The position numbers and the translations under genes were made by a program. A stretch of 64,000 bases of DNA from an uncultured Granulosicoccaceae bacterium (GTDB taxonomy: Bacteria; Pseudomonadota; Gammaproteobacteria; Granulosicoccales; Granulosicoccaceae): the NCBI GenBank assembly GCA_938041955.1, contig CALISD010000062.1, positions 97 through 64,096 on the forward strand, read 5' to 3'. Within the stretch, counting starts at the first letter, position 1, and each line of letters opens with the position of its first letter. The notes below the pieces were generated by a model. That model worked only from the letters and a program-made list of their open reading frames with translations, was not told the origin of the DNA and searched no databases. Below are positions 1-64,000 of this stretch, piece by piece.

Positions 1-1341
1 CGTCATGGCCACTTCACCAGGCCTTGGTAGGACTAATAAGGGTGCATTCGGGTCGTCCATTTTTAGATCATCGCGTCGGGCACTCAAGGTGATCAGGATG
101 AAATAAGCAACAAGGAATATGGCTGCAGCTCCCCAGAACGTCATGCCGGGAAATGCAGTGCCGATCCATCCTAGCCCGTAATACACAATGCCGCCAAGAG
201 CGACGAAGGCCAAGAATCCGAATAGAAATCCGATGAGTTTCTGCATTCCAGTGATATGCGATGGTGGCTTTTCTAAGCCAACCAGATCCAATTTCAACGC
301 TTCAAGATGAACGATATACACTAATGCGATATAGGAAATTAACGCCGGTAATAGCGCATGTTTGATCACTTCCGGATAGGAAATACCTGTGAACTCGGCT
401 ATTAGAAATGCCGCCGCGCCCATTACGGGCGGTGTTAATTGTCCGTTGGTTGATGAAGCCACTTCTACGGCACCCGCCTTTTCAGCGGAAAAGCCTGTGC
501 GCTTCATCAGCGGAATAGTAAACGTACCGGTGGTAACCGTGTTAGCGATAGATGAACCTGAATACAAGCCGCTCATGGCTGACGCCACAACTGCAGCTTT
601 AGCTGGCCCGCCTCTTAAATGCCCCAATAACGCGAACGCTATCTTGATGAAAAAGTTGCCTGCTCCAGCCTTCTCCAGAATCGATCCGAATAATACAAAC
701 AAGAATATAAGTGACGCAGAGACACTTAGTGCAACACCGAAAACACCCTGGCCTTGCATCCAGTAATGCCACATTGCTTTGCCATACGACGCGCCTTTCC
801 ATTGCACACCATCAGGTAAAACAGCCGCATCTCCAAAGAAAACATACGACACAAAAATGGAGGCGACAATCAATAAGGGTAAGCCAAGGGTACGAAATAC
901 CGCAACACCAAGGACGATTAAACCGATCGTCGAAATAACAAGATCGGAGGTGGTTGGCAAACCTGCGCGCGCCGAGAGAGCCTCCCGGAAGTAGAGAATG
1001 TATAGGCAACTGACAACACCACCTAACGCGAGCAACCAGTCATACCATGGAATTCGATCCCGACTGCTTGATTTAAATAATGGATACGCAAGTGCCGCCA
1101 GCACAAAGCCAAATGACAAATGGATTAAACGCGCCGCGGTATTGGTGACTGCAAAATTGAGCCCGGTGACATCCGACAACCAGTACGGAACATTTGAAGC
1201 AAAGTACAATTGAAAAATTGCCCACAATAAGGCAATACCGGTAACCAGCTTTCCAACCCAACCCGATGGCTGCCGTCCGCCGGAATCTATCTCGGCCACA
1301 AAAGTGTCTAACTCCTCTTGTGTTAGTTTTTTACCAGCCAT
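1..1341 (-). CDS. TRAP transporter fused permease (TAXI-associated, DctQ/DctM-like); N-terminal 447 codons, continues beyond window start
   Basis: Absent from the ORF track because it is open at the window edge. ATG at 1341-1339 follows a GGAGGAG Shine-Dalgarno (1353-1347). I checked all 447 in-frame plus-strand triplets from 1-3 to 1339-1341 and none is TTA/CTA/TCA, so the minus-strand frame is open to position 1. Translation starts MAGKKLTQEELDTFVAEIDSGGRQPSGWVGKLVTGIALLWAIFQLYF and is strongly hydrophobic, as in fused permeases that follow TAXI binding proteins. Confidence 0.85.
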   Translation of the reverse strand, partial: MAGKKLTQEELDTFVAEIDSGGRQPSGWVGKLVTGIALLWAIFQLYFASNVPYWLSDVTGLNFAVTNTAARLIHLSFGFVLAALAYPLFKSSSRDRIPWYDWLLALGGVVSCLYILYFREALSARAGLPTTSDLVISTIGLIVLGVAVFRTLGLPLLIVASIFVSYVFFGDAAVLPDGVQWKGASYGKAMWHYWMQGQGVFGVALSVSASLIFLFVLFGSILEKAGAGNFFIKIAFALLGHLRGGPAKAAVVASAMSGLYSGSSIANTVTTGTFTIPLMKRTGFSAEKAGAVEVASSTNGQLTPPVMGAAAFLIAEFTGISYPEVIKHALLPALISYIALVYIVHLEALKLDLVGLEKPPSHITGMQKLIGFLFGFLAFVALGGIVYYGLGWIGTAFPGMTFWGAAAIFLVAYFILITLSARRDDLKMDDPNAPLLVLPRPGEVAMT

Positions 1342-1375
1342 GCTTTCTCCTCCGACGTAGATTACTTACTGCGTA

Positions 1376-1405
1376 TAAAAAAATAGCCCGGTGAATCCGG
1401 GCTAT
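1376..1405 (-). terminator. Intrinsic terminator/attenuator between the TAXI binding-protein gene and the permease gene
   Basis: Perfect 9-bp stem ATAGCCCGG (1383-1391) / CCGGGCTAT (1397-1405) with a 5-nt loop. On the minus strand it is followed by a run of 7 T (plus-strand A run 1377-1383). Confidence 0.7.
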
Positions 1406-1428
1406 CTTCTACAGACTAATAATAAAAA

Positions 1429-2391
1429 TTACATCCAACCACGTTCTTTATAGTACTTCACAGCACCGTCATGCAAAGGCGCCGACAAAGAATCAGAAAT
1501 CATTTCTTCTTCTTTCAAGTTACCAAACGCAGGGTGTAATTTTTTGAAGGCGTCAAAGTTTTCAAATATTGCCTTCACAACAATGTACACGGTTTCTTCT
1601 GGAACATCAGAGCTGCTTACGAAAGTAGCGCCAACACCGAAAGTAGTTACGTCTTCAGCATTGTTGTACATGCCAGCTGGAATAGTCGCCGTACGGTAGT
1701 AGGAATTGTCTGCTACCAGCTTATCAATAGCCTCACCGGTAACAGGAACCAATGTAGCGTTGCAAGTTGCTACCGCTTCTTGTACCGCTGCAGCTGGATG
1801 ACCCACCACACCAAAGTACCCGTCAATCTTGCCATCACATAAAGCAGCACTTGTTTCTGCAAACTTCATCTCTGCAGCAAGCTTAAGATCTTTACGGCCC
1901 CAACCCAAAGCAGCTTCCATCACTGACCAGGTACCTTCAATACCTGAACCAGGCTCGCCAATGTTAAAACGCTTACCCTTCACGTCTTCAATACCGGCGA
2001 TGCCAGCATCCGGGTGTGCAATAACGGTAACCGGCTCCGGGTGTACGGAAAATACAGCACGCAGGTTTTCAAATTTACCCTGATCTTCGAACTTAGCAGT
2101 TCCGTTCCAGGCGTGGTATTGCCAGTCAGACTGTGCAACACCGAAATCAAGTTCACCGGCACGGATGGTGTTGATGTTGTAGACCGAACCACCTGTCGAT
2201 TCAGCTGAGCATCGAATACCGTGCTCTTTACGATTCTTGTTCACCAGACGACAAATAGCACCACCAGTCGGATAGTAAACACCTGTGACGCCACCGGTAC
2301 CAATTGAGATAAATTGCTGGTCTGCAGCACCTACAACACCAGCTACAGTCAAACCTAATAGCGCCGTCGCAAGCGACGTTAATTTTTTCAT
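1429..2391 (-). CDS. TAXI family TRAP transporter solute-binding subunit
   Basis: 320-aa ORF with a signal peptide ([22 protein letters not shown]). The stretch [24 protein letters not shown] ... [21 protein letters not shown] is characteristic of TAXI receptors. GGGAAG SD upstream. Confidence 0.9.
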
Positions 2392-2608
2392 TTTACTTCC
2401 CTCGAAATTATAAGTTCAGACCGGCCAACACACCGAATCTCTTTCATTATACCCCGTCGCCCATCACTCGATGCCGCGATTACCCCAAGCTTGCCTCTGT
2501 TAGCTCCCAAGAACAACCAAGTACACACACGTAGTCGACTCCACGGACAGATGACCGCCCGGCTAGCCTGTACAACTCATTTAGCCAGTTAAATTAGCGA
2601 GTTACACT

Positions 2609-2633
2609 ACAAAAGTGCTTAGTCACGCACTTA
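2609..2633 (-). terminator. Possible intrinsic terminator after the small 2676..2951 gene
   Basis: On the minus strand, hairpin AAGTGC-GTGACTA-GCACTT followed by TTTTG. Short stem and weak U tract. Confidence 0.35.
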
Positions 2634-2675
2634 GAATCGACCCCTGCAACCTGCAGGCACAGCATGAGACCGGAG

Positions 2676-2951
2676 TCACTCCGCCTTCACAACACCACCA
2701 TGCATAGAGTGCCGGCGGGTAATTTCATCGTGCATCGCAGAAACCTCCCGACTGGCGGTGGTTTCGCACAGCGCCGGCACCACCGCGTGCACCAGTGCAG
2801 CCGACGCCGCCTTAGACAGTCGAAAAGACATAGTCATGGCAAACCGCATATGCTGAAAGTAAGTCTCATCAACTTCAGCATGGTGTTCACGGCAGGATTG
2901 AATAAATTGCCGCCCGGGCAGGATTAATTTGACTGGTTTTGAGGTGGCCAT
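2676..2951 (-). CDS. Small conserved protein, DUF6356-like
   Basis: 91-aa ORF. The segment HHAEVDETYFQHMRFAMTMSFRLSKAASAALVHAVVPAL resembles the DUF6356 family as I remember it. Not verified by search. Confidence 0.4.
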   Translation of the reverse strand: MATSKPVKLILPGRQFIQSCREHHAEVDETYFQHMRFAMTMSFRLSKAASAALVHAVVPALCETTASREVSAMHDEITRRHSMHGGVVKAE

Positions 2952-3060
2952 GCAGCGTCTTCCGAATCAGTGGGAAGGGATAGGTTGCCACTCAACAAGC
3001 GACAATATATCCCAATATTTTCACTAATTTGTCCATTTTCGGGATATCATCCCAATAATT

Positions 3061-3534
3061 ATGAATAAATTAGACACATTCGACCAGGCAATTCTAAAAA
3101 TACTGCAACAAGATGCAGGCATCAGCATGGATGCTCTGTCGGAACGAGTTAATCTGTCACGCAATGCCTGCTGGAGACGAGTCAAGCAGCTGGAAGAATC
3201 CGGCACAATACGGGGCCGTGTAGCCTTAGTGAATCCGGACTCTATCGGATTGGGCCTTTCAGTTTTTGTACTGATTCGAACCAATCAACACGGGCCAGAG
3301 TGGCTGGCCGACTTTGAACGCGCAGTAAAAACCACCCCAGAAATTATTGGCGCCCACAGAATGACTGGCGATCTTGACTACGTTTTAAGAGTGCGTATTG
3401 CAGACGTAAAAAGCTACGATCGCTTTTATCAGAAGCTCATAAGTCAGGTTGCGATTGCCGACATCTCAGCAAGTTTTGTTATGGAAGACATTGTCGATAC
3501 CACACTGTTGCCCATCGGTGAGCCATTGGCCTGA
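3061..3534 (+). CDS. Lrp/AsnC family transcriptional regulator
   Basis: 157 aa. N-terminal HTH (LDTFDQAILKILQQDAGISMDALSERVNLSRNACWRRVKQLEESG) and a C-terminal RAM/AsnC_trans_reg-type domain. Confidence 0.9.
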   Translation: MNKLDTFDQAILKILQQDAGISMDALSERVNLSRNACWRRVKQLEESGTIRGRVALVNPDSIGLGLSVFVLIRTNQHGPEWLADFERAVKTTPEIIGAHRMTGDLDYVLRVRIADVKSYDRFYQKLISQVAIADISASFVMEDIVDTTLLPIGEPLA

Positions 3535-3650
3535 CCCAAAGTTGCTCAATCACACGCCGGACAAGGCGCGCATTTGTCAGAGCACTCACAACCTAGCTGT
3601 TAGCATTCCAGATACTACGCGCACTTACCTGAAGCCATGCAGAAGCTCTA

Positions 3651-4553
3651 TTGAAAACCCAATCTCATTTTGGTCCCAGTGTAATCCTGTTTTTCAGCAC
3701 AGCGCTCTGGGGTATTTTCTGGTGGCCGCTACGACATATTGAGAATGCCGGAATCTCTGGCGTCTGGGCAGTTGTGGCAATCAACATGGTCCCTCTACTA
3801 TTTTTAGTACCACTGGTCATAGTGAGGCGTAAAAAATTTTTCAACCATATAAAAGCCAAATGCTTTATCGGCATTGCTATGGGTGGCGGCATGGCTTTCT
3901 ATGCTATGGCATTTTTATACACCAACGTGTTGCGCACCACCCTGTTGTTTTACATGAGCCCGGTTTGGGCAACATTGCTCGCCATTCTCATATTGAAAGA
4001 GAAAACCACCTACTGGCGCTGGCTTGCGATAGCTGTAGGTTTTAGCGGCCTGGTATTGATACTGATTGATAAGGGTGCATCGGACGTAACACAAGCGTTT
4101 AATCGTGGCGATTTATTCGCGGTATTGTCTGGATTGTTGTGGGGATACGGAACGGTACTGGTAAGAAAATCAACCGACATCCCCGCAATCGATATAGTAC
4201 CGAATCAATATTTCTGGGCCATGTTGATCAGCACCTTTGTATTACTTACGACGGCGGGATCACCTGAATTTAGAGTTCCCAACCCGGAGCAATGGCTTAA
4301 CGCTCTGCCTTTAATTATAGGGTTTTATGTAATCATCACGCTACCGACCATTTTTATATGCACACGGATATCACAGATTCTGTCACCCGGGCGAGCCTGC
4401 CTGCTAATGATGTCGGAAGTGCTGGTAGCGGGCATCAGCGCACCATTAATTGCCGGTGAATCTATTTCTGCAGTGGAATGGACGGCTGGGTTTTTGATTG
4501 TCGCGGCAACACTGATAGAAGTGTACAGCCCGCAAACCGAACAGCTTACTTAG
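3651..4553 (+). CDS. DMT superfamily (EamA-type) transporter
   Basis: 300 aa, about 10 hydrophobic helices in two EamA-like halves. TTG start as in the ORF track. Sits beside an Lrp regulator, a common pairing. Confidence 0.8.
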   Translation: MKTQSHFGPSVILFFSTALWGIFWWPLRHIENAGISGVWAVVAINMVPLLFLVPLVIVRRKKFFNHIKAKCFIGIAMGGGMAFYAMAFLYTNVLRTTLLFYMSPVWATLLAILILKEKTTYWRWLAIAVGFSGLVLILIDKGASDVTQAFNRGDLFAVLSGLLWGYGTVLVRKSTDIPAIDIVPNQYFWAMLISTFVLLTTAGSPEFRVPNPEQWLNALPLIIGFYVIITLPTIFICTRISQILSPGRACLLMMSEVLVAGISAPLIAGESISAVEWTAGFLIVAATLIEVYSPQTEQLT

Positions 4554-4555
4554 CC

Positions 4556-5071
4556 TCAGTTCGCCTTACTAAATATATCGATCACCTTACCGTTAGTATC
4601 GTCGATAAAGTAAACCACTGAGCTATCAACATAATTGTACTCAGTGGCATATAAATGCCATAAATCGCTGATGTCGGTTTTTAAATCAACTCGCGTCTGG
4701 TACTGGACTCTGTCCCAAAAGCCTTTGTCGAGCCGCACCTCCATCTGACCTTTCTGTGCACGCTTCAGCTCAAGAAACATCTCTGCACCAACCAGCTCAT
4801 TCAGGTTAGAAATTGCATTACTGATGTCATTCCAAACAACATCTTCACTCGCTTCATCCTGAGTTGATGATGGTCCGGCAGCCTTTGCTTCAATCACCAC
4901 AGCCTGTGGACTGACTGGTGTTTGCAGCCCGGAAAGCTGTCCACCCGCTCGCAGCTCATCAGACAAAGGCTCAGACTGCACCAACTTAAAGACAGCGATC
5001 AGCACGACAAAAAGCAGCGACACAGGGGCAAGACTCCATACAATTTTTTTCAGCGATAAATACAATTGCAC
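4556..5071 (-). CDS. Hypothetical membrane-anchored protein
   Basis: 171-aa ORF with one N-terminal hydrophobic helix (WSLAPVSLLFVVLIAVFKLV). No family recognised. Confidence 0.5.
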   Translation of the reverse strand: MQLYLSLKKIVWSLAPVSLLFVVLIAVFKLVQSEPLSDELRAGGQLSGLQTPVSPQAVVIEAKAAGPSSTQDEASEDVVWNDISNAISNLNELVGAEMFLELKRAQKGQMEVRLDKGFWDRVQYQTRVDLKTDISDLWHLYATEYNYVDSSVVYFIDDTNGKVIDIFSKAN

Positions 5072-5357
5072 TGTCTCGCTACCTGTGGGTTAAGTGTGGA
5101 AAGCGGAATCTCACGATGCCGCGGACCGAGTAGTAAACTAAATGTTGCGCATCATGTACAGTGACAAGATTCCAGAATCAGATAAATTTTTATTTATCTA
5201 TTTTATTCAATAACTTAAAACCATTAAAAACCGTTAAATGTACGTGATTCCATTCCTTTACAAGATCACAGATCAAATAATCGCATATTCCCCACCCAAT
5301 CCTCGCCATTCGGACTTATCCAAAGTTATACTCGATCTAATCTGATAAAAAGCCGCT

Positions 5358-6920
5358 ATGAAATTGAATTCACTGGAACTATGCTCTGACTTTACTGACA
5401 CCCTGCCAGGCGACACGGACAGCAAAAACTACCCTCGGCAGGTGTACAAATCAGTTTGGTCAAAAACAGAACCCACACCAGCGAGCGCGCCAACTCTCGT
5501 CAGCCACATACCTGAACTGACACAAGCGCTTGGTATTGACACCACAGACCCCGGCGCTGCGTCTTTCTTCACAGGTTCTACCCTCGCAAACAACAGCCTG
5601 CCGTACTCCATGCGCTACGGTGGCCATCAGTTTGGCAATTGGGCCGGTCAACTGGGCGATGGCCGAGCCATCTCTCTCGGAGAGATGCTCGACCACGACA
5701 AGCAGCACTGGACGCTGCAATTAAAAGGCGCCGGCCCGACCCCTTACTCCAGACAGGGGGATGGCTACGCGGTCATTCGATCATCCATTAGAGAGTATAT
5801 GTGTGCTGAAGCGGTACACCATCTCGGCATTCCCACCACCCGGTCTCTCACTTTGTGCACAACCGGTGAGACCATTGCCCGGGATGTGTTTTACGACGGC
5901 AACGTCACCATGGAGCAAGGCGCTATCGTGTGTCGAGCGGCTCAGTCATTTATTCGATTCGGCAACTTCGAAATTCATGCAGCCAGTGACGAAACCGATT
6001 TACTAAAAACGCTTGCAGACTATGTCATCCGTCGCGACTTCCCACATTTAGGTGCACCAGGGCCAGAGGTTTATCAACAGTGGTTTAGGGAGATTCTTAA
6101 CGCCACGGCAAGCACTGTCGCACATTGGCAACGAGTCGGGTTTGTCCACGCAGTGATGAATACCGATAATATGTCGATCCTTGGTCACACAATAGACTAT
6201 GGCCCCTATGGCTGGCTTGAAGAATACGACCCCCGCTGGACACCCAACTATGTTGACAACAGCATGCGCCGCTATTCTTATGGCAACCAACCTGAGATCG
6301 CACTGTGGAACCTTTATCGCCTAGCCAACGCACTGATTCCGTTATTTGATGCTACAGAGCCACTTGAAGAGGTACTGGGGGAATATCGAAGTACGTTTGA
6401 TGACACCTGGAACAACATGCTGGCTAACAAACTGGGCTTAAAAAACTATCAACCAGAAGACAAAGAACTATTTGATGCTCTATGGCCGACACTTTCATTA
6501 ACAGGCACTGATTTCACTATCTTCTTCAGACAGCTTTCTATCATTACGCCCGAGATGGACAAGGCTGCTGTACGGTCAATCTTACTACCCGCTTTCTATA
6601 AAGAGGAAGAATACAACGGCGAGGTTGAGGCTGGCTTTATCAGTTGGCTGACCCGCTGGCAGCAACGTGTTCGCAATGAAGACGCGAATGCCAGAAAAGC
6701 AAAGATGCAAGCCACCAATCCCAAATATGTACTCAGAAATTACCTGGCGCTTAATGCAATTGAAGCTGCTGAGAACGGTGACTTTAGCGTAATGGAGAAG
6801 ATCATGCAGGTACTGCGAAATCCTTATGATGAACAGCCGGAAGCCGACAACTATGCCGTTCGTCGACCAGACTGGGCCACTAGCAAACCAGGCTGCACCA
6901 TGTTGACCTGCTCAAGTTAG
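5358..6920 (+). CDS. selO: Protein adenylyltransferase SelO (YdiU family)
   Basis: 520 aa. MRYGGHQFGNWAGQLGDGRAISLGE and NTDNMSILGHTIDYGPYGW are SelO/YdiU pseudokinase-fold signatures. C-terminal Cys-containing tail LTCSS. Confidence 0.9.
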   Translation: MKLNSLELCSDFTDTLPGDTDSKNYPRQVYKSVWSKTEPTPASAPTLVSHIPELTQALGIDTTDPGAASFFTGSTLANNSLPYSMRYGGHQFGNWAGQLGDGRAISLGEMLDHDKQHWTLQLKGAGPTPYSRQGDGYAVIRSSIREYMCAEAVHHLGIPTTRSLTLCTTGETIARDVFYDGNVTMEQGAIVCRAAQSFIRFGNFEIHAASDETDLLKTLADYVIRRDFPHLGAPGPEVYQQWFREILNATASTVAHWQRVGFVHAVMNTDNMSILGHTIDYGPYGWLEEYDPRWTPNYVDNSMRRYSYGNQPEIALWNLYRLANALIPLFDATEPLEEVLGEYRSTFDDTWNNMLANKLGLKNYQPEDKELFDALWPTLSLTGTDFTIFFRQLSIITPEMDKAAVRSILLPAFYKEEEYNGEVEAGFISWLTRWQQRVRNEDANARKAKMQATNPKYVLRNYLALNAIEAAENGDFSVMEKIMQVLRNPYDEQPEADNYAVRRPDWATSKPGCTMLTCSS

Positions 6921-7039
6921 GCAACAATAAACCTGCATTCCTGATCAATATGCCAGTCAGAACTCACCATGCTAAAAAGAATGCGGCATGAGACATGCCC
7001 TGACAAAGCCTCTTGAATCTGATAGCGCAGGGGTAAGAA

Positions 7040-7870
7040 ATGGAAGTTTCACTGGATAAGAACGAACATACAGGCACTGAAATTCCAGACACAAAATGGC
7101 TGAATGCAATCCTAAAAAGCGTAGACACCCCATCCACCAGGATTAACGGAATTCAGCTACCCGGGTTTCCGGTAGCGGAAACACAAACACGAACCATACA
7201 AGACGGCGCTACTGAGGCCATGCTCCGCGGTGCATTCAAGCTGTATTCGCATGTTAAAGACGCCGCCGCCAGAAACAACACACCACTGACTGCCGACACA
7301 AAAGTGCTCGACTTCGGCTGCGGCTGGGGCCGTATTGCCAGATTTTTTCTGAGAGAAATAAAAAAGGAAAATTTGTTTGGCGCAGAGGCGTTACACGAAC
7401 TGGCCAAAGCTTGCAACGAGACCTTTATATCAGACAATTTCTTCACCATAGATCAGCAGGGATCACTGCCATTTGAAAATGCCAGTTTCAACCTGGTGTT
7501 TGCAAACTCTGTTTTTAGCCACCTGACTGTAGAACTAAATTTACATTGGCTAAACGAGATCCATCGAGTACTTGATGACAGGGGCATGGCAATGCTGACA
7601 ATCATCAACGAGGACACGTACACCACTATGGCTGACAGCCACCAAGGTGACTGGCTTAAGAAGCTCGGCTTTGAAAAAGAGGAATCACTTGCACGGCTTG
7701 CAAATGGTGAGTTTCTTTGGAACTCAACCAACCGTCAGGGCAATCTTGAAGGCTACGGATTTGCTGCCATCCCACTCAGCTGGATTGAAGCGCACTGGTC
7801 AGACAAGTTCAAAATCGTTGAATATATACATGACTACTCTCAATGCATTGTGGTACTTGAAAAGCAGTAA
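7040..7870 (+). CDS. Class I SAM-dependent methyltransferase
   Basis: 276 aa with glycine-rich SAM motif I VLDFGCGWGRIARFF. Confidence 0.8.
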   Translation: MEVSLDKNEHTGTEIPDTKWLNAILKSVDTPSTRINGIQLPGFPVAETQTRTIQDGATEAMLRGAFKLYSHVKDAAARNNTPLTADTKVLDFGCGWGRIARFFLREIKKENLFGAEALHELAKACNETFISDNFFTIDQQGSLPFENASFNLVFANSVFSHLTVELNLHWLNEIHRVLDDRGMAMLTIINEDTYTTMADSHQGDWLKKLGFEKEESLARLANGEFLWNSTNRQGNLEGYGFAAIPLSWIEAHWSDKFKIVEYIHDYSQCIVVLEKQ

Positions 7871-7900
7871 CACCACTTCTTCTACCATCATGACCATGCG

Positions 7901-9106
7901 TTAGGCGCTGCTATGAACCGGCTTCCAGCGACTAAAAATAATAAGCCCTATCACTATCGACAATGCCGACAATAGAAACGGCGCCGATGGCAAATAGATC
8001 GGTGCATCATTGTTAGTAAAGTAGCTAAACACTCGAGTCATCAGAAAAGGGCTGACAATAGTCGCCACAGCAGTAAGAGACCCCATCGCACCTTGCAGCT
8101 CCCCCTGCGCATTTTTCGGCACGCTGTTACTCATCAAACCCTGCAGTGCGGGAACCGCCACCGCACTGAAAACACTGATCGGCATAAAGGCAAACACATG
8201 CCATGTTTCAGTCATAAACGGGTACACAGAGAATGTCAGCAGATGCATACACATACCGAAGATAGCCGTGTTCTTTTCCCCGAAGCGCGTAAGAATCGGG
8301 CGAATTAATGCACCCTGGATAATCACAATACCAAAGCCATAAGCCGCCAGTGACATGCCGACCATACGAGCATCCCAGTCAAACTGGGCGCGGCCAAAAA
8401 AGGCCCAAATAGAAGGGTAGACAAAGAAAGCAATACTAAGCAGCAGAAACACCGCAAGCATAGGCATCAAAGTAGGCAGCTTCTTCATTTGCTTGAATGC
8501 ACCAAACGGATTGGCACGACGCCAGTCAAAGCTGCGACGGTTCGCATCAGTGACCGTTTCCGGCAAGACGAAGTAGCCAAACAAAGCATTGGCAAAGGCG
8601 ATGGTTGCTGCCGCAAAGAACGGTGCACGTGATCCGTACTCCGCAAGCAATCCCCCCAGCATGGGGCCTAAAATAAAACCCACCCCGAAGGCCGCGCCTA
8701 ACAAGCCGAAGTTCTTGGCCTTATCTTCGTTGGTGGAAATATCAGCCATGTACGCTGATGCTGTCGATTGCGTGGCCGCAGTGATTCCACCGACAAATCG
8801 ACCAAGAAACAACAACCACATGGACTGTGCAAAGCCCATCACCAGATAATCCAGCGCCATGACTACCAGCGCTACCAGTAGCACGGGCCTGCGCCCGTAA
8901 GTGTCTGACAGGCCACCAATGAAAGGTGAAAACAAAAATTGATTGATGGCGAATACCACCGTCAGGCTACCACCCCACAGGGCAGCCTCGCTTAAATCCA
9001 TGTTGCCGACTTCGCGAATTAAATCAGGCATTACCGGCATGATGATGCCGATACCCATGGAATCGAGCACGATAGTAATGAATATAAAAACGACAGGCAG
9101 GCGCAT
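7901..9106 (-). CDS. MFS transporter (TCR/Tet-like drug:H+ antiporter type)
   Basis: 401 aa, 12 predicted helices, MFS motif A GGLSDTYGRRPVLL. Confidence 0.85.
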   Translation of the reverse strand: MRLPVVFIFITIVLDSMGIGIIMPVMPDLIREVGNMDLSEAALWGGSLTVVFAINQFLFSPFIGGLSDTYGRRPVLLVALVVMALDYLVMGFAQSMWLLFLGRFVGGITAATQSTASAYMADISTNEDKAKNFGLLGAAFGVGFILGPMLGGLLAEYGSRAPFFAAATIAFANALFGYFVLPETVTDANRRSFDWRRANPFGAFKQMKKLPTLMPMLAVFLLLSIAFFVYPSIWAFFGRAQFDWDARMVGMSLAAYGFGIVIIQGALIRPILTRFGEKNTAIFGMCMHLLTFSVYPFMTETWHVFAFMPISVFSAVAVPALQGLMSNSVPKNAQGELQGAMGSLTAVATIVSPFLMTRVFSYFTNNDAPIYLPSAPFLLSALSIVIGLIIFSRWKPVHSSA

Positions 9107-9178
9107 AGGTCGTGGGTCTACGGTTTTTAGTTACTGCTGGAATAAGCCCGAATTAATCAGGCTCGGATAAGGCTCAGT

Positions 9179-9964
9179 CTACTTGCCTTTCCATACCGGG
9201 TCGCGCTTTTCCGCAAACGCACGTGCACCCTCTAACTGATCTTCAGAGCCATACAGCTTATCTACCGAGGTGAGCTGTCTTTTTGAAATACGGTTAAGCG
9301 CATCCTGAAATTTCATGTCCTCTGCCTCTCGAACTACCTCCTTTATTGCGGCATAAACCAATGGCGGACCGGAGGCAAGTAAACGCGCAAGCTCCCATGT
9401 TTTATCCAGCAGTTGCGCAGGCTCGCAGACTTCTTTCAGTAAGCCCCACTGCAGAGCCTCTTGCGCATCAAACCACCGGCCGGTTAATAGTAAATCCATC
9501 GCAACATGATACGGAATGCGCTTTGGCAACTTGACTGATGCTGCATCAGCGACAGTACCAGAGCGAATTTCCGGCAATGCAAAACTTGCCGTGCTGGATG
9601 CCATGATCAGATCACAAGACAAAGCGATCTCCAGGCCACCACCACAGCAAATACCATTGACCGCACAGATCACAGGCTTATTCAGATTCCCCAACTCCTG
9701 CAAGCCACCAAACCCGCCAATGCCATAGTCACCGTCGACTGCATCGCCATCGGCGGCGGCCTTCAGATCCCAACCAGGGCAAAAGAACTTGTCACCCTCA
9801 GCGCGCAGGATCGCCACTCTAAGTTCAGGGTCATCACGAAACTGCATAAACGTCTCACCCATGATACGACTGGTGGCAAGATCAATGGCATTTGCTTTTG
9901 GACGGTCAATGGTGACCTCCAGTATATGGCCTTCACGGCGTGTTTTGATGGGTGAGTCTGTCAT
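9179..9964 (-). CDS. Enoyl-CoA hydratase family protein, CaiD-like (carnitinyl-CoA dehydratase / crotonobetainyl-CoA hydratase type)
   Basis: 261 aa, colinear with E. coli CaiD as I recall it: LEVTIDRPKANAID, FFCPGWDLKAAA, NKPVICAVNG..GGGLEIAL, C-terminal FAEKRDPVWKGK. Confidence 0.85.
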   Translation of the reverse strand: MTDSPIKTRREGHILEVTIDRPKANAIDLATSRIMGETFMQFRDDPELRVAILRAEGDKFFCPGWDLKAAADGDAVDGDYGIGGFGGLQELGNLNKPVICAVNGICCGGGLEIALSCDLIMASSTASFALPEIRSGTVADAASVKLPKRIPYHVAMDLLLTGRWFDAQEALQWGLLKEVCEPAQLLDKTWELARLLASGPPLVYAAIKEVVREAEDMKFQDALNRISKRQLTSVDKLYGSEDQLEGARAFAEKRDPVWKGK

Positions 9965-9967
9965 TGA

Positions 9968-12049
9968 TTAGTCCTGAACTGATAAAGTTTCCGAAGCGCT
10001 GATAAGCGCATCAACCACCACCGCGCCGCTCTGCAGGCAGAGTAAAGGATTAATCTCCACTTCACAAAGATGATCAGCATTCGCTTCAACCCATTCACAC
10101 AATTTTGTTATTGCATTAATGATGGATGGAACATCTGCTGCAGCCTGGCCACGATAGCCTTCGAGCACTTGGTGTATTCGTAATTTCGCAATATGTTGCT
10201 GCAACTGTTCTGCAGAAACTGGCAATAACAGTGAAACGGTATCACGCATCAACTCGGTTAATATGCCACCGGCACCGACAGTCAGCTTGAATAAGCCATC
10301 AGGTTCACGCACCACACCGATCAGTAACTCTGCTATAGCCCCCTGGTGGTAAGACTCCAGTAAGACAACATCACAGCTGGTGAGCAGATACCCCGCATGA
10401 GTGCGCAACGCGTCCTCAGTCTGCACATTCAGTATCACACCACCCTGCTCTGTTTTATGGGCCAGCCCGGAGACTTTGATCACTAGCGGATATCCCACTG
10501 ACTCAGCAGCTTCAATAGATTCGTCTACCGAGCGAGCCTGAAACGCAGTGGCTACAGGCAAGCCTGCATGCAGCAATATTCTCTTAGCGTCGTACTCAGA
10601 CATTACGATCGGAGACTCTATCAAATGATGCGTTTGCAGCAACGGTTTAGTCGAGTAGTTAAGCAGGTCAATAGCGCTGCCAACAAATGCAGCGGCCGCT
10701 ACCGCATCAAGTGCTTCTTCTATCCCGCCGAACGCTGGAATATTCTTTTCCATCAGCTGCTCGCACACTGACTCCGGCAGGTTTTCCGGTAACGTCGCCA
10801 ATACCGCCACCGCGGCACCAGTGGCATCACGCGCTGCAAGCAGTGCATCAATGGCCACCCACCAACTGTCATCGGCGCAGGTATCTGCACGCGGAAAATC
10901 AATTACTAAAAACGTTATTTCTGCAGGGGTTTGCAGCATCGCAGCAAACGTTGCTGTCATTGCCTCAAGGTCATTCCAAATATAAGTGTGATAGTCGAGC
11001 GGATTAGCCAACGCTACCATCGGACCCAGTGCGTCGCGTAACGCTTGCTGCTGTGCGGCACTCAGCGATGGGTATTCTAACGGCCTGTCAGCAATGGCAT
11101 CTGCCATCAAACTCGCCTCACCCCCTGAGCAACTCATCGAAGCTATGGTATTGCCGTTTAAAATCCCGCAGGTGTGTAATAACTTAAGCGACTCAAGAAA
11201 GGAGGGAATTGAAAAAACACGCGCAAAACCCAAATGCTCTATTAATGCACTCGATGCAGCATCAGTCCCGGAAAGTGAATTGGTGTGAGAGACCATTGCC
11301 GCTTGTGACTGTTCCGATCGACCGGCCTTGATGACGACTATACCGATGCCCTTTTTGCGTGCTTTGGCAGCCAGGAGTTGCAATCCACGATAATCTCCAA
11401 AGCCTTCTACGTGTAGTCCAATAGCGGTAACACGCTCGTCATCAAGAAGCGCCATTGCCATATCAGCAATACTGACCTGCGCCTGATTGCCCGCCGTCAT
11501 CACATACGCAATGGGAAGACCTCGGCGCTGCATGGTCATATTGATGGCGATATTGGATGACTGCGTAATGATCACCACACCTCTTTGCACTCTTTTACCG
11601 CCGTGTTGATCGGGCCACAGCAAAGCGCCATCAAGGTAATTGATTAAGCCATAACAATTTGGACCGACTATCGGCATGTTGCCCGCAGCATCAATCAGTT
11701 GCTGCTGCAATGCAGTGGCTGCATTGTCTTCCGCAGCCGCTTCACTGAAGCCGGATGCAAAGCAGACCGCACCACCGGCATTGGCAGCAGACAGCTGACT
11801 CACAATATCAACAGTCAGGTGTCGATTAACACCGATAAAAGTAGCATCCGGTGTTGACGGAAGTTCCGCCACTGATCGATAACAACGATAGCCGTGTACG
11901 TCATCAAGCGTGGGGTGTACTGGCCATAGTTCGCCTTCATACCTCATGCGAACACACTGTTCGATGACGCTACGGCCCCAGGAACCGCCGATCACTGCAA
12001 TGCTTTTCGGGCGTAGCAGCCGGTTCAGATTCAAATCATACTTTGCCAT
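9968..12049 (-). CDS. ADP-forming acyl-CoA synthetase (acetate-CoA ligase family; fused CoA-binding/ligase and ATP-grasp domains)
   Basis: 693 aa. N-terminal CoA-binding fold (PKSIAVIGGS, GPNCYGLINY), succinyl-CoA-synthetase-like flavodoxin domain, C-terminal ATP-grasp (YPLVIKVSGLAHKTEQGGV). Confidence 0.85.
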   Translation of the reverse strand: MAKYDLNLNRLLRPKSIAVIGGSWGRSVIEQCVRMRYEGELWPVHPTLDDVHGYRCYRSVAELPSTPDATFIGVNRHLTVDIVSQLSAANAGGAVCFASGFSEAAAEDNAATALQQQLIDAAGNMPIVGPNCYGLINYLDGALLWPDQHGGKRVQRGVVIITQSSNIAINMTMQRRGLPIAYVMTAGNQAQVSIADMAMALLDDERVTAIGLHVEGFGDYRGLQLLAAKARKKGIGIVVIKAGRSEQSQAAMVSHTNSLSGTDAASSALIEHLGFARVFSIPSFLESLKLLHTCGILNGNTIASMSCSGGEASLMADAIADRPLEYPSLSAAQQQALRDALGPMVALANPLDYHTYIWNDLEAMTATFAAMLQTPAEITFLVIDFPRADTCADDSWWVAIDALLAARDATGAAVAVLATLPENLPESVCEQLMEKNIPAFGGIEEALDAVAAAAFVGSAIDLLNYSTKPLLQTHHLIESPIVMSEYDAKRILLHAGLPVATAFQARSVDESIEAAESVGYPLVIKVSGLAHKTEQGGVILNVQTEDALRTHAGYLLTSCDVVLLESYHQGAIAELLIGVVREPDGLFKLTVGAGGILTELMRDTVSLLLPVSAEQLQQHIAKLRIHQVLEGYRGQAAADVPSIINAITKLCEWVEANADHLCEVEINPLLCLQSGAVVVDALISASETLSVQD

Positions 12050-12059
12050 AAGCTACACG

Positions 12060-13220
12060 CTACGCACCCAACGGGCGTAACAGCTCACGACTGATAATAT
12101 GACGTTGTATCTCAGAGGTACCATCCCAGATTCTCTCTACTCTGGCGTCACGCCAAAAACGTGCAAGCGGCAAATCACTCATCAGGCCCATACCACCGAA
12201 TATCTGAATTGCCTCATCAGTGACTCGAGCGAGCATTTCAGACGCATAAACCTTTGCACTGGCAATTTCGCGATTCGCAGGCAGCTGTTGATCAAGCCGC
12301 CAGGCACCATTCAGCGTTAGCAGGTCCGCTGCATCAATCTCGGTGATCATGTCTGCGATCTTAAAGCCTACCCCTTGAAACTTGCCTATCGCCTGCCCGA
12401 ACTGTTTTCTATCTGCCGCCTGTTGCAAGGCCAGATCAAATACCCGACGTGCGCGACCGACACACATGGCGGCGACGGTTATTCGCGTCGCATACAACCA
12501 CTCATTCATGATGTTAAAACCACCGTGCAGCTCACCGAGAATTTGCGCATCCGGCAATCTGCAGTTATCAAACTCCAAGCGGCAGTTCTGATAACCGCGG
12601 TGAGAAACAGAATCATAACCCGGAAGTATTTCAAAACCCGGAGTACCGCGATCAACCAAAAAGCAGGTGATCTTCTTTTTCATGCCGCGTGGCGTTTCTT
12701 CCTCCCCTGTGGCGATAAATACAATCACAAAGTCTGCAACATTGGCGTGTGAAATAAAATGCTTGTTACCATTCACTACCCAGTCGCCACCCTGCTTCTT
12801 TGCAGTGCATCTCATGCCACGAACATCAGAACCCGCATCAGGCTCCGTCATTGCCAACGCATCCATCTTCTCACCACGCACCGCCGGCATCAGATAGCGT
12901 TCCCGCTGATCACCTTCACAGGCCATCAGAATATTTGATGGGCGACCAAAAAAGTGATTTAACGCCATGGAAGAACGTCCAAGCTCTCGTTCTACCAGGC
13001 AAAAATCCAGATGACTTAAGCCACCACCGCCGACCTCTTCAGGCATGTTGGATGCGAAGAATCCAATGTCCATACACTTTTGTTTTATTTCCTGCGCAAG
13101 CTCCGCAGGCACCTCACCAGAGCGTTCAACCAGCTCTTCGTGCGGGTACAACTCTTTTTCGCAAAAATTGCGAACGGTAGAGACAATTAGGTCTTGCTCT
13201 TCAGACAGATCAAAATTCAT
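12060..13220 (-). CDS. Acyl-CoA dehydrogenase
   Basis: 386 aa. ACAD N-terminal, middle and C-terminal domains (ALAMTEPDAGSD, QIFGGMG, WDGTSEIQR). Confidence 0.9.
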   Translation of the reverse strand: MNFDLSEEQDLIVSTVRNFCEKELYPHEELVERSGEVPAELAQEIKQKCMDIGFFASNMPEEVGGGGLSHLDFCLVERELGRSSMALNHFFGRPSNILMACEGDQRERYLMPAVRGEKMDALAMTEPDAGSDVRGMRCTAKKQGGDWVVNGNKHFISHANVADFVIVFIATGEEETPRGMKKKITCFLVDRGTPGFEILPGYDSVSHRGYQNCRLEFDNCRLPDAQILGELHGGFNIMNEWLYATRITVAAMCVGRARRVFDLALQQAADRKQFGQAIGKFQGVGFKIADMITEIDAADLLTLNGAWRLDQQLPANREIASAKVYASEMLARVTDEAIQIFGGMGLMSDLPLARFWRDARVERIWDGTSEIQRHIISRELLRPLGA

Positions 13221-13299
13221 TAATGCTTTACCATCGTTAGGTGTAACTATTCAGTAGAAAATGAACTAAATGCGACAGGTGTGCCCTACATAGTTACCG

Positions 13300-14283
13300 T
13301 CAGGTTTCGTCTTTCATGCGCTGATCATGATCGTTAAGCAGCTTACCTGCACCCCAATTGGTTTGCTTTAAACCTCGCATCATTGCGACCAGATTATTAT
13401 CCCTGATACGTTCAAGCTCGCGAATTGTGTGCGCGCCTGATTGCTCATCAGATTGTGATGCAATCTTATCTACTAGCTCATCAGTCAGCTCTGGCACGTC
13501 CATCAACTTGGTCCACGGCCATTCAAGACAAGGCCCGAACTGCGCCATAAAGTGCGCCATGCCAGCTTCACCGCCTGCAACTCGATAGGTTTCAAACAAA
13601 CCCATCTGCCCCCACCGCAAGCCAAAACCAAAGCGGATCGCATCATCGATCTCTTCTGTCGTGGCGATGCCATCTTTAATCAACCATAAACCCTCACGCC
13701 ACACCGCTTCAAGAAAGCGGTCTGCAATGTGTGCATCAATTTCTTTTCGCACTCGAAGTGGCTTCATTCCGACACCTGTTAATAATTCACAAGCGGTATC
13801 GACGATGGATGGATCTGTCTGTTGACCTGCGACCACCTCAACCAATGGCAATAGATATACCGGATTAAATGGATGTGCCACCAGGATCTGGCCGGGACGT
13901 GTCGCGTTTTCCTGCAAGACGGTTGGTTTATAACCGGATGTTGACGACCCCAGGACGGCTGTTTCAGGTGCATGTTTCTGAATTAACTTAAACACTTCGT
14001 GTTTCATTTCTATTCTTTCAGGAACACTTTCCTGTATCCACAGCGCACCCGTCACTGCAGTCTCAATATCAGCAACAAAACTCAAATCACCCTCAGCTGG
14101 CATCTGTACATCAGCGAGTTGCGGCAGTGATTCACGTGCGTTATCGAGTATCTCAAGCACCTTGCGCTCGGTATCCGGCGCTGGATCAAATATTCGTACA
14201 TTCCACCCGTTTAATAAAAAACGCGCTGCCCAACCGCCACCAATAACACCACCGCCAATAATGGCCGCTGTTTTTACACTCAT
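13300..14283 (-). CDS. lcdH: L-carnitine dehydrogenase (3-hydroxyacyl-CoA dehydrogenase fold)
   Basis: 327 aa. Rossmann motif [29 protein letters not shown]. Its ATG overlaps the stop of the upstream BKACE gene (ATGA, 14280-14283), the arrangement seen in carnitine operons. Confidence 0.8.
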
Positions 14284-15200
14284 GATAATGGCCCTGCAGG
14301 TGCTTGTTTCACAAGGTTCAGTGAATCACGCACTTCCTGCGGACCGATCACTGTTGAACCCATATTCTCAATAATGGTCACCGCTCTTTCAACGAGCTGT
14401 GCATTAGTGGCAAGCACACCTTTTTCAAGCCACAGATTATCTTCCAACCCTACCCTTACGTTACCACCTGCAAGTACTGAAGCTGCAACAAATGGCATTT
14501 GATTGCGGCTTATAGAAAACGCCGAGAACGTCCAATTCGGCGGAACGTTATTGACCATGGCCATAAACGTGTTCAAGTCATCTGGCGCGCCCCATGGAAT
14601 ACCCATACATAACTGCACCAACGCCGGATCTTTTAAAATGCCTTCTTCTACCAATTGCTTGGCGAACCACAAGTGACCTGTATCAAAAGCTTCGATTTCC
14701 GCCCGCACATTGAGCTCCGTCATCAATCTGGCCATTTCTCTGAGCATGCCGGGTGTATTAGTGGCTACATAATCAGCCTCTGCAAAATTCATTGTGCCGC
14801 AATCAAGCGTACACATTTCCGGCAGGCATTCAGCAATGTGGGATACACGCTCACGTGGTCCGACCAGGTCTGTACCGGCACTGGGTGGCAGTGGATTTTC
14901 ACCTCCACCGAAAACGAGATCACCACCCATACCTGCAGTCAGATTCAACACCACATCAACCTCACTATCGCGAATGCGGTCGGTAACCTCACGATAGTAT
15001 TCGAGCTTGCGGGAGGGCGCGCCAGTCTCAGGATCACGCACATGGCAGTGCACTACAGCGGCGCCTGCACGGGCAGCATCAATGGCACTGTTGGCAATTT
15101 GCTCGGGACTGCGCGGCACGTGCGGAGATCGATCTTGCGAACCACCGGAGCCGGTGACAGCACACGTGATAAAGACATTTTTATTAGGCGTTAAACTCAT
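14280..15200 (-). CDS. BKACE family beta-keto acid cleavage enzyme (DUF849; dehydrocarnitine cleavage type)
   Basis: 306 aa. FITCAVTG...SPHVP.SPEQIA and [12 protein letters not shown] are typical of the 3-keto-5-aminohexanoate cleavage enzyme family. Confidence 0.85.
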
Positions 15201-15355
15201 TGGTCACAGTCCGTCTGGTCGAGATACCTGCGATTGTATCCGCCAACGCCTGAAGAACCCACGGGTTTATTTGCCGGCGATGATCCGCCGACGCCGCAAT
15301 ACAGTCAAATTGAGACCTGCAAGTGGTCGATCGCCCCTGTGCAAATACGGTCAGA

Positions 15356-15793
15356 CTAAGATTGCGTGCCGTGGCGGAGTTGCCAGATGGACTGCAAACC
15401 CTGCGACCGGGTGCTTGCATAACTGAGCTTAACAATGGGTGACAGCGCTGCTTTCCATACCTCAGCCCCGTAGTCCGCCCAGCGTTCGGCAGGTACCAGC
15501 ACACCATCAAAGCCGGTTTGCAATGCCATGCTCAGCTGATCCGGATTTATGCAGCCGACAGCATAGAGCTTTCCTTGATAAGCCATTTTGCCGAGCACCG
15601 CTTTGGCAAGTGAAAACCCACGGCCATCCGCGGCGCCGGTAAATTCAATCAGCAGAATGTCTGCGTCAATATCACTAACAGACAAAGTGGCCGGGTCGGT
15701 TTCTCCTTCCAGACTAGCAAACATAGCGACAGCCTTCGCGTCAATCTCACCGACCGTACCGTCCGCTTTTAACAACCGCACTACATCAGACAT
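15356..15793 (-). CDS. DUF934 domain protein (sulfite-reductase-associated)
   Basis: 145 aa. ILLIEFTGAADGRGFSLAK...GKLYAVG is the DUF934 pattern. Its start overlaps the stop of the sulfite reductase gene by 8 nt. Confidence 0.8.
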   Translation of the reverse strand: MSDVVRLLKADGTVGEIDAKAVAMFASLEGETDPATLSVSDIDADILLIEFTGAADGRGFSLAKAVLGKMAYQGKLYAVGCINPDQLSMALQTGFDGVLVPAERWADYGAEVWKAALSPIVKLSYASTRSQGLQSIWQLRHGTQS

Positions 15794-17435
15794 AAGCCGC
15801 CTCCTTAAAGGGCTCTTTACCTACGCGATCATAAGTATCTGACAGGCTTTCTCCGGCATCACGCACATCAACATAAAAATCGATGATGCGTTCAATCACA
15901 TGAGGCACTTCATCACCGGACACACCCGGCCCCAGCCTCTCGCCTATAGAGGCGTTTTGATCATTGCGACCACCGAGTGTTAACTGATAGTTTTCGACTC
16001 CGCCTTTGTTTAAACCAAGCACACCGATGTTGGCAACATGATGATGGGCACACGCATTGATGCACCCGGATATATTGACCGATATTCCTCCCAAATCTGT
16101 TTTCTTTTCTGTCGCACGAATTTTAGCTGATACTGCTTGCGCAATCGGGATGGATCTGGCCGTGGCAAGTGCACAGTAATCCAGGCCCGGGCAGGCAATG
16201 ATGTCACTGGGCAAATCTATATTGTCCTCGGCCAACTCTATTTCCACCAAGGCCTGCCATAAAGCAAACAGATCACGCTCCAATACATGCGGCAATACCA
16301 GGTTTTGCCGGTGTGTTACACGCAACTCATCATGCGAATAACGCACAGCCAACTCGGCAAGTTCCCGCATCTGTCTGGAAGTTGCATCTCCGGGTATGCC
16401 GCCTGCCGGCTTCAACGACACCATTGCGATGACATAACCACGCACTTTGTGCGGCTTCACGTTTTGCTGTTTCCAGGCGTCAAATTCTGGGTGAGGCACC
16501 GAGCCGTTGTTCGTTAATTCACCGCTTTCATTATGGGAGGCGTAGTCAGGCGTAAGGGAATTTTCCGTTATTCTTTGCAGCTCTGCTGCAACATTAACAA
16601 AGGGAGTCCGATCAAGCGATTGGAACTCGGCCTCCACTTGCTCCTGCAATTTCTCAAGACCTGTCTCTGCCAATAGAATTTTTATACGCGCTTTATACTT
16701 GTTATCACGCCGACCGTAACGGTTATACACACGCATAATCGCTTCAAGATAGGGTAACAAATCCTCAAGGGCGACTCCTTGTTTGAACAATTGAGCAACC
16801 TTAGGTGTGCGCCCCTGACCACCACCAACCCAGATATCGGTGAGTGGTCTGTTATCAGAACCCTTCCTTAACCGCAGGCCAATGTCATGCACTTTGATCG
16901 CAGCACGATCAATAGCACTTCCGGTGATCGCAAACTTAAATTTACGCGGTAAATAGGCAAATTCAGGATGCAGCGTTGACCATTGTCGCAACAATTCACA
17001 TAACGGCCGCGGGTCAACCTCTTCATCTGCGGCGGCACCTGCAAAAGGATCAGTAGTGATATTGCGAATACAGTTCCCACTGGTTTGAATAGCGTGCATT
17101 TGCACACCAGCAAGATCATCGAGAATATCGGGCGTCTCAATAAGCTTGGGCCAGTTGAATTGAATATTCTGTCTGGTCGTGAAGTGTCCATATCCACGAT
17201 CATATTTGTCTGCTATGTCAGCTAGCTTCGCCATTTGTTTTGACGACAACACGCCATAGGGAATGGCAACCCGAAGCATGTAGGCATGTAATTGCAGATA
17301 CAAACCATTCATTAGCCGCAATGGCTTAAATTCAGCCTCACTAATAGAGCCCGCCAGGCGGCGCTCGACCTGCGCACGAAACTCAGCGCTTCGTTGCTCG
17401 ACAATAGACTGATCCAGCTGATCGTATTGATACAT
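15786..17435 (-). CDS. cysI: Assimilatory sulfite (nitrite/sulfite) reductase hemoprotein
   Basis: Siroheme/4Fe-4S cysteine clusters CPGLDYCALA and SGCINACAHHH. I moved the start to ATG 17435 (MYQYDQLDQ...), the usual N-terminus for this family. It lies 1 nt after the stop of the DUF2849 gene. The track start at 17468 would overlap that gene. Confidence 0.9.
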   Translation of the reverse strand: MYQYDQLDQSIVEQRSAEFRAQVERRLAGSISEAEFKPLRLMNGLYLQLHAYMLRVAIPYGVLSSKQMAKLADIADKYDRGYGHFTTRQNIQFNWPKLIETPDILDDLAGVQMHAIQTSGNCIRNITTDPFAGAAADEEVDPRPLCELLRQWSTLHPEFAYLPRKFKFAITGSAIDRAAIKVHDIGLRLRKGSDNRPLTDIWVGGGQGRTPKVAQLFKQGVALEDLLPYLEAIMRVYNRYGRRDNKYKARIKILLAETGLEKLQEQVEAEFQSLDRTPFVNVAAELQRITENSLTPDYASHNESGELTNNGSVPHPEFDAWKQQNVKPHKVRGYVIAMVSLKPAGGIPGDATSRQMRELAELAVRYSHDELRVTHRQNLVLPHVLERDLFALWQALVEIELAEDNIDLPSDIIACPGLDYCALATARSIPIAQAVSAKIRATEKKTDLGGISVNISGCINACAHHHVANIGVLGLNKGGVENYQLTLGGRNDQNASIGERLGPGVSGDEVPHVIERIIDFYVDVRDAGESLSDTYDRVGKEPFKEAAYV

Positions 17436-17436
17436 A

Positions 17437-17742
17437 TTAAGCTGCTTGGTCGATGCCCACCCGGGCATTGTTAATAATGGTCGGGCCGCTTAATCTGATG
17501 CGCTCTCTAATGTTGCTGGCGCATAGATCAGGCTCAATACCCACCAAATACGGATCAATGACCAGATTTGCACCCTCGCCACTCAACGCTGTGACCAGGC
17601 GACTTTCTGCATAGTCCTGCTGATCCAATAATTCTGCGTCTACAACAGAATCACTCCAGCGCGAATCTTCCGTTAAATAAACAGTTCTACCGGTACGAAG
17701 ATCATTGGCAATGATTATTGACTGCGAGTGTTTTAATGGCAT
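17437..17742 (-). CDS. DUF2849 domain protein
   Basis: ATG at 17742 gives 101 aa (MPLKHSQSIIIANDLRTGRTVYL...), the typical DUF2849 length and N-terminus. The track start at 17775 is a TTG. Confidence 0.75.
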   Translation of the reverse strand: MPLKHSQSIIIANDLRTGRTVYLTEDSRWSDSVVDAELLDQQDYAESRLVTALSGEGANLVIDPYLVGIEPDLCASNIRERIRLSGPTIINNARVGIDQAA

Positions 17743-17857
17743 GTCGGCTTCATCTGAGTGCGATTTAGACGTCAATGTGGGATATTATTCAGATACAATC
17801 AATATACACAGAACAAAATTGTATTCAATTTCATTAAAACAAATAAAAACGGAACAA

Positions 17858-18346
17858 ATGACTAAGTCTGAACAAAAACGCAGAACACCGGCCAAACTGG
17901 ACGAGATGGACAGGAAGATTCTGATCCAACTGCAAAAAGACGCGACATGGTCAATGGACAGATTGGCCAAACATGTCGGTGTCTCAAAAACTGCAGCCTG
18001 GAACCGGGTTCAACGCATGCTGGAATCGGGCGTCATCAAACGCCAGGTCAGCGTATTAGACCCACACTGTATCGGCCTGCTTGAGACCTTTTTCATCGCG
18101 ATCAAAACCAACCAGCATCAACAAGGCTGGTTAGAACAATTCAATTCAGTGATTCAAAAATGGCCGGAGATCATCGAAGCGCATCGCCTGGCCGGGGATA
18201 TTGACTATCTGATCAAGGTGCAAGTCGCTTCCACGCGCGATTTTGACGAGCTTTACAAAAATATTGTCGCTGAAGTTGAGCTATACAGTGTCACCTCAAG
18301 TTTATCGATGGAAGTGATGAAACATGAGACTGCGTTGCCACTGTAA
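17858..18346 (+). CDS. Lrp/AsnC family transcriptional regulator
   Basis: ATG at 17858 gives 162 aa (MTKSEQKRRTPAKLDEMDRKILIQLQKD...), with an HTH_AsnC domain and a ligand-binding domain. The longer track ORF (17705) would overlap the divergent DUF2849 gene. Confidence 0.85.
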   Translation: MTKSEQKRRTPAKLDEMDRKILIQLQKDATWSMDRLAKHVGVSKTAAWNRVQRMLESGVIKRQVSVLDPHCIGLLETFFIAIKTNQHQQGWLEQFNSVIQKWPEIIEAHRLAGDIDYLIKVQVASTRDFDELYKNIVAEVELYSVTSSLSMEVMKHETALPL

Positions 18347-18546
18347 CCAGAGACTGAAGAGCAACCACAAACTACTTAGGCTCGCCCCCACTATCTCCAG
18401 CCCACGCGGAAACCACTATTGTTTATTGCTCTCGGTATGAAATACCGACAAGTGCAGTTTGCTTGGCACAGAACCTGACACACAATACAGGTACAGCAGT
18501 CTTCACTTGCAGTAGATATACACTGAAATATTCCGCTCAGAATTCA

Positions 18547-20589
18547 ATGATTGAAAATACATCTGACAGCAAACACGCCACCGGCATGGGGCGCCTGGTC
18601 GTCGCCTATGTCGTTTCGCTACTGGCATTGGTACTTTCTATAACCATAAGTTATGTAATTCTTCAAAATATAATAGAAACTCAACGCACACTGCATTTGG
18701 TGAATACCCACATCAACGCCATTCAACTCTCGGTGACCGACTCCGTTGGGGTTCTGAACGATTACAAATTTGAGCAAAAGAAAAACCAATCAAACACCAG
18801 ATTAATGCGGCTTATTGAGCAACGGGCTCTCGCCTCAGTAGACGAAATATCCCTGCGTCAAAAAAACCTACTTGCGACACGAGACAGATTGGTAAAGACA
18901 AACATCTGGCAGGCGCTAAGCTGGATTTTCGACACCGAAGGTAAATCACTCAACGCAAAACTGAGCCGCTATCTGACCCACATAAGAAACTTGCTCAACG
19001 AACCCTCAGAGCAAAGTGAATCTAAACAATCTCTCCAGATACCTGTAGAAGCGGCTGGCGCAAAAAATGGATCGATGTATAACAGCTTTCAGCAAGCCTC
19101 CATTCAACTACAGGACGCACTCGATCACAACACCACAAGAATCGAGACAGTACATCAGATTCTCACCGCACTGGTTCTGTCGGTTATGTTTCTTATCAGT
19201 CTGCTGGTAATTCTACCATTGCTGAGAAAACTGAGCAGTGAGCATCAGAGCCTCGAGACCGCTAACTCATCGTTATTTAAAATTGCCTACACTGATAGGG
19301 AAACAGGTTTACCCAATCTTGATGGACTGGAAAAGGACCTGAATAATTTAGTTTCTTTTACAGACGCCGAATCAGGCTTCTACCTACTGTTAATCAGAAT
19401 CAAAAATCTTGATGAAATATACAATCTCATTGGCAGCCACAGAGCCAGTGCATTGCTTCAAAATGTAGCATCAAGGCTACAGCAACACGATTCAACACAA
19501 CAATGGTGTCGCAGCGGAGAAGCTGAATTCAGCAGCCTGATAACAGAAGCTAAAGTAGCCAATGCATCGCAATGGGTTAACAGCCTGCAGAGTGAAATCA
19601 CAGCAAAACTTACTATTGAAAGTGTCATCGTCAGACCAACAGTAAGTTTGGCTGTTTCACGAATAAAAAAGTCACAGGTAATTCATGCGAACCTGCTCTG
19701 GGAACACCTGTCAAATGCTCGCATCGCCTCGTGCGCTTTTAAACCACAATCTTGCACATTGCCCGAATACCACACAGATTTAAAGAGTGAATTATCTAAT
19801 AAAAACGAACTGATAAACCAAATCGGTGAAGGTATTATCAAACAACAATTTGTGCCTTTTTATCAAGTAAAAGTAGACGCGCAATCAGGCACACCTTGCT
19901 CACTCGAAGTACTCAGTCGTTGGCGTCAGCCGGACAACACCTATAAGTCGCCCGGCCTGTTTATTCCCGCAGCGGAGACCTCTGGCTTAATTGTTAATCT
20001 TACTTACTCGATCTTTGATCAGGTACTGATTGATATTAAAAAGTGGTGTGCTGGCGGCTTACCTATTGGCAGGGTCGCGATCAATGTCGCCGCTGATGTA
20101 CTCCATCACAATGAGTTTATCAGCCGCCTCGAAACGATGAATTACTCGCTACCATCGCTTTGCGAGGGGTTAGAAATTGAAATCACAGAAAACATCGCAC
20201 TGGGAGAAGACATTGAAAAAGTAGAAACCCTTCTCTCTGCTATTCAAGACATGGGAATCTCTGTGGCTATTGATGACTTCGGCACAGGCTACGCGTCACT
20301 GCAAACGCTCATTGACATGCCGCTGGACGTATTAAAAATCGACCGATCATTCGTTCTGCCAATGCAGGAATCCGGAGAGGGAAATGAAGTTGTTTCGGCA
20401 ATGATATCACTCAGCAACAAACTCAATAAAAAATGCGTTGTTGAAGGGGTAGAAACAGCCTGGCAGTGGCAGCAACTGGTTGACCTCGGTGCAGACGAGT
20501 TACAGGGGTTTTATTTCCATAAACCGGCGCCGGCAGCAGAACTAGAAGAGTTTTTACAAAATAAATGCGAATGGCAAATGTCTGCGTAA
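18547..20589 (+). CDS. Membrane sensor protein with periplasmic domain, degenerate GGDEF domain and EAL phosphodiesterase domain
   Basis: Two TM helices flank a domain of about 170 aa. The GGDEF signature position reads RSGEAEF (19510-19530). EAL-domain residues are intact: EVL (19906-19914), EIEITE, DDFGTGYASL, LKIDRSF, EGVET, QGFYF. ATG 18547 is preferred over TTG 18463. Confidence 0.85.
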   Translation: MIENTSDSKHATGMGRLVVAYVVSLLALVLSITISYVILQNIIETQRTLHLVNTHINAIQLSVTDSVGVLNDYKFEQKKNQSNTRLMRLIEQRALASVDEISLRQKNLLATRDRLVKTNIWQALSWIFDTEGKSLNAKLSRYLTHIRNLLNEPSEQSESKQSLQIPVEAAGAKNGSMYNSFQQASIQLQDALDHNTTRIETVHQILTALVLSVMFLISLLVILPLLRKLSSEHQSLETANSSLFKIAYTDRETGLPNLDGLEKDLNNLVSFTDAESGFYLLLIRIKNLDEIYNLIGSHRASALLQNVASRLQQHDSTQQWCRSGEAEFSSLITEAKVANASQWVNSLQSEITAKLTIESVIVRPTVSLAVSRIKKSQVIHANLLWEHLSNARIASCAFKPQSCTLPEYHTDLKSELSNKNELINQIGEGIIKQQFVPFYQVKVDAQSGTPCSLEVLSRWRQPDNTYKSPGLFIPAAETSGLIVNLTYSIFDQVLIDIKKWCAGGLPIGRVAINVAADVLHHNEFISRLETMNYSLPSLCEGLEIEITENIALGEDIEKVETLLSAIQDMGISVAIDDFGTGYASLQTLIDMPLDVLKIDRSFVLPMQESGEGNEVVSAMISLSNKLNKKCVVEGVETAWQWQQLVDLGADELQGFYFHKPAPAAELEEFLQNKCEWQMSA

Positions 20590-20669
20590 TCTTTGAAATA
20601 GACCCATGCCGATGGCACAACGACTGCTGCTGTGTAGTAACTCGCCCTCTTTCAGCTAGTTCAGTAATT

Positions 20670-21968
20670 ATGGATAAAAAGTCTCTACAAGTGCGCGCAG
20701 CGCTCGTAGCGCTAATAATGTCAATTAGCACCGCAAACGCGACAGAAAGCAAACCTCACGCCGAAGTTCTCCATTGGTGGTCTAGTGCTGGTGAATCCGC
20801 AGCACTGCAGGTATTCATAGAGACATTCATATCCCGCGGTGGTCACTACTATGACTCGACAAAAGATGATCAAGGCGCCAGCCGTGAGGAGGCCATAGAA
20901 CGAATGGCAAAAGGCTATCCATCAACACTGACACAATGGAACGCAGGATGGGATGTAAAAGAATTTTATGAGTTTGGTTTGATAGACGCAATTACAGACC
21001 CGGACCTATCAGCAAAGCTCAATCAAACCCTTCCAACAGCAATTCTTGATGCTGTTACCTACGACGGCAATATCATCGCCATGCCAATTAACATCCATAG
21101 TGAAAACTGGATGTGGCATAGCAACGATCTGATTAACCACAACAGCACGCTCTTATCACATGGATGGAAGGAATTTTTAAATCAGGGAAAATTACTTTCA
21201 AAGAAGGGCATTCCATTACTTGCTGTTGGGGATCAATCGTGGCAAGTGCGTATTCTTTTCACCAGCCTGATGCTCGGCATTTCACGAAAAACCTACAAAG
21301 ATTTTTACTTAAGCACGGACGCCAAAGTCGCCGACAGTATAGAATTTAAAAAAATCCTTTCTGTGTTTAATCAACTGGCCAAATACAGCAATTCATTCGG
21401 AGACGGAAGCTGGAACACTCAGGTGAAAGCGGTTGCCAATAACAATGCCGGCGCTACATTTATGGGCGACTGGGCTAAAGGTGAGTTTCAGACGCTAGGC
21501 AAAACGCCTGGCAAAGATTACGGATGCAGCCTGACGGCAAGCGACGACCCCAGTTTATTGTTGGTTATCGATGCCTTTATTTTAGGTAAAGTGAATGATC
21601 CACTGGAAAAGGAGGGACAAAAACTGATGCTTGACGTTGTCTCTGACCCGGCTGTAAACCTCCAGTTCAATACTCTCAAAGGCTCCGTCTCACCTTATAA
21701 TCAACCGTCTGCCGACAGAATCGATGTATGCAGCGCACAAGTATACAATACGCTTTCAAAGCCTGATGCTGTCATTCCTCCTTACGCGTCCTATGGCCAT
21801 GGGTCTTACATGGATAAAATCGATGTTGCGATTTACAATTTCTGGAAAGCCTCACAATTAAGCACCGACAATGCTGCTCTTGTTACGACCGCTACCGATA
21901 TATTTAGAAAAATATTGGTCGATAGAAACGCCAACCCTGACCAGACCATGGTCAATGTCGACGAATAA
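20670..21968 (+). CDS. Extracellular solute-binding protein, family 1 (sugar/glucose-mannose ABC type), orphan
   Basis: ATG 20670 gives a signal peptide (MDKKSLQVRAALVALIMSISTANA). EVLHWWSSAGESAALQVF matches the N-terminal motif of GtsA-like sugar binding proteins. No ABC permease or ATPase gene is adjacent. Confidence 0.85.
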   Translation: MDKKSLQVRAALVALIMSISTANATESKPHAEVLHWWSSAGESAALQVFIETFISRGGHYYDSTKDDQGASREEAIERMAKGYPSTLTQWNAGWDVKEFYEFGLIDAITDPDLSAKLNQTLPTAILDAVTYDGNIIAMPINIHSENWMWHSNDLINHNSTLLSHGWKEFLNQGKLLSKKGIPLLAVGDQSWQVRILFTSLMLGISRKTYKDFYLSTDAKVADSIEFKKILSVFNQLAKYSNSFGDGSWNTQVKAVANNNAGATFMGDWAKGEFQTLGKTPGKDYGCSLTASDDPSLLLVIDAFILGKVNDPLEKEGQKLMLDVVSDPAVNLQFNTLKGSVSPYNQPSADRIDVCSAQVYNTLSKPDAVIPPYASYGHGSYMDKIDVAIYNFWKASQLSTDNAALVTTATDIFRKILVDRNANPDQTMVNVDE

Positions 21969-22003
21969 ATACTGGAAACACATCAATCACCAGCAAATCT
22001 CAC

Positions 22004-23116
22004 TTACCTGAAAGCATTTAGCGCGGCACCTGAATTCATCGCCTCGCGAACTTCTTCCAGGGCCAGCTTAAGAGTTATCGGGCGACAACCTGCAAGCGCC
22101 ACCGCCGCACCCAGTGCAATGCATTCGTGCATTACCGATTTCTCTCCATTAAGTGCTCTCAACCCTTCAGCAGCAGTTGCCTTAGCCAGTTTATCAATCG
22201 CACTCGCGTCCGGTACACCACACTTATTTATTTCAAGAGTATTTGGCGGAAGATCGACTGCGCGTTGCTGCATGCAGATGTTCAATTCTTCAGGAACTAT
22301 ACGAACTTTCTTTAAAACATCATCCGAACTACGCCAAAGAAAATAGCGTGACACTTGTGCGACTGTCGGCACTACCCCACCCTCTATTCCCTTTATAAAA
22401 GCCGCTGAGTCAAAACCAACAGCATTTGCAAGACTGGCATATACATCGGGATAAGCCTTATGCACGTAGCCTGTGACAAAGTGATTTCGACGAGCTTTGA
22501 GCGGCATCAGACCTTTTTCAATGGTAGTAATGCAAGGACGCTTTACCATCTGATCGCGAAGTAACTGTAGATTCTCGAGTTCCGGTGCGACGACTGATTG
22601 ATCAAGATAACACCACGTACCGACCGACCCCCCGAAGCACTCTGCAGCGGATTGCAGACTGTGCTCAACCTGCACCTCTGCCGCTTGCAGGACTCTTTTT
22701 ACCGACAAACCATATTTGGGCCCAATACTGTCGATACCGTGGGTGACCACTGATTCACCACATGCCGCTAGCACCGCTGGCACAAATGGCGATGCGGGCA
22801 GGCTTCTTATATATCCGTCAAACGGATCAGCCAATGTGATTAGAGACTCACATTCGATCGTTAACGACGGTGCACCCTCAATAATGGCTTGCGTAATGCC
22901 GAGCATTTCATCGGGCGATTCACGCTTCATACGCAGCGCAATGAGAAATAGTGCGCTCTGCACCGGATCAACCTTTTGCTCCAACACTAACCGCATAGCA
23001 CTCCTGGCTTCTTCAGCGGTGAGATCTTTACTCATGGTCGGCCCGGTCGCAATACGCTGTAACGCCTGCCGCATTTGCGCAGTTGCGTTAGTACAGGGCA
23101 ATCGGTTAGCACTCAA
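22004..23116 (-). CDS. TrpD-fold (glycosyl transferase family 3) protein with degenerate catalytic motifs
   Basis: 370 aa, colinear with anthranilate phosphoribosyltransferase. GTGGDG is replaced by ADPFDG and KHGNRS by THGIDS (22727-22831). Confidence 0.7.
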   Translation of the reverse strand: MSANRLPCTNATAQMRQALQRIATGPTMSKDLTAEEARSAMRLVLEQKVDPVQSALFLIALRMKRESPDEMLGITQAIIEGAPSLTIECESLITLADPFDGYIRSLPASPFVPAVLAACGESVVTHGIDSIGPKYGLSVKRVLQAAEVQVEHSLQSAAECFGGSVGTWCYLDQSVVAPELENLQLLRDQMVKRPCITTIEKGLMPLKARRNHFVTGYVHKAYPDVYASLANAVGFDSAAFIKGIEGGVVPTVAQVSRYFLWRSSDDVLKKVRIVPEELNICMQQRAVDLPPNTLEINKCGVPDASAIDKLAKATAAEGLRALNGEKSVMHECIALGAAVALAGCRPITLKLALEEVREAMNSGAALNAFR

Positions 23117-23189
23117 TCTCTCTCACCTGGTGATAGTCAGCGGGTTATTATGCCATGGAACACAGACTCACTAACGCGCCTGACCCGCA

Positions 23190-24584
23190 ATGAAGCAACT
23201 ACCGATTTTTCTAAACATACAAAGCTCAGCCTGCCTGATAGCGGGCGGTGGACCCGCTGCTGCACGCAAAGCAAAATTGCTATTGCAAGCCGGGGCAAAG
23301 TTAATGGTGGTAACACCAACACTGAGTGAAAGCATGCTGTTACTTTTAGACTCAGCGAATATCGAACACCTTCAAAGGGATTATCACAGCGACGACCTTC
23401 AAGGTAAGACTATGGTTATTGCTGCCACAGACAACTACCAGGTAAATTTACAGATCGCCGCCGACGCAAAGCAAAAAGCGATACTTGTAAACATTGCAGA
23501 CAATCCTATCGCGAGCGACTTCACCCTGCCTTCGATAGTCAATCGCGACCCATTGATTGTTGCTATCAGCAGCAGCGGCACCTCTCCTGTTCTTGCACGC
23601 ATGCTGAAAACAAGACTGGAAGCATTTATACCCAAAAGCTACAGCACACTCGCAACCCTGGCGGGTGAGTTCCAGGTTGAGATAAAAGAAAAAATCAGAC
23701 ATGTCGGTGCGCGCAAAGCGTTTTGGGAAAAGTCCTTGACCGGCAATATTGCAGAGTTGGTGTTAACAGGCCATGAAACCAAAGCCCGGCAAGCCCTGAA
23801 AACTGCAATTAACAACGCCAACCAAAATTACAGCAATGCAAAAACCGGTGAGGTTTACCTTGTCGGTGCCGGCCCTGGAAACCCTGACTTACTGACTTTC
23901 AGAGCCCTAAGACTTATCCAGCAAGCTGAAGTGGTTTTATATGACCGCTTAGTGTCCGATTCCATAATGAACCTTTGCCCACAGCAAGCAGAACATATTT
24001 ATGTTGGCAAGAGACGCGCTGATCATGCAATGCCACAGGCAAACATTAACCAAACGCTGATCGATCACGCCAAGGCAGGTAAACGCGTGTTGCGCCTCAA
24101 AGGCGGAGACCCGTTTATTTTCGGTCGTGGTGGTGAAGAAATAGAAACGCTGGCAGAGCACAACATTCCCTTTCAGGTGGTGCCGGGCATTACGGCTGCA
24201 TCAGGCTGTGCAAGCTATGCGGGCATTCCTCTAACTCATCGCGACCATGCACAGTCTTGCACTTTTATTACCGGGCATCTTAAAGATGGCTCTATTAACT
24301 TAGACTGGAATAGATTAGCAGGCACTGACCAGACGATCGTATGCTACATGGGTCTAATGGGGCTGCCAATTATCTGTGAGCAACTCATCGCACACGGCAT
24401 TGCAAAAGATACTCCAGCAGCACTGATTGAGCGTGGCACAACCGCCGAACAACAAGTTCACACCGGCACGGTTTCTACCCTGCCGCAGATTATATCTAGC
24501 AGAACGGTTACTGCTCCGACGCTAATTATCATCGGAACCGTAGTGACGTTACGTAAAAAGCTGGACTGGTTTGAACAGCAGTAA
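23190..24584 (+). CDS. cysG: Siroheme synthase (precorrin-2 dehydrogenase/sirohydrochlorin ferrochelatase fused to uroporphyrinogen-III C-methyltransferase)
   Basis: 464 aa. N-terminal Rossmann IAGGGPAAARKAKLLLQAGAKLMVV. C-terminal SUMT motifs VYLVGAGPGNPDLLT and LRLKGGDPFIFGRGGEE. Confidence 0.95.
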   Translation: MKQLPIFLNIQSSACLIAGGGPAAARKAKLLLQAGAKLMVVTPTLSESMLLLLDSANIEHLQRDYHSDDLQGKTMVIAATDNYQVNLQIAADAKQKAILVNIADNPIASDFTLPSIVNRDPLIVAISSSGTSPVLARMLKTRLEAFIPKSYSTLATLAGEFQVEIKEKIRHVGARKAFWEKSLTGNIAELVLTGHETKARQALKTAINNANQNYSNAKTGEVYLVGAGPGNPDLLTFRALRLIQQAEVVLYDRLVSDSIMNLCPQQAEHIYVGKRRADHAMPQANINQTLIDHAKAGKRVLRLKGGDPFIFGRGGEEIETLAEHNIPFQVVPGITAASGCASYAGIPLTHRDHAQSCTFITGHLKDGSINLDWNRLAGTDQTIVCYMGLMGLPIICEQLIAHGIAKDTPAALIERGTTAEQQVHTGTVSTLPQIISSRTVTAPTLIIIGTVVTLRKKLDWFEQQ

Positions 24585-24590
24585 CTACAG

Positions 24591-24974
24591 CTACTTGCTT
24601 TCAACGCCCTGCGCGCTACTTGCTATCTGAAATATCATCTCTGGCACTTCAGCGGCAGCACCAAAATAGTCAGATACGGTTATCTCCAATGCCGGAACAG
24701 CGGCCTGCGCGATTGCAACTTGCTCGGGAATATCACTGGCCACATGTGCACCGCGCGCCAGAAAATAAGGAACCACTAGTACTGAAGTTGCACCACGACC
24801 TGCCAGTGACTGAATCGCATCTGGAATTAGAGGCTCAGCCAGCTCCAGAAAAGCACACTCCACACAATCAAACTGATCAGCTGACAGCGCTGCGACCTTT
24901 TCAGTCAATCTGATTATTTCTTGATTCGATTCTGCACGCCTGCTTCCATGAGCCACCACCAATAGACACTTCAT
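24591..24974 (-). CDS. cbiX: Small CbiX/SirB-type sirohydrochlorin chelatase
   Basis: 127 aa. LLVVAHGSRR ... VLVVPYFLARGAHV is the short CbiX pattern. Confidence 0.85.
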   Translation of the reverse strand: MKCLLVVAHGSRRAESNQEIIRLTEKVAALSADQFDCVECAFLELAEPLIPDAIQSLAGRGATSVLVVPYFLARGAHVASDIPEQVAIAQAAVPALEITVSDYFGAAAEVPEMIFQIASSAQGVESK

Positions 24975-25744
24975 CTTGTTCTTACTCTAACCGTTCCAGT
25001 TCATCAGGGTTTTGAGTCCACGTTTCGAATAGCGTGACGTCACTCAACACTCACACTTTGTGAACGTTTCACACAGCTTATCGGGTGCGCTACCGCAAAA
25101 GTCTCACCCGGCTGCGACCAAGGTATAACCATACCCCAACTAAAGCACGTCCAGTTGATCATTCGTTGCCCGGCTTACGATAAACATTCAGAATCAGGCG
25201 AGGTGTGTAGACGACACCCGGGGTTTCACGACTCACCTATATCGCCCCCTAAAGACAATACCGAACTGCAGATTTCTGCTGAGCCCCGAGCCAGCGCGGA
25301 CAACAAAACCCGCAGTCAGTCAGGCATAGACCACACAACTCTGGGGGTTTCAACAACAAACCCGGAACGATTCGAGCCACAGCTCAATCATGTTGCCTCC
25401 TGCGATACGATTCTGCGTGCACTGGGAGCGCACAGTGGGGCGAGAGCCCCCTGGAGAAACTAACGGATTTCGACAATCCGCTATACCTGTGACGTCAACG
25501 ACGACACGCTTATGTACTTTGAATACCGGAAATCGGCGATGAAGATGGCCCGGGCAAACCGTTGACGGAAGCATTTGAACGCACGATTTCGGGCAATCTC
25601 GAAATCGCAGCTCCCCGCCAGGTTATCTGGCTAATCATGCCGGGAGCACTGCAATTCACGCAGAATTACGCTTCTATAAGCTAAACCCAGCCCACAACTG
25701 GCAAAACCAAGCTATATAGGCATATTCTTTATCAGTTGGATCTG

Positions 25745-25750
25745 TATAAT
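25745..25750 (+). promoter_or_regulatory. Candidate -10 element for typA
   Basis: Perfect TATAAT preceded directly by TG, about 85 nt upstream of the typA ATG. I found no good -35 element, so this is tentative. Confidence 0.25.
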
Positions 25751-25833
25751 TCAGTTCCCAAAATCCCCTTAATTTGCGGTTGGAAACCCATCCACGCCGC
25801 CTATCCAGCTGCTTTATTAGTTGTCAGATCCTT

Positions 25834-27654
25834 ATGAATACTGAAAAATTGCGCAATATCGCGATTATTGCTCACGTTGACCACGGCAAAACCACTCTGG
25901 TTGACAAACTACTGAACCAATCAGGCACGCTTGATCGTAAAAATGCCGATTCCGAACGCATCATGGATTCCAACGATCAGGAAAAAGAGCGCGGCATCAC
26001 TATTTTGGCGAAAAACACCGCCATCCAGTGGGAAGACTACCGAATCAACATCGTTGACACCCCGGGCCACGCCGACTTCGGTGGAGAGGTAGAGCGTGTA
26101 CTGTCGATGGTTGATAGCGTGCTGCTGCTGGTTGATGCAGTTGACGGTCCGATGCCTCAAACTCGCTTCGTGACTTCCAAGGCGTTTGAGCGTGGCCTTA
26201 AACCGATTGTGGTCATTAACAAAGTTGACCGTCCAGGCGCACGACCGGACTGGGTACTGGATCAGGTATTCGATCTGTTTGACCGACTCGGCGGAACTGA
26301 CGAGCAGCTGGACTTCCCTGTTATCTATACCTCGGCGATCAACGGCATAGCCGGTCTTGATCCTGCAGAAATGGCGGAAGACATGACACCGTTATTTAAG
26401 ATGGTGACAGAGAAAGTACCCGCACCCGACGTTGATATCAATGGCCACTTTCAAATGCAGATCTCAGCCCTCGCCTATGACAGCTATGTAGGTGTTATTG
26501 GAGTCGGTCGAATCACTCGCGGCGCATTAAAACCAAATCAGCAGGTTGTTATTAAATCTTCCAACGGTGATGAGCGCAAAGGTCGTGTGCTCAACGTCAA
26601 AGGCTACATGGGCCTGGAAACAGTAGACACCGATGAAGCGACAGCAGGTGACATCGTTTGCATCAATGGTATCGACGGACTGTCAATTTCCGACACTCTG
26701 TGTAACCCGGATCACATTGAAGCCATGCCTCCGCTGTCAGTAGATGAGCCAACGGTCAGCATGACTTTCAGAGTCAATGACTCACCATTTGCCGGTAAAG
26801 AAGGTAAATACGTTACTTCACGAAATATTCGCGAGCGGCTTGATCAGGAACTCATCCACAACGTCGCACTTCGCGTAGAGCAAGGTGGTTCGGCAGACAG
26901 ATTTAAAGTATCCGGCCGGGGCGAACTTCACCTGTCAGTACTGATCGAAACCATGCGTCGTGAGGGCTACGAGCTTGGTGTGTCACGCCCTGAAGTAATT
27001 CAGAAAGAAATCGATGGCGTCACTCAAGAGCCATTTGAGCAATTGGTCGTAGACATTGAAGACATACACCAGGGCTCTGTAATGGAAGAGCTTGGCTTAC
27101 GTAAAGCTGATATGACCAACATGGAACCCGATGGCAAAGGTCGCTTAAAGATGGAGTTTATTATTCCGTCTCGCGGCTTGATCGGTTTTCGCGGCATGTT
27201 CTTAACAATGACATCCGGCTCCGGCATCCTCACCAGTGTTTTCGATCACTACGGAGAAGTGAAATCAGCCGGTGTTGTGTCGCGTCAAAACGGTGTACTG
27301 GTATCCATGGTGACAGGCAAAACTGCAGGCTTCTCTTTGTTTAACCTGCAAGATCGCGGACGCTTATTTCTGGGTCACGCCGTGGATATATATGAAGGCC
27401 AGATCATCGGTATACATACACGCTCTAATGACCTGGTAGTGAACGCAACCAAGGGCAAGCAGCTTACCAACGTTCGTGCATCTGGAACCGATGAAGCACT
27501 AACCCTTACCCCGCCTATCGTGCACACACTTGAACAGGCGCTGGAATTCATTGAAGACGATGAATTAGTAGAGGTTACTCCTGAAAGTATTCGCATCCGT
27601 AAAAAGCTGTTGAAAGAGACGGAGCGAAAGCGCGGCGGCAAAAACGCAGCCTGA
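25834..27654 (+). CDS. typA: Translational GTPase TypA/BipA
   Basis: ATG 25834 ([24 protein letters not shown]). G motifs [20 protein letters not shown]. 606 aa. Confidence 0.95.
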
Positions 27655-27670
27655 CACCGCGGTATTTGAT

Positions 27671-27698
27671 ACCCTGCGTTAAACGCTTAACGCAGGGT
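27671..27698 (+). terminator. Hairpin terminator candidate after typA
   Basis: Perfect 12-bp inverted repeat ACCCTGCGTTAA / TTAACGCAGGGT with loop ACGC, 17 nt after the typA stop. Only a short U tract (ATTT) follows. Confidence 0.5.
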
Positions 27699-27704
27699 AT
27701 TTCA

Positions 27705-28472
27705 ATGACAAAGTTTTCTGCCAATCTTGGCTTCCTTTGGACAGAGCTATCTTTAACAAAAGCAATAGAAGCTGCCGCTCTCCACGGCTTTGATGCTGTA
27801 GAGTGCCACTTCCCCTACCTTACACCTGCCTCAGAAGTCGCCGCAGTACTCAGTAAAACCAAGCTTCAAATGCTTGGCATGAACACCATTAAGGGTGACG
27901 CTGCAAAAGGCGAAAACGGTCTCTGCGCACTGCCAGACAGAATTGCCGATGCCAGAGCCTCTATCGATCAGGCAATCGACTACGCACATGCCATCAATAC
28001 CCCGAACGTACACGTCATGGCAGGTATTGCAGCAGGCGCAGCAGCGGACAAAACGTTTCTTGATAATCTCCACTACGCGACAGAAAAAGCAAACCCACTG
28101 GGCATCACCATATTGATTGAGCCACTTAACCCTTTTGATGCTCCGGGGTACTACTTGAACAATACAACGCAGGCCGAAGCAATCATAAAAGAGATTGCTG
28201 GTGACAATGTAAAACTGATGTTTGATTGCTACCACGTGCAAGTAATTGAAGGTGATGTGACAAGACGAATGGAACAACTGTTACCGATTATCGGGCACAT
28301 CCAAATCGCATCGGCACCCGATCGTGCGGAGCCTGACTCGGGCGAACTGGACTACCGCTATGTGTTAAAGGCTGCGAAGAATATGGGCTACACATCCCCG
28401 ATTGGTGCGGAGTACAGACCCAACAGCACAACAGAATCGGGGCTTGGCTGGCTCAAAATTCTAAATCAGTAA
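27705..28472 (+). CDS. Hydroxypyruvate isomerase family protein (TIM-barrel, Hyi/OtnI-like)
   Basis: ATG 27705 (MTKFSANLGFLWTE...). NVHVMAG, ILIEPLN and IGHIQIA are typical of the family. The track start at 27666 lies inside the typA terminator hairpin. Confidence 0.85.
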   Translation: MTKFSANLGFLWTELSLTKAIEAAALHGFDAVECHFPYLTPASEVAAVLSKTKLQMLGMNTIKGDAAKGENGLCALPDRIADARASIDQAIDYAHAINTPNVHVMAGIAAGAAADKTFLDNLHYATEKANPLGITILIEPLNPFDAPGYYLNNTTQAEAIIKEIAGDNVKLMFDCYHVQVIEGDVTRRMEQLLPIIGHIQIASAPDRAEPDSGELDYRYVLKAAKNMGYTSPIGAEYRPNSTTESGLGWLKILNQ

Positions 28473-28567
28473 CAGTTGTAAGCGCGAACCAATATGTATC
28501 TGTGCTTTAAAACTGACGCCTCTGGCAGCCGATCTGAAGATCCGCTAAGGCTCGCAAATACAGCCTG

Positions 28568-29017
28568 TTACGATTTTGCTTCGCTCTGCTGAATCGCGAC
28601 ATCTTTGCTGCTGAGCACGTGTCTGGCAGCGAGAAAAAATAACAACCCGGCTGGCCCAAAAAACAACGTCAATAATAACGATGGGATCAATATTGACGAC
28701 GGCAGAATTTCTCTCTTGGCGGTCTCCACCTGCCAGCCACCGATAAACAGGTCAAACGCCAGGTAATGTATCCAACCAACTAAGGCAATTTCGGGCTGCG
28801 CGAAGAGTGAAGTCAGGCTTTCAAGAGATCCAAAACTCCCTCCCTTAAACGGCAGCAGGCTTGCCATAAAAGCACAATACAGTATCGCCAGTGCCACCGG
28901 CACTGCACGTCCAGCAAGCCAATGCACTTTTAGCGAGGTAAACGCCGATAGAAACAGAAAAAACCATCCAGCAAGCGCCAGACAGTTTGCGAACAAATAT
29001 ACCGTGTTGTCAGACAT
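28568..29017 (-). CDS. DUF4281 (ABA4-like) integral membrane protein
   Basis: 149 aa, four hydrophobic helices. The WIHYLAFDLFIGGW motif resembles DUF4281. Confidence 0.7.
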   Translation of the reverse strand: MSDNTVYLFANCLALAGWFFLFLSAFTSLKVHWLAGRAVPVALAILYCAFMASLLPFKGGSFGSLESLTSLFAQPEIALVGWIHYLAFDLFIGGWQVETAKREILPSSILIPSLLLTLFFGPAGLLFFLAARHVLSSKDVAIQQSEAKS

Positions 29018-29037
29018 TAAGTCTTACCTTTAAGCTG

Positions 29038-29060
29038 CCGTGACGCGAACTGCGTCACGG
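29038..29060 (-). terminator. Strong hairpin between the fasciclin gene and the DUF4281 gene
   Basis: 9-bp perfect stem CCGTGACGC / GCGTCACGG with a 5-nt loop, 11 nt after the fasciclin stop. No U tract, so it may be a stabiliser or Rho-dependent site rather than a classic terminator. Confidence 0.4.
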
Positions 29061-29070
29061 CCAGTAGTCC

Positions 29071-30567
29071 CTACTGAATAACCGAATCTATTACATGAAT
29101 TATTCCGTTTTCAGCCTTGATGTCAGTGATGATTACCTTAGCGTTGTTCACAAACAGAGCACCATCACGAATCGACAGCGCCACGTCCGTTCCACTGGCG
29201 GTCTCAACCGAGCCACCCGTTGCGGCGAAAGCGGATACAGAGTCGACCGTTGCCCCGCTGATCACGTGAGTCAGAAGAATATTTGACAAGGTTGGCAGAT
29301 CACCCAAAAGGGCATCAATCGTGTCAGCGCCAAGCAAATTGAACGCATCATCTGTTGGTGCAAATACAGTAAATACCCCGCCGTGATCAGCTAAAACAGC
29401 GTCGAGCTGAGTAGCCTGTAAAGCCGCGACCAGGGTGTTAAAACGACCGTCAGCTACCGCTATATCCACCACTGAACCTGTTCCCATTATCGGCGCCGGC
29501 GGCGTGAGTACGGTATCAATTACGTGTATGACGCCATTTGATGCCAACACATCAGTCGCTGTCACCTGCGACAAATTGACAAACAGATTACCGCCATTCA
29601 AAGACAATGCGAACTCCGCTCCATTAGCCGCAGTAATCTTGGTACCCGCCAGAGATACGGCTGTCTTCGCTTCCACTGCTGTACCGCCGATAACGTGATA
29701 AAGAAGTATGTCCTTCAAGGTATCAGTGTCTGAGAGCAATGCGTTGATCGTATCCTGGCCAAGAGCAGCAAACGCGGCGTCTGTTGGAGCAAATACGGTG
29801 TAAGTCTGAGTGTCATCCGCCAGCACAGTATCCAGACCAGTAGCGGCTAACGCTGCTGCCAGTGTGTTGAAGCTTCCTGCAGCGACCGCCGTATCAACGA
29901 GGTTTAACAGATTGTGATCGTCGCCAGCGCCCGTGTTTTCACCGCCGTCTGAGGTACCGTCCGTAGTACCACCGGTGTCACCACCGTTGTTACCTACGTT
30001 AGCGCTTGTATCCGCTTGACCGGGAATTAAAACAGCATCAATCACATGGATTATGCCGTTGGTTGCAGTAATGTCTGCAGTGGTTACCGCTGACGCATTG
30101 ATAAACAGATCCGCGCCTTGCAATGATATCGCCAGAGAAGTGCCATTCGCCGCATCTACTGTTCCACCAGCAAGACTTATCGCAGTTTGAGAATCAACAC
30201 TGTTACCACCGATCACGTGGTAAAGCAGGATGTCACGAAGTTGATCAGGATTAGCAAGCAATTCGCTAATGGTGTCGCTGCCTAACGCTGCAAAAGCGTC
30301 ATCAGTTGGAGCAAATACTGTGTAGGTTTGAGTATCATCGGCAAGTACTGCATCAAGCCCGGTGGCTTGCAACGCAGCGACCAGTGTATTGAAACTACCC
30401 GCACCAACCGCCGTCTCTACAATGTTCTTTGTCGCTGGAACTACCACTGCAGTTTCAGAATCGGAAGATAGGGTCGCTGCACCGTCACAGGCGGCCAGAG
30501 TGAGAAGTGCAACACCTGCAAATGCAGCCTTTGCTCCTGTGGTGATTTTCTTAGAAAAACATTTCAT
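29071..30567 (-). CDS. Lipoprotein with three fasciclin (FAS1) domains
   Basis: ATG 30567 gives MKCFSKKITTGAKAAFAGVALLTLAAC with lipobox LAAC. There are three FAS1 units, each with FTVFAPTDDAF and NGIIHVID motifs. A Gly/Thr/Asp-rich linker separates units 1 and 2. Confidence 0.9.
   Translation of the reverse strand: MKCFSKKITTGAKAAFAGVALLTLAACDGAATLSSDSETAVVVPATKNIVETAVGAGSFNTLVAALQATGLDAVLADDTQTYTVFAPTDDAFAALGSDTISELLANPDQLRDILLYHVIGGNSVDSQTAISLAGGTVDAANGTSLAISLQGADLFINASAVTTADITATNGIIHVIDAVLIPGQADTSANVGNNGGDTGGTTDGTSDGGENTGAGDDHNLLNLVDTAVAAGSFNTLAAALAATGLDTVLADDTQTYTVFAPTDAAFAALGQDTINALLSDTDTLKDILLYHVIGGTAVEAKTAVSLAGTKITAANGAEFALSLNGGNLFVNLSQVTATDVLASNGVIHVIDTVLTPPAPIMGTGSVVDIAVADGRFNTLVAALQATQLDAVLADHGGVFTVFAPTDDAFNLLGADTIDALLGDLPTLSNILLTHVISGATVDSVSAFAATGGSVETASGTDVALSIRDGALFVNNAKVIITDIKAENGIIHVIDSVIQ
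29074..30426 (-). repeat. Three tandem FAS1-encoding repeat units (about 400 bp each)
   Basis: Units at 30022-30426, 29500-29907 and 29074-29475. Units 1 and 2 are also visibly similar at the DNA level, for example around the YTVFAPTD and ILLYHVIGG codons. Confidence 0.8.
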
Positions 30568-31586
30568 TTTCGGGTCCGTTGAGTTATTCATGGGAGGCAT
30601 CACATTGATGTTGCGGTGCATATTGCCTGCATTGCCGTGAATCAAGGGTGTCGCGGCTGTGAACGAGCCGTGAATTGCACCCGAAGCACCCGAAAAATCA
30701 TTCTCAAGTGAACGTAAAGCTCAGCGGACTGCCGATGTCTCTCCAGTAATGTGACAGCGATTTCTTACTTCCCGCAACAATACTCGACCATGTAAGCAGT
30801 TCTAACCTGCTGCCATGCAGTTACCGCAAAATCACGGCGTGGCACTGCTACTTCCCGGCGGAATGAATTAGGAGTAGTGGCAGCTTGCGTACTGACTCCA
30901 ATGCCAACATACAGATATTAGGACTTATCGCCAAACCCAGTTACCGGAAAAAAAACCTAATGCATACCACAACCGATATGCACGCTTCGCCTGGTGCTGC
31001 AGACAATAGCTGCTATTGCAATTGCGAGTAGTGAATAACAGACACTGGAGTTCATTTGAATTGATGAGCGCTTATAACAACACGCATTCTGCTAATAACG
31101 CTCAGCTTCAACTATCACTGATATCGAACTCAGACGTCGTTAAATATGATGCGATAAGATACTGCACCACAGACCAATAAATGCTGTTAGCTGTAGACCG
31201 GCATGAACACCGCCCGTTTTCGCACTATCTGAATCAAGCCGCAAGATTATTTCCGACCAACGTGACCGGATGTGAACGTCAATAGATCACAACGGCTTTA
31301 TGTCACCACTGTGGTATTCAAGTCTGGGACGGTGGGAGCGAACATCACTTAATAACAGTCAGCACGTAAGGACCTTAAGGCACTGATGTAATAACGAGCC
31401 ATATCAGCTTTGTGCATGTGGAAACCTACCGACGGTCAACTCATCATTCAATAAGCCGGTACCTGCCGGTGTGGAACCAGCAAATTAGAAGACCATCTAC
31501 GAGCGAAGAGACACGCACTGAAACACTGCAGAGACAGCAAACCCGGAGACCGACGCACGCTGTAACTCAAGCATGCACTTATGCCG

Positions 31587-32087
31587 CTATTCCAATTGCA
31601 ACGCCAACGGACTCAATTGCAATAAACTATGCTGCTCCAGATAGGTGATCTTGAGCTCGCCTTGAATCAAAGCAACCATCGCTTTTATTCTCGACTTCGC
31701 AACCACAACCGTCTCCTGCGATTCAGCACTCTCCCGCACTTCCATCACAATACGGGCCCGACCACTGTCAAGCACATTGACCTTAAGATACGTGCGCTCA
31801 TACGTTGATTTTTGTACCGCGCCAACACTTTCTTTTGCAGCGGTAATATACTCTGTGCGATCAAACCGCTGGGTAGATTTATTTCCCAGGTACTTGAAAT
31901 GCACTACGGCCTCAAAATCCTTACTTAGAAATTGAGTAAGGTCATCAAAGAGGAATTGCTGATTAGTGTGCTCGACACGCTCAATGAACCGTTCGACACT
32001 TTGCACCTCAAGAGCGACAGCTTGAGTAGCTACGAAGAAAAACAATCCGAAACCCAGTAACAGCCTTGGGAATATCTTCATTATCAC
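31587..32087 (-). CDS. Hypothetical secreted protein
   Basis: 166 aa with a signal peptide (MKIFPRLLLGFGLFFFVATQAVA). No family recognised; size and composition suggest a small alpha+beta (NTF2-like) fold. Lies 93 nt downstream of the riboswitch-controlled oxidoreductase. Confidence 0.55.
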   Translation of the reverse strand: MIMKIFPRLLLGFGLFFFVATQAVALEVQSVERFIERVEHTNQQFLFDDLTQFLSKDFEAVVHFKYLGNKSTQRFDRTEYITAAKESVGAVQKSTYERTYLKVNVLDSGRARIVMEVRESAESQETVVVAKSRIKAMVALIQGELKITYLEQHSLLQLSPLALQLE

Positions 32088-32180
32088 ATCCTTCCTTTAT
32101 ACAACTTACCACTTCCTGCAGGGTCTAACGGCAAACTCTATTGCCGCTTGAGCTCCAACCCGGCCAAATTTGCGTTTTTA

Positions 32181-33455
32181 CTAACTCGCCTTCTTAAAGC
32201 CAGACAGTACCTGTGTTTCAGCCGGGAGCGACTGACCAATCACTTCCGCAATCATTTCTGCGGTAATTGGTGACAAAGTCCAACCCAGGTGCCCATGACC
32301 GGTGTTATAGAAAACACCGGATTGCTTGCCACTGCCAATGCGGGGCATCATATTCGGCATCATTGGACGCAGTCCGGCCCATGAAATCACATGCTCGGTA
32401 TCCACTGCCGGAAAGTACCTACGGCACCACTCGATCAATGGCTGGATACGGTCATCTCGAATATCGCGATTCACACCATTAAACTCTGCAGTACCTGCTA
32501 TACGGAAGCGATCGTCACCCAACCGACTGGTGACAATTTTCGCTTCATCATCAAGAATGCTGACCCACGGAGCCGCTTCCTGGCTGACGCTATCATCCAA
32601 AGGAACTGTTATTGAGTAACCTTTGACCGGATAGACATTGACCCGGTCACCCAACTGCGCTGCAATGCCACGGCTACCAATTCCGGCGCACACTACCACA
32701 CCATCAAATTCATGCTCATTCGTGTTTGCTGCAGCGCCGGGCTCAACATTTATTGATTGCACTCTGACCGAGCGGCCAGTGTGACTCACCTCTTCCACTT
32801 GAGTATCACAGCAAAATGTCGCCCCCATGCGAACACAAGCATCGGCCAAACCACGGGTATACTTGTGAATATCACCGGTTGAATCACTGGGAGTAAAATA
32901 CCCTCCGTAAAAATCACCGGTAAGCGACGGCTCAATCTGCTTCATCTCACTAGCATCTACCGCATCACGCTGAAGGCCGCCTTTAAGCAGTAAGTCGTTC
33001 ACACGAGTGGCATGTTCATACTCTTTCTTTGTGGAATAGATATGCAATATGCCGCGCTGCTCATAATCAAAGTTGATCTGCTCACGCGAGGCCCATTCTT
33101 GCAGATGTTCTCGCGCTGCGACTGCTAACCGCGCCGTTTCAATTGTGTTGTTTTTGTAGTTGGGAATATTGCCTATAAACTCAGCCATCCAAGACACCTT
33201 GTGCCAATCAGGGCGAGGGTTAACAAGTAGAGGCGCATCTTTGCGCAGCATCCACTTCAGCCCTTTTATTACCGTGGAGGTTTGCGTCCAAACCTCGGCA
33301 TTGGAGGCAGAAAGCTGCCCGCCATTGGCAAAAGACGTGGCCATCGCCGGGTAACGATGACGATCAAATACCGTGACATCAAAGCCGCGATTGAGTAGTG
33401 CATAGCAGGTGGTGACGCCAGTGATACCAGCGCCTATAACAGCGATTTTTTTCAT
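32181..33455 (-). CDS. FAD-dependent oxidoreductase, D-amino acid dehydrogenase (DadA)-like
   Basis: ATG 33455 with GAGGAA SD gives MKKIAVIGAGITGVTTCYAL (GxGxxG). DAO-family layout, 424 aa. The track start at 33497 runs into the riboswitch expression platform. Confidence 0.85.
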   Translation of the reverse strand: MKKIAVIGAGITGVTTCYALLNRGFDVTVFDRHRYPAMATSFANGGQLSASNAEVWTQTSTVIKGLKWMLRKDAPLLVNPRPDWHKVSWMAEFIGNIPNYKNNTIETARLAVAAREHLQEWASREQINFDYEQRGILHIYSTKKEYEHATRVNDLLLKGGLQRDAVDASEMKQIEPSLTGDFYGGYFTPSDSTGDIHKYTRGLADACVRMGATFCCDTQVEEVSHTGRSVRVQSINVEPGAAANTNEHEFDGVVVCAGIGSRGIAAQLGDRVNVYPVKGYSITVPLDDSVSQEAAPWVSILDDEAKIVTSRLGDDRFRIAGTAEFNGVNRDIRDDRIQPLIEWCRRYFPAVDTEHVISWAGLRPMMPNMMPRIGSGKQSGVFYNTGHGHLGWTLSPITAEMIAEVIGQSLPAETQVLSGFKKAS

Positions 33456-33508
33456 CGATGTGTTCCTCGACAGTTTTATCCGGATTGCAGGTTGCAATCA
33501 CTTCCAAT

Positions 33509-33684
33509 CCCATCTGTCTCGGAACCTGAGAGTTTTTGCGAGCGTTCGCATTACCCCTTCGGTGAGTGCACAACCGTGCACTGCTCTCCAGATGTCTCTG
33601 TTTAATGTGGTCCGTTTGCCTGAGAGTTTCCTGGGTGTTGCTCCTTCGGCGCTGCCGTGCTTCACAGCCGGCAATCTCTCCCAC
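33509..33684 (-). promoter_or_regulatory. Tandem glycine riboswitch (two aptamers)
   Basis: Minus-strand aptamer 1 (33684->33607): GUGGGAGAGAUUGCCGGCUGUGAAGCACGGCAGCGCCGAAGGAGCAACACCCAGGAAACUCUCAGGCAAACGGACCAC. Minus-strand aptamer 2 (33593->33509): AUCUGGAGAGCAGUGCACGGUUGUGCACUCACCGAAGGGGUAAUGCGAACGCUCGCAAAAACUCUCAGGUUCCGAGACAGAUGGG. Both carry the GGAGAG / CCGAAGGrGyAA / CUCUCAGG cores and closing P1 helices of the glycine riboswitch. Confidence 0.9.
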
Positions 33685-34245
33685 ATTATCTTTTGCACTG
33701 CCTGAGCAGTGCCGTCGAGACGAGCGACACAATGAACTAACTATGCCGCCATGGCAAGGAATTGCTTAATTTTTTACCTTCGGGAAGAAAATAGCGTCGT
33801 ATCAAACAAACCACTTTCAACATCCGCCACATTATCGGCCCGAAGCCTACTTTCTTTAGTCCCATATCAGCGCCCGGCAGCCGCGGCATCATCGTAACTG
33901 TATTTTCATACAGTATTCGATACCATAGCGACTGTCAGCGCAGCCGCTTTTTGAGTGGCCAGAATGAATCAACAACAATCCGAATTTATCACCCGTGCAA
34001 TGCAACAGCTCAGTCAGGTAATTGATGAATGCTGTAAGAATTCCTCGATTGCCAGCGCCACTCTGGGTCGCAAGCGAGTGGGCAAACATACTGTGGTTGT
34101 CAGATTAATTGCAGAGGTAGACAAAGGGTTCTCCGCCCCACTAGGTTCACACGCCAGCAGGCTCGGAGCTGAACCGGATTACTCAAAGCAAACAGAACAT
34201 CACAATGTCCATCGTGGGAGCCGTTGGCACAAGCCCATTTTCTAG

Positions 34246-35205
34246 TTAGGCTGAACCTGTAGGCACTACCTCATAGCCCGGTTCTTCAGGCTCATCATCT
34301 TTCATCTCAGCAGGGAAACCGGGCGCGAGAATACTAAGGCCAGTCGCATCTTCCAATCGACGAATTATATTTGGTGACCATTCGCGTGAACCATATCTGG
34401 CTTCACCGTCTTTAAAGATTTTGATTAGCAGCGGGCTGATTTCAAGCGGTACGTTGGCCCGATCTGCGACGGCCTGGAAAAGGCCGATGTCTTTACTCAC
34501 CAAATCCATGGTAAACGAAATATCACGTGATCCATTGAGGATCACCTGGCTTTCAGTTTCATGAACAAAAGAAGTTCCAGATGAAATCTTTATCGCTTCA
34601 TAGGTGGTGTTGAGATCCATACCGGCGGCTTTTGCGGTCACCAACGCCTCACAACAAGACAAAAGATTTGCAGTGGCCAGATAGTTTGTGATCACTTTCA
34701 ATACAGAAGCGGATCCTAATGGTCCGGTATGCAGCAGGCGGCGACCAAGTGACTTAAGAACAGGAGTAATGCGATCAAAGGTTTCCCGCTCACAGCCTGC
34801 GAAAATTGAAATATTACCCGTATCTGCGCGATGGCAACCACCCGACACAGGGCAGTCAACTGCAGAAGCTCCGACCTTTTCAACCAAGGCACCGAGACGT
34901 TTAACTTCTGCCTCATCAGTGGTCGACATCTCCATCCATATCTTGCCATCTGACAGACCTTGCAACAGACCGTCGCTATCTTCCATTACCGCAGCAGAGG
35001 CTGCAGGAGAAGGCAAACAGGTAATCACGGCCTCACAAGCGACAGCCATCGCTTTAGGACTGTCAGCCCATGATGCCCCCTGATCTAAAAACGGCTGTGC
35101 CAGCGTTCGATCAAGATCACGAACCATCACATCGTGACCATTGCGCAGCAGACTACCCGCCAACTTGCCACCAACATTACCAAGACCTATAAAGCCAATT
35201 TTCAT
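34246..35205 (-). CDS. NAD(P)-dependent oxidoreductase, 3-hydroxyisobutyrate dehydrogenase family
   Basis: 319 aa. MKIGFIGLGNVGGKLAGSL Rossmann motif and a 6-PGDH-like C-terminal domain. Confidence 0.85.
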   Translation of the reverse strand: MKIGFIGLGNVGGKLAGSLLRNGHDVMVRDLDRTLAQPFLDQGASWADSPKAMAVACEAVITCLPSPAASAAVMEDSDGLLQGLSDGKIWMEMSTTDEAEVKRLGALVEKVGASAVDCPVSGGCHRADTGNISIFAGCERETFDRITPVLKSLGRRLLHTGPLGSASVLKVITNYLATANLLSCCEALVTAKAAGMDLNTTYEAIKISSGTSFVHETESQVILNGSRDISFTMDLVSKDIGLFQAVADRANVPLEISPLLIKIFKDGEARYGSREWSPNIIRRLEDATGLSILAPGFPAEMKDDEPEEPGYEVVPTGSA

Positions 35206-35264
35206 TCTTCAGACTCTGTGATTTAACCGTTTTAACAGTACGTATTTCAGGCTGAAATACTTGT

Positions 35265-36392
35265 CTAAACCCGACTCTCACAAGCGGTACGAATGATCCC
35301 GGCCAACGTCCGTAACCCGTGTGCTGCCTCTTCCGGTGAAGCATGACTGAAGTTCAAACGCAGACTTGGAAGTGCCTTTACCCCCCTGGGATAGAACGAC
35401 TCGCCGGGCATGAAAGCGACTCCCGCTTCAATCGCCTGCTTTAACAACTCACGTGTATCAATGGCGAATTCCGGCCGCAACGTCAGCCAATAGAACAATC
35501 CACCGACGGGCTGCTGCCAATCTGCAATGCCACTGAATGCAGAAGTAAGGCTAAGGTCGAAGCTATCCCGCCGACGGCGATAGAACGTGGTTAAGGTTTG
35601 GTTTCTGTCATCGTTGAGCTGCAACAACTGTAAAATCAGTCGCTGACTGACTCTGCAACTGTGCAAATCAGCCGCCTGCTTCAAACGCACAAGATGTGGA
35701 AATAATTTTTTAGAACAAGTCAGATACCCTAAACGCAGACCCGGCGCATAGGCCTTGGAAAACGATGACTGATAGATCCACTCTGTATCGCGAACATAAC
35801 TGCAAACCGGTGTGCGATCACATTCCCCGTATACAAGATCACGGTATGGATCGTCTTCAAACAAGACACTGCCAGAACGGTCACACGCCAAAGCCAAAGC
35901 ACGCCGTTGCTCCTCGCTGTAGCAATGGCCAGTCGGGTTTTGAAAAGTAGGAATGGTGTAAGTCAGGCGTGAATTACCAATCTTCGGCTGATCGGCGGTA
36001 TAAGGAATATACTCAGCACCGAATAGATCAAAAACCTGCAAAGCTGCCAGATACGTTGGCGCTTCAACGGCAACATTTGTTCCTCGATCTACAAATAGCT
36101 TTGCTACCAGATCAATACCTTGTTGCGAACCGGACAATATCAACACTCGTTCAGGTGTCGTCTGAAGCCCTCGCTCAATCAAACTCGCCGCCACCTGCTC
36201 ACGCAACTCGCTTTCACCCTCAGACGGTCCGTACTGCAGATGCTCGCTATCAACGCAGCTTAAATCCAGCGCTGGAAAGCACTCAGTCGCCGGCAACCCA
36301 CCTGCAAAGGAAATCATTCCGGGCCTGTCTATTACCTTGAGAATTTCCCTGACGGGCGATTCAACCAGGTTTTCAATCCTTTTCGCAAACAT
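35265..36392 (-). CDS. PLP-dependent aminotransferase (class I/II fold)
   Basis: 375 aa. SPVREIL...ISFAGGLP N-terminal motif and PLP-lysine motif SSFSKAYAPGLRLGY. Confidence 0.85.
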   Translation of the reverse strand: MFAKRIENLVESPVREILKVIDRPGMISFAGGLPATECFPALDLSCVDSEHLQYGPSEGESELREQVAASLIERGLQTTPERVLILSGSQQGIDLVAKLFVDRGTNVAVEAPTYLAALQVFDLFGAEYIPYTADQPKIGNSRLTYTIPTFQNPTGHCYSEEQRRALALACDRSGSVLFEDDPYRDLVYGECDRTPVCSYVRDTEWIYQSSFSKAYAPGLRLGYLTCSKKLFPHLVRLKQAADLHSCRVSQRLILQLLQLNDDRNQTLTTFYRRRRDSFDLSLTSAFSGIADWQQPVGGLFYWLTLRPEFAIDTRELLKQAIEAGVAFMPGESFYPRGVKALPSLRLNFSHASPEEAAHGLRTLAGIIRTACESRV

Positions 36393-36410
36393 CAGTTCAC
36401 CCCTATTTAT

Positions 36411-36465
36411 GTCAATGTTATTGACCTTTTAAATTATCTTTTATTATTAGTCAATGCTTTTGACC
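36411..36465. promoter_or_regulatory. Two copies of a 16-bp pseudo-palindrome (candidate MarR operators) in the divergent promoter region
   Basis: GTCAATGTTATTGACC (36411-36426) and GTCAATGCTTTTGACC (36450-36465). A third half-site ATTGAC is at 36479-36484. All lie between the aminotransferase start (36392) and the marR start (36517). Confidence 0.4.
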
Positions 36466-36516
36466 TATAACTGGAAAATATTGACACGGGGCGTCATATC
36501 AAACTAATTTAGCAAT

Positions 36517-36948
36517 ATGATTGATTCAACACGAGAAGAACAACTCCGCGAAGCCATAGAGCTACTCTTTTTCTCGTACAGAGCCTTCACACGCGGCCCG
36601 GATGAAATTCTAGCCAAACGTGGCCTGGGGCGCGTTCATCACCGAATTCTGTACTTCATAGGACGTGAGCCGGGCCTTTCAGTCAACGATCTCCTGACAG
36701 TACTCAACATATCCAAACAAGCATTGCACCAGCCCCAGCAACAACTCATCAGCATGGGTCTGGTCAAAAACGACAAATCTAAAACCGACGGGCGGGTAAA
36801 AGAACTAAGACTCTCCGCAGCCGGTAAACGCCTTGAATCCAGACTCACTGGCACGCAACTACTGCAACTTGAAAATGTATTCTCGGAGTGTGGACGGAAA
36901 TCCGAAAAAGCCTGGCTGGAGGTAATGAAAACCATAGCTGATGATTAA
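36517..36948 (+). CDS. MarR family transcriptional regulator
   Basis: 143 aa. Winged-HTH pattern (HHRILYFIGREPGLSVNDLLTVLNISKQALHQPQQQLISMGLV...DGRVKELRLS). Confidence 0.85.
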   Translation: MIDSTREEQLREAIELLFFSYRAFTRGPDEILAKRGLGRVHHRILYFIGREPGLSVNDLLTVLNISKQALHQPQQQLISMGLVKNDKSKTDGRVKELRLSAAGKRLESRLTGTQLLQLENVFSECGRKSEKAWLEVMKTIADD

Positions 36949-37117
36949 CGGGCCAGGACTACCGATTACGTGATTAATTTGCCGAAGGGACGGGCATCGA
37001 AACCACCATATATGGCATGCCGCTCAAACCTCTCCTGCAAGCCGCTCGCGCACACCACTCAAAACAAGCCACAAAAACCATCACCCAAACACCCCCTCCA
37101 ATTGCTATGCTTACCCG

Positions 37118-37987
37118 ATGAAAGATTTTGACGAACTACGCTCTGTATTAGAGCTTGAAAGAATTGAAGACAACCTCTATCGCGGCCAGAGCTATCGAAC
37201 GCCATGGGGCCGGGTATTCGGCGGTCAGGTACTCGCACAGTCAATTCATGCGGCGCAATTGACTACACCTGATGATCGCAATCTACACTCAATGCATGCC
37301 TACTTCTTATTGGCCGGCGATATCGAGCTACCGATTGTCTATGACGTTGAGCATGTTCGAGATGGCGGCAGCTACACGACCCGCAGGGTTAAAGCAATTC
37401 AAAAGGGCCGTCCTATTTTTACAGTACAAGCCTCTTTTCAAGTACCAGAAGAGGGCTTGACCCATCATGTCCCCATGCCGGATGTACCCCCCCCGGAAGG
37501 GTTGCAGAATGATCAGCAGATCGGTGAGTCACTTCGTCAATCCGACCCTGATCTATACAAAATCAGCCGCATTGAACGCCCTATTGAGTGCCGCCCCACA
37601 CGCGGTTCAGAGCAGTACACTTCTGTGTCCACTGAACCTCGGCAGAACATCTGGATAAAAGCGCGTGGCTCACTGCCAGACTCTGATCGCATGCATCAGG
37701 TTGCCTTAACCTATGTGTCAGACTACAACTTGTTAGCCACAGCGCTACTACCGCACTGGCCGATTGCGAACAAAGAAGCCCGCAGAGAACGAGTCTTCAT
37801 GGCAAGCCTTGATCATGCCATGTGGTTTCACAGGCCGTTTAGACTCAACGACTGGTTGCTCTATAGCATTGAAAGCCCAAGTGCCAGCGGCGGCAGAGGC
37901 TATTCAAGAGGTGATGTATACACCCGAGACGGTGAGTTGGTGGCATCCGTAGCGCAGGAAGGGCTCATTAGAACGCAGCGTGGTTAG
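37118..37987 (+). CDS. tesB: Acyl-CoA thioesterase II
   Basis: 289 aa, double hot-dog fold. N-terminus LELERIEDNLYRGQS...RVFGGQVLAQ and SLDHAMWFHRPF are TesB hallmarks. Confidence 0.9.
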   Translation: MKDFDELRSVLELERIEDNLYRGQSYRTPWGRVFGGQVLAQSIHAAQLTTPDDRNLHSMHAYFLLAGDIELPIVYDVEHVRDGGSYTTRRVKAIQKGRPIFTVQASFQVPEEGLTHHVPMPDVPPPEGLQNDQQIGESLRQSDPDLYKISRIERPIECRPTRGSEQYTSVSTEPRQNIWIKARGSLPDSDRMHQVALTYVSDYNLLATALLPHWPIANKEARRERVFMASLDHAMWFHRPFRLNDWLLYSIESPSASGGRGYSRGDVYTRDGELVASVAQEGLIRTQRG

Positions 37988-38148
37988 TTTCTGCCGTGTC
38001 ATTCATCCACCTGCTGATGCACATCAACCTTCCAATATACTGCCGCAAGCCCCTTGGAAACCCAGACGCGTCAGGCTTGTGCTGCGCAGCAGTACGGTAA
38101 TTCTCTTCCTGCAAACCTTACCCCCTGCAGATGGCAAACGAATCCGAT

Positions 38149-39834
38149 TTAAAAACGGAAGACCTGCCCGACCGCCAAAGACAAACCGGGATCAGAGTTT
38201 TCTGTGGCCGGGGGATCCAACGGCACTGCAAGATCAATTCTGATTACCCTTGCACCTAACAAAGCATTAGAAGCCAGACGCAAGCCCGCTCCTACCGATC
38301 GCTTCACCGACGATGAAGAATCACCTTTGCTGTTGACCCAGCCGGCATCGAAAAATCCAATAACCCCCACATCGACAACACCCAGCTTCCAACCTGGCCT
38401 GTAGCGAGTCTCCAGATTCATTCGCAATCGCTGCCTGCCCTGGAACTGGCGAACATCATAACCACGCAGTCCATTATCTTCACCAAGCGTCAACTGCACT
38501 GGTAATCCACTCCCATCCTCACCGGTGGTGTAATCCATGCGCAAAGCGAGAGTATTGTTATTAAACTTGCTATAGAAAGCCTTAAAAGTGCTGGTGACCG
38601 ACCAGGGACGTGCGCCCTCTTCCTCAAAGGTTGCACTACCTGCCACCGCCAGGTTTAACAATGTATGCTCGCCAGCTGCTGCTGTTTTGCGAAGTATCAA
38701 TGATAGGAGTGGGTCAACACGACTGACAGATTCGGCATTTGCAGTAGCATCCTCATCAATAAAATTCACCCCAAGCCGAACCTCGGCCGAACTTCCTAAA
38801 CTTATGTCCTGCACAAAGTTCAACGTATCAAGCCCCTGAACTTTCATAAAGCGGCTTACGCTATCACGTGCAAGCAATCCACCAATGTAGATCTTTCTAT
38901 TATCTGCAGGTGCTGCAACAGACAGTACGTCATTAATGTCTGTGACGATCGAAGGTGAATAATCCGACTCTGATAAATTCATTACAACACCTCGACGCAA
39001 ATACTGATCACTGGAACCAGACCGCCAGACATACCTGCCAGCAACACTTGCCTTGTCTTCGGGTATTGCGACTACATTAGTGCCGTCACGATAGTATTTA
39101 ATATTACGCTCTACTCGATCTGCTGAGACCGCCCACTCACGCTTGTCACTGAGAGATCTAAAGGTATCACTCAGATTAATGCCGTAAAAATCGCCTTCGT
39201 TGGTTCGACCTATTCGATAGTTGGCGCGCCAGTCATTATTAAAAAAGTGCAAATCACTAAACGAGAGCGCACCACGGAAATTACCTGTAGAGCTCCGGGA
39301 CATACTCAACAACAGCTTGTTACCAGAGCCATTAACGTTCTTCTCACCCGTGGTAAAACCGATGTTACCCACACCCCCCAGATAGGAACCTGAGGCACCA
39401 GCGACAATTGAAAAATTGTCGCGGGTAATAAGATGAAGTTCGACACAATCATTATTGGTAACCAACCTGGCCGACGCCGAAGCGAATAATCCGAGCCGCC
39501 GCAGACGGCGCTCAATATCTTCAATACTTCGAATCGACAGGGAGTCCCCTGATTTCACTCCCGCTTCACGCAAAATCACGGACTCACGAGTGGTTTTGTG
39601 AAATCGGTTGATACCTGAGGCAACAGCCTGTTGTGCGCTCGCGCTCGCAGCCTGTCCATCAAATATATTGCTGTTCTTCACAACCACTTTACAGATCACT
39701 ACCAACTGAGCAGATGGAATTGCGTCCACTGCTCCCATCGCACCATTGGGCGCAAAACCGAGCAGAGACCATGCTACTGCACTCAGAAAGCTTGAGACCC
39801 GGGGGCACAAAATTGTTAACCGTTCACACCACAT
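38149..39834 (-). CDS. Omp85 superfamily outer-membrane beta-barrel protein (one POTRA-like domain plus Bac_surface_Ag-type barrel)
   Basis: About 560 aa with a signal peptide. POTRA-like segment (INRFHKTTRESVILREAGVKSGDSLSIRSIEDIERRL). Alternating beta-strand pattern. C-terminal beta-signal ending VGQVFRF. ATG 39834 is preferred over GTG 39843, but the start is uncertain. Confidence 0.8.
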   Translation of the reverse strand: MWCERLTILCPRVSSFLSAVAWSLLGFAPNGAMGAVDAIPSAQLVVICKVVVKNSNIFDGQAASASAQQAVASGINRFHKTTRESVILREAGVKSGDSLSIRSIEDIERRLRRLGLFASASARLVTNNDCVELHLITRDNFSIVAGASGSYLGGVGNIGFTTGEKNVNGSGNKLLLSMSRSSTGNFRGALSFSDLHFFNNDWRANYRIGRTNEGDFYGINLSDTFRSLSDKREWAVSADRVERNIKYYRDGTNVVAIPEDKASVAGRYVWRSGSSDQYLRRGVVMNLSESDYSPSIVTDINDVLSVAAPADNRKIYIGGLLARDSVSRFMKVQGLDTLNFVQDISLGSSAEVRLGVNFIDEDATANAESVSRVDPLLSLILRKTAAAGEHTLLNLAVAGSATFEEEGARPWSVTSTFKAFYSKFNNNTLALRMDYTTGEDGSGLPVQLTLGEDNGLRGYDVRQFQGRQRLRMNLETRYRPGWKLGVVDVGVIGFFDAGWVNSKGDSSSSVKRSVGAGLRLASNALLGARVIRIDLAVPLDPPATENSDPGLSLAVGQVFRF

Positions 39835-40134
39835 ACTCACCACCGAACCCTGGCATCGAGGCCAGGCAACAACCGAGAAAACATATGTATCAATTGAGTC
39901 AAGAAATAGTCACCTGTACCGACAAATAAAGAGATATGTGCCGCCAATTGATCCAGCTAGAAGCTGACCGGGTAGTAAACCAGGGATTGGCGACCCGTTT
40001 AATCCTGCTTTGCACTCGACTCGTCGTTGCAGGTAGAACTCAATAATAACTCGGTTCACTGAAATGCCTTCAAGTATTAACACACAGTCAGGGCATGGGG
40101 CATCCGGCAGGCAGTCTCTGGGAAGCTAGTGGAC

Positions 40135-42399
40135 ATGTATCATACAACGACATTGATTCTGCTCCGCATTGCGGGCCACTCTGCCGGCTTGTTGGCCGCA
40201 GCGACGCTGTCTATAGCCAGCTTCAGCTACGCTCAGGACGTCGACACATCCAGTGCCCTGCTGCAGCAGGCGCAAGCATATGAAGCGTCTGGAGACTATC
40301 AGAACGCCGTTGCTACCTATCGAGAATACCTACAGCAGCCTGCCGCCAAAAGCGCCGAACGCAGACAGGCTCGATTAAAGTTTCCAGTACTTCAGGAGGC
40401 TGTTAATCATGGTGCAGGCCCAGAGTTGCAGCACTACCTCACTGCAATGGACCTTCGCAGCCAAGGCAGCAGCCAGGAAGCAGATGCACAACTGCAAACA
40501 TTAATCGAATCATACCCTGGCAGCTCTCTGTCAGATGACGCCTGGTACCTGCGTGCATACATCTCTTTGATGGATCACTACGATTACGAGCGCACTAACG
40601 AGTTATTGCAGGCTCTGCGTGCAAACTATCCCGACAGTCGATATGTCGACACGGCGCTATTTGCAGAGGCCATAAGCCAGGAACAACTTGGAAACAGCGA
40701 TGCAGCCATCGCAAAAATGACGGAGCTTCGTGATAGGCATACCGGCATATCAGTCGCCGGTATCAATTGGGCACGCGACGAATACGTATCAAGACTCTGG
40801 TTTGATCGCAGCGACAAGAGAATTGAGTACTTGAAAAACCGGGCAGCATCCGCAACACGGCTACTAAGCCTGATTCCGCATGAAGCTGACGGCTTTCAAT
40901 GGATGGCCGAGCTGAGCGTCGGCCAAGAACACATGACATTACTGCTTAACGAAAGCGAGACGATAAACAACATCACCATCAAGGGAAGCCCCGGGTCTAA
41001 GGTAAATGCTTACGCAGGCATCGTCATGGGACAACCAGAATCATGGGCAAGAATTACTATAGACAACCCATCAGTGCGCGGCATGATCTCGGTCTATGGC
41101 GAAAGACATGAATTGATACCTGTCACAAGCGGTGGCTCACTCAGTGATTTTCACACTCTTCTGCTGGGCGACGCCGACGGAAACGTTTCTGATGAGCCGG
41201 ATCAAGCATTAATACCACCAAAATCAGAAGACAAGTTAAACAACTACCTACGCAGCGTTCGTGCAGTGTCAGCTACTGAACTTACACCTGGCAACGTCAG
41301 TCACGTTGCCATGATGGGCGTGGTCATTGACAGTAAATACAATGACTACCATGGCGGGCGCGGAACAAACGAAGCGCTATCTATCTTAAACACCACTGAT
41401 GGACTGTTTCGCGAGCAGCTAGGCATCGCATTAAAAGTCGACACACTTGTCGTCATCGATAGCGCCAACAACGACCCCATGAACCTGGGTAGCGTGACCA
41501 TGGAAAAGATGATGCGCAACTTCAAAGACTATCGCATGGCAAGCAATGATCTGGGTAGTGACATTGGCCTCGCGACATTATTCAGTGGAAATAAAAACAA
41601 TGATTCGGCACTCGGCTTAGCGTGGATAGGATCGGCATGTCGCACAGACGGTTTTGATGTCAGTGTGGTCACCCCGTATAAAATGCCATCCTTGCTGTCG
41701 ACCCATGAAATCGGCCACACAATGGGTGCGCCACACGACTCTGACACCTCTTGTAGCAGTCAAAACCAACATATTATGTGGCCGTTTCTGTCGAGCAACA
41801 GCGGCAGAAGTTTTTCCTCATGTAGCCAGGAAGCAATCGCTCAAACAATGGCTAATAATAACTGCCATATTGACGCTATCGATCTTTCTATGGATCTCGA
41901 CGACATCAATGAAACCTCACTGCAACTCAGCATTACAAACCACGATACCCAGCGCGCAGCGCCCTCTGCAGTCGTTACTCTGTCCGGTCCAACTATAGGC
42001 AATGCCACGTCAGCTGAAAGCTGTCGACAACTTGATGGAGACAGTCTCGAGTGCACAATCGGCGCACTCTCTCCCATGCAATCGGCAAGCTTGCAATTTG
42101 ACTTCCCGGCACCTCTTTCAAACACCGCACAGGTCATTGCCACAGTACACGGAAGCGGATTTATCGATGTTGCAACTCAAAACAACAGCGTAAAAACAGA
42201 TATCAATGGCAACCAGACTCAATATGCCGGACCGATAAACAGCGATCCAATAACACTAAGTGCGAGTGGCGGCGGCAGTGGAAGTAGTGGAAGCAATGAC
42301 AATATTGCCAGCGCCGAAGGCGGTGGCGTACTTCAGCCAGCAAGTCTTTTTATGCTGGCCATATTCTTTGTAACAAGACGAAGATTTAGCACAAACTAA
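40135..42399 (+). CDS. Secreted multidomain protein: YbgF/BamD-type TPR region, reprolysin-like zinc metalloprotease, beta-sandwich domain and GlyGly-CTERM sorting tail
   Basis: Signal peptide MYHTTTLILLRIAGHSAGLLAAATLSIASFSYA. TPR repeats carry the YPxS signature (ESYPGSSLSDDAWYL, ANYPDSRYVDTALF). Zinc motif HEIGHTMGAPHD at 41704-41739. C-terminus AEGGGVLQPASLFMLAIFFVTRRRFSTN. Confidence 0.8.
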   Translation: MYHTTTLILLRIAGHSAGLLAAATLSIASFSYAQDVDTSSALLQQAQAYEASGDYQNAVATYREYLQQPAAKSAERRQARLKFPVLQEAVNHGAGPELQHYLTAMDLRSQGSSQEADAQLQTLIESYPGSSLSDDAWYLRAYISLMDHYDYERTNELLQALRANYPDSRYVDTALFAEAISQEQLGNSDAAIAKMTELRDRHTGISVAGINWARDEYVSRLWFDRSDKRIEYLKNRAASATRLLSLIPHEADGFQWMAELSVGQEHMTLLLNESETINNITIKGSPGSKVNAYAGIVMGQPESWARITIDNPSVRGMISVYGERHELIPVTSGGSLSDFHTLLLGDADGNVSDEPDQALIPPKSEDKLNNYLRSVRAVSATELTPGNVSHVAMMGVVIDSKYNDYHGGRGTNEALSILNTTDGLFREQLGIALKVDTLVVIDSANNDPMNLGSVTMEKMMRNFKDYRMASNDLGSDIGLATLFSGNKNNDSALGLAWIGSACRTDGFDVSVVTPYKMPSLLSTHEIGHTMGAPHDSDTSCSSQNQHIMWPFLSSNSGRSFSSCSQEAIAQTMANNNCHIDAIDLSMDLDDINETSLQLSITNHDTQRAAPSAVVTLSGPTIGNATSAESCRQLDGDSLECTIGALSPMQSASLQFDFPAPLSNTAQVIATVHGSGFIDVATQNNSVKTDINGNQTQYAGPINSDPITLSASGGGSGSSGSNDNIASAEGGGVLQPASLFMLAIFFVTRRRFSTN

Positions 42400-42475
42400 A
42401 GGCATATTGCCTTGTGGTTACACTTAGCCGTGACTGATCAGCGGTTGGAGTCTTGAGTAACGAATCATGAGCAAC

Positions 42476-43090
42476 CTAGATGATCGGATCGCGGCCGGAT
42501 TCGATCATGTGATCAAGGTAATCAATCCGATCCTGGCCCCAGAATACCTCACCCTCGTAAACGTAAGCGGGTGCACCAACCACATCAAGACTAATGGCCT
42601 CCTGTGAGTTGGCAGTGCGAACTTCCGCAAATTCGGGTTCTTTTGATTCTTGTACTACCGTCTTACCATCGAATCCCGCCTTATCGAGTAGCTCGGCGAG
42701 AATAGACTCGTCTGCGATTTGCCGGTCTTGTCCCCACAGGGCCTCCCCCACGCTTAACAGAAACGGCCCCGGATCTTTGCCTTGTTGACTCAAAAGAATA
42801 CAACAACAGTCAGCTCTCTCGGGGTTGGCCGGAAAGCTTTTAGGCTGTGCAATTACGGTGAGCCCACGGTAATGACCGATACGCTGAAGTTCAAGCAATC
42901 GGTACCGTTGTCGCATCGGAGGTCTCTGCGGTGGTGCTACGCCGCCCGATACCTTCCAGACTTCCATTAAATTGACCGGTTTGTACTTTATCTCTTTGTT
43001 GTGCTTTTTCGCTACCGCACAAAATTCCTCTTGACCAAACCAGGTAAACGGCGAGGTAGAAGTATAGAAATAGTCAATATGGTCCGCCAT
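42476..43090 (-). CDS. 2-hydroxychromene-2-carboxylate isomerase / DsbA-like thioredoxin-fold protein
   Basis: ATG 43090 with AAGGA SD (MADHIDYFYTSTSPFTWFG...). C-terminal GAPAYVYEGEVFWGQDRIDYL is typical of the HCCA isomerase family. Confidence 0.85.
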   Translation of the reverse strand: MADHIDYFYTSTSPFTWFGQEEFCAVAKKHNKEIKYKPVNLMEVWKVSGGVAPPQRPPMRQRYRLLELQRIGHYRGLTVIAQPKSFPANPERADCCCILLSQQGKDPGPFLLSVGEALWGQDRQIADESILAELLDKAGFDGKTVVQESKEPEFAEVRTANSQEAISLDVVGAPAYVYEGEVFWGQDRIDYLDHMIESGRDPII

Positions 43091-43436
43091 GCTTTGTCCT
43101 TTCTTTATATCGTTACCATCATCCTGTGGCACGCATAAGAATGCAAGCCTACTTCACACACATTCACAACACTAACGTGGATGCAATAACTCCGGAAAAA
43201 CGTTTACAGAAGTTTATCTACTGCACCTGAGATCGGAAGCAGAGATCTACGCAGCAACAATCTACCTGCCATGCCCGTGAGGACGGAATCCTGCAAGGCC
43301 AATTAATATTTATTATCAAAGAAATCATTCGCAGCAGCTCGATAAACAATTCGTCGGAGAAAACGGTGGACTAATCAATTTTATAAAACGACGACAGTCA
43401 TTTCCCACTGAGCAAGACCGACGGGCAAACCACAAG

Positions 43437-43778
43437 TTACCGATTCGCGTGAATTAACGCACGCTCTCGCATACCAAGGTAGATCGGAAGCGCCAAACAG
43501 AGCCCTATTAAGAAACACACAGCGACATATAGCCAAGGCCACTTCACACCATCTATTGTTGCTCTTGTCACCGCCATGACCGAAAACACGATACCCGCAA
43601 AGTAGGCATCTATTGCAACACCGGCGCTGGCAGGCGTCGCCATGGCGGACTTGAGGAATGGACCGATCATCACACTATCGGCCTGACTGAAATACTGGAT
43701 GAAGTAAAACCAACTCCAAACAACGCCCACCAGCGCAAGTGCAAAGTACACCCATGAAAGCAATGCAGGACGGGACAT
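43437..43778 (-). CDS. DUF2834 membrane protein
   Basis: ATG 43778 with AAGGAG SD. 113 aa, four hydrophobic helices (SWVYFALALVGVVWSWFYFIQYF). Confidence 0.7.
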   Translation of the reverse strand: MSRPALLSWVYFALALVGVVWSWFYFIQYFSQADSVMIGPFLKSAMATPASAGVAIDAYFAGIVFSVMAVTRATIDGVKWPWLYVAVCFLIGLCLALPIYLGMRERALIHANR

Positions 43779-43882
43779 AATATCTCCTTTTGTTTTTTTG
43801 ACCATCAACGCGATGGCAATCGCCAACGTGCTACTGAGTGTTTACTGGCAGACGTTACTCAAAGGGAGTATATGCTGACCAG

Positions 43883-45349
43883 TTAAACTGAATAACCTGC
43901 CAACTTAGTTTCCATATACTCCATAAGTCCTTCCCGCGCCCCCTCTCGCCCGAGACCACTTTCCTTCATACCCCCAAATGGCGCCGCGGCACTGGTGGGG
44001 TTAATATCATTGACGCCGATAATCCCAAACCGCAACTGCTCAACAGCCCGAAATGCACGTGAGAGATCCTTGGTATATACATACGCCGCTAAGCCGTAAT
44101 GCGTATCGTTGGCCATCGCTATGACGTCATCATCATCGTCAAAGGAAATTACCGGTGCAATGGGCCCAAAAGTCTCTTCTCGGTAGATCAACATTGAATC
44201 ATCTACCCTGGCAAGCACAGTGGGGGCATAAAAATAACCGTCACCAAACTCACCTTGTGTAAGACGTTGCCCGCCGCACAATACCTCAGCGCCTTTGTCT
44301 CGTGCATCGTTCACCTGCCTATCTATTTTCAGCACAGCCTTCTCATCGACAAGAGGTCCGATCGCTACCCCTTCGGTAACACCATTACCGACACGCATCT
44401 TTTCAATTCGCGAGGTGAGTGTTTGAAGAAAGTCGGGCATCACGTTCTTATGTACAAAAATCCGGTTTGGGCAAATACAGGCTTGCCCCGTATTTAGAAA
44501 TTTAACCAGACTGGCACCCTTTGCTGCATGTACGGGATCAGCGTCTTCAAAAACAATAAAGGGTGCATGACCCCCTAACTCCATTGAGACACGCTTTAAC
44601 TGCATTGCTGCATCACGAGACAGCATCTTGCCGACCGCGGTGGAACCGGTGAAAGTCAGCTTGCGTACCAGCGGACTTTCACAGAAAACTTTACCCACTG
44701 GTGCAGGCGTTGAAGTGGTGACTAAATTGACTACCCCTGCCGGCAGGCCGGCCTCTTCAAGCAGCTTAAAAACAGCTATAGCACAAAGTGGTGTAGCCTC
44801 AGCAGGCTTTAATATAACGGTACAACCGGCCGCCAGCGCCGGTGCCAGTTTGCGCGTCAGCATTGAAACCGGATAATTCCATGGAGTGATCGCCGCAACC
44901 ACACCCACTGCTTGATGCTGCACAATAAATCGCTGATCGGGGCGCGCAGACGGTATCGTTTCGCCATAGGCACGCTTGGCTTCCTCTGCAAACCACAAAA
45001 GAAAATCTGCAGCATACTGCACCTCATTGGCGGCAGCCTTGAGAGGCTTGCCCTGCTCTGCAGTCATCAGTGCTGCAAGCTCGCCCTTACGCTCAAGCAT
45101 TAATTGCCAGGCGCGGTACAAAATAGAAGATCTATGATGAGCGGTGGTACGCGACCAACTCTCAAAAGCACGATGTGCCGCCTCAATAGCCTGAGTAGCA
45201 TGGTGTTCATCACCATCGGCCACTTGACCCAGCACCTCACCGGTAGCGGGATTTAAAACGTCGAACGTGTTATCACACTTCAGCCATTGACCGTCAATGA
45301 ACATAGAGTACTCATCTGCTAAATCTGAATTAAGCTTGCGAGTGTACAA
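43883..45349 (-). CDS. gabD: NAD(P)-dependent succinate-semialdehyde dehydrogenase
   Basis: ALDH active-site motifs ELGGHAP and FLNTGQACICPNR. Colinear with E. coli GabD from KLNSDL.... Start is uncertain: TTG 45349 (GGGAG SD 4 nt upstream) or ATG 45304. The track start GTG 45379 lies inside the upstream terminator hairpin. Confidence 0.9.
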   Translation of the reverse strand: MYTRKLNSDLADEYSMFIDGQWLKCDNTFDVLNPATGEVLGQVADGDEHHATQAIEAAHRAFESWSRTTAHHRSSILYRAWQLMLERKGELAALMTAEQGKPLKAAANEVQYAADFLLWFAEEAKRAYGETIPSARPDQRFIVQHQAVGVVAAITPWNYPVSMLTRKLAPALAAGCTVILKPAEATPLCAIAVFKLLEEAGLPAGVVNLVTTSTPAPVGKVFCESPLVRKLTFTGSTAVGKMLSRDAAMQLKRVSMELGGHAPFIVFEDADPVHAAKGASLVKFLNTGQACICPNRIFVHKNVMPDFLQTLTSRIEKMRVGNGVTEGVAIGPLVDEKAVLKIDRQVNDARDKGAEVLCGGQRLTQGEFGDGYFYAPTVLARVDDSMLIYREETFGPIAPVISFDDDDDVIAMANDTHYGLAAYVYTKDLSRAFRAVEQLRFGIIGVNDINPTSAAAPFGGMKESGLGREGAREGLMEYMETKLAGYSV

Positions 45350-45361
45350 CACACTCCCTTT

Positions 45362-45394
45362 AAACAAAAAAAGCGACACCGTGTGGCGTCGCTT
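45362..45394 (-). terminator. Intrinsic terminator downstream of the dimethylglycine-dehydrogenase-like gene
   Basis: The minus strand reads AAGCGACGCCACACGGTGTCGCTT followed by TTTTTGTTT. The stem is 7 bp plus 2 bp. Confidence 0.7.
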
Positions 45395-45565
45395 CTTTTC
45401 CTTCTATTACTAGCCAGCATTATTCATCAGGATTCGCCATCCGGAGGAAATCTCACTAAACAGACCAGATGATCGCCTGAGAAGGTGCCTTGCTACGCGC
45501 CGAAGAGGTTTACGCCAAGGGGCTAATTTTGTTCAGTCGCCTTTTGAATTGTGCAGTCCGGGCAA

Positions 45566-47986
45566 CTAGTTTCTGAGCTTTTCACCCTTAGGATCAAACG
45601 GTGGCTCATCAAGCAATCTGGCGTGATGCGGCAAACCGAGAACCGCCACATCAAATTCAGCACCACTTTTAACAAACTCGGTTTTGATAAAGCACAACGC
45701 TAACGATTGCTTAACCGTGTGGCCGTAAGCACCTGAACTGACCCGCCCGACCGGTGTACCGTCTTTGGCGAAAATCGACTCACCACCAGAGGCATCGGCG
45801 GTAGTCACATCAATGGATAGCAACACCAGCTTTTCACGTGGTGCCTGTTTGGCGAGTCCGGCCCAGACTTCCTTACCGAGAAAGTCCGGCTTATCCATTT
45901 TGATCAATCTCTCCAAACCAACCTCATGTGGCCAGTACTCTGGAGAATATTCCCGACCCCAGGAACCATAGCCCTTCTCAACCCGCAAACTCAACAGCGA
46001 TCTGCCACCGACCAGTCGAAGACCAAACGACTTACCCTCTGCAAGCAGCGCATCAAATAGTGCTTCCTGATGTTCTGTGGGTACGTAGATTTCCCAACCG
46101 AGATCTCCGGTGAATGACACCCTCATGGCCAGACCTTCGATACCTGCCACGGTAAGTTGCTTGGAGCGCATGAATTTAAATTCATCGTTGCTCAAATCAA
46201 CGTTGGTCATACGCTGCAACATTTCACGTGACTTAGGACCCGCCACGCTGAAACCACACCAGTCCTCGGTACGTGACTCAAGAGTGACACCCTCTGGTGC
46301 AGGCACCATTTCCCAGAATCGGCGGTGATATTCTTCAGCCATTCCTGAACCAAACATCCAGAAGTGATCATCAGCAAGCTTGGTCACGGTAAAGTCACCT
46401 GCAATACCACCACGCACACCCAACATAGGCGTTAAGCACGATCGCCCCACTTCCGTTGGAATGTTGTTAGCAATTATTTTATTTAACCAATCGGCACAGC
46501 CTGGCCCTTTGATTTCGTACTTAGCGTAGTTAGATACATCAAGCAGACCGACCGATGAACGCAATGCTTCACACTCATCGCGAACGTGGTTAAACCAGTC
46601 CTGCCGTTCAAAACCATAGTCTTCTACCGGCTCTACCCCCTCCGCCGCATACCACAACGGATGCTCCCAACCATAGTTCAGGCCAAACACTGCACCATTA
46701 GCCTTTTGCTTTTCATACACCGGTCTGGTCTTGAGCGGACGGCCCGCTTCACGCTCTTCGTACGGGAAATGAATCTTAAAACGATTGGCGTAGCAATCCA
46801 GAGCACGCGCTTTGGTATAAGGTTTGGTTGGCCACTTACCGTAACGCGCGATATCCCATGGAAAGAGATCAAGCTCCGGCTCACCCTCAACAACCCATTG
46901 CGCCATCAACAGGCCAAGACCGCCTGATTGACTGAAACCCGGAATAATTCCGTTACAGCAATAGTAGTTAGCAAGCCCGGGCACAGGCCCGAACAGCGCA
47001 GCGCTATCAGGTGACCAGATCATCGGTCCGTTAATCACCTTTTTAACACCAGCGGAACCTAACGCCGGTATACGATCACAGGCAAGCTCAAGGTTGTCTG
47101 AAATTCGATCAAGGTCATCAGGCAGTAGTTCGTGACCAAAATCGAGTGGCGTGCCATCTTCAGCCCAGAAGCGACCATCCTTCTCATACGCGCCCACCAG
47201 CAAACCATTGCCTTCCTGACGCAGATAAAACTCCGCATCACGATCTGCAATAGAGGGCAGTCTGCGGCCGGCGGCGACGATCTCTGGAATATCTTCTGTA
47301 ACGAAGTACTGGTGCTCCATCGGGATTAACGGCAGCTCTAAACCCGCAAGCCTGCCCACTTCACGACCCCACAAGCCGGCCGCATTAATCAATACTTCAG
47401 TGTGAATATTGCCTTCAGGTGTGATCACATCCCAGGTGCCATCCGGTCTTTGATTGGTTTCAACTACCGGAGTGAAGCGATGAATATCCGCACCGGCGTT
47501 ACGAGCGCCTTTGGCATAAGCATGGGTAACACCCGACGGGTCAACGTTGCCACCATCAGGCTCAAACATCGCACAGCGGATGCCGTCAGTGTTAAGCAGT
47601 GGATGCATATCACGCGCTTCGGCCAGTGAGAGTTCATGAAACTCAACATCAAAGTAACGCGCCTTGGCTGCCTGCAAACGCAACTGATGCTCACGATCTT
47701 TGGTTTGCGCCAGATAGATAGAGCCCGGCTGGAAGATACCGCAGCCTTGGCCAGTCTCTTCTTCAAGCTCTTTGTAGATCTTAATGGTGTAGTACTGAAG
47801 CTTGGAAATATTGTTGTTGTCATGCAAACCGTGAATACCGGCCGCTGCGTGCCAGGTAGAGCCCGACGTCAGCTCATCACGCTCGAGCAGCATGACGTCT
47901 TTCCAACCCAGTTTGGTCAGGTGGTAGAGAATGCTGCAGCCCACCAGGCCGCCACCGATCACAACCGCACGTGTTTCTGTTTTCAT
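45566..47986 (-). CDS. Dimethylglycine/sarcosine dehydrogenase family protein (FAD oxidoreductase fused to GcvT-type folate-binding domain)
   Basis: 806 aa. VVIGGGLVGCS dinucleotide motif. SGSTWHAAAG contains the histidine that is covalently flavinylated in this family. C-terminal aminomethyltransferase-like domain. Confidence 0.9.
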   Translation of the reverse strand: MKTETRAVVIGGGLVGCSILYHLTKLGWKDVMLLERDELTSGSTWHAAAGIHGLHDNNNISKLQYYTIKIYKELEEETGQGCGIFQPGSIYLAQTKDREHQLRLQAAKARYFDVEFHELSLAEARDMHPLLNTDGIRCAMFEPDGGNVDPSGVTHAYAKGARNAGADIHRFTPVVETNQRPDGTWDVITPEGNIHTEVLINAAGLWGREVGRLAGLELPLIPMEHQYFVTEDIPEIVAAGRRLPSIADRDAEFYLRQEGNGLLVGAYEKDGRFWAEDGTPLDFGHELLPDDLDRISDNLELACDRIPALGSAGVKKVINGPMIWSPDSAALFGPVPGLANYYCCNGIIPGFSQSGGLGLLMAQWVVEGEPELDLFPWDIARYGKWPTKPYTKARALDCYANRFKIHFPYEEREAGRPLKTRPVYEKQKANGAVFGLNYGWEHPLWYAAEGVEPVEDYGFERQDWFNHVRDECEALRSSVGLLDVSNYAKYEIKGPGCADWLNKIIANNIPTEVGRSCLTPMLGVRGGIAGDFTVTKLADDHFWMFGSGMAEEYHRRFWEMVPAPEGVTLESRTEDWCGFSVAGPKSREMLQRMTNVDLSNDEFKFMRSKQLTVAGIEGLAMRVSFTGDLGWEIYVPTEHQEALFDALLAEGKSFGLRLVGGRSLLSLRVEKGYGSWGREYSPEYWPHEVGLERLIKMDKPDFLGKEVWAGLAKQAPREKLVLLSIDVTTADASGGESIFAKDGTPVGRVSSGAYGHTVKQSLALCFIKTEFVKSGAEFDVAVLGLPHHARLLDEPPFDPKGEKLRN

Positions 47987-48639
47987 TATTTCCGTCCGTC
48001 AGCCCACAGGGCCCAATCACTCTAGCCTGAAATTCTGCAGCAGACAGAAACGGGGCACCTGATCAGGGACGACCAACCTTGCCGCAGAAGCGCAAAAACT
48101 GCCGATGTGACCAACAGAGGCCGTTGTAAAATGCCCGGTCGACACCGAATATCAGCCAATTCAGCCGATGGAGTCGCGGATTTAATAGAAATCACTGTCG
48201 CCAAGCCGCACTAGTAGCACACTCGACTGCGCTGGATCGCCTCGCTAACGCTGGCGGGCTTGTATTAGTGGTCAAGATGATAAGTTATGCACTGTCGCCG
48301 CGTCGCCGGCCTCCTCGACACGAGCTCAAATGACACGAAGCGGTTTCTATCCAGCGTGTATTTGTTCTTGAATCATCCGCGGAGTGGGGTCAAAAAGCAC
48401 CATAGTTGGCACGTGGGCGCCAGCGGCACTAGGATGTGCATCCAGCGGCCTTGGTGGCTGATTTCAATAAATACCGCTTGCACCCAAAGGGCAAAAAAGC
48501 CGCGTAAAGGTTTTGGTTACTTTCATCCGAAAAGTGACTCATAGAGTCATGGTTGGCTTCGAAAAACCGCCACGGATGTCAAGCTGCTTACGTGAACGCA
48601 GCAAGTGCACTCACGCCAAGCACAACAAACCCAAAAAAA

Positions 48640-50283
48640 TCAGGCCCTGACCCGAAAACAATGAGCCAGCAACCCAATAGTAGAACTGTCATGCTCACCA
48701 ATCTTCTGAGACTGCAACTCACCTAACAACGTAGCAGCCAGCTGCTTACCCAGCTCAACGCCCCACTGATCAAACGAATTAATACCCCAGATCTTACCCT
48801 GCACAAACACCTTGTGTTCATACATTGCAATCAAAGATCCGAGTGCAGTCGGGGTTAACTCATCCATCATAATCGTATTAGTGGGTCGGTTGCCTTCGAA
48901 TACTTTATGCGGAGCAAGTGACGCGATCTGTTTTTCATCAACCGATCTCTCACGTAACTCGGCCTCAACATCCGACTGCGGCTTTCCTGTCATTAACGCT
49001 TCTGTCTGAGCAAGAAAGTTAGCCAATAATATACTATGGTGTTCGCCAATCGGGTTTTGCGATTTTACCGGCGCTATAAAATCAGCAGTGATTAAATCAG
49101 TGCCCTGATGCATCAGTTGAAAGAATGCATGCTGGCCATTCGTACCGGGCTCACCCCAGATCACAGGACCTGTCGCATAGTCGACAACGGTGCCATTCAT
49201 CTTCACTCGCTTGCCGTTGCTTTCCATATCCAGTTGTTGAAGATAAGCGGGAAATCGATGTAAGTATTGATCGTAGGGTTCAATCACATGCGATCTTACA
49301 TTAAAGAAGTTGCCGTACCACACCCCAAGCAAGGCCAGAATCACAGGAATGTTATTTTCATAATCTGTTTCCGCAAAGTGACGATCCATTTGATGCGCTC
49401 CACTTAACATGGCATCAAAGTTCTCATTGCCAACCGACAGTCGGATTGACAAACCAATGCTTGACCAAAGCGAATAACGCCCCCCTACCCAATCCCAAAA
49501 TCGAAACATATTGTCAACATCAATACCAAACTCAGCTACTGCATCAGCATTGGTGGAGACTGCGACAAAATGTTTAGCGATATCTTTTTCCGCTGCACCG
49601 GACTGCAGAAACGCATCGCGCGCAGAGCGTGCATTGGTAAGGGTCTCTTGTGTGGTGAAGGTTTTGGAAGCGATAATGAAAAGCGTAGTAGCCATGTCGA
49701 CCGATTCAATCACCTGCGCAATGTGGCTGCCGTCGACGTTGCTGACAAAGTGAAAGCTTAAATCTTTCTGCTGCCACGGCTTCAGTGCCTCGCAGACCAT
49801 TAGCGGGCCAAGGTCCGAGCCACCAATACCAATATTAACAATGGTATTGATCGGCTTACCGGTATATCCGGTCCATTCCTTGTTACGTACCCTGTTTACA
49901 AATGCCGCGGCGTGATCTGCCACTTTATGCACTTGCTCGACGATCTCCTCACCGTCCACGTGCAGCTCAGAGCCTTTAGGCATTCTCAGTGCAGCATGCA
50001 ACACGGATCGATCTTCGGTGGTATTTATGCGCTCACCGGCAAACATGCTTTTGCCATGTGTAGCCACATCGACTTCTCTGGCTAAGGCAAAAAGCTTACT
50101 CATTGTATCTGTGGTGATTCGATTCTTAGAGTAGTCGAGTAACAAACCACACGCACTCACAGAGAACTTACCAAAACGATCCGGATCATCCACGAAAAGA
50201 TCGCGCATGTGCAGATCACAAACTTCCTCATGATGCGACTGCAATGCTTTCCATGGAGCCGAGTCAGACAAATTGCTCATCAC
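48640..50283 (-). CDS. pgi: Glucose-6-phosphate isomerase
   Basis: 547 aa. PGI signatures [14 protein letters not shown] and GIGGSDLGP. Confidence 0.95.
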
Positions 50284-50319
50284 TGTGTTCTCCGGAATTA
50301 CGTCTCTACACTTTTAGAA

Positions 50320-50353
50320 TAAAAAATGACGAACGGTATTTCTACCGTTCGCC
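50320..50353 (-). terminator. Intrinsic terminator between glgP and pgi
   Basis: The minus strand reads GGCGAACGGTA-GAAA-TACCGTTCGTC followed by ATTTTTTATTC (plus-strand A run 50321-50326). Confidence 0.7.
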
Positions 50354-50400
50354 ATATGGTTCCACCACTGCGTTATCCTTTCGGATCTACTGATTAGCTA

Positions 50401-52854
50401 CTAGGTGTTTAGTTGCCAGATATCGTTATTGTACTCTGCAATAGTTCGATCGGATGAAAACTTTCCACTTTTAGCGGTATTCAATATGCTCATGGTCGTC
50501 CAGCGCTCAACGTCTTGATATGCCAACGCTGCCTGCTCTTGCGCATCGACATAGGTTCTGAAGTCAGCTGCCGTCATCCACGGATCGTTCGGGTTGCGAA
50601 TACTTGCAATTACCGCATCGAATATACCTGGCTCAAATTGATTGAAGTGACCACTTTCAAGGAGTGCCATTACCTCACTGAAACCATCATCAGCCTCAAT
50701 GATCGATTGCGGATCATAATGCGGGCGCATCGATTCCACTTCTGCGGCAGTTAGACCAAACAAAAAGAAATTCTCATCACCGACTTCTTCACGTATCTCG
50801 ATATTCGCACCATCCAGCGTGCCTATCGTGATCGCACCGTTCATCATGAATTTCATATTACCGGTACCAGAGGCTTCTTTACCTGCTGTAGAAACCTGCT
50901 CGGACAGATCAGTACCTGCGCAGATCACTTCCATCGCAGTGACCCGATAATTAGGCAGGAATGCCAGACGCAGTTTATTGCCTACTTCAGGGTCATTGTT
51001 AACAACACTGGCCACATTATTTATTAACTTGATTATTTGCTTGGCCATGTAGTAACCGGGTGCAGCCTTACCACCAATCAATACACTTCTCGGCGTCCAG
51101 TTTTCACTATGGCCCTTTTTTATACGGTTGTACAAATGCACCACGTGTAGCAAGTTCAGTAGCTGACGCTTGTATTCGTGAATTCGCTTAACCTGAACGT
51201 CAAACATACTCTCGATATCAAACTCCACTCCGCAGTCTTGCTTTACCAGCTGAGCAAGCTTGCGTTTATTGCTGAATTTGACCTGACGCCAATCCTCTCT
51301 TAGCTTTTCATCATTCACATGCGCACTGAGATTGTCTAACTGATCAAGCTTGGTTATCCATTGATCACCGATGGTGGAATCAAGTAGCTCACGCAATTCA
51401 GGATTACATGCGGCCAGCCAACGCCTGGGGGTTACACCGTTAGTCTTGTTGTTAAACTTATCTGGCCAAAGCTCGCAGAAATCACGAAAAAGACCATCAA
51501 TAAGTAACTCAGTGTGAAGCGCTGCTACGCCGTTTACGGAAAAACTGCCGGCAATCGCAAGGTATGCCATACGAACTTGCGGCTCAGGCCCCTCTTCAAT
51601 GATTGACATCCGGCGCTGCCGCTCTGTGTCACCCGGCCATTTGTTCGATACCTGCTGTAAAAATCGAGCGTTGATTTCAAAAATTATATCAACCACCCGT
51701 GGCAATAATTTTCTGAACAAGCTAACCGGCCATCGCTCAAGTGCTTCCGGCAACAAGGTATGATTGGTGTATGCCATCGTGCTGGAGGTAATCTCCCACG
51801 CGTTGTTCCAGCTCAGCTCATAGTCATCCATGAGAAGCCGCATTAGCTCAGCTACCGCAACACTCGGGTGAGTGTCATTTAGCTGGAAACAGTTCTTCTC
51901 GGCAAATTTTTCAAAGTTTGTACCGTTAGCTTTTACCCATTGCGCCAAAACATCCTGCAGGCTCGCAGAAGCGAGAAAATACTGTTGTCGTAGCCGCAGT
52001 TCTTTGCCGTTCTCGCTGCTGTCATTCGGGTAGAGCACCATGGAAATGTGCTCGGCTTCATTTTTATTCGCCACTGACTCAGGGTATCGACCGGCATTAA
52101 ACTCGCCTAGCTCAAATGCATCAGAAGCAGCTGCCTTCCACAAACGCAAAGTATTAACGGTATCGTTCTCATAGCCCGGAATAGCCGTGTCGTGTGGTAC
52201 GGCGAGTACGTTTTCGGTATCTACCCAACGCACCCGTGATGCACCTTGCGCATCGACATAAAACTCACTGCGACCACCAAACTTAATGTGACGGGTGTCA
52301 TGAGGACGCTGCACTTCCCACACATAACTATTACGCAACCAGTGATCCGGCTCCTCTACCTGAGCACCGTCCTGAATCTCCTGCCGGAACATTCCATATT
52401 CATAGCGAATGCCATAACCGACAACAGGCAGGCTTAATGTCGCACAACTATCCAGGAAGCACGCAGCTAGTCGACCAAGGCCTCCGTTACCCAGCCCGGC
52501 ATCCGCCTCTTCATTTTCTACGTCTTCAAGCTCTAAGCCGTATTCGTACAATGTGGACTTTACCGACTTCTCAATATCAAGATTGAGCATGGCATTGCCA
52601 AGCGCCCGACCCATCAGAAACTCCAGAGACAGGTAATATGCACGCTTATTTCCACTGGTCTCCTGCTGTACACGCGTGGCCTTCCAGCGTTCCATAAGGC
52701 GATCACGCACTGCCAGAGCCAGCGCTTCATAAATTTCACGTGACTGCGCTTCAGACTCGACGCTGCCCAGGGTATGACCCAGGTGGCGTCTGAAGTCATG
52801 ATCAATCGCAGCGTTATCCATCCCTAGCGGGGGCAGAGCCTGCACTTTTTTCAT
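50401..52854 (-). CDS. glgP: Glycogen/maltodextrin phosphorylase
   Basis: 817 aa. PLP-lysine signature EASGTGNMKFMMNGA. Confidence 0.95.
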   Translation of the reverse strand: MKKVQALPPLGMDNAAIDHDFRRHLGHTLGSVESEAQSREIYEALALAVRDRLMERWKATRVQQETSGNKRAYYLSLEFLMGRALGNAMLNLDIEKSVKSTLYEYGLELEDVENEEADAGLGNGGLGRLAACFLDSCATLSLPVVGYGIRYEYGMFRQEIQDGAQVEEPDHWLRNSYVWEVQRPHDTRHIKFGGRSEFYVDAQGASRVRWVDTENVLAVPHDTAIPGYENDTVNTLRLWKAAASDAFELGEFNAGRYPESVANKNEAEHISMVLYPNDSSENGKELRLRQQYFLASASLQDVLAQWVKANGTNFEKFAEKNCFQLNDTHPSVAVAELMRLLMDDYELSWNNAWEITSSTMAYTNHTLLPEALERWPVSLFRKLLPRVVDIIFEINARFLQQVSNKWPGDTERQRRMSIIEEGPEPQVRMAYLAIAGSFSVNGVAALHTELLIDGLFRDFCELWPDKFNNKTNGVTPRRWLAACNPELRELLDSTIGDQWITKLDQLDNLSAHVNDEKLREDWRQVKFSNKRKLAQLVKQDCGVEFDIESMFDVQVKRIHEYKRQLLNLLHVVHLYNRIKKGHSENWTPRSVLIGGKAAPGYYMAKQIIKLINNVASVVNNDPEVGNKLRLAFLPNYRVTAMEVICAGTDLSEQVSTAGKEASGTGNMKFMMNGAITIGTLDGANIEIREEVGDENFFLFGLTAAEVESMRPHYDPQSIIEADDGFSEVMALLESGHFNQFEPGIFDAVIASIRNPNDPWMTAADFRTYVDAQEQAALAYQDVERWTTMSILNTAKSGKFSSDRTIAEYNNDIWQLNT

Positions 52855-52927
52855 CGGATAATCCTAAACAAATACTGTTTTATTACTTACCGCAAGGAAC
52901 AACGCTGTCGCTCCCCGCATTAGATTT

Positions 52928-55021
52928 CTAAATATTCGGCGAGTAGACCGCCAAAGCGCTCGCTGCCATCATGAAGTTGTCGGCCACTGGCGCCGCACTT
53001 ATAGGGCCTATTTTCGCCGTATCGAGCTTGCAACTCCATTCAGACACACCTGCAGCCGTTGGAAACTGTATTTTCACGGCTTCTTTACTGGCATTGAAAA
53101 CAATTAATAAGTTCTCACAAAGCTGCCCGGACTCGTGCTCACTGTTAGCATTTGAAATTAGAAGCGATACACACTTGGCAAATGACTCACCCCATTGGTG
53201 ATCACTCATCGGATTGCCACTGGGTTCACACCAGGTGGCTAGCACCTGACGATTCTCTACATCAGCAAAGCGCCGCAATCGCAGTAATGGCTGCGATTTG
53301 CGTAATGCAATGGCAGACTTTACAAACGTTAGGAACGCCTCATCCTGCTCACACAGTGACCAGTCAATCCAGTTAATTTCATTGTCCTGGCAATAAGCAT
53401 TGTTGTTACCACCCTGCGTCCTACCCATCTCATCACCGGCAAGCAGCAAGGGCACTCCTTGGGACAAAAGCACAGTGGCGATCATATTGCGCCGTTGCAG
53501 ATTTCGATAATTGTTTATGGCTTTATTTTCAGTTACGCCTTCTACTCCGTAGTTATCAGAGTAGTTCGCATCGTGACCGTCTCGACTATCTTCACCGTTG
53601 GCCTCGTTGTGCCGATCCTTGTAAGAAACGACATCCATCAACGTATATCCATCATGCGTCGTGACAAAGTTCACACTTGACCATGCGCCTCGCCCACTAT
53701 GATTAAATAGATCACTCGAACCAAAAACACGACTTGCAAGCTCTGGCAGCATGCCATCGTCACCACGCCAATACCGCCTGACGGTGTCACGATACTTATC
53801 ATTCCACTCAGACCAGGCAGCCGGAAAACCACCCAGTTGATACCCCCCAGGACCAATATCCCATGGCTCTGCAATAAGCTTCACCCGACTGAGCACAGGG
53901 TCCTGGCCGACGGCAACAAGAAAAGCCGAGCGATCATTGTAGCCTTGCGTATCCCGTGCTAGCGATGTGGCCAGATCAAACCTGAAGCCATCAACATGCA
54001 TCTCAGTCACCCAGTAACGCAAACTATCCATCACCATCTGCAACACTCGCGGGTGATTGAGGTTTAAAGTGTTGCCACAGCCTGTATCGTTGATGTAATA
54101 GCGTTTATCATCCGGCATTAGACGATAATAAGAGCTGTTGTCTATGCCTTTAAATGACAAGCTGGGCCCACGTTGATCACCTTCGCAGGTATGGTTGTAA
54201 ACGACATCAAGAATGACTTCCAAACCCGCATCATGAAGCTTTCGCACCATTTGCTTCACTTCTCCTAAGTCACCCTGTCCGGAAAAATATCTTTGCTCGG
54301 GAGCAAAGAAATTGAGCGTGCTGTAACCCCAATAGTTTTTTAAACCCTTATCAACCAAAAATCGATCATCAACAAAATGATGAATTGGCATTAGCTCAAC
54401 CGTCGTGACACCAAGAGATTTAAGGTGCTGAATTATTTGCTTGTCGCCAAGTCCCGCATAACTTCCACGGATCGACTCATCGAGCCCTTCGTGTTTTATA
54501 GTGAGGCCTCGAACATGCGCCTCGTAGATCACACTGTCTGACATATGAATGTCCGGGCGCTTATCATCACCCCAGGTATAAGCGGTATCCACTACCACGC
54601 ACTTAGGCATTGCCCTTGAATTATCGCGCCGATCAAACGACAGATCTTCACGAGGGCTATTGGTTCGATAGGCCAGATGCACATCAGACCACTTTATATT
54701 CCCAATCAGTTGCTTGGCATAAGGGTCAATCAATAATTTGTTGTGATTAAACCGGTGACCTTGAGCAGGATCATACGGACCATATACGCGGTAACCGTAG
54801 CAATCTCCCGGCACAATCCCCGGCACGTAACCGTGCCATACCTCATTGGTGCACTCTGGCAGAGTAATACGCTCACGTTCGCGCTTGCCAGAAGTGTCAT
54901 AAATACACAACTCCACACGTTCAGCATGGGCCGAAAACAATGCGAAGTTAACCCCGGCGCCGTCCCAGGTGGCACCAAGGGTGTGGTGATTTCCTGGCAA
55001 TACTTCAAACTGTGGGATCAA
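52928..55021 (-). CDS. glgX: Glycogen debranching enzyme
   Basis: 697 aa. N-terminus LGATWDGAGVNFALFS. GH13 catalytic regions VDGFRFDLA, AEPWD, VTTHDG. Confidence 0.95.
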   Translation of the reverse strand: MIPQFEVLPGNHHTLGATWDGAGVNFALFSAHAERVELCIYDTSGKRERERITLPECTNEVWHGYVPGIVPGDCYGYRVYGPYDPAQGHRFNHNKLLIDPYAKQLIGNIKWSDVHLAYRTNSPREDLSFDRRDNSRAMPKCVVVDTAYTWGDDKRPDIHMSDSVIYEAHVRGLTIKHEGLDESIRGSYAGLGDKQIIQHLKSLGVTTVELMPIHHFVDDRFLVDKGLKNYWGYSTLNFFAPEQRYFSGQGDLGEVKQMVRKLHDAGLEVILDVVYNHTCEGDQRGPSLSFKGIDNSSYYRLMPDDKRYYINDTGCGNTLNLNHPRVLQMVMDSLRYWVTEMHVDGFRFDLATSLARDTQGYNDRSAFLVAVGQDPVLSRVKLIAEPWDIGPGGYQLGGFPAAWSEWNDKYRDTVRRYWRGDDGMLPELASRVFGSSDLFNHSGRGAWSSVNFVTTHDGYTLMDVVSYKDRHNEANGEDSRDGHDANYSDNYGVEGVTENKAINNYRNLQRRNMIATVLLSQGVPLLLAGDEMGRTQGGNNNAYCQDNEINWIDWSLCEQDEAFLTFVKSAIALRKSQPLLRLRRFADVENRQVLATWCEPSGNPMSDHQWGESFAKCVSLLISNANSEHESGQLCENLLIVFNASKEAVKIQFPTAAGVSEWSCKLDTAKIGPISAAPVADNFMMAASALAVYSPNI

Positions 55022-55181
55022 CGGGAGCTCTCAATGTTGAATAGGTTAGCGGGCAGCTAAACGTAAATAAACTATCGCGCCCAGGACTCTGTAAAATCAG
55101 AGCAGGCACATACAGGTATCAAAGGCGTTAGGAACTCACGTTCCTTAGTCCAACTATAGACTTATCGACACCGATTCCGCT

Positions 55182-56810
55182 ATGTTTAAAACAACAATGC
55201 AGATGTTTCAAACACTACAAACCCGCAACCCAATCACTTTTATTTCCGAGGTTTTTTTGACAATTGCCAGGCAGTTCTTTTTTTTTATTAAAGTTTCGAG
55301 TTTGTTATTTTGCACAGCAGTGCTGGCAGATACCTCAAACACGCCCAATCCTGTTCGCTGGAATGAGTCCATACAAAACGCTGACTGCATAGACTTCATC
55401 AATGAAAATGCATCTAGAGTCAGCTGCGGCTTTATCGAACTGCCGCTCAACCATGATGAGCCAGGCAATAAAACCGTTACGCTCCCCGTATTAATTGCCG
55501 GGCAAACACAAACCCTGAGTAATAACCCCTCTTCAAGGGCAATTCTTATTCCGGGGGGTGGCGGGCCCGGTGGCCCAATGGGCTTTGGCTACCAATACTC
55601 ACCGGGAGACTATCTTCGTGAATATAGTAGTTTGCGAGCTGCCGGGTTCGACATTGTTATCGTTGACCAACGCGGTGCCGGTTATGCGAAACCAAATCTC
55701 CGCTGCACGGAAACCAGCACAGCCTTTAAACGCTCGGTTGTTATCAAACAAACATTTAAACAAGATCTGGCAGCCTACAATGAGGCCATAACCGCTTGCG
55801 GCAAACGAATCCAAAATGACAATATTGAATTAATCCATTTCGATACGTATCAGTCTGCAAAAGATTTTATGACGATCATGGATTCACTGCCATACACCTC
55901 ATGGAACACACTCGCCACGTCGTATGCCACTGTAATTGCGCAGGCAATTGAGGTTTTAGAGCCACAAAGGTTTGATCGCATCGTGCTCGACTCGCCGGTA
56001 CCTATTGATTTCCAACAGCCCTTTACGGTGGAATCGTCCATCTCTTCAGTCAACAGAATACTTACGCTATGTGAAGAAACTCGCCGCTGCAATAAAAGAC
56101 ACCCGAAAATCAAAGAAAAACTCCAAACTGTACTGAGCCGCGCCACCAAAAAACCGTACTCAGTGAAAATTAAGGTTGCCGATGAAAGCCAGACAGCCCG
56201 TCGCAACATAAAACTGATCGTCAGCCACACGACGCTGATCGACATCTTGATCACTGCCGCTTACAACAACTACGCGATCACAGAAATACCTTCAGTCATA
56301 GATCAGTTATACAAAGGCCGGGCGAGGTCACTGAGACAGTTCGCCGAAGACTATTGGTTCAGCGGCAGTGATCTTGACTTTGCCGACGCCCTCAGCTGGG
56401 CAATTCACTGCAAAGAAAGAATTAAACTCGAAGAAGCCTTTCTGCTGCAGAACCCGGGCAGCGACAAAGAATATTCCGAAGAGACAAAGCTCGCCATGGA
56501 ACAGGAAAGAAAGATATGCAAAAAGCTGAATGTCGGCACCGACAACAAAATTAAAACCGACAAGATATTCAAAACCAGAACTCTGATTCTCGCTGGCGAT
56601 CTTGACCCGGTCATCAGCCGCAGGGACATCAGCAACACAGCAGATAACTTCAGCAATGCCACAACCACTATCATTGCAGGAATGGGCCATTCAGTTTGGT
56701 TTCAAAGCGCCTGCACACGCAAAAACACTCTCGATTTCTTTTTGTCTTCAGTTCCTGCAACATCACCGACACCTGCCACCTGCACTGACGGCATCAATCG
56801 ATTCAAATAA
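55182..56810 (+). CDS. Secreted alpha/beta hydrolase (S33 tripeptidyl/prolyl aminopeptidase-like)
   Basis: 542 aa. Long hydrophobic N-terminus ending VLADTS, DQRGAGYAKP region, C-terminal TAP-like segment (LILAGDLDPV...GMGHSV). The nucleophile motif was not confidently located, and the start is uncertain. Confidence 0.7.
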   Translation: MFKTTMQMFQTLQTRNPITFISEVFLTIARQFFFFIKVSSLLFCTAVLADTSNTPNPVRWNESIQNADCIDFINENASRVSCGFIELPLNHDEPGNKTVTLPVLIAGQTQTLSNNPSSRAILIPGGGGPGGPMGFGYQYSPGDYLREYSSLRAAGFDIVIVDQRGAGYAKPNLRCTETSTAFKRSVVIKQTFKQDLAAYNEAITACGKRIQNDNIELIHFDTYQSAKDFMTIMDSLPYTSWNTLATSYATVIAQAIEVLEPQRFDRIVLDSPVPIDFQQPFTVESSISSVNRILTLCEETRRCNKRHPKIKEKLQTVLSRATKKPYSVKIKVADESQTARRNIKLIVSHTTLIDILITAAYNNYAITEIPSVIDQLYKGRARSLRQFAEDYWFSGSDLDFADALSWAIHCKERIKLEEAFLLQNPGSDKEYSEETKLAMEQERKICKKLNVGTDNKIKTDKIFKTRTLILAGDLDPVISRRDISNTADNFSNATTTIIAGMGHSVWFQSACTRKNTLDFFLSSVPATSPTPATCTDGINRFK

Positions 56811-56849
56811 TAGCCATGCAACTCACTCTCATATTCCAGGCTGTATAAA

Positions 56850-57674
56850 TTGACCGACCAGACAGATGAACTGCTGAAGCTGATCCGACAATATCAACCA
56901 GCCACAGTGGTAACAGGAGCCGGTATAAGTGCCACTTCCGGTCTACCCACCTATCGCAACAGTGAAGGTAACTGGATTCATAGCAAACCGGTGGAAGGCC
57001 CGGAATTCAGAGCCAAAGAGAGCATCAGACAACGCTATTGGTGCAGGAGTTATTTCGGTTGGCCGGTATTTTCCAAAGCCGTACCAAACACAGCACACAC
57101 TGACATCGCCACACTAGAGCAACGCGGGGTAATCTCTACCATCATTACTCAAAACGTTGATGGCCTCCACCATGCCGCCGGCAGCCCCAATGCCATCCCG
57201 CTTCACGGCAGCTTGTCAGAGGTGGTTTGTTTAGATTGTGGGGATTTAAGCTCAAGACATCAATTGCAACAGAGACTACAACAAGGGAATCCCGATATTA
57301 GCGATCCAGGCTTCGCTACGGCCCCGGACGGTGACGCAAACATAGCAGATGAACACGTTCATAGATTCAACGTTTCACACTGTCTGCACTGCGACGGTGC
57401 CCTCAAGCCCAATGTGGTTTTCTTTGGCGACAACGTACCGAAAGATCGTGTACAGCTCTGCATGGGTAAGTTGCTGCAGAGCAAGCTGCTCATTTGCATT
57501 GGCACTTCCCTGATGGTGTTCTCTAGCTTCCGGTTTTGCCGGGCTGCAAAAGAACACGGTATTCCAATCATCGTCATCAATGACGGCGTCACCCGCGCTG
57601 ATGATATTGCGACTATGAAGTATAACGGCGATCTCGCAGCAGCACTCACAGCCCTGCGAACGAAGTTGCAGTGA
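56850..57674 (+). CDS. NAD-dependent protein deacylase (Sir2 family, class II-like)
   Basis: 274 aa. GAGISATSGLPTYR, TQNVDGLHH (catalytic His), zinc ribbon CLDCG...CLHCDG. TTG is the first canonical start in the open frame. Confidence 0.9.
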   Translation: MTDQTDELLKLIRQYQPATVVTGAGISATSGLPTYRNSEGNWIHSKPVEGPEFRAKESIRQRYWCRSYFGWPVFSKAVPNTAHTDIATLEQRGVISTIITQNVDGLHHAAGSPNAIPLHGSLSEVVCLDCGDLSSRHQLQQRLQQGNPDISDPGFATAPDGDANIADEHVHRFNVSHCLHCDGALKPNVVFFGDNVPKDRVQLCMGKLLQSKLLICIGTSLMVFSSFRFCRAAKEHGIPIIVINDGVTRADDIATMKYNGDLAAALTALRTKLQ

Positions 57675-58252
57675 AGCCAACTGTCACACAGATTAGTCCC
57701 ACAGCCGCACTACATTATCAGTCCGGTTTCATCAGCAGTGATGATTCAGAACAACTGGTTAAGCTGTGGGAACACAATCTGGATTGGGTTCAGTCCACTA
57801 TAACCATGTTCGGAAAAAAAGTGGCCATCCCCAGATTAAATTGCTGGTACGGAGATCGCGCTTACGGCTATTCAGGCACTCACTTTGAAGCAAAGCCCTG
57901 GACGCCAGAACTACTGCAACTCAAAGAACTGATTGAATACCGCAGTGGATTGTTATTTAACAGCGTACTGGTTAACTGGTATCGCGATGGTCAAGATTGT
58001 ATGGGCTGGCACAGTGACGATGAGTCATGTTTAGGCGCGCAACCGCAAATCGCGTCCGTCAGCCTTGGTGACCCAAGAAAGTTTGTACTTAGAAATAAAA
58101 AAGATACATCGCTAAAACACACCGTGACACTGGAGAACGGCAGCCTGCTGCTAATGTTAGGGGACACTCAATCACAATGGCAACACTCGCTACCAAGAAC
58201 AGTGAAATCTCAACGGAGCAGAATCAACCTTACTTACAGATTGATTGTTTAG
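57671..58252 (+). CDS. alkB: Alpha-ketoglutarate-dependent dioxygenase AlkB
   Basis: 193 aa. WHSDDE (HxD iron ligands), WQHSLP, RINLTYR. The GTG start overlaps the sirtuin stop (GTGA). Confidence 0.9.
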   Translation: MKPTVTQISPTAALHYQSGFISSDDSEQLVKLWEHNLDWVQSTITMFGKKVAIPRLNCWYGDRAYGYSGTHFEAKPWTPELLQLKELIEYRSGLLFNSVLVNWYRDGQDCMGWHSDDESCLGAQPQIASVSLGDPRKFVLRNKKDTSLKHTVTLENGSLLLMLGDTQSQWQHSLPRTVKSQRSRINLTYRLIV

Positions 58253-58501
58253 CGGAACTGGCTTGAGGATGGGGTAATCACCAGAAATCTATTCGGCAAT
58301 CACTATTTCAATCGAGGACGGAATACTGAGGTTGATAGCGAATCTCAACAGCTTCAGTGCAAAACGTAGGTTAGCCGCTATTGCGACGAGTAATAACCAC
58401 AAGGGACATTGCAGCAATCGCCAGACACATTAATACCGGTAACATCTTTATTTCTCACTAGGTGTCCGACAAGCGGACTAACAATCTAAGGAAGGATTTT
58501 A

Positions 58502-58578
58502 TGGTGCGCCCGGAAGGATTCGAACCTCCGACCACCTGGTTCGTAGCCAGGTACTCTATCCAGCTGAGCTACGGGCGC
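58502..58578 (-). tRNA. tRNA-Arg (anticodon ACG)
   Basis: The reverse complement GCGCCCGTAGCTCAGCTGGATAGAGTACCTGGCTACGAACCAGGTGGTCGGAGGTTCGAATCCTTCCGGGCGCACCA folds as a cloverleaf: 7-bp acceptor stem, anticodon loop CTACGAA, encoded CCA. Confidence 0.95.
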
Positions 58579-58678
58579 CCAGTCGCGCAATTATGAGGGC
58601 AATACGCCCGATCGTCAAGGAGAAGGATTCACCAGGAGCCGCTTAATTTGGCTCTGAACCCGAACGACAATAACAAAT

Positions 58679-58771
58679 TGGCGGAGAGAGAGGGATTCGA
58701 ACCCTCGATGGAGCTATAAACCCCATACTCCCTTAGCAGGGGAGCGCCTTCTACCACTCGGCCACGTCTCC
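58679..58771 (-). tRNA. tRNA-Ser (anticodon GCU)
   Basis: The reverse complement is GGAGACGTGGCCGAGTGGTAGAAGGCGCTCCCCTGCTAAGGGAGTATGGGGTTTATAGCTCCATCGAGGGTTCGAATCCCTCTCTCTCCGCCA. It has a long variable arm, anticodon loop CTGCTAA and encoded CCA. One C6-C67 mismatch in the acceptor stem. Confidence 0.9.
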
Positions 58772-58995
58772 GAGCGGGGAAGTAGCGATTCCTCCTTGCC
58801 CCTGCAAGCCCTAATCAAGCGCAATACAGTTCTTATTCACGTTTCTTTTTTGTTAACCATAACGCTGGCGAATTTGACCCACGGCAGAACACTCCAACAC
58901 CCTCGGCTTGGAAGGTGCATGTCTGAAATAATATCTGATCGTTTACGAGATATTCGCACCGTGACGATACAACCTAAAAAAAACGGGTGAGTTGA

Positions 58996-60615
58996 ATGCC
59001 AATACAGAACAAAAAGAGCGCAGCTAAGCTGTCTCGTTCGGAAGATGTGAGACCTAAACGCAGTTCTGTTCGTCAGGGTGACGAAAAACGTGGGTCGTCT
59101 GATTCCCGACTGGAAGCCTATGCTCAGAAAATTCGCCCAGAGACTACCAAAGCGCCAAAGATAGATCGACGTCGCAAGCGCCTAACCGCTTCGGACATCA
59201 AAGTTCCAAAACAACAAATCAACATGAACGCTGTGAGGTTCGGACTACGAGGTCTCGACATTATTCTTGTTTGTGCGATTATCGCCATTGGAATTTGGAA
59301 TGGTTACATTGGCGTCAACAATCGAGGGATAGCAGCGCCCGTCGTCGCCTCCGTCCTTGGGTCAATTATATTCATTGCGGCCTTGTTTGTGTCTAACGCT
59401 TATCGCTTCAATGCCGTTGCGACTTTGTCGTCTCATTTAAAAACCGTCGTGACCGCCAGTTTTGCGGCGCTTGGCGTCTGGCTAACTGTAGCACTCATTG
59501 TTCGGCCAGAAACGTTCCTACCCGATGCTTTGGCAAAGGCTGGGCTTGGCGCGATCGCGCTGTTGGCCGTTCTCCATAGTTTTTACCACGTACAAGTGCG
59601 TCGCCTACACAAACGTGGGGCTCTGGCTCCGACAATTGTTATGTTGGGCGCAACCGAAAGTGCGCGTCGTATTATTGAAGAGAATGCGAAGTCCAAAGAA
59701 CTCAACATTCTCGGCATATTTGATGATCGTATGGCCCGTGCACCGCATAATATTCACGGAGTTCCCGTCGTAGGGACCGTCGACGACCTCTTGGCTTGGG
59801 ACGCCCTGCCTTATGTCAACCGTATCGTTGTAACATTACCGTCTATGGCAAATAAACGAAAACAGGATTTTGTAAATCGAGTGAGGCTCCTGCCGAACCG
59901 TATTGCCTTTGTGGTCGATGAATTTGAAACTTTGAATCACGTTCAGCAACGCGTGTCAGAAATCGCAGAAATTAGCCTTCGCGATGTCACGGGCAACCCA
60001 AAATCAGGTCGTCATACGGCGGTCAAAAGATTGTTGGACATCGGTATTTCATCTACAGCATTGGTGCTGGGTGCGCCAATTTTAGCCTTAATCGCCCTAC
60101 TCATCCGCTTAGATAGTCCTGGTCCAGCCTTGTTCAAACAACCGCGGCACGGCTTTAATAACCGCGTTTTTGATGTCTATAAATTCAGGTCCATGCGCAA
60201 TGACAAAGCTGACTTGAAGGCGGAACAACAAACGGCAGTTGGCGATGCTCGGGTCACGAAAATTGGGCGCTTCATTCGGAAAACGTCTCTCGACGAATTG
60301 CCGCAACTTCTCAATGTACTGAAAGGCGAAATGTCTCTTGTTGGACCGCGACCACATGCCGTTGGGATGAAGACGGAAGGCAAAACAAGCATCGACCTTG
60401 TTGCCGAGTATGCCCATCGTCATAAAGTCAAACCTGGCATGACTGGGTGGGCGCAAATTAGCGGATCGCGGGGACCATTGCACACCGGAAATGATGTTGA
60501 AGAACGTGTTCGTCTAGATGTTGAATATATAGAACAATCTAACGTGCTTTGGGACATTTTCATCATGTTGAAAACACTACCTGTCCTCTTGGGCGACCGT
60601 AGCAACGCGCGATAA
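58996..60615 (+). CDS. Polyprenyl-phosphate sugar phosphotransferase (exopolysaccharide priming glycosyltransferase, WbaP/WcaJ-like)
   Basis: Bacterial sugar transferase motifs [30 protein letters not shown] and [21 protein letters not shown]. Five TM helices. A possible alternative start at ATG 59224 would remove a 76-aa basic extension. Confidence 0.9.
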
Positions 60616-60620
60616 CCAAA

Positions 60621-62090
60621 ATGTTAGGTCGTTCCATTCTCGCCTACTTGCCAGTTAATCTAGCGAATGTGGTCACCGCATTTGGCACGATTGCTATTCT
60701 CACGCGTATCTTGGAGCCCGCTGAGTTTGGTCTATATGCGATTGCGATGATCACGATGCAATTCGTGCATATGGGTCTATTTACGTGGATGGAAGCCGCC
60801 ATGGCGCGCTATCAGGCACGTGCAGAGAGAGAAGACGATGTCGCCTCCCATCTAAAAACGCTTTATCATTTAGCTGCAATAGCGGGTGCCGTTGGATTTC
60901 TCGTTATAATGTTGGCGCTCTATTTCGCTCCACTGGATTCCAAACTCACCTATGTTTTGTGTTTTGCGTTGGGGTCGACCTGTCTCCAAGTTCTGTTCAA
61001 TCTTGGCATGGAAGCCCATAAAGCTGCGCACAGAATTAAACGCTACTCAATAACGTTTTCCACGCAGACGCTCATCAGTTTTACGCTTGGTATATTATTT
61101 ATTCTTCACACCCCCCTTCAGGCGGCGGCACCCTTCGTGGGCGTAATATGCGGTCTAATTCTGGTAGGTAGTATTGACCTTGTCTTTATGTGGAAACGCA
61201 TGCGCGGCGGCGAATATCAGCCTGAAAAAGTTAAAACCTATTTCACCTATGGCGCACCGCTTTGCATCGGATTGCTTCTATCTTATGCTTTGAATTCTGC
61301 GGACGTCTATTTGATCGCGGTCATCATGGATACCGCATCGGCGGGTGAGTATAGTGCAGGGTATAATCTTGCAAACCGCAGTCTCGACATCCTCTTCATT
61401 TGGATCGCAATGGCCGTGACACCCGTCGCCGTGACTGCGATGGAACAACACGGTAAAGAAGGATCACGGGACATTCTTAAATCTTATGGGGCGACGCTAT
61501 TGTGGATCGCGATGCCAGCCGCGACGGGCATCGCCCTCGTGTCAAAAGACGCTGGCTTTATTTTAGGTGAAGGCATTCGCGAAGGTGCGGTGTCCGTTAT
61601 GCCGTGGATTGCGATTGCCGGCCTAATTAACGGGGTCATGACCTACTATGTCCATCGAGCATTTATGTTGTCGGGACAAACACAGAAATACGTCTGGGCG
61701 CTGATACTTCCTGTCATATTAAATATTGCGTTGAATCTATTGCTTATCCCGACACAGGGTTTGATGGGTGCTGTCTGGGCGACAATTTTCTCCTACCTTC
61801 TCGCGATTGTAATTGCGACAATCCTTGCCCGACGCGATTACCCTCTTCCCTTACCTGCTCGCGCAGCCTTTGAAATCGCAGGCTGTAGCGCGGCAATGGC
61901 GAGTGCTGTTTATCTTCTTCCTTTGAGTCAAATGACCCCAGGTATTGTTACATTGCTAATTAAGGCCACCGTTGGCATCGTCGTTTACATCCTAGCCTGC
62001 TGGATCATAAATGCCGCTGATTGCCGCACATTCATTCGCGAAGCCCGTCAACGTTTGGTCAAGTCACCCCTTCCGGAGGTAGCTGAATGA
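60621..62090 (+). CDS. Polysaccharide/oligosaccharide flippase (MOP superfamily, Wzx-like)
   Basis: 489 aa, about 12-14 TM helices. N-terminus ANVVTAFGTIAILTRILEPAEFGLYAIA is typical of polysaccharide biosynthesis (Polysacc_synt) proteins. Confidence 0.85.
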   Translation: MLGRSILAYLPVNLANVVTAFGTIAILTRILEPAEFGLYAIAMITMQFVHMGLFTWMEAAMARYQARAEREDDVASHLKTLYHLAAIAGAVGFLVIMLALYFAPLDSKLTYVLCFALGSTCLQVLFNLGMEAHKAAHRIKRYSITFSTQTLISFTLGILFILHTPLQAAAPFVGVICGLILVGSIDLVFMWKRMRGGEYQPEKVKTYFTYGAPLCIGLLLSYALNSADVYLIAVIMDTASAGEYSAGYNLANRSLDILFIWIAMAVTPVAVTAMEQHGKEGSRDILKSYGATLLWIAMPAATGIALVSKDAGFILGEGIREGAVSVMPWIAIAGLINGVMTYYVHRAFMLSGQTQKYVWALILPVILNIALNLLLIPTQGLMGAVWATIFSYLLAIVIATILARRDYPLPLPARAAFEIAGCSAAMASAVYLLPLSQMTPGIVTLLIKATVGIVVYILACWIINAADCRTFIREARQRLVKSPLPEVAE

Positions 62091-63016
62091 CCATCCTTCA
62101 TACACACAGCTCCACATTTGACGAGACACGCCCGAGCCTCTCGGTCCTGATCCCGTTTTTCAAAGACGACGCTGAAGCATTGTTGCGTGCGCTGGACGCC
62201 GAAGTGACAACGCATCCTGTTGAAATCCTTATTTATGATGACGGTACGGATGATGTGGATTTGACAAAGAGTATGCAGATCGTTGTCAATGACTGCTTAT
62301 CCGCGGTGAAACTTATTACAAATTCCGAAAACAAGGGCCGCTCTGCTGCGCGCAACGCATTGTGTGAAAACGCTCGTGGGGACTGGGTCTTGTTTTTAGA
62401 TGCAGACATGCTTCCTGGTAAAATTGACTTCCTACAGTCTTATCTAAAGCTCATGAATGAAGCCAAAGCCGACGTTATTTTTGGCGGGTTTCAAGTTGAG
62501 GCACAGGCACAGGATGCGGATCGCGATATTCATCGTGCGCTCTCAGAAATTTCAGATTGCCTCAGCCTCGCCGAACGACAGGCCGCCGGTCCGCAATATG
62601 TCGCGTCCTCGAATTTATGTATGCGCCGCAACGTTCTGACGGAGCAACCTTTCGATGCTGATTTTGAAGGATGGGGTTGGGAGGATAGCGAGTGGGCGGC
62701 TCGAGTGTCGAAACATTTCACTCTCATTCATGCAGATAATCCTGCCATTCACCTGGGACTTGAGACAACGGATACGATGCTCCGTCGTTTCGCAACATCT
62801 GGGGCGAATTATCGTCGTTTTACCGACGCACATCCGGATCTCGCGCCCAAACTCGCGCTCTATCAAATTTCAAAGAAACTTGGTCGGCTACCAGGTCAGG
62901 CCTTGATGCGGCCCATTTTAAAGTTCTGCGTGAAGGTTAAGCTTCTACCAATGCGCCTCCGTCTACTGGCTCTGAAACTATGGCGCGCCTCTCATTACGC
63001 TGAGGCATTGTCATGA
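62087..63016 (+). CDS. Glycosyltransferase family 2
   Basis: 309 aa. LSVLIPFFKDD, IYDDGTDD, NKGRSAARN and FLDADM (DxD) motifs. Its start overlaps the flippase stop. Confidence 0.85.
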   Translation: MTILHTHSSTFDETRPSLSVLIPFFKDDAEALLRALDAEVTTHPVEILIYDDGTDDVDLTKSMQIVVNDCLSAVKLITNSENKGRSAARNALCENARGDWVLFLDADMLPGKIDFLQSYLKLMNEAKADVIFGGFQVEAQAQDADRDIHRALSEISDCLSLAERQAAGPQYVASSNLCMRRNVLTEQPFDADFEGWGWEDSEWAARVSKHFTLIHADNPAIHLGLETTDTMLRRFATSGANYRRFTDAHPDLAPKLALYQISKKLGRLPGQALMRPILKFCVKVKLLPMRLRLLALKLWRASHYAEALS

Positions 63017-63756
63017 AGTCTTCGTATAGAATTTTCACGCGACGCCTATCGCGATATGTCGAAAAATCGATCTTGCCGACGCCAGATCAATCCATTGTCA
63101 CATTTAGCTTTGACGACTGTCCCCTGTCCGCAATTCAAACAGCCCTGCCCATGTTGGAAGCGCAAGACTGGAGCGCAACAATTTATGTGGCGTGCGGACT
63201 TTGCGATACAGAAAATCACTTGGGCGTGCATATGAGTCTGCAAGACGTAACCGACGTCCATGCGCGTGGTCATGAAATTGCCGATCATACATTCTCTCAT
63301 CTTAACACGATGGATGTTAGCCTAGAGACGTTCCTTGCAGATATCGAAAAGAACCAAAGCGTTCTGAAAAGTTTAGGCCTGCCGCCCAGCCGACATTTTG
63401 CATATCCATTCGGTGAGGTATCGCCCACTCTGAAACGAGCGCTTCGCAAGCGCTTCTCCACAATGCGTGGCGTTATTTCTCCGAAAACACCTGCTCAAGA
63501 TGCCAATCTTTTGAACGCGATGCGGGTTTATTCTGATGAGACAGTTGAACTCGCGATAACGCAAATTTCAACACTCGCTGAAACCCCTCAGTGGCTACAC
63601 TTTTTCACGCATGACGTTCGCGACACGCCGAGCGAATTTGGATGTACACCCGAAAATTTCAGTCGCATTGTCGCCGCTGTTAAATCCAGCGGTGTCGCCG
63701 TCATGACCGTAGATCAAGCTTACGCATCGCTGCAGCAACAGAGGAATGTCTCATGA
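63013..63756 (+). CDS. Polysaccharide deacetylase (NodB homology domain)
   Basis: 247 aa. FSFDDCP (motif 1) and ADHTFSH (motif 2). Its start overlaps the previous stop. Confidence 0.85.
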   Translation: MKSSYRIFTRRLSRYVEKSILPTPDQSIVTFSFDDCPLSAIQTALPMLEAQDWSATIYVACGLCDTENHLGVHMSLQDVTDVHARGHEIADHTFSHLNTMDVSLETFLADIEKNQSVLKSLGLPPSRHFAYPFGEVSPTLKRALRKRFSTMRGVISPKTPAQDANLLNAMRVYSDETVELAITQISTLAETPQWLHFFTHDVRDTPSEFGCTPENFSRIVAAVKSSGVAVMTVDQAYASLQQQRNVS

Positions 63757-64000
63757 GCTGGCAGGACAACATCATCTCAATCGTTATCCCAACCTACAAA
63801 CGACCAGAGGCCCTTAAACGGCTCCTAACCAGCATTGACGGATCACAAGTTGAAGGTTTTAATTTAGAGATTGTCGTCGCCGATAATGACCCACTCGCCA
63901 GCGCACACGATGTCTTGACCGCTTTTATCGCAAGCGCTGCCTCGAAATTCATTCATGTACACGTCCCTGAACCGGGTGTTTCAAATGCTCGTAATGGCGC
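63753..64000 (+). CDS. Glycosyltransferase family 2, N-terminal fragment (runs off the window end)
   Basis: ATG 63753 overlaps the previous stop (ATGA). Translation MSWQDNIISIVIPTYKRPEALKRLLTSI...IVVADND has no stop up to position 64000. Not in the ORF track because it is open-ended. Confidence 0.8.
   Translation, partial: MSWQDNIISIVIPTYKRPEALKRLLTSIDGSQVEGFNLEIVVADNDPLASAHDVLTAFIASAASKFIHVHVPEPGVSNARNG

Follow-up and report, generated by a model that had tools for sequence, protein, structure and literature searches.

A tandem glycine riboswitch in front of a DadA6-type flavoenzyme gene in an uncultured Granulosicoccaceae bacterium: a putative translational ON switch

The window, that is, the whole stretch of 64,000 nucleotides analysed here, carries on its minus strand two consecutive glycine aptamers in the 5' untranslated region of a gene annotated as a D-amino acid dehydrogenase. 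We are fairly confident that the complete arrangement is a tandem glycine riboswitch working as a translational ON switch of a DadA6-type glycine dehydrogenase/oxidase. The aptamers belong to a known class, they are found together with this gene family in nearly all the orthologous loci studied, and the second aptamer contains a segment whose complementarity to the Shine-Dalgarno (SD) strand co-varies among these loci.

Two glycine aptamers and the flavoenzyme gene behind them

An earlier note, made from the sequence of the window, had proposed that two minus-strand aptamers form a tandem glycine riboswitch, and that the Rfam covariance model RF00504 should recognize them. Both aptamers clear the RF00504 gathering score of 32 bits. 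Aptamer 1 was matched at 33693-33598 (-) with 68.2 bits (E = 4.7e-12) in an Rfam scan of the whole 64-kb window, and aptamer 2 at 33601-33504 (-) with 59.2 bits (E = 2.3e-12) when a 137-nt segment (33470-33606) was scanned alone. Aptamer 2 is absent from the Rfam tables of the whole window and of a 401-nt segment, which show only aptamer 1, since the larger scans drop the lower-scoring of two overlapping matches, and these two share 4 nt. Two further matches near the platform, to osmY and CRISPR-DR56, were dismissed, being far under their own gathering scores.

The conserved cores that had been listed for both aptamers are all present on the minus strand, i.e., GGAGAG, CCGAAGGAGCAA, and CUCUCAGG in aptamer 1, and GGAGAG, CCGAAGGGGUAA, and CUCUCAGG in aptamer 2. 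The P1 helix of aptamer 2 was found as described (AUCUG 33593-33589 with CAGAU 33516-33512). The GUGG/CCAC pairing of aptamer 1 also stands, but the helix extends further, to 8 bp (UAAUGUGG 33688-33681 with CCACAUUA 33610-33603). The linker accordingly measures 9 nt when counted from the 8-bp P1, and the 13 nt previously reported, between CCAC and AUCUG, when counted from the shorter P1. Aptamer 2 ends 53-56 nt upstream of ATG 33455, and the SD sequence GAGGAA assigned to this start codon can be read at 33468-33463. Two aptamers, a short linker, and one expression platform in a 5' untranslated region make up the tandem architecture (Table 1).

Table 1. Coordinates of the features described in the window. 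R1 is our own covariance model, described in the next section.
Feature	Position	Strand	Description
Promoter-like element	33729..33757	-	-35 TTGCCA 33757-33752, 17-nt spacer, -10 CATTGT 33734-33729; read from sequence
Candidate P0 5' strand	33717..33721	-	GUCUC, complementary to linker GAGAC (33598-33594)
Leader hairpin	33695..33712	-	GCACUGC-UCAG-GCAGUGC between P0 and aptamer 1 P1; in minimum-free-energy fold
Glycine aptamer 1	33603..33688	-	P1 UAAUGUGG/CCACAUUA; cores GGAGAG, CCGAAGGAGCAA, CUCUCAGGCAAACGGAC; RF00504 68.2 bits, R1 83.5 bits
Inter-aptamer linker	33594..33602	-	AACAGAGAC; last five bases GAGAC (33598-33594) = candidate P0 3' strand
Glycine aptamer 2	33509..33596	-	P1 AUCUG/CAGAU; cores GGAGAG, CCGAAGGGGUAA, CUCUCAGG; RF00504 59.2 bits, R1 72.4 bits
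Anti-Shine-Dalgarno segment	33514..33525	-	GUUCC-GA-GACAG within aptamer 2; overlaps P1 3' strand CAGAU (33516-33512)
Spacer hairpin	33483..33499	-	GAUUGCA-ACC-UGCAAUC; minimum-free-energy folds; sets SD strand beside aptamer 2
SD strand	33462..33473	-	CUGUC-GA-GGAAC with Shine-Dalgarno GAGGAA 33468-33463, 7 nt before ATG
Regulated gene	32181..33455	-	424-aa FAD enzyme, NF009074 (PRK12409), annotated D-amino acid dehydrogenase

The regulated gene had been described as encoding a DadA-type flavoenzyme and not a gcv product, and this holds: its protein scores 720.9 bits over residues 1-412 with the NCBIfam equivalog NF009074 (curated cut-off 494) and reaches 1.3e-75 with Pfam DAO. It falls short of the cut-offs of the E. 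coli-type DadA family NF001933 (PRK00711; 335.4 vs. 383 bits) and of the ThiO glycine oxidase family TIGR02352 (142.6 vs. 250.8 bits). The nearest solved structures by sequence are glycine oxidases (7cyx, E = 1.6e-16; 4ysh, 9e-14). The protein is most likely a DadA6-type glycine dehydrogenase/oxidase that would form glyoxylate.

The best related loci come from metagenome-assembled Granulosicoccaceae, the closest one (L007) sharing 94% protein identity. The neighboring genes, i.e., a HIBADH-like gene (34246-35205) and an aminotransferase gene (35265-36392) upstream, and a 166-aa secreted ORF and a fasciclin protein downstream, are common only to the closest relatives, and they were rejected for this reason as parts of the regulated unit. 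Judged from this comparison, the conserved unit appears to be the riboswitch plus the single gene 33455-32181.

The family has an experimentally studied member in Cupriavidus necator. The dadA6 gene of this bacterium (H16_B0508, 1.269 kb) shows a 185-fold rise on glycine, is needed for the growth of C. necator on glycine, and lets an E. coli glyoxylate auxotroph grow with glycine (bioRxiv 10.1101/2020.03.11.987487, Claassens et al.). DadA6 converts glycine into glyoxylate in vivo and is the enzyme of the 'glyoxylate route' (bioRxiv 10.1101/2020.03.11.987487; PMC11879842). The first of these works does not mention a riboswitch, and in the second the word appears only for a cloning tool.

The C. 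necator orthologues in our set, P0097 and P0101, have 422 aa, which corresponds to 1269 nt when the stop codon is counted. The identity between P0101 and the window protein is 63%, and P0101 scores 747.6 bits with NF009074, the proteins of loci L037, L047, and L048 scoring 704-743 bits. The dadA6-rev primer (PMC11879842) matches, with 2 mismatches, about 1.15 kb upstream of both the P0097 and P0101 genes, for a chance expectation of such matches that we estimate at ~6e-5 in 18.5 kb. The dadA6-for primer was not found in the corresponding loci, L081 and L082, where the downstream genes differ, and neither primer had a meaningful match in the 80 genome loci. Glycine aptamers stand in front of the orthologue in C. 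necator too, with Rfam matches of 57.3 and 40.9 bits in L081 and two R1 matches in each of L081 and L082. The case that DadA6 is the C. necator orthologue of the window protein is strong but indirect, being built on gene length, one primer match, species, and family membership.

Conservation of the riboswitch and its gene

The pairing of riboswitch and gene was followed in 80 orthologous loci (600 kb, both strands) from alpha-, beta-, and gammaproteobacteria with R1, a single-aptamer covariance model that we built from 22 aptamers. The search returned 140 matches, all of them on the gene strand and ending 45-107 nt upstream of the gene, and no match anywhere else in the 600 kb. Aptamers are present in 76 of the 80 loci, 64 of them tandem and 12 with a single match, and R1 found none in the other 4. 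Among the 20 closest loci, 19 gave gathering-level matches to RF00504 itself just 5' of the orthologue; such matches were also obtained in eight distant loci that belong to Roseobacter, Ahrensia, Bradyrhizobium, Cupriavidus, Limnohabitans, Pseudomonas, and a Burkholderiaceae bacterium. The loci share kinship, and the permutation and Wilcoxon figures obtained with them overstate independence.

The alignment of orthologous intergenic regions, which the earlier note had suggested as a check for covariation, supports the aptamer structure. Among 105 aptamers, in an alignment fitted to the model and thus leaning towards it, 94.8% of the cells are paired, both sides have changed in 13 of the 20 pairs, and covariation scores 0.689, compared with 0.178 after shuffling and no more than 0.134 with slid partners. 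Compensatory change was found in the RF00504 helices P1, P2, P3, and P3a of the same fitted alignment.

The note had also called a dadA-type gene an unusual member of the glycine regulon. It is indeed not a gcv gene, but the pairing is the rule for NF009074 enzymes (76/80 loci) and dadA had already been catalogued. Additional file 1 of Sun et al. 2013 (PMC3766115), based on RegPrecise, contains 'dadA' in the glycine-riboswitch column for Loktanella vestfoldensis, Oceanicola granulosus, Paracoccus denitrificans, and Roseobacter sp. MED193, as well as for Mesorhizobium loti and Burkholderia xenovorans (twice). The MED193 entry reads 'gcvHP; dadA', and this strain corresponds to our locus L037, an NF009074 gene with an RF00504 match in front. 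That work assigns dadA to no functional class and its text does not take the gene up, and Barrick and Breaker 2007 do not mention it. Our literature search found nothing joining a glycine riboswitch with D-amino acid dehydrogenase, dadA, glycine oxidase, or amino acid oxidase.

The second aptamer is not equally preserved in all lineages. In 11 orthologous loci of Rhodobacterales, only a short hairpin is left of it, still ending in the ...GCGACAGAGGGGAUUGG tail and still serving as anti-SD, and locus L019 carries a remnant of aptamer 2. These forms, compared by sequence, look like an apparent decay series in front of one gene family, from the tandem through the 'ghost' aptamer of the 11 Rhodobacterales loci to the remnant of L019.

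Leader, expression platform, and predicted mode of control

Upstream of the aptamers, the sequence TTGCCA-N17-CAT(T/A)(G/C)T directly precedes the P0 strand in L001, in L005, and, in identical form, in the near-identical L007, and the same -10-like hexamer is kept right before GUCUCG in L002, L003, and L006. The element remained under the consensus threshold of a promoter scan. Its position suggests that the transcript may start near 33722, at P0.

Tandem glycine riboswitches reportedly contain a helix P0, and the GUCUC/GAGAC complementarity between leader and linker fits such a helix. In the window, this duplex has a predicted energy of -6.7 kcal/mol. Compensatory variants are GUCGA/UCGAC in L009 and L010, GCUUU/AAAGC in L012 and L013, and CGUUCA/UGAACG in Rhizobiales. 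With the linker defined as the 8 nt before P1 of aptamer 2, cognate leader-linker duplexes averaged -5.97 kcal/mol vs. -4.90 kcal/mol for non-cognate ones, the cognate mean being reached in 0 of 5000 permutations; a first test with a loosely cut linker had given a weak signal (-6.33 vs. -5.82 kcal/mol; 56/5000 permutations). An 18-nt hairpin separates P0 from P1 in the window, where no canonical kink-turn is recognizable by eye. Granulosicoccaceae relatives have a hairpin of other sequence at the same position of the leader, and in Rhizobiales P0 lies 2-5 nt from P1, without an insert.

Downstream of the aptamers, the last aptamer ends in every clade with CAGG-N6-8-ACAGA-(G/U)GG, followed by a G+C-rich hairpin and then by a stretch that is complementary to the junction and P1 bases and that includes the SD. 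In the window, GUUCC 33525-33521 and GACAG 33518-33514 face GGAAC 33466-33462 and CUGUC 33473-33469, forming a duplex of -16.7 kcal/mol around a 2x2 GA/GA loop. Perfect 8-bp variants of this pairing are found in L022 (CCGAGACA/UGUCUCGG), L026 (CCAAACAG/CUGUUUGG), and L072 (UCCAGAAC/GUUCUGGA), and the Rhodobacterales have CCUGCGAC/GUCGCGGG. For 70 unique loci, cognate anti-SD/SD pairs averaged -15.0 kcal/mol, whereas non-cognate pairs averaged -12.3 and shuffled ones -9.2; the cognate mean was reached in none of 5000 permutations, a figure that overstates independence as the loci are related.

The hairpin between aptamer 2 and the SD had been drawn as GGAUUG/CAAUCC (33482-33510). That pairing is possible and forms in the model only when P1 of aptamer 2 is enforced, but co-variation among relatives is seen for the inner hairpin, GAUUGCA 33499-33493 with UGCAAUC 33489-33483, with compensatory variants GAUUGCC/GGCAGUC in L006, GGAUC/GAUCC in L008, and GAAUUGCC/GGCAAUUC in L014.

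Folding agrees with an alternative use of the anti-SD bases. In the free fold of 33596-33436, the anti-SD helix forms at -52.1 kcal/mol and GGAA has an unpaired probability of 0.00-0.02; with P1 of aptamer 2 enforced, the fold is about 6.5 kcal/mol less favorable and the SD has an unpaired probability of 0.66-0.95. Among 65 unique tandem loci, withdrawing aptamer 2 makes the SD region more accessible in 62, and the accessibility of positions -14 to -5 goes from 0.30 to 0.54, compared with 0.43 when aptamer 2 is shuffled. In the fold of the full leader plus platform, the leader segment GUCUCGAC pairs with the SD region, even with both P1 helices enforced. This predicted pairing counts against the ON switch, although we treat it as a probable artefact of ignoring P0 and the tertiary structure.

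Since P1 of aptamer 2 uses part of the anti-SD bases in its 3' strand, aptamer 2 cannot be folded around its ligand while the SD is sequestered, and this exclusion gives the logic of a translational ON switch. The transcript, from about 33722, would comprise P0, aptamer 1, the 9-nt linker, aptamer 2, the spacer hairpin, the ribosome-binding site, and the monocistronic gene. Without glycine, GUUCC-GA-GACAG of aptamer 2 would pair with CUGUC-GA-GGAAC, so that the SD would be buried and translation would be off. When glycine is bound, the same bases would be taken up by P1 and the core junction of aptamer 2, leaving the SD free, and the enzyme then made would turn surplus glycine into glyoxylate and ammonia.

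Aptamer 2 could alternatively be a scaffold and platform only, with no glycine binding and with singlet sensing via aptamer 1. The purine-rich junction before P1, CAaaaGG in the RF00504 consensus, is present in aptamer 1 and is replaced by UUCCGAG in aptamer 2 (Rfam alignment), and with this deviating junction aptamer 2 may be a poor glycine binder. The replacement may also bear on the tertiary (A-minor) contacts between the two aptamers of the tandem architecture. Furthermore, aptamer 2 scores below aptamer 1 in every locus, and its decay to a short hairpin in the 11 Rhodobacterales loci matches the 'ghost aptamer' singlets (PMC5066625). Nevertheless, we consider a pure scaffold unlikely, since aptamer 2 keeps GGAGAG, CCGAAGGGG, and CUCUCAGG together with helices P1, P2, P3, and P3b, stands well over the gathering score, and is retained in 64 of the 76 riboswitch-bearing loci.

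Control could also be mainly transcriptional, through termination by Rho in the absence of glycine, within the untranslated leader or near the beginning of the coding region, or through an unrecognized attenuator, and ribosome control would then be secondary. The earlier note had described the platform as translational-looking and free of a classic terminator, while also raising Rho. The first part is supported by the co-varying anti-SD/SD pairing and by the lack of any terminator-like site or U tract on the minus strand between 33509 and 33455. A G+C-rich hairpin with a U tract, of the B. subtilis gcvT kind, is not seen there, CGGAUAAAACUGUC being what follows the spacer hairpin. Since no intrinsic terminator was found, Rho is the sole transcriptional option left, and a sequestered SD would leave transcription uncoupled from translation, so that Rho could reach the transcript. 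However, the conserved, co-varying element is the pairing with the SD itself, a hallmark of translational control, and the 57-nt platform, most of whose bases are paired, shows no evident rut-like tract, C-rich and unstructured. Mainly transcriptional control is thus a distinctly unlikely reading.

Some glycine riboswitches turn transporters off, a precedent for an OFF switch in which glycine binding would repress the gene. Crum et al. 2019 (PMC6944388) discuss both ON and OFF contexts. Repression is highly improbable here, given that the folded aptamer 2 would exclude the sequestered SD through the overlap of the anti-SD bases with its P1, that the C. necator family member goes up 185-fold on glycine, and that induction by the substrate is what one would expect of a catabolic enzyme.

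The ORFs predicted over the RNA, 33379..33732 (-), 33409..33705 (+), and 33498..33698 (-), come from a mechanical listing of open frames, and the earlier note had rightly called them artefacts. The three do exist as open frames, but the idea that one of them is genuine and that the match to the RNA motif is a coincidence can practically be dismissed in view of the two RF00504 matches at E ~1e-12, the strong covariation, the lack of a Pfam family for any of the three, and the behavior of the frames in relatives. Among 21 of these, stop-free frames over the riboswitch vary in strand, frame, and length, with none in L013 and L015, and the indels in loops P2 and P3b have lengths that are not divisible by three. 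By these sequence comparisons, the three ORFs are best read as artefacts of a G+C-rich, stop-poor RNA gene.

Significance and comparison with known systems

The element of the window is, by its sequence, an ordinary member of a known riboswitch class; dadA is already catalogued in the glycine regulon and the oxidation of glycine is experimentally supported for the family, in vivo only by C. necator DadA6. What appears to be absent from the papers searched is the tight linkage of the riboswitch with NF009074 (76/80 loci) and the possible misnaming of the family that it implies, the use of the aptamer 2 junction as an anti-SD platform, and the apparent decay series. We lean mildly towards a broader reading, in which all NF009074 proteins may be glycine dehydrogenases/oxidases, almost always controlled by a glycine riboswitch in alpha-, beta-, and gammaproteobacteria, and would provide a second disposal route. 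Remodelling of aptamer 2 in these riboswitches would have given its core junction a second use as anti-SD, and the 'ghost' forms and L019 would represent later stages of one decay.

If true, a second riboswitch-controlled disposal of glycine, via glyoxylate, would exist beside the glycine cleavage system. The near-universal glycine sensor and the C. necator DadA6 experiments argue for reading the 'D-amino acid dehydrogenases' of NF009074 as glycine-oxidising enzymes, and renaming them would alter the metabolic reconstructions of many marine and soil proteobacteria. The riboswitch would also account, without a protein regulator, for the 185-fold induction of dadA6 observed in the work on the reductive glycine pathway. 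At the level of annotation, three false ORFs would be removed and the 5' region of the gene would gain a clear function. The series of tandem, ghost, and remnant forms would be a natural data set on why glycine riboswitches keep two aptamers.

The prototypes of the tandem glycine riboswitch are those of Bacillus subtilis gcvT and Vibrio cholerae VC1422. The window element resembles the tandem RF00504 prototypes in its two homologous aptamers with the same cores and helices, its short linker, a candidate leader-linker P0 pairing, and its single platform, and also in that glycine is expected to activate a glycine-consuming function. It differs from them in that its gene encodes a putative glyoxylate-making flavoenzyme and not the glycine cleavage system, in that the anti-SD lies within the non-consensus junction of aptamer 2 itself, and in the hairpin that the Granulosicoccaceae have inserted between P0 and P1. 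Unlike that of B. subtilis, it has no terminator hairpin.

The 'dadA' members of RegPrecise (PMC3766115) have the same gene family and the same riboswitch as the window, but they come from alpha- and betaproteobacteria, whereas the window belongs to a gammaproteobacterium of the Granulosicoccaceae. C. necator DadA6 shares with the window protein its membership of NF009074, 63% identity, and the tandem glycine aptamers before the C. necator orthologues; the uptake of glyoxylate by the glycerate pathway is a feature of C. necator. Finally, the singlet type-1 'ghost' form described by Ruff et al. 2016 (PMC5066625) is shown by the Rhodobacterales orthologues, with one aptamer plus a stem-loop, while the window element, unlike those singlets, has a complete, high-scoring second aptamer.

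Reduced forms of the riboswitch

In 11 Rhodobacterales loci of the dadA-like gene (Table), a single full aptamer is followed by the sequence AUCUGAAG-hairpin-GCGACAGAGGGGAUUGG, which is a 'ghost' of aptamer 2, i.e., a stem-loop standing in place of the full second aptamer. P1, the closing helix, survives in this ghost, as does the anti-SD tail; the latter, CC(U/C)GCGAC, pairs with GUCGCGGGAGG at the Shine-Dalgarno (SD). In the Granulosicoccus orthologue L019, all that is left of the aptamers is the 3'-terminal part of the second one, AAACUCUCAGGUUCCAAGACAGAUGGGAUGA; a platform is kept as well, and neither the GGAGAG core nor CCGAAGG is present in the region inspected; this element looks like a decayed riboswitch. 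Finally, no aptamer was found within 330 nt of the dadA-like gene of a Limnohabitans contig (L065:1300-1640), where an upstream coding region (...MVHNPAYDFND...) directly abuts the gene, which possibly belongs to a larger operon in this contig.

The number of aptamers reported by the Rfam scan has to be read with care. When the model flanks of two tandem aptamers share a few bases, only one match is given for the pair, as occurs at 33504-33693 of the window and in most of the 20 closest loci scanned, and thus tandem riboswitches can be mistaken for singlets.

Features of the window and of orthologous loci
Feature	Location	Strand	Remarks
166-aa ORF	31587-32087	(-)	signal-peptide-like N terminus MIMKIFPRLLLGFGLFFFVATQAVA
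524-aa protein, three fasciclin domains	29071-30645	(-)	Pfam PF02469, 3.6e-96
Adjacent genes tRNA-Arg(ACG) and tRNA-Ser(GCU)	58502-58578 and 58679-58771	(-)	
Promoter-like TTGCCA-N17-CATTGT	33729-33757		recurs in close relatives
Riboswitch remnant and platform, Granulosicoccus orthologue	L019:2670-3001		
Single full aptamer and 'ghost'	~2820-3000 in each of L030, L031, L037, L038, L041, L051		
Single full aptamer and 'ghost'	~2820-3000 in each of L055, L062, L066, L071, L075		

Promoter-like motif and gene neighbourhood

The complete arrangement of the promoter-like motif was also found in loci L001 and L005, with an identical copy in L007, and its -10-like hexamer recurs in L002, L003 and L006; the consensus promoter scan made no call for it. 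Among the fetched loci, the 166-aa ORF, which has no Pfam or NCBIfam family, is common to L007 only. The fasciclin protein is encoded directly 3' of the dadA-like gene in L001-L003.

Architecture of the leader

The leader GUCUCGAC (33714-33721) can in addition base-pair with GUCGAGG (33464-33470) at the SD, and this pairing is present in the full-length minimum-free-energy fold. It may be a second way of masking the SD, or else a modelling artefact.

The spacing between aptamer 1 and the leader-linker helix P0 was compared as well. In Rhizobiales, P0 and P1 are 2-5 nt apart; in Granulosicoccaceae, 24-48 nt separate the upstream 5' strand of P0 from aptamer 1, with a variable hairpin inside (P0 5' strand and hairpin together at 33695-33721 in the window). 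This Granulosicoccaceae leader may form a three-way junction in place of the usual kink-turn.
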